DNA from: Bdellovibrionia bacterium
Lineage (GTDB): Bacteria > Bdellovibrionota > UBA1018
Length of the DNA stretch: 30,957 bases
Reading direction: 5' to 3'
Assembly (NCBI GenBank): GCA_045805065.1
Contig: JBJMMA010000180.1
Coordinates: 1 to 30,957, forward strand
Shown here: piece by piece, positions 1 through 30,957 of the stretch
Numbering within the stretch: the first letter of the stretch is position 1
How the letters are laid out: each line of letters opens with the position of its first letter
Notes under the pieces: model-generated
What the model was told of the DNA's origin: nothing
Database searches by the model: none
The model's input: only the letters and a program-made list of their open reading frames with translations
Program-made: the position numbers and the translations under genes

Positions 1-18
1 ATAACGGAGGCATCACCA

Positions 19-567
19 ATGCAGAGCGTAAATAGGATTCTTTTGATCTTGGCGGGGCTTACGGTTTGTGGAGCTGTTTATGCCGCGCAAGGCTCAATCC
101 CTGTGTCAGAGGATTTGGGCATTCGTTTTGAGGCAGTAGATGGGACCCAGGGGCCTCCGGAGAGTTTGAGACTTATCATGGTCAATCCACCGTCAGGTTT
201 GAGTCGATTGGACCTTGAAGATGCGATTTCGCCACTCCTGTTTGCAGCTGATTGCGGTACTCAACAGGTCCGCATCCACGATCAGGATTCGCTCATCGAT
301 ACCGATTGGTCGCCGGCTCAGAATGGCAATTTCGAATTCAGTCTGAACAGCCCATCGATTCGAGTCGTGAACGATGGTGCGGGCCATAGTAACTGTATGG
401 CTGACGTGAGTCTGCATATCCGCGGAAAACTGGATTGCCACAACGTGAATGCCCCGGGTCTCAGTGCTGAGATCGCATATCAGTTTCTGGAGTCCCGCAG
501 CGTGCGTGGGCCTGCTAAAATGTGCAGACTGCCCCAGGGTTCTTATCTTTACGGAAACATCAAGTAA
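19..567 (+). CDS. Hypothetical secreted protein
   Basis: 182-aa ORF with GGAGG at 7-11, an N-terminal signal-like segment (..VYAAQ) and several Cys; no recognisable family. Confidence 0.7.
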   Translation: MQSVNRILLILAGLTVCGAVYAAQGSIPVSEDLGIRFEAVDGTQGPPESLRLIMVNPPSGLSRLDLEDAISPLLFAADCGTQQVRIHDQDSLIDTDWSPAQNGNFEFSLNSPSIRVVNDGAGHSNCMADVSLHIRGKLDCHNVNAPGLSAEIAYQFLESRSVRGPAKMCRLPQGSYLYGNIK

Positions 568-589
568 GAGCGCCGGGCAAATTGAGGTT

Positions 590-1978
590 TTAGTAGATCG
601 CGTGGTTCAGTTCGTTGAAGAGAATGGCGTTCGTTGCAGGCACCATCTCCTCAGCGTAGTACCACCAGAAATATCCACCAATGTAACTCGCCGGTAGCGG
701 CGTACTTTGTGCCATTGGATAGAACTGATTGATCAGTTTGACTTCATAAGTCGATCCGCCCTGAGCTTTGACTGCTCCGATTTCTCCAAACCCGACTTTG
801 GAGTTTGGAAAAATCGCGGCCAATTGAGTGAATACGGAGGTCCAATTCGGTTGGATGTTATTGCATTGGTCAGGGTACCAGCTGACCAGGATGTATTGGG
901 TCCCCAACCGAACCTTCTCAGACTCCGCGCTTCGCTGGCTGGGTGAGAGGTTTAGCTGGAAGTTGTTCTTGATCCAGGTGAACATGTCGTTTCCACCGTT
1001 TGCGGTTGCAATGCAGTTCTTTGGATCTGAAGGCTCACCTTCATAAAAGAAAGTGATTGCAGAGGTGCCCTTGGCCGCAGAAACCGCATCGTAAGCCGCT
1101 TCAATTTTGCTCATCATTCCGATTCCAAGCCAATCACCATTAACTTCGTTTCCGATTTCCCACACGTCAACCATACTTCCCAGGGTGTTCAGATAATCCA
1201 GCGCTCGAGTCTGATAAGACGCTGCGGTAAATTTCTTCATATCTGAGGAATCAGCAATCTGTCCCATGATGTACGAGACCTTTCCGAGTTGCTGAATCGG
1301 TCCTGAGTAATAAGAGGGACTCATGCCATAGTCAAAGACCACGCGCGCAGTAGGCATATGAGCCAGCTGCGACAACGATGTCACTTCTCCGCTCACATTC
1401 GAGACGTCATCCAATGTGACCCCGTAGATCGGTGCAGGAATGGCTCGACCCATTGTGCCGGGAGAAGATTGAGTCGGCGAAGGGGATGGCGTCACGCTCG
1501 GACTTGGGCTCGGACTCGGAGTACGAGTCGGAGACGGAGAAGGGCTTGGAGGCGCCGAGACGATGTTCTCGTATTGTTGGTCGTCGTTGTAGTTATAGGT
1601 CGATACTGCGATCTTTTTGCTTCCGGCAGAGTTTGATTTGAAGTAAAAACTCACGCGATTTGTCCCGGCCTGCATCACCACTCCGTTCGATGCTCCAATC
1701 GAACAGGCGGAATCCTGAAAAAAACTTAGACCAGCGCTTGAGCCATTGAAATAGATGCGGGTCTTGCTCCGGACGTTTGCGGCGGCCCGGCTGGCGTCCT
1801 GGGCCTGTACGATAGTCGCAGTAGAGCACTTCCCGACGGCAAGTGTCTGAGCAGCCGAAATAATTACCATGCTCGTGGGGCTTCCCGCGTGCGCCGAACG
1901 AGGACACGCACATGCCGCAACCAAGAGTGAGGCAGATGCCAATCCCAAGCGATTTCGAATAGCGCCTTTTTCACCCAT
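590..1978 (-). CDS. Secreted glycoside hydrolase-like (clan GH-A type TIM barrel) protein with N-terminal Cys/Ig-like module and Pro/Ser/Thr linker
   Basis: Signal peptide (..SAHA), PS/PT linker at aa ~142-175, WEIGNEVNG (acid/base NE-like motif) and GFGEIG (candidate nucleophile); SD-like AGGGGG upstream. Confidence 0.7.
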   Translation of the reverse strand: MGEKGAIRNRLGLASASLLVAACACPRSAHAGSPTSMVIISAAQTLAVGKCSTATIVQAQDASRAAANVRSKTRIYFNGSSAGLSFFQDSACSIGASNGVVMQAGTNRVSFYFKSNSAGSKKIAVSTYNYNDDQQYENIVSAPPSPSPSPTRTPSPSPSPSVTPSPSPTQSSPGTMGRAIPAPIYGVTLDDVSNVSGEVTSLSQLAHMPTARVVFDYGMSPSYYSGPIQQLGKVSYIMGQIADSSDMKKFTAASYQTRALDYLNTLGSMVDVWEIGNEVNGDWLGIGMMSKIEAAYDAVSAAKGTSAITFFYEGEPSDPKNCIATANGGNDMFTWIKNNFQLNLSPSQRSAESEKVRLGTQYILVSWYPDQCNNIQPNWTSVFTQLAAIFPNSKVGFGEIGAVKAQGGSTYEVKLINQFYPMAQSTPLPASYIGGYFWWYYAEEMVPATNAILFNELNHAIY

Positions 1979-2048
1979 ATGAACCCCCTCTATCAGGTTA
2001 GGCTAATGGGCGGTTTTATGTAATGTGTCGAATCTACCTGAAATGAAG

Positions 2049-2079
2049 AGGCCCAGATCTCTTGTGAAGATCTGGGCCT
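2049..2079. terminator. Intrinsic terminator-like hairpin downstream of 2120..3916
   Basis: Perfect 12-bp inverted repeat AGGCCCAGATCT-N7-AGATCTGGGCCT with short T-rich flanks. Confidence 0.7.
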
Positions 2080-2119
2080 TTGTCAGCTGTAACTTGATCA
2101 GCGTTTATACTGAGTAAGT

Positions 2120-3916
2120 TTAATAATAAATCAGGTTTGAGATGTTCGAAATCGGCGTAATGCTATCGTAGGTGTTTCTGTCGCTTGAGTTAAACACCGC
2201 CGCAGGGGTCGCAACCCCGGATACAGGTGGCTTTGATTGTCCGCCGAAGGCGAAATAGAAGGCTTGGGTCGCACCTAGGAACATGTTGTTCGCATGAATT
2301 AAGTTGTCATGCATGAGATCTCCCTGCACATTTCCTGAGTCGGATAACAGAATGTCCCAACGCTGGTTACCCGTGAATTTATTGTTACTAATATTATTGT
2401 TGTATCCTAAATGAATTTGCATGCCGGTATCACTCTTTTGGATGATGTTGCCTTGAACGAGAACTTTGTTCGAGTAGTCATCCAGATAGATGCCATAACG
2501 CTCTGGCGCTGTCCCGCCGATGCGGACAATCTCACCCGTCACGTTTTGGACAAGGTTTCCAGTAACACTTGAATTGAGTTCGGGGTGTGCAGAGCCAGGA
2601 GGAGAGCTGATCAAGTAGATTCCTCCGCAGTCTCCGTGATTGATGCAAGCTCCGTCGACGACGTTGCCGTTCACCGCTGCATGGCTACTTGAGCCGACCC
2701 AGATTGCAGTTTTTCCTGAGTAATAGACGTTATTGTACGCAACCTGCGGGCTTACATCCTTATTTAGAAAAATTGCAGCGATCCCACCTCGATGCATGCC
2801 CACGTTATTGACATTGGAAAAGTTCGAATAAGTCACTTTAGTGCCGCTGCTTCCTACTCTTGCATAGATGCCGGAATGCAAAGCTCCGAGGATGCTGGAG
2901 CGATTCACTGTTAATCCCGTCGCGTTTGAAGCGTATATCGCGGCAAAGCTGCTGTAGGACACTTCAGAGTATAAAACCTTCAGACCATTTGAAGCAGTGG
3001 CCATGGAATCGAGATAGCCTCCATCGACGCCAATATAACCACCCACAACGCGTACATGATTCAGCGTGAGGTTTGTTGCACCACGTGCATCAATGACTCT
3101 CCGGGTATCAAAGGCGGCCATAAGGCGCGTGCCAGGGGATTGGCCATCGGGCATCCGCACATACAGCTTGCCACCGGCGCCATTGCTGATAAAGGCCCAG
3201 CCGGGTGATTTTGTGTTGGTAAGCATCCATAGCTTTCCTTCAAGATAAAATCTTTGCACATCGGGAGCGTCTTCAGCGCGAAGATCAACATCCGACTGGA
3301 CTCCCAGGGTCGCTGTAGCGGTTGCGCTGCTGTAGTTCGTTATCGTTCTTGTACCGATGACCCAAGGATATCTTCCCCGGTAGGTCATTTGTGCACCTAT
3401 GAGATCAGTACTCGGAAGTGATGGTAGATGGACAATACTATCCGCCGTCGAGCTATAGGTCGCTACGCTCGTTGGTTGCAGCCATTTGACCTCGCTGGCT
3501 TCTTCCGGGAAATGGGCCAGATCCAGAAGCTGGGAGTTCGCGAAAACTTGCGCCACTTGATAGCTAACATTCGCGACGTAAATGTTGCCCTGGTAAAGGG
3601 ACCATGAGTTTGGGACCGGTGCCGCGGGAATGATGACGGGGTCCATTCCGGTCGCGCAAGTTCCATTGGATTGGATAGTCACGTCTGTCGTGCCGATGGT
3701 CTTGATAGTGCCCATGTAGGTTGTTCCACAATCCAGACCAAACGGGGTTCCGCTGTTTACCACCAATGGGGTAGTCAAATTGGAAGTCGGACTCAGATAA
3801 ATGCGCCTGTCGGGAAGTGGATTAATCAGATTGGCAGCCATAGCTGTAACACTAAAGGCCGCGCAGACTGAGCTTGCTACGACGGATGTCTTCAAGAAGG
3901 TATCTAAAGCTCTCAT
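2120..3916 (-). CDS. Secreted right-handed parallel beta-helix (pectin lyase-like fold) protein
   Basis: Signal peptide (..TAMA); repeated Asn-rich strands with GIY/AIY/AIF/GIYLDD, and DCGGIY; SD GGGGAG upstream. Confidence 0.75.
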   Translation of the reverse strand: MRALDTFLKTSVVASSVCAAFSVTAMAANLINPLPDRRIYLSPTSNLTTPLVVNSGTPFGLDCGTTYMGTIKTIGTTDVTIQSNGTCATGMDPVIIPAAPVPNSWSLYQGNIYVANVSYQVAQVFANSQLLDLAHFPEEASEVKWLQPTSVATYSSTADSIVHLPSLPSTDLIGAQMTYRGRYPWVIGTRTITNYSSATATATLGVQSDVDLRAEDAPDVQRFYLEGKLWMLTNTKSPGWAFISNGAGGKLYVRMPDGQSPGTRLMAAFDTRRVIDARGATNLTLNHVRVVGGYIGVDGGYLDSMATASNGLKVLYSEVSYSSFAAIYASNATGLTVNRSSILGALHSGIYARVGSSGTKVTYSNFSNVNNVGMHRGGIAAIFLNKDVSPQVAYNNVYYSGKTAIWVGSSSHAAVNGNVVDGACINHGDCGGIYLISSPPGSAHPELNSSVTGNLVQNVTGEIVRIGGTAPERYGIYLDDYSNKVLVQGNIIQKSDTGMQIHLGYNNNISNNKFTGNQRWDILLSDSGNVQGDLMHDNLIHANNMFLGATQAFYFAFGGQSKPPVSGVATPAAVFNSSDRNTYDSITPISNISNLIYY

Positions 3917-4038
3917 AGGTCTCCCCTGAACTGTGTTTTATCTAGTCTGCCTACGCCCTAAATCCCGCTCAATGTGTCTTGAAAAACTTCACAATTCGCA
4001 ACGAGGCAGGTTTTGAAAAAGGGGTGTGTCAGCTTTGA

Positions 4039-6231
4039 CTAATTAATCGTACCTGATCCGTAGGGACCGGCAGGAACCGTGGCGCCATTGACTTTCAAGA
4101 TGCCGCCTCCTAGCGTGATCGAAGTCCCTGATGCCATGTTCAGAGTCTTATTGATGGTCAGATTATGGCCATTCATCAAGATTGAGCCCGCAGTGAGTGT
4201 CAGTGCTTGATTGGCTGTATTGAAGCTCAGATTCGTTTGAAGCGAGACGGATCCGCCGGATTTGTTCACCGTGATTGTTCCGGTAGGCACCGCGCCCGCG
4301 GTGTAAGTCACGTTCTGGACCGCGGAGCCTGAAAAGGTGAGCGGAAGCGCAAGGGGGCCGCTGGTAGTGAAAACCACATCCCCGCGGGCGTTGATTCCGC
4401 CGCCTGAAGGGGCAGCGGTGCTTGCGTTGAAGGTCAATGTTCCGCCTACATTCATGACATCCGTCAGAGTGTAGCTGAACCCTGCAAAGACCACATCGCC
4501 AAGAACCAGTCCATTGGTTGTGATGGTGGTGGTCACGCTCCAGACGCTATGGAAGTACAAGCTTCCTCCGCTGAAGTCCGCAGTTCCAGCCTGATAGATG
4601 AAATCTTTACCCAGATTGACGACACCTGAGAACACGATCGTGCCCGTCGAGTTCAGAGTCAGGCTTGGAAGATAGCTGCCCGATGCCGTGGTAATCGTCT
4701 GAGTGCCCGATCCATCAAGAACGATTGAGACTGAGCCTGTGATATAGCTTTGTGAAGGATCGGACCAGTGCGGCGCGGAAAGATTGCCATGCACATGGAT
4801 CGTTCCTCCGTAGATGTAGCCGGCATTTCCGCTCCAGTTGCTGGCATCCAGAGTCAGGTCTCCGTTCGCGGTGATTGTGCCAGTCATATTGTAGTGGACT
4901 GAACCCCATTTGAAACTCACATTGTTGAAAGTGAGAGGGGAAGCAAGGCTCAGCGTAGATCCGCCTCCGAAGACCACGTTGCATGCAGCCGCGCTTGTCG
5001 CATCAATCGTGCCTGAGGTGTAGATGAAATTGTTTCCAAAGCCGTTAGCGGTGCCGAAATAAACCGTTCCACCTGTCGATGCAATCTCAACGCCTGGCGC
5101 ATAAGCGGTGGATGAGCCAGTGATTGTCTGATTCGTCGTTCCGATAAGCCGAATCAGTGTACTGCCTCCGTTCCAATTGTTAGCGACGGTCAGGTCTCCT
5201 TTGAGAAGGACGGTTCCACCATTAAAAGTGCCGCTATTTCCTGCTCCTGAGGAATCCAGAGTCAGATTGCCATCCACATTCATAGTGCCTGTCAAAGTAG
5301 GCTGAATGCTTCCAACTCGAGCGAACTGAACATTTTTAAATACAGCTGATCCTGGATCGAGCGTAAAAGAATAACCAGGGAAATTGACGGTTCCACTGTT
5401 ATGAGCAAAAGTCGCAGAGTTTGAAATCTTGATGTCCGATGTCACAGTCAATGTCGCAGTGGTGGAGGTGAAGCTTCCTCCCAGAAGATTGAATGGACCA
5501 TTGTCAGTCATTGCGGCATTTCCGCCAGCGAACGTTCCCGCAAGCTGTGTCAAACCCCAGCCACCCAAGGTGATGGTTACGCCTGAGTTCTGCGTGATGG
5601 TTCCACTATAGACGGACTCCATTCGAATTCCCGCGACGTTGATGTTGGCGGCAATGGTCGGTGAACAATTGCTGACGCAAACGCCATTGAAGAGCGCGGA
5701 ATTGCTGGAGCCAGGAGCGCTTCCGCCAGACCAGTTGGCGCCGGTGGCCCAATTGCTGTTGCCGCCATTGCCCGTCCAGACATAAGGATTGGTGCTCAGG
5801 GTTTCGGTCTGGGACGCGCTTACGTATCCTGTGGCAGATGAGGTCAGTGTAATGGGGGAGGTCGCTGTATCGATGAAGTAGAAATTTGCTGTGCTGGTGG
5901 CGGCAGCGATCGTCACGCTGGTAACCGGGACTGTGCAGCCCGCGTCCGAGTAAAATGTGGTCGTGCCCGGACCACTCAGGTTGACGGTCAGGTTGGAAGG
6001 AACCGCATACGGGGCGCCACTAGGATTATAGGCCCTGACAGTCACGACGCCTGCGCAGTTTCCTGCGTATACGCTGAGTGCGGAGGTGGTGTACTTCAGC
6101 GAATAAACGCGATGGCGCCAGAAAGCAGTCTGAGGAAGAAACGCGTTTGCACCCTCGGGCACCATAAAGGTGCCGAGGAGGATCGTAGCTAACGCGGTTT
6201 GAAGTGCTGAGCACTTGAAAAGGCTTCCCAT
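4039..6231 (-). CDS. Secreted Gly/Thr/Asn-rich beta-solenoid repeat protein (adhesin/passenger-like)
   Basis: Signal peptide (..GANA), WTGNGGNSNWATGANWSGGSAP cap motif, and ~140-aa internal repeats (NVxF..TLTGTMNVDGNLTL / NVSF..MTGTITANGDLTL). Start ATG 6231 preferred over TTG 6243. No C-terminal beta-barrel seen. Confidence 0.7.
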   Translation of the reverse strand: MGSLFKCSALQTALATILLGTFMVPEGANAFLPQTAFWRHRVYSLKYTTSALSVYAGNCAGVVTVRAYNPSGAPYAVPSNLTVNLSGPGTTTFYSDAGCTVPVTSVTIAAATSTANFYFIDTATSPITLTSSATGYVSASQTETLSTNPYVWTGNGGNSNWATGANWSGGSAPGSSNSALFNGVCVSNCSPTIAANINVAGIRMESVYSGTITQNSGVTITLGGWGLTQLAGTFAGGNAAMTDNGPFNLLGGSFTSTTATLTVTSDIKISNSATFAHNSGTVNFPGYSFTLDPGSAVFKNVQFARVGSIQPTLTGTMNVDGNLTLDSSGAGNSGTFNGGTVLLKGDLTVANNWNGGSTLIRLIGTTNQTITGSSTAYAPGVEIASTGGTVYFGTANGFGNNFIYTSGTIDATSAAACNVVFGGGSTLSLASPLTFNNVSFKWGSVHYNMTGTITANGDLTLDASNWSGNAGYIYGGTIHVHGNLSAPHWSDPSQSYITGSVSIVLDGSGTQTITTASGSYLPSLTLNSTGTIVFSGVVNLGKDFIYQAGTADFSGGSLYFHSVWSVTTTITTNGLVLGDVVFAGFSYTLTDVMNVGGTLTFNASTAAPSGGGINARGDVVFTTSGPLALPLTFSGSAVQNVTYTAGAVPTGTITVNKSGGSVSLQTNLSFNTANQALTLTAGSILMNGHNLTINKTLNMASGTSITLGGGILKVNGATVPAGPYGSGTIN

Positions 6232-6449
6232 GTCATTCCACAAACGTTCAGTTAAATTGAGATAGTGTAATCTGGCGGTGTACTTGCTTATTTAAATTAT
6301 CGGCTAATTTCTAATGAAAGTGTAAAAAGAATGATGGATAAAAAGGCCGTGAAAACAGCGGCTTAAGTGTAAGTATTCACAGATGCTTAACAATCAGATT
6401 CAGGCTTGTTTTGGAGCGGATAGATCAACTGCCAAATGTCGAAAACTCA

Positions 6450-8837
6450 TCACGCGCCACGCTTGAGTTCCCGCAACCTTGGGCCTGCCACGGAACGCCG
6501 AGCAGGAGCTCGTCCGAAAGGTTGGCGTGGCTCAACACGATCAGGTGCAGGCGGAATCGCTCGTGTCACCGGCTCTGGCCCCTGGATGTCAAACGGCTCT
6601 CCATGATGTTCCATGCGCACGGGGCCTTTTCCACGAGTCAATGAGTAGGTGGCCGAACGAGTCGTGATATCGACGCGAATGCAATGTCCGCGATGGAGGA
6701 TTGAGAACGCAAGTCGCGTCAGTCCATCGGGAAGTCTTGGGGAAAATCTCAGGCAATCACCAAACACTCTGAGACCACCAAAACCGAACACAAACGCAAC
6801 CCAGGTTCCCGCAAGAGACGCCATATGCAGTCCGTCCCGGACATTGTGCTCGATATCATGCAGGTCCATGAGCGCGGCCTCGGCAGTATAGTCAAGCGCG
6901 AGGCGCAGGTGACCGGAGTCGACCGCCGCTGCGGCCTGCACACAGGCCGACAGCGACGAATCTCGAACGGTGATCTGCTCATAGTATTCGAAGTTGCGCG
7001 CCCTTTGCTCTGCCGTAAACGCGTAAGGGCAGAGCATCATGGCAAGAACAAGGTCTGGCTGCTTGACGACTTGTTTTCTATAAAGCTGGAAATAGGGGAA
7101 ATGCAAAAGGAGGGGATACTGCTCTGGCTTTGTTGCAGTGAAATCCCATTTCTCATGTTGGGTAAATTCTTCAGACTGAGGATGGATTCCAAGTTTTTCG
7201 TCATATGGAATGCACATTCGATCAGCGGCGGATCGCCAGCTTGCCATCTCCTCAACTGTGACGCCTAAATCTTGAGCCCGACCCTGATGGCGTGCGCAGG
7301 CTTCCACGGCGCCCCGCAAATTGCGCTGAGCCATGAGGTTCGTATAAATATTATTGTCTGCAAGTGCGCTGTACTCATCAGGACCAGTGACGCCGTCGAT
7401 TCGAAAGTTGCCCTCAAGATCGTAATGACCGAGTGATCGCCAGAGACGAGCCGTCTCAACCAGGATATCAATTCCCACGTCGTGCTCAAACTCCCGGTCT
7501 TCGGTCGTCATGACATACAGAAGAACGGAGAACGCCACATCCGCATTGACGTGAAACGCTGCGGTCCCCGCGGGCCAATAACCTGAGCACTCTTCGCCAT
7601 GAATGGTTCGCCATGGATAGGCCGCGCCAGCTAGACCCAGCCTTCGAGCATGCTCTTTTGCGATAGGAAGCGTTGAATGGCGCCAGCGCAAGGCGTCTGC
7701 CGCAGCCTTGGGCGCCGTCTGGGCCAGCATGGGCAGGACATAAAGATCCATGTCCCAGAATGAATGTCCGTCATAGCCTGTACCCGTTAAGCCTTTGGCG
7801 GGAATCGCTCTGCCTTCAGCTCTTGCACTACTTGAGAGCACTTGAAAGATCGCGAATCGAACAGCTTGCTGAAGCTCGGTGTCTCCCTCAAGTTCGACGT
7901 CCGCAGTGGACCAAAAGTCATCCAGATATTTGCGTTGCTCTTCCATCAGTGTATCCCAGCCAGTGTTGTATGCGCCGAGAAGGGCTGCAGCCACCTGATC
8001 GCGCAGCGCTGGACGGGATCGCTCGTGGGACCAACCATAGGCCACAAACTTGATGATCCGAAGTTTTTCGCCAGGCTCCAGTACATCGCTGACGACAAAA
8101 CGAGCTGAATCAGGGCCTGCCTGAGTCAGCGTCTTAAGATGGGGTGATCCCGTCACACGATGATCCATTGCCGCAGCCATTCGAAGTCCGCTCTTTTTTG
8201 TCCGGTGGATCAACAATGCACCGGTGCCTATGGCTTGGTGCTCCTCGGAAACGAGTGGAGACGCAATGGCCGCGGCAATTCTGGGATCCTTCGTGCCTGT
8301 TGGAACTTGCTCATTAGCGACAAGTTCCGACTGAACAACAACATTCACGCGCGCATTGAGAGGCTCGACTTCATACAGGATTCCGACAATTGAGCGATGA
8401 GTAAAAGATACAAAACGTGTGGAATTGATTCGTACGGTGCGCCCCGCCGGTGACTGCCATTCAGTAGTGCGCTTTAAAGTACCTGTTCGAAAATCAAGGA
8501 CTCGCTCATGCGACAAGAGGCGACCATAACGGACATCAAATGGCTCGTCATCGACCAGCAGGCGAAATAATTTCCCGTTCGTCACATTGATCAGCGTCTG
8601 ACTGGAGTCAGGAGCCCCGTATTGAGTCTCCGCCGTAGGCATCGGGCGCAATTCATAGAAGCCATTCAAATACGTTCCAGGAAGACCAAAAGGCTCTCCT
8701 TCATCAAGATTTCCGCGGATTCCGATATGACCGTTGGAAAGCGCAAAAAGAGACTCGGTTTGAGCAAGAACATTCAAATCGAGTGATGTTTCACGCAACG
8801 ACCAGGGCTCGATTCGAAAAGAAGGGCTGTGCATCAT
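6450..8837 (-). CDS. Glycoside hydrolase family 65 (trehalose/maltose/kojibiose phosphorylase-like)
   Basis: Motifs ESLFALSNGHIGIRG, KGLTGTGYDGHSFWD, GVTGPDEY, VVKQPD and DSSLS. Start moved to ATG 8837, which gives an ATGA overlap with the upstream stop. Confidence 0.92.
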   Translation of the reverse strand: MMHSPSFRIEPWSLRETSLDLNVLAQTESLFALSNGHIGIRGNLDEGEPFGLPGTYLNGFYELRPMPTAETQYGAPDSSQTLINVTNGKLFRLLVDDEPFDVRYGRLLSHERVLDFRTGTLKRTTEWQSPAGRTVRINSTRFVSFTHRSIVGILYEVEPLNARVNVVVQSELVANEQVPTGTKDPRIAAAIASPLVSEEHQAIGTGALLIHRTKKSGLRMAAAMDHRVTGSPHLKTLTQAGPDSARFVVSDVLEPGEKLRIIKFVAYGWSHERSRPALRDQVAAALLGAYNTGWDTLMEEQRKYLDDFWSTADVELEGDTELQQAVRFAIFQVLSSSARAEGRAIPAKGLTGTGYDGHSFWDMDLYVLPMLAQTAPKAAADALRWRHSTLPIAKEHARRLGLAGAAYPWRTIHGEECSGYWPAGTAAFHVNADVAFSVLLYVMTTEDREFEHDVGIDILVETARLWRSLGHYDLEGNFRIDGVTGPDEYSALADNNIYTNLMAQRNLRGAVEACARHQGRAQDLGVTVEEMASWRSAADRMCIPYDEKLGIHPQSEEFTQHEKWDFTATKPEQYPLLLHFPYFQLYRKQVVKQPDLVLAMMLCPYAFTAEQRARNFEYYEQITVRDSSLSACVQAAAAVDSGHLRLALDYTAEAALMDLHDIEHNVRDGLHMASLAGTWVAFVFGFGGLRVFGDCLRFSPRLPDGLTRLAFSILHRGHCIRVDITTRSATYSLTRGKGPVRMEHHGEPFDIQGPEPVTRAIPPAPDRVEPRQPFGRAPARRSVAGPRLRELKRGA

Positions 8838-9589
8838 GCGGCTTTTCTCTCCAGAAGGGAGGCCAGGTCTTGAACCACGATATCGGCGCCATGAGCGCGA
8901 AGCTCTGCCTCCTGGCCTAAGCGATCCACTCCGACAACGCAACCAAAGTGACCGGCTCGTCCAGCCTCAACGCCAGATAAAGCGTCTTCAAAGATCACCG
9001 CTCTTGCTGGATCAACACCCAAAGTGCGAGCTGCAGCCAAGTAAGTATCGGGCGCAGGTTTGCCTGCGAGATTCCGGGCGGAGGCGACATTGCCATCGAT
9101 CCTGACATCAAAGAGGTCTTCAATTCCGGCTGACGCGAGAAACTGCTGGCAGTGCTTGCTGGCAGACACCACTGCGGTCCGAAGTCCGGCTTCCCGTGCC
9201 GCCCGGACAAAGCGAACCGACCCTTCGTAAGTCTCCACCTGTTCACGTTGCAGCATCTCGAGCAGTTTTTTGTCTTTCTTTTGCGCAACCTCTCTGACTT
9301 TTTCATCAGGCAGATGGATATCCCGAGATTCAAGAAAGGATCGGGCTCCATCGACTCTGAGCTTGCCGTCCACATACTGAGCGTAATCATGAATGATGTC
9401 GAACGGGACGAGTGGCTTCTTGTCCACCTGTGCCATTGCGCGCAGATATTCATCGAATACCTGCTTCCAGGCCTCAGCATGGAGTTTCGCGGTGCGCGTA
9501 AGAACGCCATCCAAATCAAATAGGCAAGCCTGGATATTATCGGGAAGCTTTAAAACGCCGATCATTTGTTGAGGAGATGCAAGAAGCAT
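8834..9589 (-). CDS. Beta-phosphoglucomutase-family HAD hydrolase
   Basis: FDLDGV, VVSAS, GKPAPD and FEDALSG HAD motifs; coupled to the GH65 gene. Start could be 9565. Confidence 0.88.
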   Translation of the reverse strand: MLLASPQQMIGVLKLPDNIQACLFDLDGVLTRTAKLHAEAWKQVFDEYLRAMAQVDKKPLVPFDIIHDYAQYVDGKLRVDGARSFLESRDIHLPDEKVREVAQKKDKKLLEMLQREQVETYEGSVRFVRAAREAGLRTAVVSASKHCQQFLASAGIEDLFDVRIDGNVASARNLAGKPAPDTYLAAARTLGVDPARAVIFEDALSGVEAGRAGHFGCVVGVDRLGQEAELRAHGADIVVQDLASLLERKAA

Positions 9590-9661
9590 CGCAAGATAGA
9601 TTATCTGTCGAGTGGCTTACGGCGACATTTCTCGATGACCAGCGTTAAAGTCGCCCCAAAG

Positions 9662-9690
9662 TTGATTTGAATCGGCCTTTCTTTTAGGAT
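9662..9690 (+). promoter_or_regulatory. Sigma70-like promoter for DUF3820-modABC
   Basis: TTGATT-17 bp-TAGGAT, then 6 nt to the ATG at 9697. Confidence 0.5.
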
Positions 9691-9696
9691 GGCGCC

Positions 9697-9963
9697 ATGA
9701 CAGCGACCGGCCCTTCTGCTAGCGAGTCCGAAACTTCTAAGAATGAAACCTTAACGAATCGGGCCTTCCTCTCGGAGCTTTCCATGGCAAAGATGCCTTT
9801 CGGAAAATACGAGGGAACTCTTCTCATCGATTTACCCGAAGCTTACGTGGTCTGGTTTGCGCGCAAAGGTTTCCCCGAGGGAAAGCTTGGGCGAATGCTG
9901 GCCATCATTCATGAAGTGAAGGTCAATGGCCTGGAGTATCTTTTTCGTGGGGGCAGGGTGTGA
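9697..9963 (+). CDS. DUF3820 family protein
   Basis: KMPFGKYEG..LIDLPEAYVVWF..KGFPEGKLG..KVNGL signature. Confidence 0.85.
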   Translation: MTATGPSASESETSKNETLTNRAFLSELSMAKMPFGKYEGTLLIDLPEAYVVWFARKGFPEGKLGRMLAIIHEVKVNGLEYLFRGGRV

Positions 9964-10703
9964 GAAATCTGATCTGGGTTTTGTTGGGTCTAGCGCCATT
10001 TTTTGCAACCGCAGCTGAAGTTCATGTTGCTGCAGCCTCGAACTTTACTCTGCCTCTGGAAAAACTCGCTGCCCAGTTTACTCAATCGACAGGTCATGAC
10101 CTTGTGATTAGCAATGGAGCCAGTGGAAAGTTCTTTGCGCAAATCGTGAATGGAGCCCCGTTTGAAGTGTTTCTTTCTGCGGATCAAGAGCATCCCAAGA
10201 AGCTGATTCAAGGAAAACAGGCGGTAGCGGGAACGGAGTTCACTTACGCTGTCGGAAAATTAATTCTCTGGAGTCCTCATTCGAAAAAGCTGGATCTGCA
10301 GACTGATGTTCTTAAGAAAGGTGAGTTTAAGCACCTCTCCATTGCCAATCCAAAGCTGGCACCTTACGGGCAGGCTGCAAAAGAAGCGCTGGAAAAAATG
10401 AGTCTTTGGAGGAAGCATCAGTCCCGAATCGTATTGGGAGAAAACATCACTCAGGCTCATCAATTCGTAGCCAGCGGAAACGCGGAGCTTGGCTTTATAG
10501 CACTCTCGCAAGTCATGAAAGATGGAAAAAAGCCTGAAGGGTCTTTTTGGATCGTGCCCCAGTCCATGTATTCAGCGATCAAGCAAGATGCTGTCTTGCT
10601 CGAAAAAGGAAAAGAAAATCTCGCTGCAAAGCAGTTCCTGGAATTTCTCAAGAGCAACCAGGCAAAGAAAATCATCGAACAATACGGATATGAGCTGCCC
10701 TGA
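9960..10703 (+). CDS. modA: Molybdate ABC transporter substrate-binding protein
   Basis: Signal peptide, VAAASNF, GASG, GAPFEVFLSAD, IANPKLAPYG and GENI motifs. Confidence 0.93.
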   Translation: MRNLIWVLLGLAPFFATAAEVHVAAASNFTLPLEKLAAQFTQSTGHDLVISNGASGKFFAQIVNGAPFEVFLSADQEHPKKLIQGKQAVAGTEFTYAVGKLILWSPHSKKLDLQTDVLKKGEFKHLSIANPKLAPYGQAAKEALEKMSLWRKHQSRIVLGENITQAHQFVASGNAELGFIALSQVMKDGKKPEGSFWIVPQSMYSAIKQDAVLLEKGKENLAAKQFLEFLKSNQAKKIIEQYGYELP

Positions 10704-11384
10704 ATGTGTCATGACGATTGTGTTCCAATTTGGCTGACGCTTAAATTGGCAACGATCAGTACGGTCTTGCTTCTATTGATTGGTACTCCCATCGCGTGGT
10801 GGCTTGCCCAGACTCGTTCCTGGCTCAGGGTGATCGTAGGTGCCATCGTCTCGCTGCCGTTGGTTCTTCCTCCTACCGTACTGGGCTTTTATCTTCTCGT
10901 ACTCATGGGGCCTAACGGTTGGATCGGTCAATTGACGAATGGTCTGGGAGTAGGGAGCTTGGCGTTCACGTTTCCCGGGCTCGTCATCGGGTCAGTCCTC
11001 TATTCGCTTCCGTTTGTAGTGCAGCCCATCCAGAACGCGTTTGAAGCGATGGGGCCGCGCCCTTTGGAGGTCGCGGCTACCCTAAGAGCCGGACCGTGGG
11101 ACAGGTTCTTCTCTGTAGCGGTGCCCATGGCCAGGCCCGGTTTTGTCACCGCATCGATTCTCGGGTTTGCTCATACCGTAGGCGAATTTGGCGTTGTGTT
11201 GATGATTGGCGGCAATATTCCAGGACGAACCAGGGTTCTCTCCGTGGCGATTTACGATCATGTTGAAGCCCTTGAGTATACAAAGGCCCATGGATTGGCT
11301 GCGGGGATGCTGGCATTTTCTTTTCTTGTACTCCTCGTGATGCACTCGCGGCGCCATCCACTCAAGATAGGAGGCGGATTTTGA
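10704..11384 (+). CDS. modB: Molybdate ABC transporter permease
   Basis: [15 protein letters not shown] and [20 protein letters not shown] motifs. Confidence 0.95.
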
Positions 11385-12130
11385 TTCAAGCCTCTTTTCA
11401 AACAAATCTGGGTGATTTCCGTTTAAATGCTCGGTTTGAAGTACCAGGCTCTGGAGTGACTGCTTTGTTCGGACGGTCAGGCTCTGGCAAAACGAGCATT
11501 CTGCGTTGTATGGCGGGCCTGAGTAAATCGGTTTCGGGCCACCTGATGATCAATGATGAGACGTGGCTGGATTCAACGCGAGGTATCTTTGTACAGCCTC
11601 ACTCAAGGCCCATAGGTTATGTGTTCCAAGAAGCAAACCTCTTTCCTCATCTTTCAGTGCGCAGGAATCTCCAGTACGGATGGAGTCGCGTAAAGAAATC
11701 AGGAGAGAAGCACGGGCACTTTGATTTCCTGGTCAGCCTATTAGGAATCGAAAGTCTTCTGGATCGCATGCCCGCTCATCTCTCCGGCGGAGAGCGCCAA
11801 CGCGTGGCGATCGCTCGAAGCCTGCTCACAAATCCAAAGGTTCTACTCTTGGATGAACCGATGAGTGCTCTCGATAGTGACAGCAAGTCCGAGATATTTC
11901 CCTACTTGGAACGACTCAAATTGGAAACGCAGATCCCCATGATCTATGTCAGTCACTCTGTGGAGGAAGTAGGGCGACTCGCTGACAGCGTGGCTCTGTT
12001 GGACAAGGGCCAGGTGGACGGAGTCATTTCAAAAGACGCATTTCTCGACCGTATGGATGTAAAAAGACCCGCCGTGGTTCCTTTTTCCGCATGCGTCTTC
12101 CTAAGCCCTATTCCTTTGAATAATTTCTGA
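11381..12130 (+). CDS. modC: Molybdate ABC transporter ATPase (short form without C-terminal TOBE)
   Basis: Walker [37 protein letters not shown] and VSH; only 249 aa. Confidence 0.9.
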
Positions 12131-12138
12131 TCCGCTGT

Positions 12139-12708
12139 TTAAGCGGCGCGGGTCCGCGGTGATCGCTTTGCTCGCGTGCCGGTGGATTTTGCTGCAACAG
12201 ATTCTCTGATGCGTGGAGCGAGTACGAGTGCGAGTCCCAGGCTGGCCAGGCCACCCAACAGAAGGGCGCGCCGTCTTTGCGGACGAGCGAGCTTTCCTTT
12301 TTCTTTGAGCTCAATAGTGATGCCCATCTCACGGATTGGATTGCCCGCTTTTCCGGTCAGGACATCCTGGATGATATGCTCAACCATGTCGATGCGGTCA
12401 GCGAGAAGAAGCGTCGTCCAACGTGAAATCCAGCCCTCGGGCATCGAGTAGGCAATCCTGCGCATTTGCCCGCTCAAAAGCCTCGGTGGATTGGGCGTGC
12501 CGTACACAGGAGTCAGTTCATCTCGTGCCACGGTCTTTAAGTATTCGACCTTCTTGAATTGTGGCTCAGGAGTGGTCCAGTGAGCGCCGGTGCCGTTGGC
12601 CGGAGTTTTCTCCCGCGGAACCCCGGGGCGCATGGCAAAATCTAGGTCTGAGCCCCATCCAGGAATGCGGGCCTTGAGATCAGTTTCATTGATAGATTTG
12701 ATCGTCAT
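12139..12708 (-). CDS. Conserved hypothetical protein with C-terminal TM helix, partner of the Zn-dependent dehydrogenase
   Basis: IPGWGSDLD..RPGVP, TPVYGT and LLLADRID segments; start moved to ATG 12708 to avoid overlapping the upstream gene. Confidence 0.7.
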   Translation of the reverse strand: MTIKSINETDLKARIPGWGSDLDFAMRPGVPREKTPANGTGAHWTTPEPQFKKVEYLKTVARDELTPVYGTPNPPRLLSGQMRRIAYSMPEGWISRWTTLLLADRIDMVEHIIQDVLTGKAGNPIREMGITIELKEKGKLARPQRRRALLLGGLASLGLALVLAPRIRESVAAKSTGTRAKRSPRTRAA

Positions 12709-12731
12709 AGTCTTTATGCTCGCTTTCTCAG

Positions 12732-13883
12732 TTAGGCTGCTTTGGGCGGAATAAGCACGGTTTTGATGCACTCGTCGAGCTTGCTTGAGAACCGATGATA
12801 GGCCTCGGAAACATCTTCGAGCGGCACGCGGTGAGTGATCATATCGCTGGGTTTGACGTGGCCTGCGCGAATGTGCTCGATGAGTCTTGGTACGTAGCGT
12901 TTCACGTTGCATTGGTTCATTCGCATCGTGAGCCCTTTATTCATCGCAGCGCCCATAGGAACCATGTTCAGAGGGGGGCCATACACACCGACGATGGAGA
13001 CAACGCCTCCTTTACGTACGCTCTCAATAGCCCATTGAAGTGCCGTAGGAGCACCTCCCTGTACTTTAAGATGTACGCCGGTGATCGTGTGAAGAAGATT
13101 TCCGTCAGCCTCGGCTCCAACAGCGTCAATACAAACGTCGGCGCCCAGTCCATCGGTCATCTTCAAAATATGGAGACCTACGTCTTTGACTGACATGAAG
13201 TTCAGCGTTTCAGCATGAGCGAATTTCTTCGCAAACTCGAGGCGGTACTCAAGCTGGTCAACGACAATCACGCGACCTGCGCCCATGAGCCAGGCGGATT
13301 TAGCAGCGAAGAGACCTACGGGTCCCGCGCCAAAGACCACGACTGTGTCGCCTTTTTTGATTTCGCCCATTTCTGCGGCTTGATATCCCGTTGGAAAGAT
13401 GTCGGTCAGGAGGACTGCGTCGTCGTCCTGAATGTCTTCTGGAATCTTGAAAGGACACACGTCGGCAAATGGGACGCGCACGTACTCAGCCTGTCCACCG
13501 TCATAGCCGCCCGTGGTATGGGAATAGCCATAGAAGCCCGCCCCGATCGAGGCAGCGGGATTCGTGTTTTGGCAGTTTCCATAGAGCTCGCGCTGGCAAA
13601 AAAAGCAGGATCCACAACTAATGTTGAATGGGACTGCGACGCGGTCACCGACTTTGAGGTTTTTTACTGAGGGGCCGATTTGTTCAACAATGCCGATGAA
13701 CTCATGGCCAAAGGTCGTGCCGATTCGGGTATCCGGCATGAGGCCGTGATAGATATGAAGATCGGATCCGCAGATGCAGCTGCGCGTAACGCGGACGATT
13801 GCGTCGTTGGGATGCTCGATCTCCGGCATGGGTTTTTGGTCAATACGAACGCGGTAAGGCCCGCGGTAGGTCATGGCTAGCAT
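12732..13883 (-). CDS. Zinc-dependent alcohol dehydrogenase (formaldehyde dehydrogenase-like MDR family)
   Basis: ICGSDLH, GHEF, structural Zn CGSCFFC..C, DIFPTG and GAGPVG; SD GGGAG. Confidence 0.92.
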   Translation of the reverse strand: MLAMTYRGPYRVRIDQKPMPEIEHPNDAIVRVTRSCICGSDLHIYHGLMPDTRIGTTFGHEFIGIVEQIGPSVKNLKVGDRVAVPFNISCGSCFFCQRELYGNCQNTNPAASIGAGFYGYSHTTGGYDGGQAEYVRVPFADVCPFKIPEDIQDDDAVLLTDIFPTGYQAAEMGEIKKGDTVVVFGAGPVGLFAAKSAWLMGAGRVIVVDQLEYRLEFAKKFAHAETLNFMSVKDVGLHILKMTDGLGADVCIDAVGAEADGNLLHTITGVHLKVQGGAPTALQWAIESVRKGGVVSIVGVYGPPLNMVPMGAAMNKGLTMRMNQCNVKRYVPRLIEHIRAGHVKPSDMITHRVPLEDVSEAYHRFSSKLDECIKTVLIPPKAA

Positions 13884-14291
13884 GAGGACTCCCTAAAGTT
13901 GGTGTAATAAGATTTGGTGTCTCTGGAGCAGCAATGCAAAAGATAAACCTGCACGTCAGGCGGCCTAAGGCTTTGCCTTCACGCCTGGAGAGAGAATCGC
14001 GCCGTTAATTACTGCCTCACTCAGCACACATAAGAGCAGGAAGACTCTACTTGCAACTCCTCATGCACGAGACGGGTAATTCGACAATTCGTCAAAATCC
14101 AGCAAGCTGGTTTGGACATAAAATTGCAACCCATAACGTATTGTGCCAATAGTTTGTGTACGAATGGCAGACACCCCTCTGAATCAAGCCACTAGTAACT
14201 CATTTTATGTAGGTGTTTCAAAGCGCTTAACTCTTGTGCGCTCGGTCCAAGAGTTTGAGTTCTTCGCTTGCGTTACCTCGGGGAGGCTTTA

Positions 14292-17200
14292 ATGTCCTTG
14301 GGGTCTCAAAGCCGGAAGCGGCCCTTGATGTGCGTTGTCGCAATAGGTGGTTCGGCCGGTGCTCTTGAGTCCTACGAACGCTTTTTCCGGTCTCTTCCAA
14401 CGGATATTGCGGCTTCGTTTGTTGTCATCCAGCACATGCTTCCCAATCAAAAAACCTTGATGCCAGAGCTGCTTTCTCGTTGGACAAAACTCCCAATCGA
14501 GATCGCAAAGACAGGTGTCGTCCTTCAGCCGGGACATGTGTACGTCAGAGAGCCAGGCGTTCAACTCGAGCTTCAGGGAAATCAGTTTTTGAGCCATCGC
14601 TCCGAGAAGGCAGAACGCGAAGACCGCGTGATTGATTTCTTCATGAAATCTCTGGCCACAAACATCGGAGCACGATCCATTGGTGTGATTCTCTCGGGGA
14701 CAGGCGCGGATGGGACCAATGGCCTGCGCCAGATCCGAGCATGGGGAGGCAGGACGCTGGTTCAGGATCCTTCTGAGGCGAAATTTGACGGGATGCCGGA
14801 AAGTGCCATTCTGGCTGGAGTCACGGATCGGGTGATGCCAGTGGAAAAACTGGCCAGGGAGCTGAGTAGTTTCATTGAATGCACCCCTGTGATCGTGTCC
14901 GAGAAGGAACAAGCCTCGGAACTCGACAAAATATGCGAGATTTTGCGTAGAAAGACAGGACACGATTTCTCATCCTACAAAAAGGGGACGGTGGCTCGTC
15001 GCGTGGAAAGGCGGGTTCAGGCGAACCTCTTTTCGGAATTGACATCATACATCGAGTTTCTTGAGCAAGACCCTGCTGAACCTAAAGCTCTTCTTCGAGA
15101 CCTGCTCATCAGCGTGACTCAGTTTTTCCGAGATCCAGAGGCATTTGCGACAATCCGTGATCATGTCATTCCGAATCTGTTCGAGAATGTAAGTAGCAGC
15201 GATTCAGTTCGAGTCTGGGTCCCGGCCTGCGCAACCGGTGAAGAAGCTTATAGCATCGCCATTCTTCTTCGCAATTACCAGCAAGCGAAATGTCCTCATG
15301 TCAGCATCCAGATCTTCGCCACCGACGTGGACCGCGCAGCACTCGAGTACGCAAGGCAGGGCGTCTATCCGCCTTCCATTGAAAACCAGGTCCCTGTGGA
15401 AGAATTGGCCCGCCATTTTGAGAAGTATGAGAAAGGCTATCGGATCTCAGAAAGTCTGCGGGGAATTTGTATATTCTCGGAGCACAGTCTTCTTAAGCAT
15501 CCGCCTTTCTCGAAAATCGATTTTGTTTCCTGCAGGAACCTCTTTATCTACTGGGAGCCTGAGCTGCAGAACAAGATTATTCCCGTCTTTCATTATGCTT
15601 TGAACCCGGGAGGGTTCTTGTTTCTGGGTTCTGCCGAAAGTATCGGGGCGGCAAGTGATTTGTTCATGGTTGTTGACAAAAAGCACCGAATCTACAAACG
15701 AATTGATAATATCTCACGCAATTATCCATTTCTGCCGTTCGCCAATGCCATGACTCGTGCAGCCGCACCGATCGATATCATCCAGCGAACTCAGGGATCA
15801 GGGGAGCGCGATCCTGGCAAGTCGATTACTGCCGCGCTGCTCGAAAACTACGCTCCTCCGGCGTTTGTTGTCAGCGATATGGGGGAGATTGCTTATTTTT
15901 CAGGACAAACCTGGAAATACCTTGAGCCTGCCACGGGCGTTCCCAGTAACAATATTTTCGATTTGATCGCTCGTCCACTGAGGGCGGAGCTTCACGCGCT
16001 ATTGCATCTTTGCGTCAAAGATAAAAAAGAAACATTACATGAGGGCCTGCTTTTCGAAAGAGCAGGACTTGTGCAGAGGCTGAATCTTGCGGTCAAACCC
16101 ATGGCCGATCTGGCACATGATCCCGGTCTCTATCTTATCATATTGCAGGAGGTCGCGACTCCTCAGTCCAGGGACGAAGCAATGCGCGAAGGGGTGCGGC
16201 TGTCCAACGAAAATGCGATCGTTCAACAGCTCGAAGAAGAGCTTCGTGAGACTCGCGAGCGGCTCCAAAGTACCATCGAGGAAGTGAAATCCTCCAATGA
16301 AGAGCTCCTTTCCATGAACGAGGAGCTCCAATCAGCCAACGAAGAGCTTCAGACTTCGAAAGAAGAACTGCAGTCGATGAACGAAGAGCTTGAGACCGTG
16401 AACGCCGAGCTTGCTCAAAAAGTGGAGGAGCTTGACGCCTCCAATAGCGATCTGCAAAATTTCTTTCGCGGTACGCAGGTTCCCATACTTTTTCTGGATC
16501 GAGAGTTTCGAATTCAGAAATTCACTCCGGCGGCCATCAAAATTTTTCGCCTCATTCCGACGGATTTGGGACGAGGAATTCTCGATATTACCACTTTGCT
16601 TGAAGACGCCGACATTGTTGGAGACGGCAACCGGGTACTGGAAAATCTCCAGCCGATAGAGCGTGAATTACGCATGAAGGACCAGAGCGCAGTCTATCTC
16701 ATGAGGGTCGGTCCATACCGAACCATCAGCGATGTCATTGCCGGTGTGGTTGTCGCTTTTTCTGACATCACAGAAATCAAGAAGGCTCAGGAAACGCAGA
16801 GGACTCTTGCCGCCATCGTTGAATCCAGCTCGGACGCAATCGTAGGGCGCGATCTCAAGGGAAATGTGACCTCCTGGAATGCGGGTGCCGAGAAAGTTTT
16901 TGGCTTTAACGCGCGTGAAGCGGTCGGAAAGCCGATCACCTTGATTATTCCTCCGGATAAGCTCGAGGAGTTCCGCCGGCTGGAGCACTTGGTTCTTCAG
17001 GGCGAATCTGTAACGAACATCGACACAGAGCGGGTTCGCAAGGATGGGCGACGGATCTCGGTCTCCAAAACTATGTCGCCGGTTTGCGACGAGAAGGGCA
17101 AGATCATCGGACTTTCGGTCATTTATCGCGATATTTCAGATAAGAAGCGCGCAGAGGTTGAAAGCGCAAGGCTTGCGGCTATCGTCGAGTTCTCAAATGA

Positions 17201-18248
17201 TGCGATTGTCAGCAAGACTCTGACTGGAATCGTTACCAGCTGGAACGAGGCTGCCGCGGAGATGTTTGGGTATTCAGCCGACGAGATCGTGGGCAAGTCG
17301 ATCACTACAATAATTCCAAAAGACAGGCTCCACGAAGAGGATATGATCCTAACATCAATTAGCCGGGGGGAACCCATCCAGCATTACGAAACGGTGAGGC
17401 GCCGAAAGGACGGCGTTTTGATCAACGTTTCCGTGTCTGTTTCGCCGATCAAGAATGGCGAAGGCAAGATCATTGGGGCCGCCAAGATCGCACGCGATAT
17501 CACTCTTCAGAAAAAGACCGAAGCAGCCCTCCGGGAAGCGCTGAGAGTCCGGGATGAGTTCCTGTCGATTGCCTCTCATGAGCTGAAGACGCCGTTGACC
17601 TCGCTGAAGCTGCAGGTTCAGATGAGAAAGCGGCGCCTGCAGGCAGGGGATGAATCGGCGTTTTCAATGGAGAAACTCCGAAATCAAGTTGAGGGCGATG
17701 AGCAGCAAATCCTGCGGATTGCCCGGCTTATCGATGACATGCTCGATATTACGCGGATCAACACGGGGAAGCTGGCAATCCGCCCTGAGCCTTTCTTACT
17801 CGATGAGGTGGTGAGGGATGTGGCGACAAGGTTTCATGAGCAGCTGGTCCAAGCTGGAAGCACGCTCGAATTGGATATTCGCTCTCCTGTGCATGGCCAA
17901 TGGGATCGCTCCAGAATCGAGCAAGTGGTTTCGAACCTGATCAGCAACGCCATCAAGTACGGTGCTGGAAAGCCGATTCTGGTGAGAGTCGAGTCAGATG
18001 ACCGGTACGCCATGCTCACTGTTCAAGACCAGGGGATTGGCATCGCGAATGGAGACCAGGATCGCATCTTTGAACGGTTTGAAAGAGCGATTTCCATGAA
18101 TGAAGCCACAGGACTGGGGCTTGGGCTTTATATTGTAAAAGAAATTCTGGAAGCTCATGGGGGCACGATCCGGGTCGAAAGCGAACTTGGTAAAGGATCG
18201 CGCTTTATTGTGACGCTGCCTCTGGATGCTAAAGGACCATCGGTCTAA
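14292..18248 (+). CDS. CheB methylesterase-CheR methyltransferase-coiled coil-PAS-histidine kinase hybrid
   Basis: CheB S/H/D motifs (IGGSAG, IQH, GADG); CheR VTQFFRD, PACATGEEAYS, SCRN; NEELQS heptads; two AIVE.S.DAIV PAS domains; HELKTP H-box, NAIKY, DQGIGI and GLGLGL. GGGAGG precedes ATG 14292. Confidence 0.92.
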   Translation: MSLGSQSRKRPLMCVVAIGGSAGALESYERFFRSLPTDIAASFVVIQHMLPNQKTLMPELLSRWTKLPIEIAKTGVVLQPGHVYVREPGVQLELQGNQFLSHRSEKAEREDRVIDFFMKSLATNIGARSIGVILSGTGADGTNGLRQIRAWGGRTLVQDPSEAKFDGMPESAILAGVTDRVMPVEKLARELSSFIECTPVIVSEKEQASELDKICEILRRKTGHDFSSYKKGTVARRVERRVQANLFSELTSYIEFLEQDPAEPKALLRDLLISVTQFFRDPEAFATIRDHVIPNLFENVSSSDSVRVWVPACATGEEAYSIAILLRNYQQAKCPHVSIQIFATDVDRAALEYARQGVYPPSIENQVPVEELARHFEKYEKGYRISESLRGICIFSEHSLLKHPPFSKIDFVSCRNLFIYWEPELQNKIIPVFHYALNPGGFLFLGSAESIGAASDLFMVVDKKHRIYKRIDNISRNYPFLPFANAMTRAAAPIDIIQRTQGSGERDPGKSITAALLENYAPPAFVVSDMGEIAYFSGQTWKYLEPATGVPSNNIFDLIARPLRAELHALLHLCVKDKKETLHEGLLFERAGLVQRLNLAVKPMADLAHDPGLYLIILQEVATPQSRDEAMREGVRLSNENAIVQQLEEELRETRERLQSTIEEVKSSNEELLSMNEELQSANEELQTSKEELQSMNEELETVNAELAQKVEELDASNSDLQNFFRGTQVPILFLDREFRIQKFTPAAIKIFRLIPTDLGRGILDITTLLEDADIVGDGNRVLENLQPIERELRMKDQSAVYLMRVGPYRTISDVIAGVVVAFSDITEIKKAQETQRTLAAIVESSSDAIVGRDLKGNVTSWNAGAEKVFGFNAREAVGKPITLIIPPDKLEEFRRLEHLVLQGESVTNIDTERVRKDGRRISVSKTMSPVCDEKGKIIGLSVIYRDISDKKRAEVESARLAAIVEFSNDAIVSKTLTGIVTSWNEAAAEMFGYSADEIVGKSITTIIPKDRLHEEDMILTSISRGEPIQHYETVRRRKDGVLINVSVSVSPIKNGEGKIIGAAKIARDITLQKKTEAALREALRVRDEFLSIASHELKTPLTSLKLQVQMRKRRLQAGDESAFSMEKLRNQVEGDEQQILRIARLIDDMLDITRINTGKLAIRPEPFLLDEVVRDVATRFHEQLVQAGSTLELDIRSPVHGQWDRSRIEQVVSNLISNAIKYGAGKPILVRVESDDRYAMLTVQDQGIGIANGDQDRIFERFERAISMNEATGLGLGLYIVKEILEAHGGTIRVESELGKGSRFIVTLPLDAKGPSV

Positions 18249-18263
18249 GGTCGTTGAGGCGCT

Positions 18264-19373
18264 TTAAGTTTCACGGATCGCGTCCACGATGGTGAACTTC
18301 GGGTTTCGGGCGACGATGTCGCTGTTACCGAAAAGCTGTGCAAGCGCAGCCGGATACTGAAGATGCGAGTTGCCGATCACGCGAAGCCTGCCGTCGGGCT
18401 TGAGCGCGCGCCGCGCTTCGCGGAACATTTCAAGCGCGATGTCGTCACCAACTCGGGTTCCCTGATGAAAGGGAGGATTACAGAGCACAAGATCGACGGA
18501 GAGATCAGGTTGGCCTTCGCCGCCGTGGGACCAGCGAAACTCCGCTGTTTGCCCAGGAAAGAAATTTTCAAAGTTTGCCCGAGCACTCTGGATGGCCATC
18601 ATGGATTCATCGCTGAAGATGATGCTTGCTTCGGGATTCTGATGCTTCGCCGCGATTCCGATGATCCCGTTTCCGCAACCCAGATCCCAGATGACTTCCT
18701 TGGGGTGCGAACCCGGAAGTTGCTCGGGGAGATGCTGAAGAAAAAAGCGGGTGCCGATATCCAGTTGCTCCCGACTGAAGATATTCGAGAAATGGGTGAA
18801 AGGTTTTTCAAATCCTTCCATTGAAACTTGAAGCGGGTAGGGGGAGTAGCTGAGTCCCTGCTCAAATGGCGCGAAGATGAGCCGCGCTTTCTTTTTGGCG
18901 AGACTTGTATGAGTCGGCCCAATTCGTTTGGCCAGGAGCTCGAAGCTCGTATTGGCCTGATGCTTGATCATGTACCCGCAGATGACCTGCGCTCCGGGTT
19001 TAAGGTGCTGGCTCAGGTGGCAGAGCTCATCTTCAAAGAACGAAAGATTTTTCGGAAGCTTCATCACCGCCAAGTCAAAGGAGCCCGCTAGCTGTGTGAG
19101 GTCCGAAATCGGCTGGATGCCTTCTTGGGTATTGATCTGGATCGCTTTGGCGCTCAGATAGGAGTCCGTGTAGCAGACAGGGTTGAGATCCATCAGCTGG
19201 CGAGTCAGCGCCCCGAATGCATCGTTGAGGATCACGATCCGTTTGCCCGCCCAATCGGTCGAGCTCAGATGTTCCAGAAGAAGCTCGTCCGCGGCATCCC
19301 AGGCTTGGAGAAGCTCGCGTTTGCGAACTGGGTAGCGCTGGAGCGAATTGAAATCTTTTAAACCCTGGGGCAT
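18264..19373 (-). CDS. rlmG: 23S rRNA (guanine-N2) methyltransferase RlmG-like
   Basis: LQAWDAADELL, NDAFGAL, KKKARLIF, FSREQLDIGTRFF, DLGCGNG and NPPFHQ. Confidence 0.85.
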   Translation of the reverse strand: MPQGLKDFNSLQRYPVRKRELLQAWDAADELLLEHLSSTDWAGKRIVILNDAFGALTRQLMDLNPVCYTDSYLSAKAIQINTQEGIQPISDLTQLAGSFDLAVMKLPKNLSFFEDELCHLSQHLKPGAQVICGYMIKHQANTSFELLAKRIGPTHTSLAKKKARLIFAPFEQGLSYSPYPLQVSMEGFEKPFTHFSNIFSREQLDIGTRFFLQHLPEQLPGSHPKEVIWDLGCGNGIIGIAAKHQNPEASIIFSDESMMAIQSARANFENFFPGQTAEFRWSHGGEGQPDLSVDLVLCNPPFHQGTRVGDDIALEMFREARRALKPDGRLRVIGNSHLQYPAALAQLFGNSDIVARNPKFTIVDAIRET

Positions 19374-19401
19374 GGGGGAACGGTACCATTGAATTCAAAA
19401 C

Positions 19402-19437
19402 AAAAAAGCCCCGCTCATTGCTGAGCGAGGCTTTTTT
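19402..19437. terminator. Intrinsic terminator after tRNA-His (bidirectional form)
   Basis: AAAAAAGCCCCGCTCA-TTGC-TGAGCGAGGCTTTTTT. Confidence 0.85.
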
Positions 19438-19442
19438 AAAAA

Positions 19443-19520
19443 TGGGGTGACCAACGGGACTTGAACCCGCGACCCTCGGAATCACAATCCGATGCTCTAA
19501 CCAACTGAGCTACGGCCACC
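19443..19520 (-). tRNA. tRNA-His (GUG)
   Basis: Minus strand reads GGTGGCCGTAGCTCAGTTGGTTAGAGCATCGGATTGTGATTCCGAGGGTCGCGGGTTCAAGTCCCGTTGGTCACCCCA: cloverleaf, GTG anticodon, G-1/C73 and encoded CCA. Confidence 0.97.
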
Positions 19521-19544
19521 ACTAACGAGGTTGGAACTCGAACG

Positions 19545-19573
19545 GTTTTACGCGGTTCGGGCCTCGCTGTCAA
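19545..19573 (-). promoter_or_regulatory. Sigma70 promoter of tRNA-His
   Basis: Minus strand TTGACA-17 bp-TAAAAC, ~25 nt upstream of the tRNA. Confidence 0.7.
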
Positions 19574-19648
19574 CCGTCCTTGTCGGACGTTTTTCTTGAC
19601 TTGCGGCGGCCTAAGGCGGATTTTTAGTAGACCGGAGTATTATCGTCT

Positions 19649-20272
19649 ATGTTGTTGCACAAAAAAGGCTTTTTGGGTTCCCTCGGACTTTCCTTTGGAC
19701 TGCTTTTCTTGGCTGCTGGTTGGATAACCCCAGCTCAGGCGGGCGTCTTTAATATTCCCCATTTCGTCGAACCCGGGAACTTTGCCCTGGGTCTTGAGCC
19801 CGAGCTCTTTTTAACCCCCAGCGCGGGCCTGGGAATTAACGCCAAATACACTCATGGTCTGAACGACCTGATGAATGTCCAGGGCATCGTTGGAACGGGG
19901 GGCGGGCCCCGCCGGTTTCGCGTGGGTGGAAACCTGGTCTGGGACTTTGTTCCGGACATTGAAGGCCAGCCAGGAATTGGCCTTGCGACCCAGGCCCTTT
20001 ATTACCGGATTCCCGATGCGGGTCGGCTGGAGCTGACGGGTATTCCTTACATTCATAAAAACTTTCCTCAAGGCGAGGGTGAAGGCGTGGATCCTTACTT
20101 TGCCTTCCCCATTGGCTTTGCTTTTACTGACGGGGAGTACAAGACGATTTCGACCGCTGTCGTTGGAGTGCTTTGGAAAAAATCAGAGCATCTGAGCTAC
20201 ACGACCGAGCTTGGAATCAATATCAACCATGCCGCTACGTACTTTTCGGGCGGGATCACGTTCTATCACTGA
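19649..20272 (+). CDS. Hypothetical exported protein, probable small outer-membrane beta-barrel
   Basis: Signal peptide (..PAQA), alternating amphipathic strands, aromatic C-terminal strand YFSGGITFYH. Confidence 0.6.
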   Translation: MLLHKKGFLGSLGLSFGLLFLAAGWITPAQAGVFNIPHFVEPGNFALGLEPELFLTPSAGLGINAKYTHGLNDLMNVQGIVGTGGGPRRFRVGGNLVWDFVPDIEGQPGIGLATQALYYRIPDAGRLELTGIPYIHKNFPQGEGEGVDPYFAFPIGFAFTDGEYKTISTAVVGVLWKKSEHLSYTTELGININHAATYFSGGITFYH

Positions 20273-20292
20273 GAACGAAAGAGCAAAAAGAC

Positions 20293-21111
20293 ATGAGCAC
20301 ATCCATGGGGCCGGCGCCTCTAGCAAACGCAACACCCGAAGAACTGAGAAACGTCCGAGGCGTCTGTCTCGATATCGATGACACGCTCTCCACGCACGGA
20401 AAGCTCACGGCCGAAGCCTATACGGCGCTCTGGAAGCTCAAGGAAGCTGGCTTCTATGTCGTGCCGATCACAGGCCGCCCCGCTGGATGGTGCGACCACT
20501 TTGCGCGCTTCTGGCCAGTGGATGCGATTGTGGGCGAGAACGGCGCGTTTACGTTTTTCATGCAGGATGGTGTGAGAAAGCGCATTGATACGCCGGCGCA
20601 AGACACGCCTCAGGCTTTGAAGCTGAGACTCCAGAAGCTTGCCGAGAAGATTCGCGCGCGTTTTCCGCATGCCCGCTGGGCATCCGATCAGGACTACCGC
20701 GAGTATGATCTTGCGATCGACTTTTGCGAAGACGTTCCAACCTGGCCGCAGGCGGATGTGGAAGAGCTTTTGAAGCTTTGCCATGACGATGGCGCGCACG
20801 CCAAGCTCTCGAGCATCCACGTCAATACCTGGTTTGGGGATTACGATAAGAGAAAAGGCTTTGAGCACTGGCTCTTGAAAGCTGGCGTGGCACCGAAAGG
20901 AGCACCTGGCTGGGATCAGTGGCTTTTTATCGGCGATTCTCCAAACGATGAACCGATGTTTGCCGCTTTCAAATACACCGTGGGCGTCGCCAATCTCAGC
21001 AAGTATCTCTCACGCCTCAAGAATCCTCCGCGCTGGATCACATCGCACGAAAGCGGCGCGGGCTTTGCCGAGATGGCTGAAAAACTGATCGCAGTTCACA
21101 AAGGTTTGTAA
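20293..21111 (+). CDS. HAD-IIB family hydrolase
   Basis: DIDDTL, ITGRPAGW, GENG, KLSSIHVN, GDSPNDEPMF and GVAN; start moved to ATG 20293. Confidence 0.88.
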   Translation: MSTSMGPAPLANATPEELRNVRGVCLDIDDTLSTHGKLTAEAYTALWKLKEAGFYVVPITGRPAGWCDHFARFWPVDAIVGENGAFTFFMQDGVRKRIDTPAQDTPQALKLRLQKLAEKIRARFPHARWASDQDYREYDLAIDFCEDVPTWPQADVEELLKLCHDDGAHAKLSSIHVNTWFGDYDKRKGFEHWLLKAGVAPKGAPGWDQWLFIGDSPNDEPMFAAFKYTVGVANLSKYLSRLKNPPRWITSHESGAGFAEMAEKLIAVHKGL

Positions 21112-21129
21112 AAACCGGGAAAACACTTC

Positions 21130-22422
21130 GTGGATAATATCACGCACTCGCTCATCGGAATGACCATGGGCGAGGGGATCAGATGCCTTCCTCGCTTTAA
21201 AGACAGCTCACCCAAGTTTCGCTTTGCCATCCTTTGGGCCGCGATCATCGGAAACAATTTTCCGGATGGTGATTTCATCATCAATCGCTATTTAAATGGC
21301 GGGGAGCTCGGCTATCTTCTTCATCACCGTGGCTATACGCATACGCTGATTGCAACACCCTTGGAAGCCGTTGCCACGATGCTGATTGCGGCAGCTTTCA
21401 TTGGGGTGAGAGGTTTTCGCGGGCTCACACGCTCGGAGTGGTGGACGCTCTTTTGGGTATCGCTAGGGTCTGTCTGCCTGCACGTTGCCGCTGACTTCAT
21501 GAACGACTACGGCGTTCATCCGTTTGCGCCGTTCTGGCCACGCTGGCTTTATGGTGGTTTTATCTACATTGTCGAGCCGCTCATTCTTGCGTCGCTCCTT
21601 CCGCTTCTGGTTTTCAGGTTTCAATCACGGATTGCACGGGGTTTAGGTGTTGCGCTCACTGCGGTGCTGGTGGTGCTTCTCTGGTTTACGAAAATTCTGA
21701 CCTGGCCCGTGGCGCTGGCAAATACTTTGTTTCTGGCGCTTGCGCTCTGGGTGCAGAAGCGTCGTCCGGGAGTTGCTCAGCCCATTGCTTTTGCCTTGTC
21801 GGTGCTCGTTATTTTCGGCGTGATGAGCCGGGTCACCGCATCTAAAGTACGGGAGAAGATCTCGCTCGAGCAGCCAGAAGAGAAGATCACTCAACTTGTG
21901 ACAACTCCACTTCCTGGAAATCCCTTTTGCTGGCAGGTGATTCCGGTAAGTCGTCTCGATATGGATGAAATGGCTGGCCAAACTTCTGTCAAGATCTCGG
22001 GCCAGATGGTGACCCCATTCTTTGAGCGCCTGGGTGTGGTGAGCCTCTGGCCTTCTGTGTTTCCTCCAGAGACCTGTTATTTTCGCGCGGCTGTCGAGCG
22101 CACGGCGCCTTTGATGAAATCAAGTCTTAGTGCGGATGCGAACACGTTTTGGATTGGTGAGTTCCGCGGAACCGTTGAAAGCCTTTCGGCGTCAGCCACA
22201 CAGTACTGCCGCTTTGAGCAGTTTCTGCGTTGGGCGCGTGTGCCGTTTTATTTCAAAATGCCGGGAAATGTTCTTCTTGGGGGAGATCTTCGATATGATC
22301 GCGAGCCTGAGCTTGGCTTTGCGGAGCATGAGTTTCAACCGGGAGAGCCATGCCTTGTGCATGCCCCCAATTGGGATAGTCCTTCAGGGCTTCTTCAAAA
22401 CGGTCTTCAAAAAAAGCAGTAA
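21130..22422 (+). CDS. Membrane-bound metal-dependent hydrolase (YdjM-like)
   Basis: MDNITHSLIG, PDGD, HHRGYTH and HVAADFMNDYG motifs with several TM helices. Confidence 0.85.
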   Translation: MDNITHSLIGMTMGEGIRCLPRFKDSSPKFRFAILWAAIIGNNFPDGDFIINRYLNGGELGYLLHHRGYTHTLIATPLEAVATMLIAAAFIGVRGFRGLTRSEWWTLFWVSLGSVCLHVAADFMNDYGVHPFAPFWPRWLYGGFIYIVEPLILASLLPLLVFRFQSRIARGLGVALTAVLVVLLWFTKILTWPVALANTLFLALALWVQKRRPGVAQPIAFALSVLVIFGVMSRVTASKVREKISLEQPEEKITQLVTTPLPGNPFCWQVIPVSRLDMDEMAGQTSVKISGQMVTPFFERLGVVSLWPSVFPPETCYFRAAVERTAPLMKSSLSADANTFWIGEFRGTVESLSASATQYCRFEQFLRWARVPFYFKMPGNVLLGGDLRYDREPELGFAEHEFQPGEPCLVHAPNWDSPSGLLQNGLQKKQ

Positions 22423-23410
22423 GATCTTCCGGCAAACCTGAGCTGAATTCGACCATCTTGCCGGTCAATGGATGCTCAAAGCGGATGCCCGCGGCATGGA
22501 GCGCATGCCTTGGCAGAATGATCTTGGCTTGTGCTTCAGCAGAAAGATGCTGACGCTCGTAAAATCTGAGGGCTTCCTCTTCTGGTACGCCGTAAAGCTT
22601 ATCGCCCACGATCGGATGTCCTGCGGCTTCCAGGTGCACGCGGATCTGATGCTGACGACCCGTTTTTGGATAGCATGCAACGAGTGAGAATTCGCCAAAG
22701 CGATTAGTTGCGGTTTTAAGGCGCTTGAAGCTGGTGAATGCCGATTGTGCGCCCTCGCTTTCGGGTGCGGTCATCATCTTGAGTTCGATGACGGAGTTTG
22801 CGCGCTTGATTCCAAGATCGACCGAGAACTCATCCTTGGGTTTGCCGTAAACAAGAGCCAGATAATATTTCTCGGTTTTGCGCTCAGCAAATTGCTGAGT
22901 GAGATGAGTGCAGACTTCTTTGTCTTTGGACATGACCAAGATGCCGCTCGTCTCTTTGTCGATCCGATGCACGAGATAGTACTCGCGCTCAGCCTTCATC
23001 GGCGTTTTGTGGCCTTGTGTCTTGAGATGAACCAGAAGCGTGTTGAAGAAGTAGCGCCCTGCCGGATGCACGGGAAGGTGTGCTGGCTTTTCGATGACGA
23101 AGAGGACTTCGTCTTCAAAAAGGATCTTATAGTTGAAGTTCACCGGAGGCTCTTCCTTGCGTTCGGTCAAAACGAGGACTTCGTCGCCGGAGATGAGCTG
23201 GAGTGAGGGTTTGAGCTTTCCAAGAACCAGGTGAGGGCTTTGGGCGCGGCGGATGCTGATTACGCCGGACTCGATGGCGCGCTTCAGGGTTTCGCGGGAG
23301 CGCTTGCGGTAGCGCTCCTTCAGGAATGCATCGAGCCGAATTCCAGTTTGCTTGACCTCATGGGTGACAAGATAGTGGTCTTCGGATTTGAAGTTATCGG
23401 TCGAAAGCAT
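22253..23410 (-). CDS. RluA/RluD-family pseudouridine synthase with N-terminal S4-like domain
   Basis: RLDAFL, EKPAHLPVHP, catalytic HRIDKETSG, TGRQHQIRVH, HPIVGDKLYG and ALHA. Start ATG 23410 or TTG 23422. Confidence 0.92.
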   Translation of the reverse strand: MLSTDNFKSEDHYLVTHEVKQTGIRLDAFLKERYRKRSRETLKRAIESGVISIRRAQSPHLVLGKLKPSLQLISGDEVLVLTERKEEPPVNFNYKILFEDEVLFVIEKPAHLPVHPAGRYFFNTLLVHLKTQGHKTPMKAEREYYLVHRIDKETSGILVMSKDKEVCTHLTQQFAERKTEKYYLALVYGKPKDEFSVDLGIKRANSVIELKMMTAPESEGAQSAFTSFKRLKTATNRFGEFSLVACYPKTGRQHQIRVHLEAAGHPIVGDKLYGVPEEEALRFYERQHLSAEAQAKIILPRHALHAAGIRFEHPLTGKMVEFSSGLPEDLTAFFEDRFEEALKDYPNWGHAQGMALPVETHAPQSQAQARDHIEDLPQEEHFPAF

Positions 23411-23423
23411 TCTTAAAAACAAC

Positions 23424-23471
23424 CCTGCGTCATGAATATATCCTTACTTCAGGACATATCAATGACGCAGG
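23424..23471 (-). terminator. Long imperfect hairpin with U-rich tail immediately before the RluA-family gene
   Basis: CCTGCGTCAT..ATGACGCAGG outer stem; the inner stem pairs better on the minus strand (G-U) and is followed by GTTGTTTTT. Confidence 0.5.
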
Positions 23472-23507
23472 ATGATGTAAACCGTCTTCAGGAGGACTCA
23501 AAAGTCT

Positions 23508-23960
23508 TTAGCGGGTCGGCAGCTTAACTGCGCAAGTCATTAATTTCTGAAGGACTTGGCCGTTTGCTTTCTGGACTCGGAAGTTTCCAGGAACGATGCC
23601 TTGAGAGGTCGTAGGGCTTGGAGAGGCGACGTTGATGCTCAAGGTGACCCACTGGAGCTCAGCCAGGCGAGCGCCACCGACCAGAATTTCTGGGTTTGGA
23701 ATCTGGGCTCCGCGGGTATTGGCCTCAAAAACAGGTCCGAATTGGGATTGCTTGACGTCGACTTGGGTAAATTTTGCGAGTGTCTGATGGCCTCTTGAGG
23801 CCGATGGGTCGATCAAGGTCATGGCGTTTTTAGGGCCAATCTGGACCATGAGTTCGCGGTCGAAGGTACCGCAAAGAGCTGCACCGCCTTGCGCGAATGC
23901 TGAGGAGCTGCCGAGAATGGCTAGGACAGAGAGGAGAATAGTAGTTTTTACGTTCTTCAT
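23508..23960 (-). CDS. Hypothetical secreted protein
   Basis: MKNVKTTILLSVLAILGSSSAFA signal peptide from ATG 23960; Cys near each end of the mature chain; divergent from LysR. Confidence 0.7.
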   Translation of the reverse strand: MKNVKTTILLSVLAILGSSSAFAQGGAALCGTFDRELMVQIGPKNAMTLIDPSASRGHQTLAKFTQVDVKQSQFGPVFEANTRGAQIPNPEILVGGARLAELQWVTLSINVASPSPTTSQGIVPGNFRVQKANGQVLQKLMTCAVKLPTR

Positions 23961-24000
23961 AGTTCGCGGGAAGCTATGCTTTGACGCGGCTATCAGTAAA

Positions 24001-24027
24001 ATACATATGTTGTAATTTATTATGTAT
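24001..24027. promoter_or_regulatory. Candidate LysR-type binding site
   Basis: ATAC-N7-GTAA (T-N11-A) and ATACATA..TATGTAT dyad in the AT-rich divergent intergenic region. Confidence 0.45.
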
Positions 24028-24070
24028 CTTTTGAATGGTGCCATGACGAATGTCGGCGTAGAATGACTTC

Positions 24071-24898
24071 ATGGATCATTTTTCGCTCGAAGGGTTATCG
24101 TGGGAGTTGTCGGTTTTATCCAAAGCCGTGGCTTACAAGAATCTTTCTGGAGCCGCGCAAAATGTCGGCATCAGCCAGCCGCAGCTTTCCCGAATTGTTG
24201 GAAAGTTGGAAACAGAGCTCAGAGCCGTACTCTTGGATCGTGGCGCGCGAAGAAAATCGGGTTGGACTCCGCTCGCATTTCAGCTCGCTGAAGTTTATCT
24301 CAAATCGGTTCGCGGATTGAACTCCGACGTTCAAAAGTTGATTGAGGGAAATGAGCCAAGGCTTCTTCATATCGGAACGCTGGAAGGACTCATTCAACTT
24401 GCCGTGAAGTTCGGCAATCATATTCTCACTCAGACCGGCATCGAAACCATTGAAGTGAACGTTTACGATCTCAACGTTCTTGAAGAGAAATTTTTCAAAG
24501 GTGATCTGGATGTGATTTTCACGGCTCGTGAGCCGGGCCGAAAGAAATATCAGTACAGCAAGCATCTGGGTTACCAGTCACTTGAGCTGGTTGAGAGCTC
24601 AGACAAGTTTCGCGTGATGAGCTCTTTTGAATTTGGCGTCTCTGAAGTGAAAGGCGCGCGCCAAAGCAAAAGCAAAAAAAGCGAAGATCAGGGGCCAAAA
24701 ACGATTATTAGTAATTCGCTCGCCGTGCGTCGCCAGTGGATGGAGTCCTGGGGGGGGATCGGCACTCTTCCATCTCCTGTCCGCTCTTTGAAAAAAGCGG
24801 CCGCAACCTCATACAAGGTCGTCGAAGAAGACGATGTCTACCTTTACGCGCAAGACTACCTCAGCTCCGCTCTCTGGGAGAAAGCTGCCAAGTTCTAA
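24071..24898 (+). CDS. LysR family transcriptional regulator (divergent effector domain)
   Basis: NLSGAAQNVGISQPQLSRIVGKLETEL..LLDR HTH motif. Confidence 0.85.
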   Translation: MDHFSLEGLSWELSVLSKAVAYKNLSGAAQNVGISQPQLSRIVGKLETELRAVLLDRGARRKSGWTPLAFQLAEVYLKSVRGLNSDVQKLIEGNEPRLLHIGTLEGLIQLAVKFGNHILTQTGIETIEVNVYDLNVLEEKFFKGDLDVIFTAREPGRKKYQYSKHLGYQSLELVESSDKFRVMSSFEFGVSEVKGARQSKSKKSEDQGPKTIISNSLAVRRQWMESWGGIGTLPSPVRSLKKAAATSYKVVEEDDVYLYAQDYLSSALWEKAAKF

Positions 24899-25142
24899 CC
24901 AAAAGGTGGTCGCCTCCTTTTTGTAGTGACGCCGCGTCAAAGTCCGGAAAGCGAACAAATCACCGCGTGAATCAAACTGAGTTAGAAACCGAGCCGTTCC
25001 AGGCAGGATGCCGTCTGGGAACTGTGACAGGATGTCACAGCGAGGCTTTCTAACTCAGTTTGATTCACGCTGTGATTTGCTCACGTTCGGTGACTTATGA
25101 CACATCTGCGCTACAAAAAGGAGGCGACCACCTTTTGGTTAG
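24895..25142. repeat. Nested palindromic REP/REPIN-like element, copy 1
   Basis: Perfect 32-bp terminal IR (24895-24926 / 25111-25142), 33-bp inner stem (24956-24988 / 25047-25079, 1 mismatch) and a core with two GGA-loop hairpins. Confidence 0.9.
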
Positions 25143-25465
25143 GCAGCCTTTTTCCGCTTTTTGTCTTCCGGAAGCTGTGTGTTTCCTTTGGCGACAGGCT
25201 GCTCTCCAGTTCCGGCTTGGTCCTGATCTGCATGGTCGCTGATGCGCTCGTCTGCGTCTTGGAAGTTGTCATCTTGCTCAGACAGGGGAGGCGTAATCAG
25301 GCTTCCCTGGTCAGGCCGAATTCGTCGAATGCTTGGATCGCCTTGCCCAGGAATGCTGTGCCTGTTTGCCAGCTCGTCTTTCTTTGGATCGACGATTCCG
25401 CTGTCGTGGGCTTCTCGTTCAAGACCTATCAACTTGTCGTCAAATTTCTTTTCTGCGTTTGCCAT
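25139..25465 (-). CDS. Small hydrophilic hypothetical protein
   Basis: 108 aa from ATG 25465 (MANAEKK..), Asp/Gln/Lys-rich, ends KKRKKAA; its stop codon lies inside the element's IR. Confidence 0.55.
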   Translation of the reverse strand: MANAEKKFDDKLIGLEREAHDSGIVDPKKDELANRHSIPGQGDPSIRRIRPDQGSLITPPLSEQDDNFQDADERISDHADQDQAGTGEQPVAKGNTQLPEDKKRKKAA

Positions 25466-25499
25466 GCTTTGAGAGCGTGCAATTGACGCACCTGCACTG

Positions 25500-25524
25500 C
25501 CAAAAGTAGGCGACCACCTTTTGG
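25500..25524 (-). repeat. Solo REP-like end motif
   Basis: CCAAAAGTAGGCGACCACCTTTTGG, the reverse complement of CCAAAAGGTGGTCGCCTACTTTTGG; self-complementary ends. Confidence 0.85.
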
Positions 25525-25552
25525 GTTTTGGCCGAATTGCCGATAAGGAAGT

Positions 25553-28030
25553 GTGAAACTTCGGTCCTTTTTTCAAAACTTGGCGATCATCGGTGGGGCT
25601 TTTTGGAGCCTATGCCTTTGGACTGCCGTTGGTTTTTCTGCTGCTCAGCCTTCTGCGCTCGAGGCTTTGGACCGAATCGCTGAAAAAGCCGGAAGCCTGG
25701 ATGGCTTTCTCAACAGCCCGCAGATCCAGGACGAGTATTTTCACGCGCTCGCAAAGTACTATGGCGAGAGTCGGTTTCCGCGTCAGTCGTTTGACGTTAT
25801 TCTGGGTCAGATAAAAGATCTCGTCGCCAAAGTTCCCGAAGCGAAGGAGAGAATTTGGAGACGGCTGCCGTCGCATGACCCTTCGGTCATTGAGACACTT
25901 GAAGCTCCTGAAGGTGTGCAGCTCCATGCTGAAGGCTGGCAGAAATATCAGTCGCATTGGACTGACCAGCTGAAGAAAGATTCTGAACCCATTCGTGCGC
26001 TTCCGTCTGAGGAAGCTCGTCTGGCTGAGGTGAATCGGCTTTTTTCGCGTTTAGGCAAGCGCGTCCAGGACTTCAACTTGAAATTGAAGTCATCGGGCGT
26101 ATCCAGGCGCGTGCAAGAAGCTCAAAGCCGTGAGTTTTTCTTGAGCCTTCGCAATGATGCCGACTTTAAGAAGGCGACTTCCTATCTTGTGCTGGAGCAA
26201 ATTCAGCATGGAAAAATCTCGGAGTACTTTCATTCGTCCGACCCGAGTCTGGTGCTTTACGGGTTAGAAGAACTGCAAAAGCTTCAAGCGCCAAAGGGAA
26301 TTGAGATCCCTGATTCGCTTCAATCGCTCTTGAAGCATGCATCGCCATCTCCTGAGTCGGTTCTGACTGACTCGAATGTTTTTCATTTACCAAAGCCTGA
26401 AAAAGGCGAGCGATCGGGACGCGCGCTCAAGGCGCAGAAATGGATTTTTCGGGAGCCCCCAAGGCTTCTGCATACTCTCTGGAGAGGTTTGCCTTTGAAT
26501 GAGTGTGTAGGCGGCTCCTGCAAATGGCTGGATGAAACGACTGCTCGTCGCTGGGCGGTAAGTTTGCTTGAAGGCGCGCAGATTCAGTATCTCGAGCGAG
26601 GCGATCACTTTTTAGGATACGTGCAATCAGTTCCCGCGCAGCTTGGCAGCAAGCGCGTGGCCTCTTTGGAAGTCATGGCGCCGGACATGAAAAGAGTTGC
26701 GCTGACTCGCAGTGGTGATGGAGCGGCTTATTCCTCAAAAACCCTGTTTAATGCCTGGTACTCGACTGCCGTGAAGCGGTTGCCTGAAGGAACCCGAGGA
26801 TTTGCTATCGGAAATGCAGAGGGCTTTCATAACGGAAATGGTTACGCGGGTATTTATAGCAGCGGTGCTTTTATCCAAGGAAGCGAGATCGGGTCTTCTG
26901 CCGAATTCATACCCGTCGATGTGAAGTTTGAGAAGAAAGTCGCAAAGTCTGCGCCAGGCGGTGATGTCGCAAAACGATATGGCGGTCCCGATCGAATGAT
27001 TTTTGAAGGACGCGATCTCAACACCGAAATTTTGACCCTGCTGAATCCAGATTCAACATCATCGGATGAAGCTGTGCACTCCGTAGAGGCTGCGAAAGCG
27101 ATCATAAACGGGCCTGTAGAAGGTGAAGGCAGGCTTCTCGCTTCTTTAGCTTTTCAAGAATGGTCACCCGAAATGAACGAGTTGCTCAAGAAAGAGCGCA
27201 AAGTCATCTTGGAAGCATTAAGAAATGAGGACTTACCCGCTCACAAAAGCGCAGTTGAACTGATCAAAAATGCAGTGCCGAGAGCGTTATATACTTTGTT
27301 TAAGAGCGGATGGAATGAACCCGCGACCGCAAAAGAATTTCAAATGCTTGCTGAAGAAGCGAAGTTGTTCATGATGTATCGAAAGAATGTGAAGCGCGTG
27401 ACTACTCCGCTGGGGGATGTGTTTGAGGAAAGGCTAATTCCGTTTTTGAGCAAAAAGCCAAGCTTGGATGAAATTCGAATGGTTCGAAATGCGATGCGAG
27501 AGGCAAGATCAGGCGAATTAGAAATATTATTTATGAAAGAGGCGCTGAAGCGAGTTTCAAACCCGCGGGGTTTTGTTCATATTCTCAATGTGAATGCAGA
27601 AGGTAGTTTGACTCAAGTTTACTCTAAAATGTTTAATGAGTTCGTTCACGAAGTGATGCCAAATCTTCTTCAGTTGAATCCAAGCCCTGAAGACCTGTTC
27701 ATCTTTATGCATTACAATGGAAAGCATCTCGACATCACCAATCTGGAAAGTATCACCCGCGAAGGGCTTCAAAGAGCTAAAACCGCGGATGACTTCATCG
27801 CGTTCGCTACCTTCAATTTTAAGAATCCACTCTCTCAACGAGAGAGTGAGCTTAGGAAAAAACTTATTCAAGAAAACGCCGAGACCTTTCTAAAGCTGCA
27901 TCCAAGCCGAACTCAAAAAGTCATCCTCAACTCATTTGCTCACGATTCCTTCGGACGGCGCGACCTTTTAGACGCCGTACGTGCGGCCCCAGCCTGCATC
28001 GTGCGCTTCATAAAATATCGATTTAACTAA
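25553..28030 (+). CDS. Large orphan secreted protein with C-terminal 74-aa helical repeats
   Basis: 825-aa ORF, GTG start after AAGGAAG, signal-like N-terminus; no confident family assignment. Confidence 0.75.
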   Translation: MKLRSFFQNLAIIGGAFWSLCLWTAVGFSAAQPSALEALDRIAEKAGSLDGFLNSPQIQDEYFHALAKYYGESRFPRQSFDVILGQIKDLVAKVPEAKERIWRRLPSHDPSVIETLEAPEGVQLHAEGWQKYQSHWTDQLKKDSEPIRALPSEEARLAEVNRLFSRLGKRVQDFNLKLKSSGVSRRVQEAQSREFFLSLRNDADFKKATSYLVLEQIQHGKISEYFHSSDPSLVLYGLEELQKLQAPKGIEIPDSLQSLLKHASPSPESVLTDSNVFHLPKPEKGERSGRALKAQKWIFREPPRLLHTLWRGLPLNECVGGSCKWLDETTARRWAVSLLEGAQIQYLERGDHFLGYVQSVPAQLGSKRVASLEVMAPDMKRVALTRSGDGAAYSSKTLFNAWYSTAVKRLPEGTRGFAIGNAEGFHNGNGYAGIYSSGAFIQGSEIGSSAEFIPVDVKFEKKVAKSAPGGDVAKRYGGPDRMIFEGRDLNTEILTLLNPDSTSSDEAVHSVEAAKAIINGPVEGEGRLLASLAFQEWSPEMNELLKKERKVILEALRNEDLPAHKSAVELIKNAVPRALYTLFKSGWNEPATAKEFQMLAEEAKLFMMYRKNVKRVTTPLGDVFEERLIPFLSKKPSLDEIRMVRNAMREARSGELEILFMKEALKRVSNPRGFVHILNVNAEGSLTQVYSKMFNEFVHEVMPNLLQLNPSPEDLFIFMHYNGKHLDITNLESITREGLQRAKTADDFIAFATFNFKNPLSQRESELRKKLIQENAETFLKLHPSRTQKVILNSFAHDSFGRRDLLDAVRAAPACIVRFIKYRFN

Positions 28031-28302
28031 AAGGTGGTAAAAGGTGGTCGCGTACTTTGCCAAAGGTGGTCGCCTCCTTTTTGTAGCGCACCCGCAGCAG
28101 AGTCCGAAAGGCGAACAAAACAAAACGAGTAGAGAACTCAGATAAAAAACCGAGTCGTTCCCAGGCAGGACGCCGACAGGGAATGTGACAGGATGTCACA
28201 ACGAGGGTTTTTATCTGAGTTCTCTACTCGTTTTGTTTTGCTCACGTTTCAGTGAATGACGCGTGTGCGCTACCAAAAGTACGCGACCACCTTTTGGTTT
28301 AG
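28027..28302. repeat. Nested palindromic REP/REPIN-like element, copy 2, with stacked left-end motifs
   Basis: 20-bp IR 28039-28058 / 28276-28295, GTAGCGCAC / GTGCGCTAC, perfect 33-bp stem 28116-28148 / 28208-28240, and a near-identical two-hairpin core. Confidence 0.9.
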
Positions 28303-30578
28303 TAGCGCTGGCGCATGAGGAAGGTGATGACTTCCTTTGCGCACTTGTCGCAGTAGCCGAAGCGCTTCTTCATATTGCTGACGGTGAGGCGAGCCAGCTG
28401 GGCGCCCTCGCTGTCGGCTTTTCCGTTTGAGATGAGCGCTTCTTCAAGGTCTGCATCGGTATTGGCGTTGTAGACAAGAAGGGCGTCATGCATCTTGCTG
28501 AGCGTGGATTTCTGAGATTCGAAATAATGCTTCTCAAGCTTACGCCAGAAGTCCGGGAAGACTTTCGGGTAAGAGACAGGTTGGTTCGGGTGATCCAGAG
28601 ACCAGGCGCCGATCTGGGAGATGATGTTCTGGCGGAAGGCTTCTTTGGCTGAAGCGTCTTCTGGAGCCTCGACAATCTTTTCAAGCTCGTTGATGAGAGC
28701 AAAATCCGGATCTTCCATTTTACCGGTGATCTGGTTCTTCTGCTTTTCCTTCTTCAGAACAAGCGAGATCTGTTGGACGTATTTTTTGAGGAAATCTTCC
28801 CATTGAACAGAGTTATAGAGACCGATCGAGTCGCGGACTTCGCGATCAGCGGTGTTCAGATACTCCGTGCGCGCGGTGGTGATGAACTCGTGCGCGTCGT
28901 GAAAGCCATCCTTCACGTCCTGCTTGAGGAACTCGTATTCGCTGACGCGTTTGACGAATTCTTCCATCTCTCTCAAGACCGCAAGAGGCGAGAGGCAGGG
29001 GAACTCTGGGTTTTGAGCGGCGTCAAAGAGAATGGATTTCATCTCGCGAGCCGATGCGCCCATTCGTCCTTCGTAATAAGGAATGTTCGAATACTCTTCC
29101 CTGAGGCGGCGGATCGAGGCCTTCAGAAGCTTGCGATCCTCAGGCGAGAGCTGCGCAGGGATTTCACCCGTATCGTAAAGGCGAGCTTTCTCAAGCGGCG
29201 TGAGGTTTGCGACAATCGTGCTCACATTCGGTGAGTAATTGATGCTGTTTGGCTTCTTGAGGCGGGTCAGAACGGCCCAGAGAGCCACGGTTTCTGCCAC
29301 GTGCGGAGCAATGTGCTTGTCGCTTGAGAATTGATCGAGCTGCGAAGAGTAGATCTCTTTCTCAGCGCTGACTTGAAGGAGGTAAGGCACGCGGATGAGC
29401 TCGATGCGGGCCTTGAAGCTGATGAAGTCAGGGAACTCCTTGAAAGCATCCAGCTGGATCTCGTTCGTCGATCCCAGCATTACCGCATCCAGATACGCAA
29501 TACTTGAGCCAACGTTCACGGAGCCTGTTTCACAAGCGGTCAGGAGATACTTGAACGTATCCACAGGGCGCTTGAGAAGATCGGAAAATTCAACGATGCC
29601 GCGGTTGGCGTCAACCAGGTCTCCAGTGAGCGAGAAAAGATTCAGCCCCTGAAGAGAGGAGGGCAGTGCCGACATGCTGCGATTGTAAGTGAGCTGGTGA
29701 TACTGAGCATCGACATGCATCTGAGGCTCAATCGTGACAAGACCTCTGCGATATCTGCGAGCGTAGAAGAAGCGCTCGATCTGAACATGCATGAGCACTT
29801 TCTTGAAATCACCGTTATTGCTGGTGAGAAGCGCATCGAAAATCTCGCGATCGCGATGAGCCAGTTCACCGTTTTTGAGATAGTGAGGAAGCGTTTCCCA
29901 AAGCTCATTCGCTTTTTGCGTACCGATCATCTTCTCTAAGAACTGTTTACGTTGCTCTTTAGGAACGATCAGAAGCGGATGGTCTCGCAAATCCGATGGA
30001 ATGCGAGCGGCGATCTCTTCGTCCGGAAGCTTGGCGTAGCTCTGCACAGGCTCCTTGGGAGAGCCGTAGGTCGAATTGATGCCGATCTTGCCTTTGGTGT
30101 AGCTCTCCAATGGGAAAACCCAGCTGAAGGTGTAGACTGCGCCTTCGCTTTCGTTGGAGTAGCGCTCCATTCCGCCCATGAGAGCGTGAATGAGAGAGGT
30201 CTTTGCGCTGCCATTCGGGCCATGCAAAAGAAGAAGGCGATTGTTGAGGCCTTGGCGCGTGAAAGTTCTCAGTGCGCGATAGATCTGGTTCTGAACGACT
30301 TCCTGGCCAACCACTTTTCTCGCAAGGCCGTCCGCAGGGAAATCAAAAAGTTTGAAGCGCGGGGCGGAAGCTCCTTCCACCTCTTCACGTCCAAAGTGAT
30401 CCATCATATCTGCCATGTAGCGAGCTGATCCGCGAAGCTGTCTTTCGGGATGCTCTGCCATCAAGTGCAGGTATTCATCGAAGGAGAGAATCCGCTTATG
30501 GGATTCAAAATCCTTTCGAATAGATTGATCGATCGATCCGATGATTTCGCCAGCCGAGAATGTGCGTCCGTTCGCCAT
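28299..30578 (-). CDS. prkA: PrkA/YeaG family AAA+ ATPase (annotated serine protein kinase)
   Basis: LLLHGPNGSAKTS Walker A-like, DHPL, GDLVDANRGIVEFSDLLK, GASAREM and GYC..CAKEVI C-terminus. Confidence 0.88.
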   Translation of the reverse strand: MANGRTFSAGEIIGSIDQSIRKDFESHKRILSFDEYLHLMAEHPERQLRGSARYMADMMDHFGREEVEGASAPRFKLFDFPADGLARKVVGQEVVQNQIYRALRTFTRQGLNNRLLLLHGPNGSAKTSLIHALMGGMERYSNESEGAVYTFSWVFPLESYTKGKIGINSTYGSPKEPVQSYAKLPDEEIAARIPSDLRDHPLLIVPKEQRKQFLEKMIGTQKANELWETLPHYLKNGELAHRDREIFDALLTSNNGDFKKVLMHVQIERFFYARRYRRGLVTIEPQMHVDAQYHQLTYNRSMSALPSSLQGLNLFSLTGDLVDANRGIVEFSDLLKRPVDTFKYLLTACETGSVNVGSSIAYLDAVMLGSTNEIQLDAFKEFPDFISFKARIELIRVPYLLQVSAEKEIYSSQLDQFSSDKHIAPHVAETVALWAVLTRLKKPNSINYSPNVSTIVANLTPLEKARLYDTGEIPAQLSPEDRKLLKASIRRLREEYSNIPYYEGRMGASAREMKSILFDAAQNPEFPCLSPLAVLREMEEFVKRVSEYEFLKQDVKDGFHDAHEFITTARTEYLNTADREVRDSIGLYNSVQWEDFLKKYVQQISLVLKKEKQKNQITGKMEDPDFALINELEKIVEAPEDASAKEAFRQNIISQIGAWSLDHPNQPVSYPKVFPDFWRKLEKHYFESQKSTLSKMHDALLVYNANTDADLEEALISNGKADSEGAQLARLTVSNMKKRFGYCDKCAKEVITFLMRQRY

Positions 30579-30675
30579 ACTTCAATACTACCACGAGTAG
30601 GCAAACAAAGGCGACCACACGCAAAGCGTTGCCGCTTGACGCAATTGGCTAAGTCACAAAAGTGTCAAGAAAGTG

Positions 30676-30957
30676 TCAATGACCTGCCGCCTGCTTCTTT
30701 TTCTTCTTACCTTTGTGATGGCGCGAGCGACCACGCTTGCCTTTTTTAGAGGTTTTTGGCTTCTCAAAGACCATCCGCGGCTCGCTTGGATTGACCAACG
30801 GGTGCTCAACCGAATTGATGCCGTTTTGTTGGGCCGAGAGTTTGCGAATATAGTTTGCGACCGACTCGCGCATCATGATGCCCGTGTTTTTGCGATGGGT
30901 CTCAGGGATCTGATGCATTCCCCAGCCATAGTCATCGCCACCTGAGACCAGGAAATC
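30676..30957 (-). CDS. 3' end of a bifunctional metallophosphatase/5'-nucleotidase (truncated by the window edge)
   Basis: The frame is open from the window end and reads DFLVSGGDDYGWGM.., matching the DFLxxGGDGY 5'-nucleotidase C-terminal motif; basic tail. Confidence 0.7.
   Translation of the reverse strand, partial: DFLVSGGDDYGWGMHQIPETHRKNTGIMMRESVANYIRKLSAQQNGINSVEHPLVNPSEPRMVFEKPKTSKKGKRGRSRHHKGKKKKKQAAGH

Follow-up and report, generated by a model that had tools for sequence, protein, structure and literature searches.

REP-type inverted ends around a probably separate palindromic module in a two-element, two-gene block of a Bdellovibrionia bacterium

The two palindromic elements of about 250 bp found in the window—the whole stretch of 30,957 nucleotides analysed here—are probably REPIN-type non-autonomous elements built around a second, older palindrome; their ends would be cognate to a RAYT-like gene on contig C111, and the two copies would bracket a block that represents one insertion or deletion relative to the sister genome G001. 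Sequence inspection of the window places element 1 at 24899-25142 and element 2 at 28062-28299, each consisting of two separable layers, i.e. an outer inverted pair of REP units and an inner palindrome. The individual features are as follows:

24898..28301, no strand: interval of 3.4 kb missing from G001, with both elements and two genes
24896-24898: LysR stop codon TAA, overlapped by the outer end of the left REP unit of element 1
24899..24939, plus strand: element 1, left REP unit; A-tract hairpin, GGTGGTCGC at 24905, GTAG at 24923-24926, GCGTCA tail
24940..25097, plus strand: element 1, inner module; shell side A, stem, core and shell side B (CTCACGTT...); covariance model 144.7 bits
about 24955-24988 with 25047-25080: element 1, stem of 33 bp
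24989-25046: element 1, core; 58-nt three-way junction with two C-AGGAT-G loops
25098..25142, minus strand: element 1, inverted REP unit on the right, overlapping with its outer end the stop codon of the small minus-strand ORF
25139..25474, minus strand: small hydrophilic ORF in the 3.4-kb block; 111 aa from ATG, no Pfam family
25483..25524, minus strand: solo REP unit between two divergent cargo ORFs; GGCAG instead of GGTAG
25553..28030, plus strand: 825-aa ORF, cargo of the block; signal-peptide-like N-terminus, no Pfam family
28031..28058, plus strand: partial tandem REP hairpin fragments, AAAAGGTGGT followed by AAAAGGTGGTCGCGTACTTT, immediately 3' of the 825-aa ORF's stop codon
28060..28101, plus strand: element 2, left REP unit; GGTGGTCGC at 28065, GTAG at 28083-28086
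28102..28255, plus strand: element 2, inner module; core at 28150-28207, shell A on its 5' side and shell B on its 3' side; covariance model 155.3 bits
28256..28299, minus strand: element 2, inverted REP unit on the right, its outer end reaching into the stop codon of prkA (28299-28301, minus strand)

The repeat search identified the two elements as direct repeats of one another (70-82%) and recovered the inverted arms of both: for element 1 the outer arms of 45 nt (24895-24939 versus 25098-25142; 87%) and the inner arms of 42 nt (24947-24988 versus 25047-25088; 90%), and for element 2 arms of 97 nt (28062-28158 versus 28198-28294; 81%). As single-stranded DNA, elements 1 and 2 fold with -92.8 kcal/mol (z = -15.8) and -79.7 kcal/mol (z = -13.4), respectively, with 0 of 200 shuffles being as good in either case. 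The layout described in the original prediction—GTAG, a spacer ending with GCGAA, a stem of ~33 bp, CTCACGTT and CTAC—is present in both elements, together with the hairpins GGC-AGGAY-GCC and TGTGAC-AGGAT-GTCACA of the 58-nt core, and both elements fill gaps between convergent genes, as had been claimed, overlapping even the stop codons. It should be pointed out that the solo end motif (25483-25524), the partial tandem motifs (28031-28058) and the multi-copy status had not been part of that description.

Concerning the outer layer, the REP unit of 45 nt consists of a hairpin with the architecture A-tract/GGTGGTCGC/T-tract, followed by GTAGCGC and then GCGTCA, and is inverted at both ends of the element. 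Exact REP 17-mers occur 38 times in this genome, three times in G001 and not at all in 59 other relatives, the reversed pattern giving 0 in this genome, and blastn likewise located element matches at 38 places here; the search of the genome and its relatives thus revealed far more than the two copies of the window. REP units are also found without the inner module, i.e. as a doublet on C111 and, in a metagenomic relative, as solo REPs and simple dimers. The idea of one new element family stood as far as its multi-copy nature is concerned (38 places, 34 cores); the element is, however, divisible, with ends that would belong to the known REPIN kind and a centre that would be separate.

The ORF on C111 encodes a RAYT-like protein of ~218 aa with a C-terminal extension, carrying both the HUH (NHFHMIL) and the YRNPVKA motifs. 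It scores 65.9 bits (E = 3.4e-18) against the NCBIfam model REP_Tyr_transpos, below the curated cut-off of 80 bits, and 18.1 bits against Pfam Y1_Tnp, under the curated cut-off of 23 bits; its sole PDB match is TnpA-REP (4ER8; E = 2.5e-6), in an alignment that includes both motifs. A single REP lies downstream of the gene and a doublet directly upstream of it, so that the proposed look for a RAYT/Y1 HUH gene flanked by the end motif ended at a gene bracketed by exactly that motif. Its homologues in relatives are accompanied by hairpins of the AAAGG...CCTTT type at 6 of the 11 loci printed, as detected by a regular expression, and at ~3 more by eye; every locus shows a loop variant of its own, as a rule in inverted orientation at the two flanks and with a TGACGC tail, GTAG not being kept by all of these REPs. 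Differing RAYT paralogues with their own REP types are represented by those on C111, C34 and C152. Since the same REP brackets the RAYT-like gene, and the homologues in relatives lie between REP variants of their own, the ends are assigned to REPINs, as a predicted representative, specific to this lineage, of the known REP/REPIN-RAYT type. The 45-nt units would be the cognate repeats of the C111 HUH/Y1 transposase, which, by analogy with TnpA-REP, may act in trans on the REP folded as a single strand, recognising, cutting and rejoining it; such activity would explain why the element has multiplied in this lineage.

The closest counterpart is the REPIN-RAYT system as described for Pseudomonas fluorescens and others (PMC3116915, PMC3337134), where likewise two inverted REPs give one long hairpin, tens of copies are extragenic, the RAYT gene is bracketed by the same REPs, the copy number follows the presence of the cognate RAYT, and the paralogues have their own REP types. 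The differences here concern the spacer (~160-190 nt), which is in itself a conserved palindromic module, built on a three-way junction and found also on its own, the RAYT with its length, C-terminal extension and scores under the curated cut-offs, and the host, a Bdellovibrio-like soil lineage, for which a literature search for REP or RAYT yielded no relevant paper. The E. coli REP/BIME with TnpA-REP (PDB 4ER8; PMC8266576, PMC3479197) also share an HUH/Y1 enzyme (HUH and YxxNPVK aligned), a hairpin repeat with conserved GTAG, the location at gene ends and mosaic clusters of differing REP types, the last being seen in one relative here. GTAG of the canonical E. coli REP lies, however, 5' of the stem, with cleavage at a CT dinucleotide (PMC8266576), whereas here all that it precedes is a mini-palindrome CGC...GCG of 3-4 bp, the main A-tract/T-tract hairpin lying on its 5' side. 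The GTAG-tagged REP dimers reported by Di Nocera et al. (2013; PMC3733652) likewise have GTAG inside ('TT') and stem-loop spacers, are tied to longer palindromes and provide flanking ORFs with stop codons from the REP termini. In that survey, the target palindromes of A. variabilis and H. neapolitanus were not found without REPs, whereas the inner palindrome here is abundant without them and conserved across the order; the words Bdellovibrio and deltaproteobacteria have 0 occurrences each in the text of the survey.

The inner layer is a palindrome of ~130 bp, with a ~33-bp stem variable in sequence and with Watson-Crick pairing kept, and with a conserved three-way junction bearing two C-AGGAW-G hairpin loops. 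In this genome, blastn found 34 inner cores and the covariance model 34 places at 92 bits or more plus three weaker ones; the comparison of the module with Rfam gave no match. Of 32 modules, 13 carry REPs at both ends, 6 at one end only, and 13 have none, and diverged homologues are spread across the order, including other families without these REP ends. Judged from sequence, the T-shaped centre is a separate palindromic module, older than the REP ends. The arms of the REP-flanked modules are just 68% alike, which means that the composites are not copies of very recent date, unless the arms evolve rapidly.

The module arms are paired in 94.6% of cells, compared with 72.2% in shuffles and 35-47% when slid, and exhibit 282 double versus 20 single-sided changes, values reached by 0 of 500 shuffles. 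With respect to the asymmetric shell, the core is oriented A-core-B in ~9 copies and B-core-A in ~8. Watson-Crick arms and a core flipped in about half of the copies are the expected products of template switching or recombination between inverted arms, which may have generated this pattern; according to PMC8604942, the arms become homogenised and the spacer inverted when templates switch between inverted repeats.

The T-shaped fold, the very strong folding z-scores and the two core orientations could also be taken to mean that the 250-bp unit is a single integrated novel element, its T-cap being nicked by an HUH enzyme and the element propagating by rolling-hairpin or peel-and-paste, with the REP-like ends merely accessory. 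Parvoviral ITRs are similar in having a long stem, two small hairpins in a T cap, flip and flop forms and processing by an HUH enzyme. Here, however, the element is chromosomal and internal rather than a genome terminus, and the cap is found without HUH-linked ends; as nothing seen here links the T-cap to HUH nicking, the ITR remains an analogy only. A second multi-copy Y1/HUH family (4 copies in this genome) occurs in each of the 10 relatives that have a module match and in 26 of the 50 that have none, which would suit such an element; its paralogues are, however, only 50-76% identical, no common flanking hairpins were seen around them, and the module-bearing contigs of this genome and G001 carry Y1 genes of neither family. 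Neither of the two Y1 families profiled in this genome showed a Rep-helicase. Since, moreover, core and ends each occur without the other, modules lacking REPs are orthologous and stable between the two genomes with only REP-bearing composites varying, and recombination between inverted repeats explains the flip and flop more simply, an integrated element is the least likely of the readings considered here, with a very small probability. Mobilisation in trans by an HUH enzyme, as originally envisaged, retains support at the ends, through the RAYT-like gene and the empty sites in G001, but nothing extends it to the T-cap.

The two C-AGGAW-G loops look like a conserved protein-docking site, the leading candidate for the putative partner being CsrA on RNA, and the alternative a putative ssDNA hairpin-binding protein. 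The GGA of HP1 and the HP2 loop are invariant or nearly so in 31 copies and kept in other families of the order, the junction exhibits an invariant GA/GA internal loop and a covarying G-Y/R-C helix, and the genome has one csrA gene (90.9 bits). It is conceivable, albeit rather unlikely, that the module is chiefly a functional RNA—a 3'-UTR or sRNA with two CAGGAWG loops binding a CsrA dimer, serving as a dispersed sponge or cis-regulator, and with the long stem as a terminator or exonuclease block—which would be compatible with REPIN ends. Besides the above conservation and csrA itself, this is favoured by the location at gene 3' ends (13 convergent, 9 tandem and 1 divergent of 23 classifiable sites) and by the fit of both loops to the CsrB repeat CAGGA(U/A/C)G with GGA in the hairpin loop, CsrB/RsmZ-type hairpins likewise having CAGGA(U/A)G loops (PMC7652899) and the two sites per unit here fitting a dimer. 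Only two GGA sites per unit, however, lie here inside a perfect DNA palindrome of 33 bp tolerated in either strand orientation (tandem sites: 3 sense, 6 antisense), unlike known CsrA ligands, the SELEX hairpins in the same source having mostly at most 4 bp; no promoter-like site was found in 24700-28500. The near-absence of G-U among the arm changes and a wobble bias to neither strand (20 of the arm mismatches would be wobble pairs on one strand and 30 on the other, versus 1187 Watson-Crick pairs) point to a DNA-level rather than a one-strand RNA constraint.

As far as the surroundings are concerned, LysR and prkA abut directly in G001 at a seamless CTAG junction with overlapping stop codons, the whole 3.4-kb interval thus being absent there. 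The G001 junction reads ...GTTC TA GTAGCGC..., and the window junctions ...GTTC TA/ACCAAAAGG ... CCTTTTGGTT TA/GTAGCGC... (block borders marked by a slash), i.e. with TA on both sides and with the block bordering directly 5' of a natural GTAGCGC. The sole G001 homologue of the 825-aa ORF, 49% identical, is located elsewhere and adjoins an inner-module pair. Four REP-flanked sites were queried in G001, the fourth being unalignable; the composites are missing at all three alignable orthologous sites (the window block, C10 and C103), in agreement with the expectation of empty sites in relatives, LysR/prkA included. At the C103 site, G001 has a solo REP of another type, and the C10 site shows neither a clean excision nor a clean insertion. 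By contrast with the composites, for each of the three module loci tested from G001 the orthologous site here is occupied by a module. The two composites and the two genes between them are best read as one insertion or deletion relative to G001; loss in G001 rather than gain here could be the alternative direction.

That nothing is mobile today—ancient gene-end palindromes, such as terminators or supercoiling sites, evolving in place, with the G001 differences being deletions—is very unlikely. It would agree with the orthology of the REP-less modules, the 68% likeness of composite arms, the position at gene ends with overlapped stop codons, and four soil runs that gave only low-depth contigs and no polymorphic joints. 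The contrast of 38 versus 3 REPs, with flanks ~78-84% identical, the lack of composites at the three sites, and the presence of a cognate RAYT gene whose HUH and Tyr motifs are intact speak against it; the seamless CTAG junction with overlapping stops in G001 makes a 3.4-kb deletion an unlikely origin. It should be noted that the G001 assembly is a draft of 490 contigs, from which a RAYT gene flanked by repeats could be missing for lack of assembly.

Correia (CREE/NEMIS) and ERIC/IRU elements are also intergenic imperfect palindromes of 100-250 bp at gene ends with co-transcribed hairpins, Correia elements having TA at their insertion borders, and thus resemble the present elements in size, location, hairpins and borders. 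These families are not known to have either a cognate RAYT-type gene bracketed by their ends or a conserved three-way-junction core with covarying hairpins, whereas the elements here have both a REP-bracketed RAYT-like gene and such a core. The simple terminator scan called one site, at 25148-25126 on the minus strand in the right REP region of element 1, based on a different stem, and not the REP hairpins themselves. For 18 of 37 REPs, a frame of at least 80 codons reads in and stops 2-11 nt before GGTGG, 16 of the 18 stops being TAA, compared with 172 of 4000 random positions. The outer end of the REP, TAA(A)CCAAAAGG, lands on stop codons, so that genes read straight into the A-tract/hairpin/T-tract; from this shape and position, it is plausible that the element also provides both convergent genes with a 3'-end or terminator structure.

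The two hairpin elements, laid out in the original prediction as sharing one design, are present at 24899-25142 (element 1) and 28062-28299 (element 2), as confirmed by inspection of the window sequence. The repeat search of the window found 45-nt terminal arms, 42-nt inner arms and a 97-nt arm pair in the second copy, the two copies being direct repeats of each other at 70-82%. Folded as single-stranded DNA, they reach -92.8 kcal/mol (z = -15.8) and -79.7 kcal/mol (z = -13.4), none of 200 shuffles being as stable. The case of only two existing copies does not apply: blastn with copy 1 against its own assembly (4.22 Mb in 262 contigs; genome G000) yielded 75 matches at 38 places, and the 58-nt core alone occurs there 34 times. 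The covariance model, derived from 31 copies, recovered in the same genome 34 places with at least 92 bits plus three weaker ones; the reverse strand scored ~60-90 bits below the forward one, so that the core is truly asymmetric. In the comparison with Rfam no family was matched at its gathering score; at E <= 1 there were just four sub-threshold matches to miRNA hairpins, which scored 24-28 bits where 70-140 would be required and were taken as chance.

Side-by-side reading of all copies shows that the element is modular and consists of two layers, i.e. the REP units at the ends and the inner module between them:

REP unit (outer layer), 45 nt: TAA(A)CCAAAA-GGTGGTCGC-STMC-TTTT-(T/G)GTAGCGCA-NNN-GCGTCA, inverted at both ends of the composite
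Solo REP unit: window 25483-25524
Inner module, ~130 bp: stem of ~33-36 bp, varying in sequence from copy to copy with the pairing kept, enclosing a conserved junction
Junction, 5' part: CC, GA, G-Y, then hairpin HP1 TTCCCAGGC-AGGAT-GCC with a 3-nt 3' bulge
Junction, 3' part: hairpin HP2 TGYGAC-AGGAW-GTCRCA, then R-C, GA, GG
Inverted module pairs (minus then plus), four in G000: contigs C134:1044/1255, C134:5657/5889, C170:18421/18698 and C247:13788/14005

The REP-to-core distance is fixed on both sides. Among the 32 modules of G000 with enough flank, REPs are present on both sides in 13, on one side in six and on neither in 13, some of the last carrying other REP-like hairpins. In the four inverted pairs, all placed between convergent genes, the two modules are separated by 210-280 bp; the C247 pair, together with copies on contigs C76 and C188 of G001 (the sister genome of the same genus), exhibits a distinct junction subtype, GAAGC...GCGCC instead of CCGAG...CGAGG.

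Concerning the inner module, standard pairs occupy 94.6% of the cells in the 31-copy alignment; shuffled alignments give 72.2%, and sliding the partner gives 35-47%. Double changes are seen at 39 of the 45 pairs, with 282 double-changed cells versus 20 single-sided ones (0 of 500 shuffles reaching the observed values). Of the arm mismatches, 20 would be wobble if read on the strand with AGGA and 30 if read on its complement, while Watson-Crick pairs number 1187; where the module lies between tandem genes, three cores are in sense and six in antisense orientation; the 23 classifiable sites are convergent (13), tandem (9) or divergent (1). Such a pattern is the mark of a palindrome maintained at the DNA level, with both strands perfect, rather than of an RNA stem formed by one strand. 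Between REP and stem lies an asymmetric shell (side A, ...GCAGCAAAGTCCGAAAG-CGAAC; side B, ...GCGTCAT-N-TGAAACGTGAGC), and the core occurs in both orientations (flip/flop), A-core-B in ~9 copies and B-core-A in ~8. Template switching between inverted repeats, which reportedly homogenises arms and inverts spacers (PMC8604942), accounts both for the perfect arms and for the core flipping. The module may be a naturally occurring case in which template switching homogenises the arms and inverts the spacer of a structure under selection, and it cautions that compensatory changes are not proof of a functional RNA.

The module loops equal the CsrB repeat CAGGA(U/A/C)G, as given in a section of PMC7652899, with GGA placed in a hairpin loop as in CsrA-binding hairpins, and G000 has one csrA gene; because of this match and the presence of csrA, CsrA binding would be the leading guess at the module's function. 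The strand preference and the G-U signature expected of a Csr/Rsm RNA are, however, not seen in the inner module, and the DNA-level signature argues that an RNA function, if any, would not be what shapes the stems. As regards the likeness to parvovirus-type ITRs, it holds for the T shape and for the flip/flop but goes no further: both elements lie inside chromosomal contigs, flanked by housekeeping genes, and not at the terminus of a linear replicon.

The module is not confined to this genus. Diverged homologues from other families of the order keep HP1 as GSC-AGGAT-GSC-GARAG as well as the GGA loop of HP2; their cores are found inside unrelated long palindromes, beside unrelated housekeeping genes, and this REP accompanies none of them. 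Long-term, order-wide constraint acts on the unpaired loop bases, and yet the stems evolve freely, if always in perfect Watson-Crick pairing. At three of the homologous loci—L082, L093 (G018:C76) and L084 (G002:C13)—the arms around the core are paired across the entire 260 nt displayed; these palindromes are far longer than those of G000, which is unusual for a bacterial chromosome. The exact core pattern was found in ten stretches of genome contigs, several of them in just one MAG, from Bacteriovoracaceae (three matches, loci L076 and L078); the remaining ones, singles in unrelated phyla, were taken as chance. It should be noted that the looser two-loop pattern has matches in 111 of the 401 genomes of the phylum, mostly single ones in coding sequences and with a non-zero control in several genomes, so it was used only to pick multi-copy members within the order. 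In another family of the phylum (G203, G243, G258 and G371), the recurrent stretch CAGGATGCC-(A/G)AAAAGAGGGG(A)CC-(N)-TGCAGGAGG may represent a structured small RNA of another kind that carries GGA motifs.

Among intragenomic replicators that are long-lived and passed on vertically, REPINs and RAYTs have been studied best, and they are known mainly from Proteobacteria; to our knowledge, their movement has still not been shown in vivo. The REP ends of the present composites are a lineage-specific member of this REP/REPIN-RAYT kind, since an HUH gene flanked by the same motif exists. It is one of seven Y1_Tnp-like matches in G000 and lies on contig C111, bracketed by the exact REP unit—one REP at 8326-8369 downstream, and upstream, abutting the RAYT start codon, an inverted REP doublet without inner module at 9064-9189. 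Its product carries the HUH motif NHFHMIL and the tyrosine motif YRNPVKA. It matches NCBIfam NF047646, 'REP-associated tyrosine transposase', with E = 3.4e-18 and 65.9 bits (equivalog cut-off 80) and Pfam Y1_Tnp with 18.1 bits, below the 23-bit cut-off, the sole PDB match being 4ER8, the E. coli TnpA-REP (E = 2.5e-6), with both motifs aligned. The expectation of an HUH enzyme encoded elsewhere and flanked by the end motif was thus borne out for the ends.

There are three RAYT paralogues of the C111 type in G000, those on C34 and C152 adjoining different hairpin types. Homologues were found in 17 of the 61 genomes searched (G000 included), and of 11 homologue loci displayed in the flank survey, six by regular expression and ~3 more on visual inspection have, on either side, a loop variant of their own of the AAAGG...CCTTT plus TGACGC design. 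These Bdellovibrio-like soil bacteria therefore hold a RAYT clade in which gene and REP variants change together from genus to genus. In G001, no C111-type RAYT was detected at E <= 1e-10, an absence that is not proven in a draft of 490 contigs; the profile search gave only three distant Y1 proteins, 22% identical to the C111 RAYT and with no REP flanks, which were rejected as C111-type. These three (C13:23034-23387, C134:8892-9248 and C176:3325-3678; L146-L148) make up a third Y1-like family, with the HUH motif SNHVHLIL in open frames of 243-283 aa, observed in G001 and not in G000.

A search with the exact REP 17-mer gave 38 matches in G000 (0 with the reversed pattern as control), three in G001 and none in the 59 other relatives, so that, as in other REP/REPIN-RAYT systems, presence tracks RAYT: 38 REPs with three RAYTs in the one genome, three REPs with no C111-type RAYT detected in the other, a draft. 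A cognate Y1 HUH gene, its bracketing by REPs, and many copies with inverted doublets are likewise shared with those systems, and the overall pattern agrees with what portions of the REP/REPIN-RAYT literature describe (PMC8266576, PMC3733652). The literature search found no paper on REP/REPIN-RAYT in Bdellovibrio-like bacteria. One trait agrees less cleanly, namely GTAG, kept in 33 of the 37 readable REP copies: in REP/REPIN-RAYT systems it stands 5' of the stem; here it is found on the 3' side of the main hairpin, and the only palindrome to which it is 5' is a CGC..GCG one of 3-4 bp; the REPs of the relatives show GGTAG, GGTTCAG or TGTAAAG. With regard to a MITE of a DDE transposon, marked by terminal inverted repeats and target duplication, TA does flank both sides of element 1 and of the 3.4-kb block between LysR and prkA, yet TAA..TTA belongs to the inverted end and the stop codons, and RAYT is the sole gene seen bracketed by these REP ends.

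At 18 of 37 REPs a frame of at least 80 codons enters and stops 2-11 nt before GGTGG (172 of 4000 at random positions), with TAA as the stop codon in 16 of the 18; the genes thus run into the A-tract, hairpin and T-tract. Stop codons supplied by REP termini are a feature in common with the REPs of Di Nocera et al. (as noted in a part of PMC3733652). Scanning 24700-28500 gave nine terminator sites against 5.5 expected, the REP hairpins themselves not being called, and no sigma-70 promoter. The AAGGAGG within the REP, considered as a flip switch or ribosome-binding site, was rejected, being the complement of the hairpin arm. Inverted REP doublets without module are present, besides C111, at L134 and L135. 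A more distant relative, represented by metagenome contigs, carries this REP singly behind stop codons, in mosaics together with REPs of other types, and as plain dimers that have a ~30-nt spacer and lack the inner module. On five metagenome contigs of a related organism (L133, L137, L140, L143 and L144), type-1 REPs form BIME-like clusters, standing in tandem mosaics with REP hairpins of two or three further types; a canonical intrinsic terminator, rich in GC, often comes next.

The comparison with G001 also supplied the empty sites looked for in relatives: at all three composite sites with an alignable orthologue, G001 lacks the composite. It has ~25 nt in its place at the C10 site and a solo REP of the C34 type, with the common GTAGCGCAGGYGCGTCAT tail, at the C103 site; the fourth site, C170_3437, is uninformative, its left flank being unmatched in G001. 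Each of the three G001 module loci compared, on the other hand, has its counterpart in G000, where a module occupies the orthologous position, with stems and even junction subtype differing between the orthologues. Because composites are absent from the G001 sites and modules are kept, the REP-bearing composite is taken as the form expanded in the RAYT-bearing genome and the bare modules as old residents.

The remaining site is that of the window. On G001 contig C458, the LysR 3' end is joined directly to the prkA 3' end (...GTTC TAG TAGCGC...), the two stop codons overlapping in the palindrome CTAG (G001:C458:895-902, L099). The window splits these junction bases, reading GTTC TA/ACCAAAAGG ... 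CCTTTTGGTT TA/GTAGCGC; the block has TA at each side and adjoins a natural GTAGCGC. Since G001 joins the bases that the window splits, the entire interval—both elements, the small ORF, the solo REP and the 825-aa ORF—is, judged from this alignment, one indel of ~3.4 kb. Its GC content is 0.43-0.53, compared with 0.50-0.55 in the flanks. The original prediction of a single new hairpin family holds in part: the ends are of the known REP/REPIN-RAYT kind, and the palindrome nested between them is a separate module. What is new is an independent, order-wide T-junction palindrome nested in a REPIN, its flip/flop, and a 3.4-kb indel bracketed by REPINs; the REPINs of this lineage have engulfed a second structured element.

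Insertion of the block as a unit, as opposed to stepwise assembly, is a possibility to which we would give at most an even chance. The four soil DNA runs, all from one study, gave short contigs at a depth of ~3 with no joints across the block and are uninformative on polymorphism. Comparing G000 with G001 provides a clean empty site for 3.4 kb of cargo enclosed by two REPINs. If the block did move as a unit, it would be a first hint that REPINs can transduce genes. A joint reading, which we consider rather unlikely, would take the composites as ends of a 3.4-kb composite transposon that carried a secreted-protein gene and the small ORF into the overlapping LysR/prkA stop codons. The T-junction module would then be an undescribed order-wide docking element for CsrA or a single-stranded-DNA-binding protein, captured by the REPIN and amplified ~tenfold in this lineage. 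We know of no case in which the RAYT/REPIN system has been regarded as moving anything except itself; on the joint reading, it could carry cargo genes as well.

The 825-aa protein begins with a signal-peptide-like stretch and belongs to no Pfam family. Its sole G001 homologue, 49% identical, is encoded elsewhere in the genome (C76:8297-11544, L096/L108), next to two inner modules that form an inverted pair, and the slots filled by this accessory gene family beside the palindromes seem to vary. Metagenome contigs gave 73 pattern matches to the cargo protein, none confirmed. At the G000 locus syntenic to G001 C76 (C65 end/C41 start), the modules are apparently present and the gene is not, the contigs breaking in the modules.

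A second Y1/HUH family, of ~200 aa with the HUH motif GNHLHLL, has G000 paralogues 50-76% identical to each other (C226:9476-10078, C143:7321-7923, C243:85-711 and C251:16000-16488), around which no shared flanking hairpins were seen. It never shares a contig with the inner module; since it co-occurs without ever being linked, it is a weak lead as the module's partner. The family was found in 10 of 10 relatives with an inner-module match and in 26 of 50 without, and it is multi-copy in many of them; a single genome can have as many as 20 matches, and G001 has 14.

Follow-up and report, generated by a model that had tools for sequence, protein, structure and literature searches.

How can both arms of a stem change their sequence while its length and pairing are kept? 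This question is raised by a contig of a Bdellovibrionia bacterium (JBJMMA010000180.1 of assembly GCA_045805065.1), which was analysed over its full length of 30,957 nt and is referred to here as the window. A preliminary description of this DNA had pointed to a 33-bp stem present in two copies, and its central counts have been borne out by a comparison of the arms. In a gap-free comparison, 12 of 33 positions are unlike between the left arms at 24956-24988 (copy 1) and 28116-28148 (copy 2); their best right-hand partners, also aligned without gaps, are 25047-25079 and 28208-28240, respectively. Between the right arms 11 of 33 positions differ, and all 11 are complementary to a left-arm difference, as had been described. 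The stem is paired at 32 of 33 positions in copy 1 and at 33 of 33 in copy 2. The sole mismatch, and the twelfth left-arm difference, is C24964 opposite T25071 in copy 1; T25071 fits the base found in copy 2, again in line with the description. From this half-step it follows that change begins in one arm and that simultaneous synthesis of both arms is not required. By our own calculation, such mirroring would have a chance of about 3.5e-13 if the arms were independent.

The stems sit within two near-palindromes of about 250 nt (24895-25142 and 28036-28298) that share one plan. Inverted end modules of the form A4-GGTGGTCGC...T5-GTAG enclose imperfect sub-terminal arms, the 33-bp stem and a tip, which is a conserved core of 58 or 59 nt with two small hairpins. 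The features are as follows.

24895..25142, no strand: copy 1, whole near-palindrome, 248 nt (inverted repeats, RNA folds)
24899..24926, + strand: copy 1 left end module CCAAAAGGTGGTCGCCTCCTTTTTGTAG, terminal-inverted-repeat-like or REP-like, with GTAG end (motif count; 93% identity to copy 2)
24927..24955, + strand: copy 1 left imperfect sub-terminal arm (imperfect pairing with 25080-25112; 72% identity to copy 2)
24956..24988, + strand: copy 1 left arm of the 33-bp stem (arm comparison)
24989..25046, + strand: copy 1 asymmetric core, 58 nt (folds; 85% identity to copy 2)
~24996-25022, + strand: copy 1 core hairpin 1, tip GGCA-GGA-TGCC (folds)
25023-25039, + strand: copy 1 core hairpin 2, TGTGACA-GGA-TGTCACA (folds)
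Starts 25004 and 25028, + strand: copy 1 CAGGATG motifs (motif search)
25047..25079, + strand: copy 1 right arm of the 33-bp stem, T25071 unpaired (arm comparison)
25080..25112, + strand: copy 1 right imperfect sub-terminal arm, conserved start CTCACGTT (copy alignment)
25113..25142, + strand: copy 1 right end module, reverse complement of the left module (inverted repeats, motif count)
25483..25533, - strand: solitary end module with adjoining ~20 nt, the singlet (repeat search; blastn 85% over 41 nt)
28036..28298, no strand: copy 2, whole element, 263 nt, oriented as copy 1 (inverted repeats, folds)
28039..28058, + strand: copy 2 outermost left module, GCGTAC variant (100% complementary to 28276-28295)
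28060..28087, + strand: copy 2 second left module, GCCTCC variant like copy 1, local bulged hairpin (folds, alignment)
28116..28148, + strand: copy 2 left arm of the 33-bp stem (arm comparison)
28149..28207, + strand: copy 2 core, 59 nt, with the 17-mer hairpin at 28184-28200 (folds, alignment)
Starts 28166 and 28189, + strand: copy 2 CAGGACG and CAGGATG motifs (motif search)
28208..28240, + strand: copy 2 right arm of the 33-bp stem, 33/33 paired (arm comparison)
28241..28298, + strand: copy 2 right imperfect arm and right end module, GTACGC variant (inverted repeats, alignment)

The window shows signs of a repeat family. The end-module motif AAGGTGGTCGC has six exact occurrences against 0.53 expected, all within 24903-28293 of the 31-kb contig; one module is solitary, and there are terminal inverted repeats of 45 nt with 87% complementarity. 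GTAG stands beside four of the six modules, GCAG beside one, and one has no tag. The modules themselves come in two types. Those of the GCCTCC type can fold locally into a 9-bp stem that contains a T:T mismatch and is capped by a TCG loop; on our reading of the sequence, no local REP hairpin is possible in the GCGTAC type, which pairs solely with its own counterpart. The core has the same orientation in both window copies.

Is the matching change confined to the stem? The consensus fold contains 14 pairs in which both sides have changed: 11 in the stem, one in the core-closing helix and two in the imperfect arms. Two further double changes are found in the outer modules, where GCCTCC/GGAGGC of copy 1 corresponds to GCGTAC/GTACGC of copy 2. 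Compensation spans the whole hairpin and reaches beyond the stem.

Do other copies keep the same length? A third copy was found as a predicted protein, P0127, that translates such an element, and its DNA was inferred from the codons. When the translations of both elements were made into a profile, P0127 was its single match (E = 5.5e-05). The conserved blocks of the window copies recur in P0127, which places a copy in another sequence context. Its arms are 33 nt each, and its codons permit 32 of 33 Watson-Crick pairs; in the pairing control, one residue shuffle in 3000 reached at least 32 pairs, and the best of 3000 random 11-mers had 27. The P0127 arm differs from copy 1 at 16 and from copy 2 at 7 of 33 positions, and 16 of the 33 are common to all three copies. 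The 17-mer hairpin is not kept. The right sub-terminal segment beside the stem varies in length, with 22, 20 and 21 nt in copies 1, 2 and P0127. The fixed 33-bp length claimed for the stem therefore extends to three of three copies, the third as inferred from P0127. Judging from these sequences, stem length and pairing are kept while the sequence drifts, because paired 33-nt arms with at most one mismatch each are present in all three copies despite differences at 7 to 16 of 33 positions. The known copies number three: two lie 3.2 kb apart on one contig, and one is known from protein only. A scan of a genome contigs collection found no relatives.

One suggestion of the preliminary description was that the variable stem could be a guide-like segment. 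Such a guide-like or spacer-like segment would recognise a nucleic-acid target, and the stem is the most variable part of the element, has a fixed length and has conserved sequence on both sides. A search for targets of the arms found none in the window or in plasmid or phage collections. Elsewhere in the window the best arm matches cover 21-22 of 33 positions, no better than shuffled arms (4 of 20 equal that), and neither element matches the plasmid (7.3 Gb) or phage (2.3 Gb) collections at E <= 0.01-0.1. The segment is also wholly sequestered in duplex. Since 16 of 33 positions are common to the three copies, the arms are diverged homologues rather than acquired inserts. We regard a guide function as extremely improbable, and this part of the description has gone unsupported.

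How is conservation distributed along the element? Copies 1 and 2 are 78.5% identical over 242 nt (blastn), with 64-67% identity in the stem, 85% in the core, 93% in the left end module and 77% in the right end module. The core and the end modules are better conserved than the stem, as had been noted, but the imperfect sub-terminal arms barely exceed it (72-74% identical between the window copies), so that for these two copies the earlier statement on core and ends holds in part only. Expressed as divergence, the values are 36% for the stem, 26-28% for the imperfect flanks and 15% for the core; for copy 1 against the inferred copy 3 the stem value is 48%.

These values bear on whether the arms match by concerted evolution purely at the DNA level. 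One arm would be recopied from the other, either through template switching at the replication fork inside the quasipalindrome or when mismatches are repaired in a hairpin or cruciform that has been extruded, and neither structure nor length would be under selection. Copying fits the fast divergence of the stem, which equals or exceeds that of the flanks and exceeds that of the core, because a copied pair then evolves near the neutral rate. The kinds of change point the same way: transversions make up 9 of the 12 stem differences, and purine and pyrimidine are flipped in 5 of the 11 paired changes; a route by way of G:U intermediates would not favour such changes. DNA-parameter folds are also very stable (-89.6 to -97.5 kcal/mol). 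But mismatches and bulges just outside the stem (GCGAA opposite CTCACG) are shared by both copies and were left uncorrected over the same time. Non-Watson-Crick positions give nine G:U pairs on the - strand against two on the + strand (roughly p = 0.03, a binomial estimate), a one-strand bias that is unexpected from a strand-blind DNA process. The constant 33 nt in three of three copies, beside a flank of 22, 20 or 21 nt, further suggests a constraint on length. Concerted evolution by itself is a fairly unlikely explanation. The preliminary description had offered arm copying and selection on pairing and length as alternatives; what it described holds in all three copies, and the data favour neither alternative decisively.

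A more far-reaching version of copying would be a new folded-strand element, in which a candidate T-shaped protein-binding tip sits on a 33-bp ruler helix and the arms are regenerated by hairpin-primed fold-back copying as the element propagates. If true, it would be a bacterial counterpart of parvoviral terminal hairpins, and fold-back copying would let the stem evolve at the neutral rate with pairing never lost. We consider this very unlikely.

Both elements are predicted to fold strongly as RNA. Copy 1 reaches -156 and -159.6 kcal/mol (z = -16.3 on the + strand, -19.6 on the - strand) and copy 2 reaches -140.3 and -146.3 kcal/mol (z = -12.9 and -15.7); no shuffle was as good as either element on either strand (0 of 200 each). 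The whole-element folds pair left with right modules. The consensus fold is better on the - strand (-90.35 kcal/mol, 73 pairs) than on the + strand (-73.7 kcal/mol, 59 pairs). Across the whole window, only a tRNA-His passes the Rfam 15 gathering threshold. Within 24800-28400, seven matches at E <= 10 are all sub-threshold. They are led by plant miRNA precursors, whose 33 bits fall short of the threshold of 140, and such matches signify generic long hairpins.

Could the element encode a dedicated structured RNA? Its working tip would be a putative dual site for a CsrA/RsmA-type dimer, and the 33-bp helix a spacer of fixed length. We infer three A-form turns for this helix, which would define spacing and phase relative to the conserved internal loops where the helix begins. 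CAGGAYG lies at the apex of four of four window tip hairpins (25004, 25028, 28166, 28189), 23-24 nt apart on the + strand; the heptamer occurs 12 times on the + strand of the window and 6 times on the - strand. According to a review (PMC7652899), CsrB repeats carry CAGGA(U/A/C)G in the loops of hairpins, SELEX gave the consensus RUACARGGAUGU, and a CsrA dimer can bridge sites 10-63 nt apart. The core is the best-conserved internal part (85%), and the P0127 codons, as we read them, would permit GGA in either loop. A closing stem with two hairpins is also the layout of an unrelated repeat in one MAG (L001, L005, L023, L031), in which CAGGATG is found at both tips in three of four copies and L005 has CACGATG at the first. 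Several points stand against such an RNA. The strand with the better consensus fold is the - strand, on which the loops carry UCC. The GGA motifs lie in 3-nt loops on stems of 4 and 7 bp, and CsrA binding may be disfavoured when a hairpin is very stable, as the same review indicates (PMC7652899). There are two sites only per element, no promoter was found, no csrA gene is present in the window, and the 17-mer is lost in the third copy. On balance, a dedicated regulatory RNA appears unlikely.

Where do the elements lie with respect to genes? Each window copy occupies the gap between the TAA stops of convergent genes, as follows.

24896-24898, + strand: copy 1 left neighbour, TAA stop of a LysR-like gene
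25139-25141, - strand: copy 1 right neighbour, TAA stop of a small ORF
28028-28030, + strand: copy 2 left neighbour, TAA stop of the 825-aa gene
28299-28301, - strand: copy 2 right neighbour, TAA stop of prkA

The prkA stop abuts copy 2, and the C-terminus ending in RY is natural, being found in 33 of 33 homologues among the matches listed. The singlet (25483-25533) is placed in a divergent gap, upstream of the small ORF and of the 825-aa gene. A MITE of a TA-duplicating transposon (IS630/Tc1-mariner-like) would be bordered by a TA target-site duplication. Both copies are flanked as C-TA|element|TA-G, and excision of the element with one TA would leave CTAG at both sites. IS630 prefers CTAG targets. 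These TAs, however, open the four TAA stop codons and lengthen the palindrome, and copy 2 is ragged on its left side. A search of 24700-28500 for sigma-70-like promoters found none.

Lying 3.2 kb apart as direct repeats, the window copies have exactly two genes between them: the small ORF and the 825-aa gene, the latter encoding an orphan secreted protein with only three relatives among 5.8 billion proteins. Do they bound a mobile cassette? As attC-like or forked-hairpin recombination sites acting as folded DNA, the copies would delimit a 3.2-kb two-gene cassette inserted between the LysR-like gene and prkA. The arrangement would fit, as would the confinement of all end modules to 3.4 kb and the drop in GC to 0.45 at 27-28 kb against ~0.52 elsewhere. 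But a domain scan found no transposase, RAYT, integrase or recombinase domain among the 21 window ORFs. The elements (248-263 nt) are longer than attC sites (57-141 nt) and have no unpaired central spacer, the RYYYAAC/GTTRRRY outer boxes fit one side only of each copy, and P0127 is a copy in a different sequence context. A cassette bounded by such sites is highly improbable.

What reading accounts best for the locus? The one we prefer, with an even chance of being right, is a family of REPIN/MITE-like palindromic intergenic repeats of about 250 bp in an uncultured Bdellovibrionota/Oligoflexia-like bacterium; its members would act as hairpins at 3' ends or as bidirectional terminators. Two inverted end modules of ~45 nt, mostly GTAG-tagged, would enclose a long structured spacer, and single-stranded DNA or a transcript would form one hairpin of ~110 bp with a conserved two-hairpin tip. 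Since each copy begins directly at the stops of two convergent genes, we propose that it would be transcribed from both sides as their 3'-UTR. The hairpin, set between an A-run and a U-run, could then terminate transcription from either side and block 3' exonucleases. The ability to form the hairpin and the length of its helix would be maintained, and the sequence of the 33-bp segment would be free; a change would start in one arm and later be matched in the other. Copying from one arm to the other may contribute to their likeness. What the sequences show is the anatomy, the mirrored differences, the constant 33-nt arms of three copies and the location at gene ends; we infer mobility, transcription, the terminator or stabiliser role and the route of the matching change.

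Against the REPIN/MITE-like reading, the stem diverges (36%) at least as much as the imperfect flanks (26-28%) and the core (15%), which is not expected from compensation by selection alone. All six exact module motifs lie within 3.4 kb of the 31-kb contig. The spacer from GTAG to GTAG is ~183 nt, and an asymmetric two-hairpin tip is foreign to REPINs. The copies are 78% identical, unlike a recently active MITE.

If the REPIN/MITE-like reading is right, hairpin repeats of this kind extend to uncultured Bdellovibrionota in an unusually large and modular form, with end modules, imperfect arms, a helix of fixed length and free sequence, and a two-hairpin tip. The locus would offer a natural case for asking whether inverted-repeat complementarity is kept by selection on the folded strand or by arm-to-arm copying. 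The copies are candidates for bidirectional terminators or 3'-UTR stabilisers because they sit exactly at the stops of convergent genes.

How do the elements compare with known systems? Integron attC sites are imperfect palindromes of 57-141 nt in which structure rather than sequence is conserved, with R and L boxes, an unpaired central spacer, extrahelical bases and an intI gene nearby. The window elements share with them the imperfect palindrome and the placement as direct repeats flanking genes, which for attC are gene cassettes; attC acts as a folded single strand. As a candidate, attC was rejected: the window elements are two to four times longer, the boxes fit one side only, the outer helix is continuous and 0 of 21 ORFs has an integrase domain. 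Unlike attC sites, the pair also encloses two divergent genes instead of one promoterless ORF. The AAV ITR has a long stem capped by two small hairpins in a T- or Y-shaped three-way junction, and flip/flop with hairpin-primed copying keeps its arms complementary. The long stem and two-hairpin cap are similar in the window elements. However, AAV ITRs form the termini of a linear genome of single-stranded DNA; the window elements are internal to a bacterial contig with no Rep-like gene, and their tips share one orientation. In CsrB/RsmZ RNAs, as in the window tips, CAGGA(U/C)G is found at the apex of small hairpins, with two sites within dimer bridging distance; unlike those RNAs, the window elements have two sites in tight 3-nt loops within a 110-bp hairpin, and apparently no promoter or terminator of their own.

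Among MITEs, Correia/CREE, ERIC and bcr1 are described as 100-250 bp long, with terminal inverted repeats, intergenic 3'-end sites and co-transcription (PMC3184786). In the same source, compensatory changes keep the double-stranded RNA structure of bcr1, ERIC-type elements are flanked by 5'-TA-3', and MITE pairs may flank genes, as in IMU (PMC3184786). The window copies resemble MITEs in their terminal inverted repeats (45 nt, 87% complementary), length, intergenic position at 3' ends, TA flanks and gene-flanking pair. They differ in that each flanking TA is at the same time part of a stop codon and of the palindrome, and in the irregular left end of copy 2. A recent MITE with near-identical copies was rejected, the copies being 78.5% identical and the window containing no transposase.

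The likeness to REPINs and GTAG-tagged REP dimers extends to inverted, mostly GTAG-tagged units with tags facing inward, one long hairpin that includes the spacer, solitary remnant units, and sites between convergent genes just downstream of coding regions. RAYTs are single-copy in a genome, and none is present among the 21 ORFs of this 31-kb stretch. GTAG-tagged REPs are reported to be short palindromes with stems of 6-13 bp, loops of 2-3 nt and the GTAG tag left unpaired at one end, to form tail-to-tail dimers with structured spacers of 20-100 bp, and to lie mostly between convergent or unidirectional ORFs (PMC3733652). The window elements, unlike REPINs, have a spacer of ~183 nt, an asymmetric two-hairpin tip and a 33-bp helix; they also depart from the REPs of Di Nocera et al. 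(2013, PMC3733652) in end-module stems that are rich in A/T and contain a T:T mismatch, with one variant unable to fold locally. REPs have been described as both terminators and stabilisers, with raised expression of both genes of a convergent pair (bioRxiv 10.64898/2026.03.23.713779). No new principle is needed for the window elements: length, pairing and compensatory change have already been described for REPIN spacers and for bcr1. In REPIN spacers the sequence is less conserved, and length and hairpin capacity are kept through compensatory changes (PMC3116915). Both kinds of element, as far as the published account of REPIN spacers goes, conserve length and pairing through compensatory changes (Bertels & Rainey 2011, PMC3116915).

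The contig is an ordinary bacterial chromosome, and the window encodes a GH65 phosphorylase, a HAD phosphatase, a molybdate-type ABC transporter, a CheB-CheR-PAS histidine kinase, tRNA-His, a pseudouridine synthase and PrkA. Two near-palindromic elements, here called copy 1 and copy 2, lie 3160 bp apart in the same orientation, each between convergent genes. The features concerned are as follows.

14268-18248, forward strand: fusion of CheB methylesterase, CheR methyltransferase, several PAS domains and a histidine kinase, 1326 aa
19443-19519, reverse strand: tRNA-His (GTG anticodon), the sole RNA gene given by Rfam and ARAGORN in the window
24071-24898, forward strand: LysR-like gene, its stop adjoining copy 1
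24895-25142: copy 1, near-palindrome
25139-25465, reverse strand: small ORF of 107 aa, its stop adjoining copy 1
25483-25533: solitary end module plus roughly 20 nt of the arm next to it (direct-repeat family D2, inverted repeat I4, also found by blastn)
25553-28030, forward strand: gene for an 825-aa protein, its stop adjoining copy 2
28036-28298: copy 2, near-palindrome
28299-30578, reverse strand: prkA, its stop adjoining copy 2

A TAA stop directly abuts an end module in all four cases. No such element is present at the remaining convergent gene pairs of the window, 12130/12139 and 18248/18264. The C-terminus of PrkA (...RY) is the natural end in 33 of 33 homologues among those listed, so prkA has not been truncated by the element. 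Its best named relatives among those listed belong to Oligoflexia, Bdellovibrionales and Bdellovibrionota MAGs (about 65-71% identity). The closest listed relative, P0007, is 94% identical and lies on a 2.7-kb contig, which suggests that a closely related strain is present in public data.

Both copies share a common layout. An end module, CCAAAAGGTGGTCGCCTCCTTTTTGTAG, stands at one end and its reverse complement at the opposite end; next to the module comes a sub-terminal arm, about 29-33 nt long and imperfectly paired, then the 33-bp stem, and finally an asymmetric core of 58 nt in copy 1 and 59 nt in copy 2. The blocks conserved across copies are the end module, GCGAACAAA, the core and TTTGCTCACGTT. 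When each copy was searched against the window with blastn, the matches were the other copy (242 nt aligned at 78.5% identity), its self-complement and some solitary end modules. The module motif AAGGTGGTCGC has six exact occurrences, all between 24903 and 28293, and one match with a single mismatch at 20492; the mean in window shuffles is 0.53 matches. On its left side, copy 2 carries two modules, an inner one of the copy 1 type (28060-28087) and an outer GCGTAC variant (28039-28058), the latter 100% complementary to the right module of copy 2 (inverted repeat I11). The left boundary of copy 2 is irregular because the 10-mer AAAAGGTGGT is tandemly duplicated there (28031-28050), immediately behind the stop codon (TAA) of the 825-aa gene. 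One strand of the end modules also reads AAGGAGG, a strong Shine-Dalgarno-like sequence, and the opposite strand CCTCC (25117-25126, forward strand, and the reverse complement of 24911-24920). Both lie buried in the module hairpin, and no start codon comes at the usual distance.

Identity between copy 1 and copy 2, by segment
Left end module: 93%
Right end module: 77%
Core: 85%
Imperfect sub-terminal arms: 72-74%
33-bp stem: 64-67%

The preliminary description had reported a stem of fixed length whose variation is mirrored between its arms, and this was reproduced exactly. The span it gave (24956-28240) reaches from the left arm of copy 1 to the right arm of copy 2. Between the copies, the left arms differ in 12 of their 33 positions; the right arms differ in 11 of 33, each opposite a left-arm difference and with the complementary base. 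Pairing is complete in copy 2 (33/33) and lacks one pair in copy 1 (32/33), where C24964 stands opposite T25071 and the right arm retains the base that matches A in copy 2. For independent arms, the computed probability of such mirroring is about 3.5e-13. The further statement, that the stem is less conserved than core and ends, is partly right for the two window copies: it holds for the core and the end modules, and the sub-terminal arms are little above the stem. The whole element folds far better than expected, with z from -12.9 to -19.6 relative to dinucleotide shuffles, and none of 200 shuffles was as good in any of the four folds. In the consensus structure of the reverse strand, 14 pairs have changed on both sides with pairing kept: 11 in the stem, one in the short helix closing the core and two in the imperfect arms. 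The corresponding number on the forward strand is 12. The outer modules add two further double changes, GCCTCC/GGAGGC in copy 1 corresponding to GCGTAC/GTACGC in copy 2 (I11). Compensation thus extends beyond the 33-bp stem, and what persists is therefore the long-range pairing of the whole hairpin. In the MAFFT alignment, the register of the stem was shifted by one base.

Which strand would fold? The evidence, drawn from predicted structures, is mixed. The reverse strand has the more stable consensus fold (-90.35 kcal/mol with 73 pairs, vs -73.7 kcal/mol with 59 pairs on the forward strand), and single-sequence folds agree. It also has three G:U pairs common to both copies and six one-sided changes that pair through wobble, compared with two such changes on the forward strand, where each of these G:U pairs becomes an A:C mismatch. 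A rough binomial estimate of this asymmetry gives p of about 0.03. On the forward strand, CAGGATG or CAGGACG is found at the apex of 4/4 tip hairpins of the core, with spacings of 24 and 23 nt. These motifs match the repeat described for CsrB, CAGGA(U/A/C)G, and the spacing falls within the range of 10-63 nt given there for bridging by a CsrA dimer (PMC7652899). Putative binding of CsrA to the tip is a lead only, based on this likeness.

A third copy was sought among proteins. The elements were translated, and protein libraries were searched for spurious ORFs that gene prediction might have called over further copies. The profile built from both reverse-strand translations gave two candidates, none with E <= 10. 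A profile of two forward-strand frames gave one match among 1.84 billion representatives, the 85-aa predicted protein P0127 (E = 5.5e-05). Its residues follow the order of the element: left flank, left arm, core blocks (TEPFQA, PSGNCDR and QRG), right arm, the conserved LT of CTCACG and the right end module (ALQKGGDH). For this copy, the DNA is inferred from the predicted protein. Between conserved anchors, its left arm measures 33 nt and its right arm exactly 11 codons, and the core counts 59 nt. Dynamic programming over synonymous codons showed that 32 of 33 Watson-Crick pairs are possible between the arms; at least 32 pairs were reached by 1 of 3000 shuffles of the right-arm residues, and random 11-residue windows of other proteins reached a maximum of 27 in 3000 trials. 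The inferred left arm is identical in all three optimal solutions and differs from copy 1 at 16/33 positions and from copy 2 at 7/33; 16 arm positions are the same in all three copies. The segment between CTCACG and GCGCTAC is 22, 20 and 21 nt long in the three copies, whereas the arms are constant at 33 nt, so the neighbouring flank varies in length and the stem does not. The mirrored stem is thus real and extends to the third copy: in this single further copy, represented by P0127, neither free variation of stem length nor an accumulation of unpaired substitutions was found. The proposal that the stem acts as a ruler survives on three copies, the length of 33 bp being common to 3/3, one of them read from P0127.

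How do the arms stay paired? One explanation is that one arm is copied onto the other, which would keep the stem paired without selection. Copying could take place through template switching in the quasipalindrome or through repair within an extruded hairpin; a stem pair would then evolve at about the neutral rate. Compensation in steps under selection only is expected to be slow and to prefer transitions by way of G:U. The stem changes speak for copying: transversions make up 9 of the 12 differences, purine-pyrimidine flips account for 5 of the 11 paired changes, and divergence of the stem is no lower than that of its imperfect flanks. However, blind copying does not account for the mismatches that persist in both copies just outside the stem (GCGAA opposite CTCACG), nor for the bias of non-Watson-Crick positions to one strand, and the uncompensated half-step caught in copy 1 argues against copying all at once. 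Because the process is neither blind nor all-at-once, a selected hairpin in a REPIN- or MITE-like repeat is ranked first and copying without selection second. Selection and arm copying may both operate.

The genes enclosed by the two copies may together form an inserted cassette. Between 27 and 28 kb the GC content drops to 0.45. An orphan, the 825-aa protein has three relatives at 48-76% identity and a signal-like segment at its N-terminus. It has no Pfam or NCBIfam family, and in the Atlas no usable feature match and only structure matches with TM <= 0.25. It was considered as the partner of the element and dropped, as nothing connects it to nucleic-acid processing. The 107-aa ORF is acidic and its product is probably disordered.

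Relatives of the element were also sought at the DNA level. An exact scan of genome contigs for the 17-mer pattern of the core hairpin gave 31 loci, and blastn of both copies against them gave eight alignments, none longer than 32 nt and each with the 17-mer at its centre; none of the 31 loci is related. Palindromic 17-mers pick up unrelated hairpin tips, and the pattern is too narrow because the third copy does not conserve the 17-mer. Rfam, at gathering and E-value thresholds, gave no family for the element in the window and none in 20 of the 31 loci. The suggestion that the arms are guide-like is not supported: no arm target was found in the window, and blastn of both elements against plasmids and phages gave no match.

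Four of the loci (L001, L005, L023 and L031, each at 1501-1517 on the reverse strand, with about 150 nt around) belong to a dispersed repeat with at least four copies in a MAG labelled Leptospira biflexa. Its closing stem, GGATTT(T)TGACA.../...TGTCAAATCC, surrounds two hairpins, the second being the 17-mer of the window core. CAGGATG is found at both tips in three of the four copies; the first tip of L005 reads CACGATG. The layout is that of the window tip, with otherwise no sequence similarity. A second CAGGATG hairpin also lies just upstream in L016 (Spirochaetota MAG) and L012 (Christensenellaceae MAG).

A limited search of the literature on palindromic intergenic repeats of Bdellovibrio found no description of the element. 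Readings as a retron, a diversity-generating retroelement, an IS200/IS605 end, a hairpin telomere or a single-strand origin were considered from anatomy alone and set aside: the window encodes neither a reverse transcriptase nor a HUH protein, the element lies inside the contig, and its tip is branched and not a simple loop. E. coli REPs have been described as terminator plus stabiliser, and those between convergent genes as accompanying higher expression of both genes (bioRxiv 10.64898/2026.03.23.713779). Among MITEs, one review describes bcr1, whose double-stranded RNA structure is kept by compensatory changes, ERIC-type elements flanked by 5'-TA-3', and pairs that can bracket genes, such as IMU (PMC3184786). 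Both window copies read C-TA, element, TA-G, and removal of the element with one TA leaves CTAG at both sites. These flanks are suggestive of a TA duplication, but the stop codons and the palindrome itself confound this reading. Of published elements, the REPIN comes closest; its spacers vary in sequence and keep their length and hairpin capacity through compensatory change (PMC3116915). GTAG-tagged REPs have stems of 6-13 bp, loops of 2-3 nt and an unpaired GTAG; their tail-to-tail dimers enclose structured spacers and are found for the most part between ORFs that are convergent or unidirectional (PMC3733652). The window modules fit loosely: GTAG adjoins four of the six, and those of the CCTCC type have a 9-bp stem with one T:T mismatch and a TCG loop. 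The window spacer is about 183 nt, as against 20-100 bp in GTAG-REP dimers (PMC3733652), and the conserved branched tip is not a REPIN feature. The element is most likely a new, large form of the known class of palindromic hairpin repeats at convergent gene ends.
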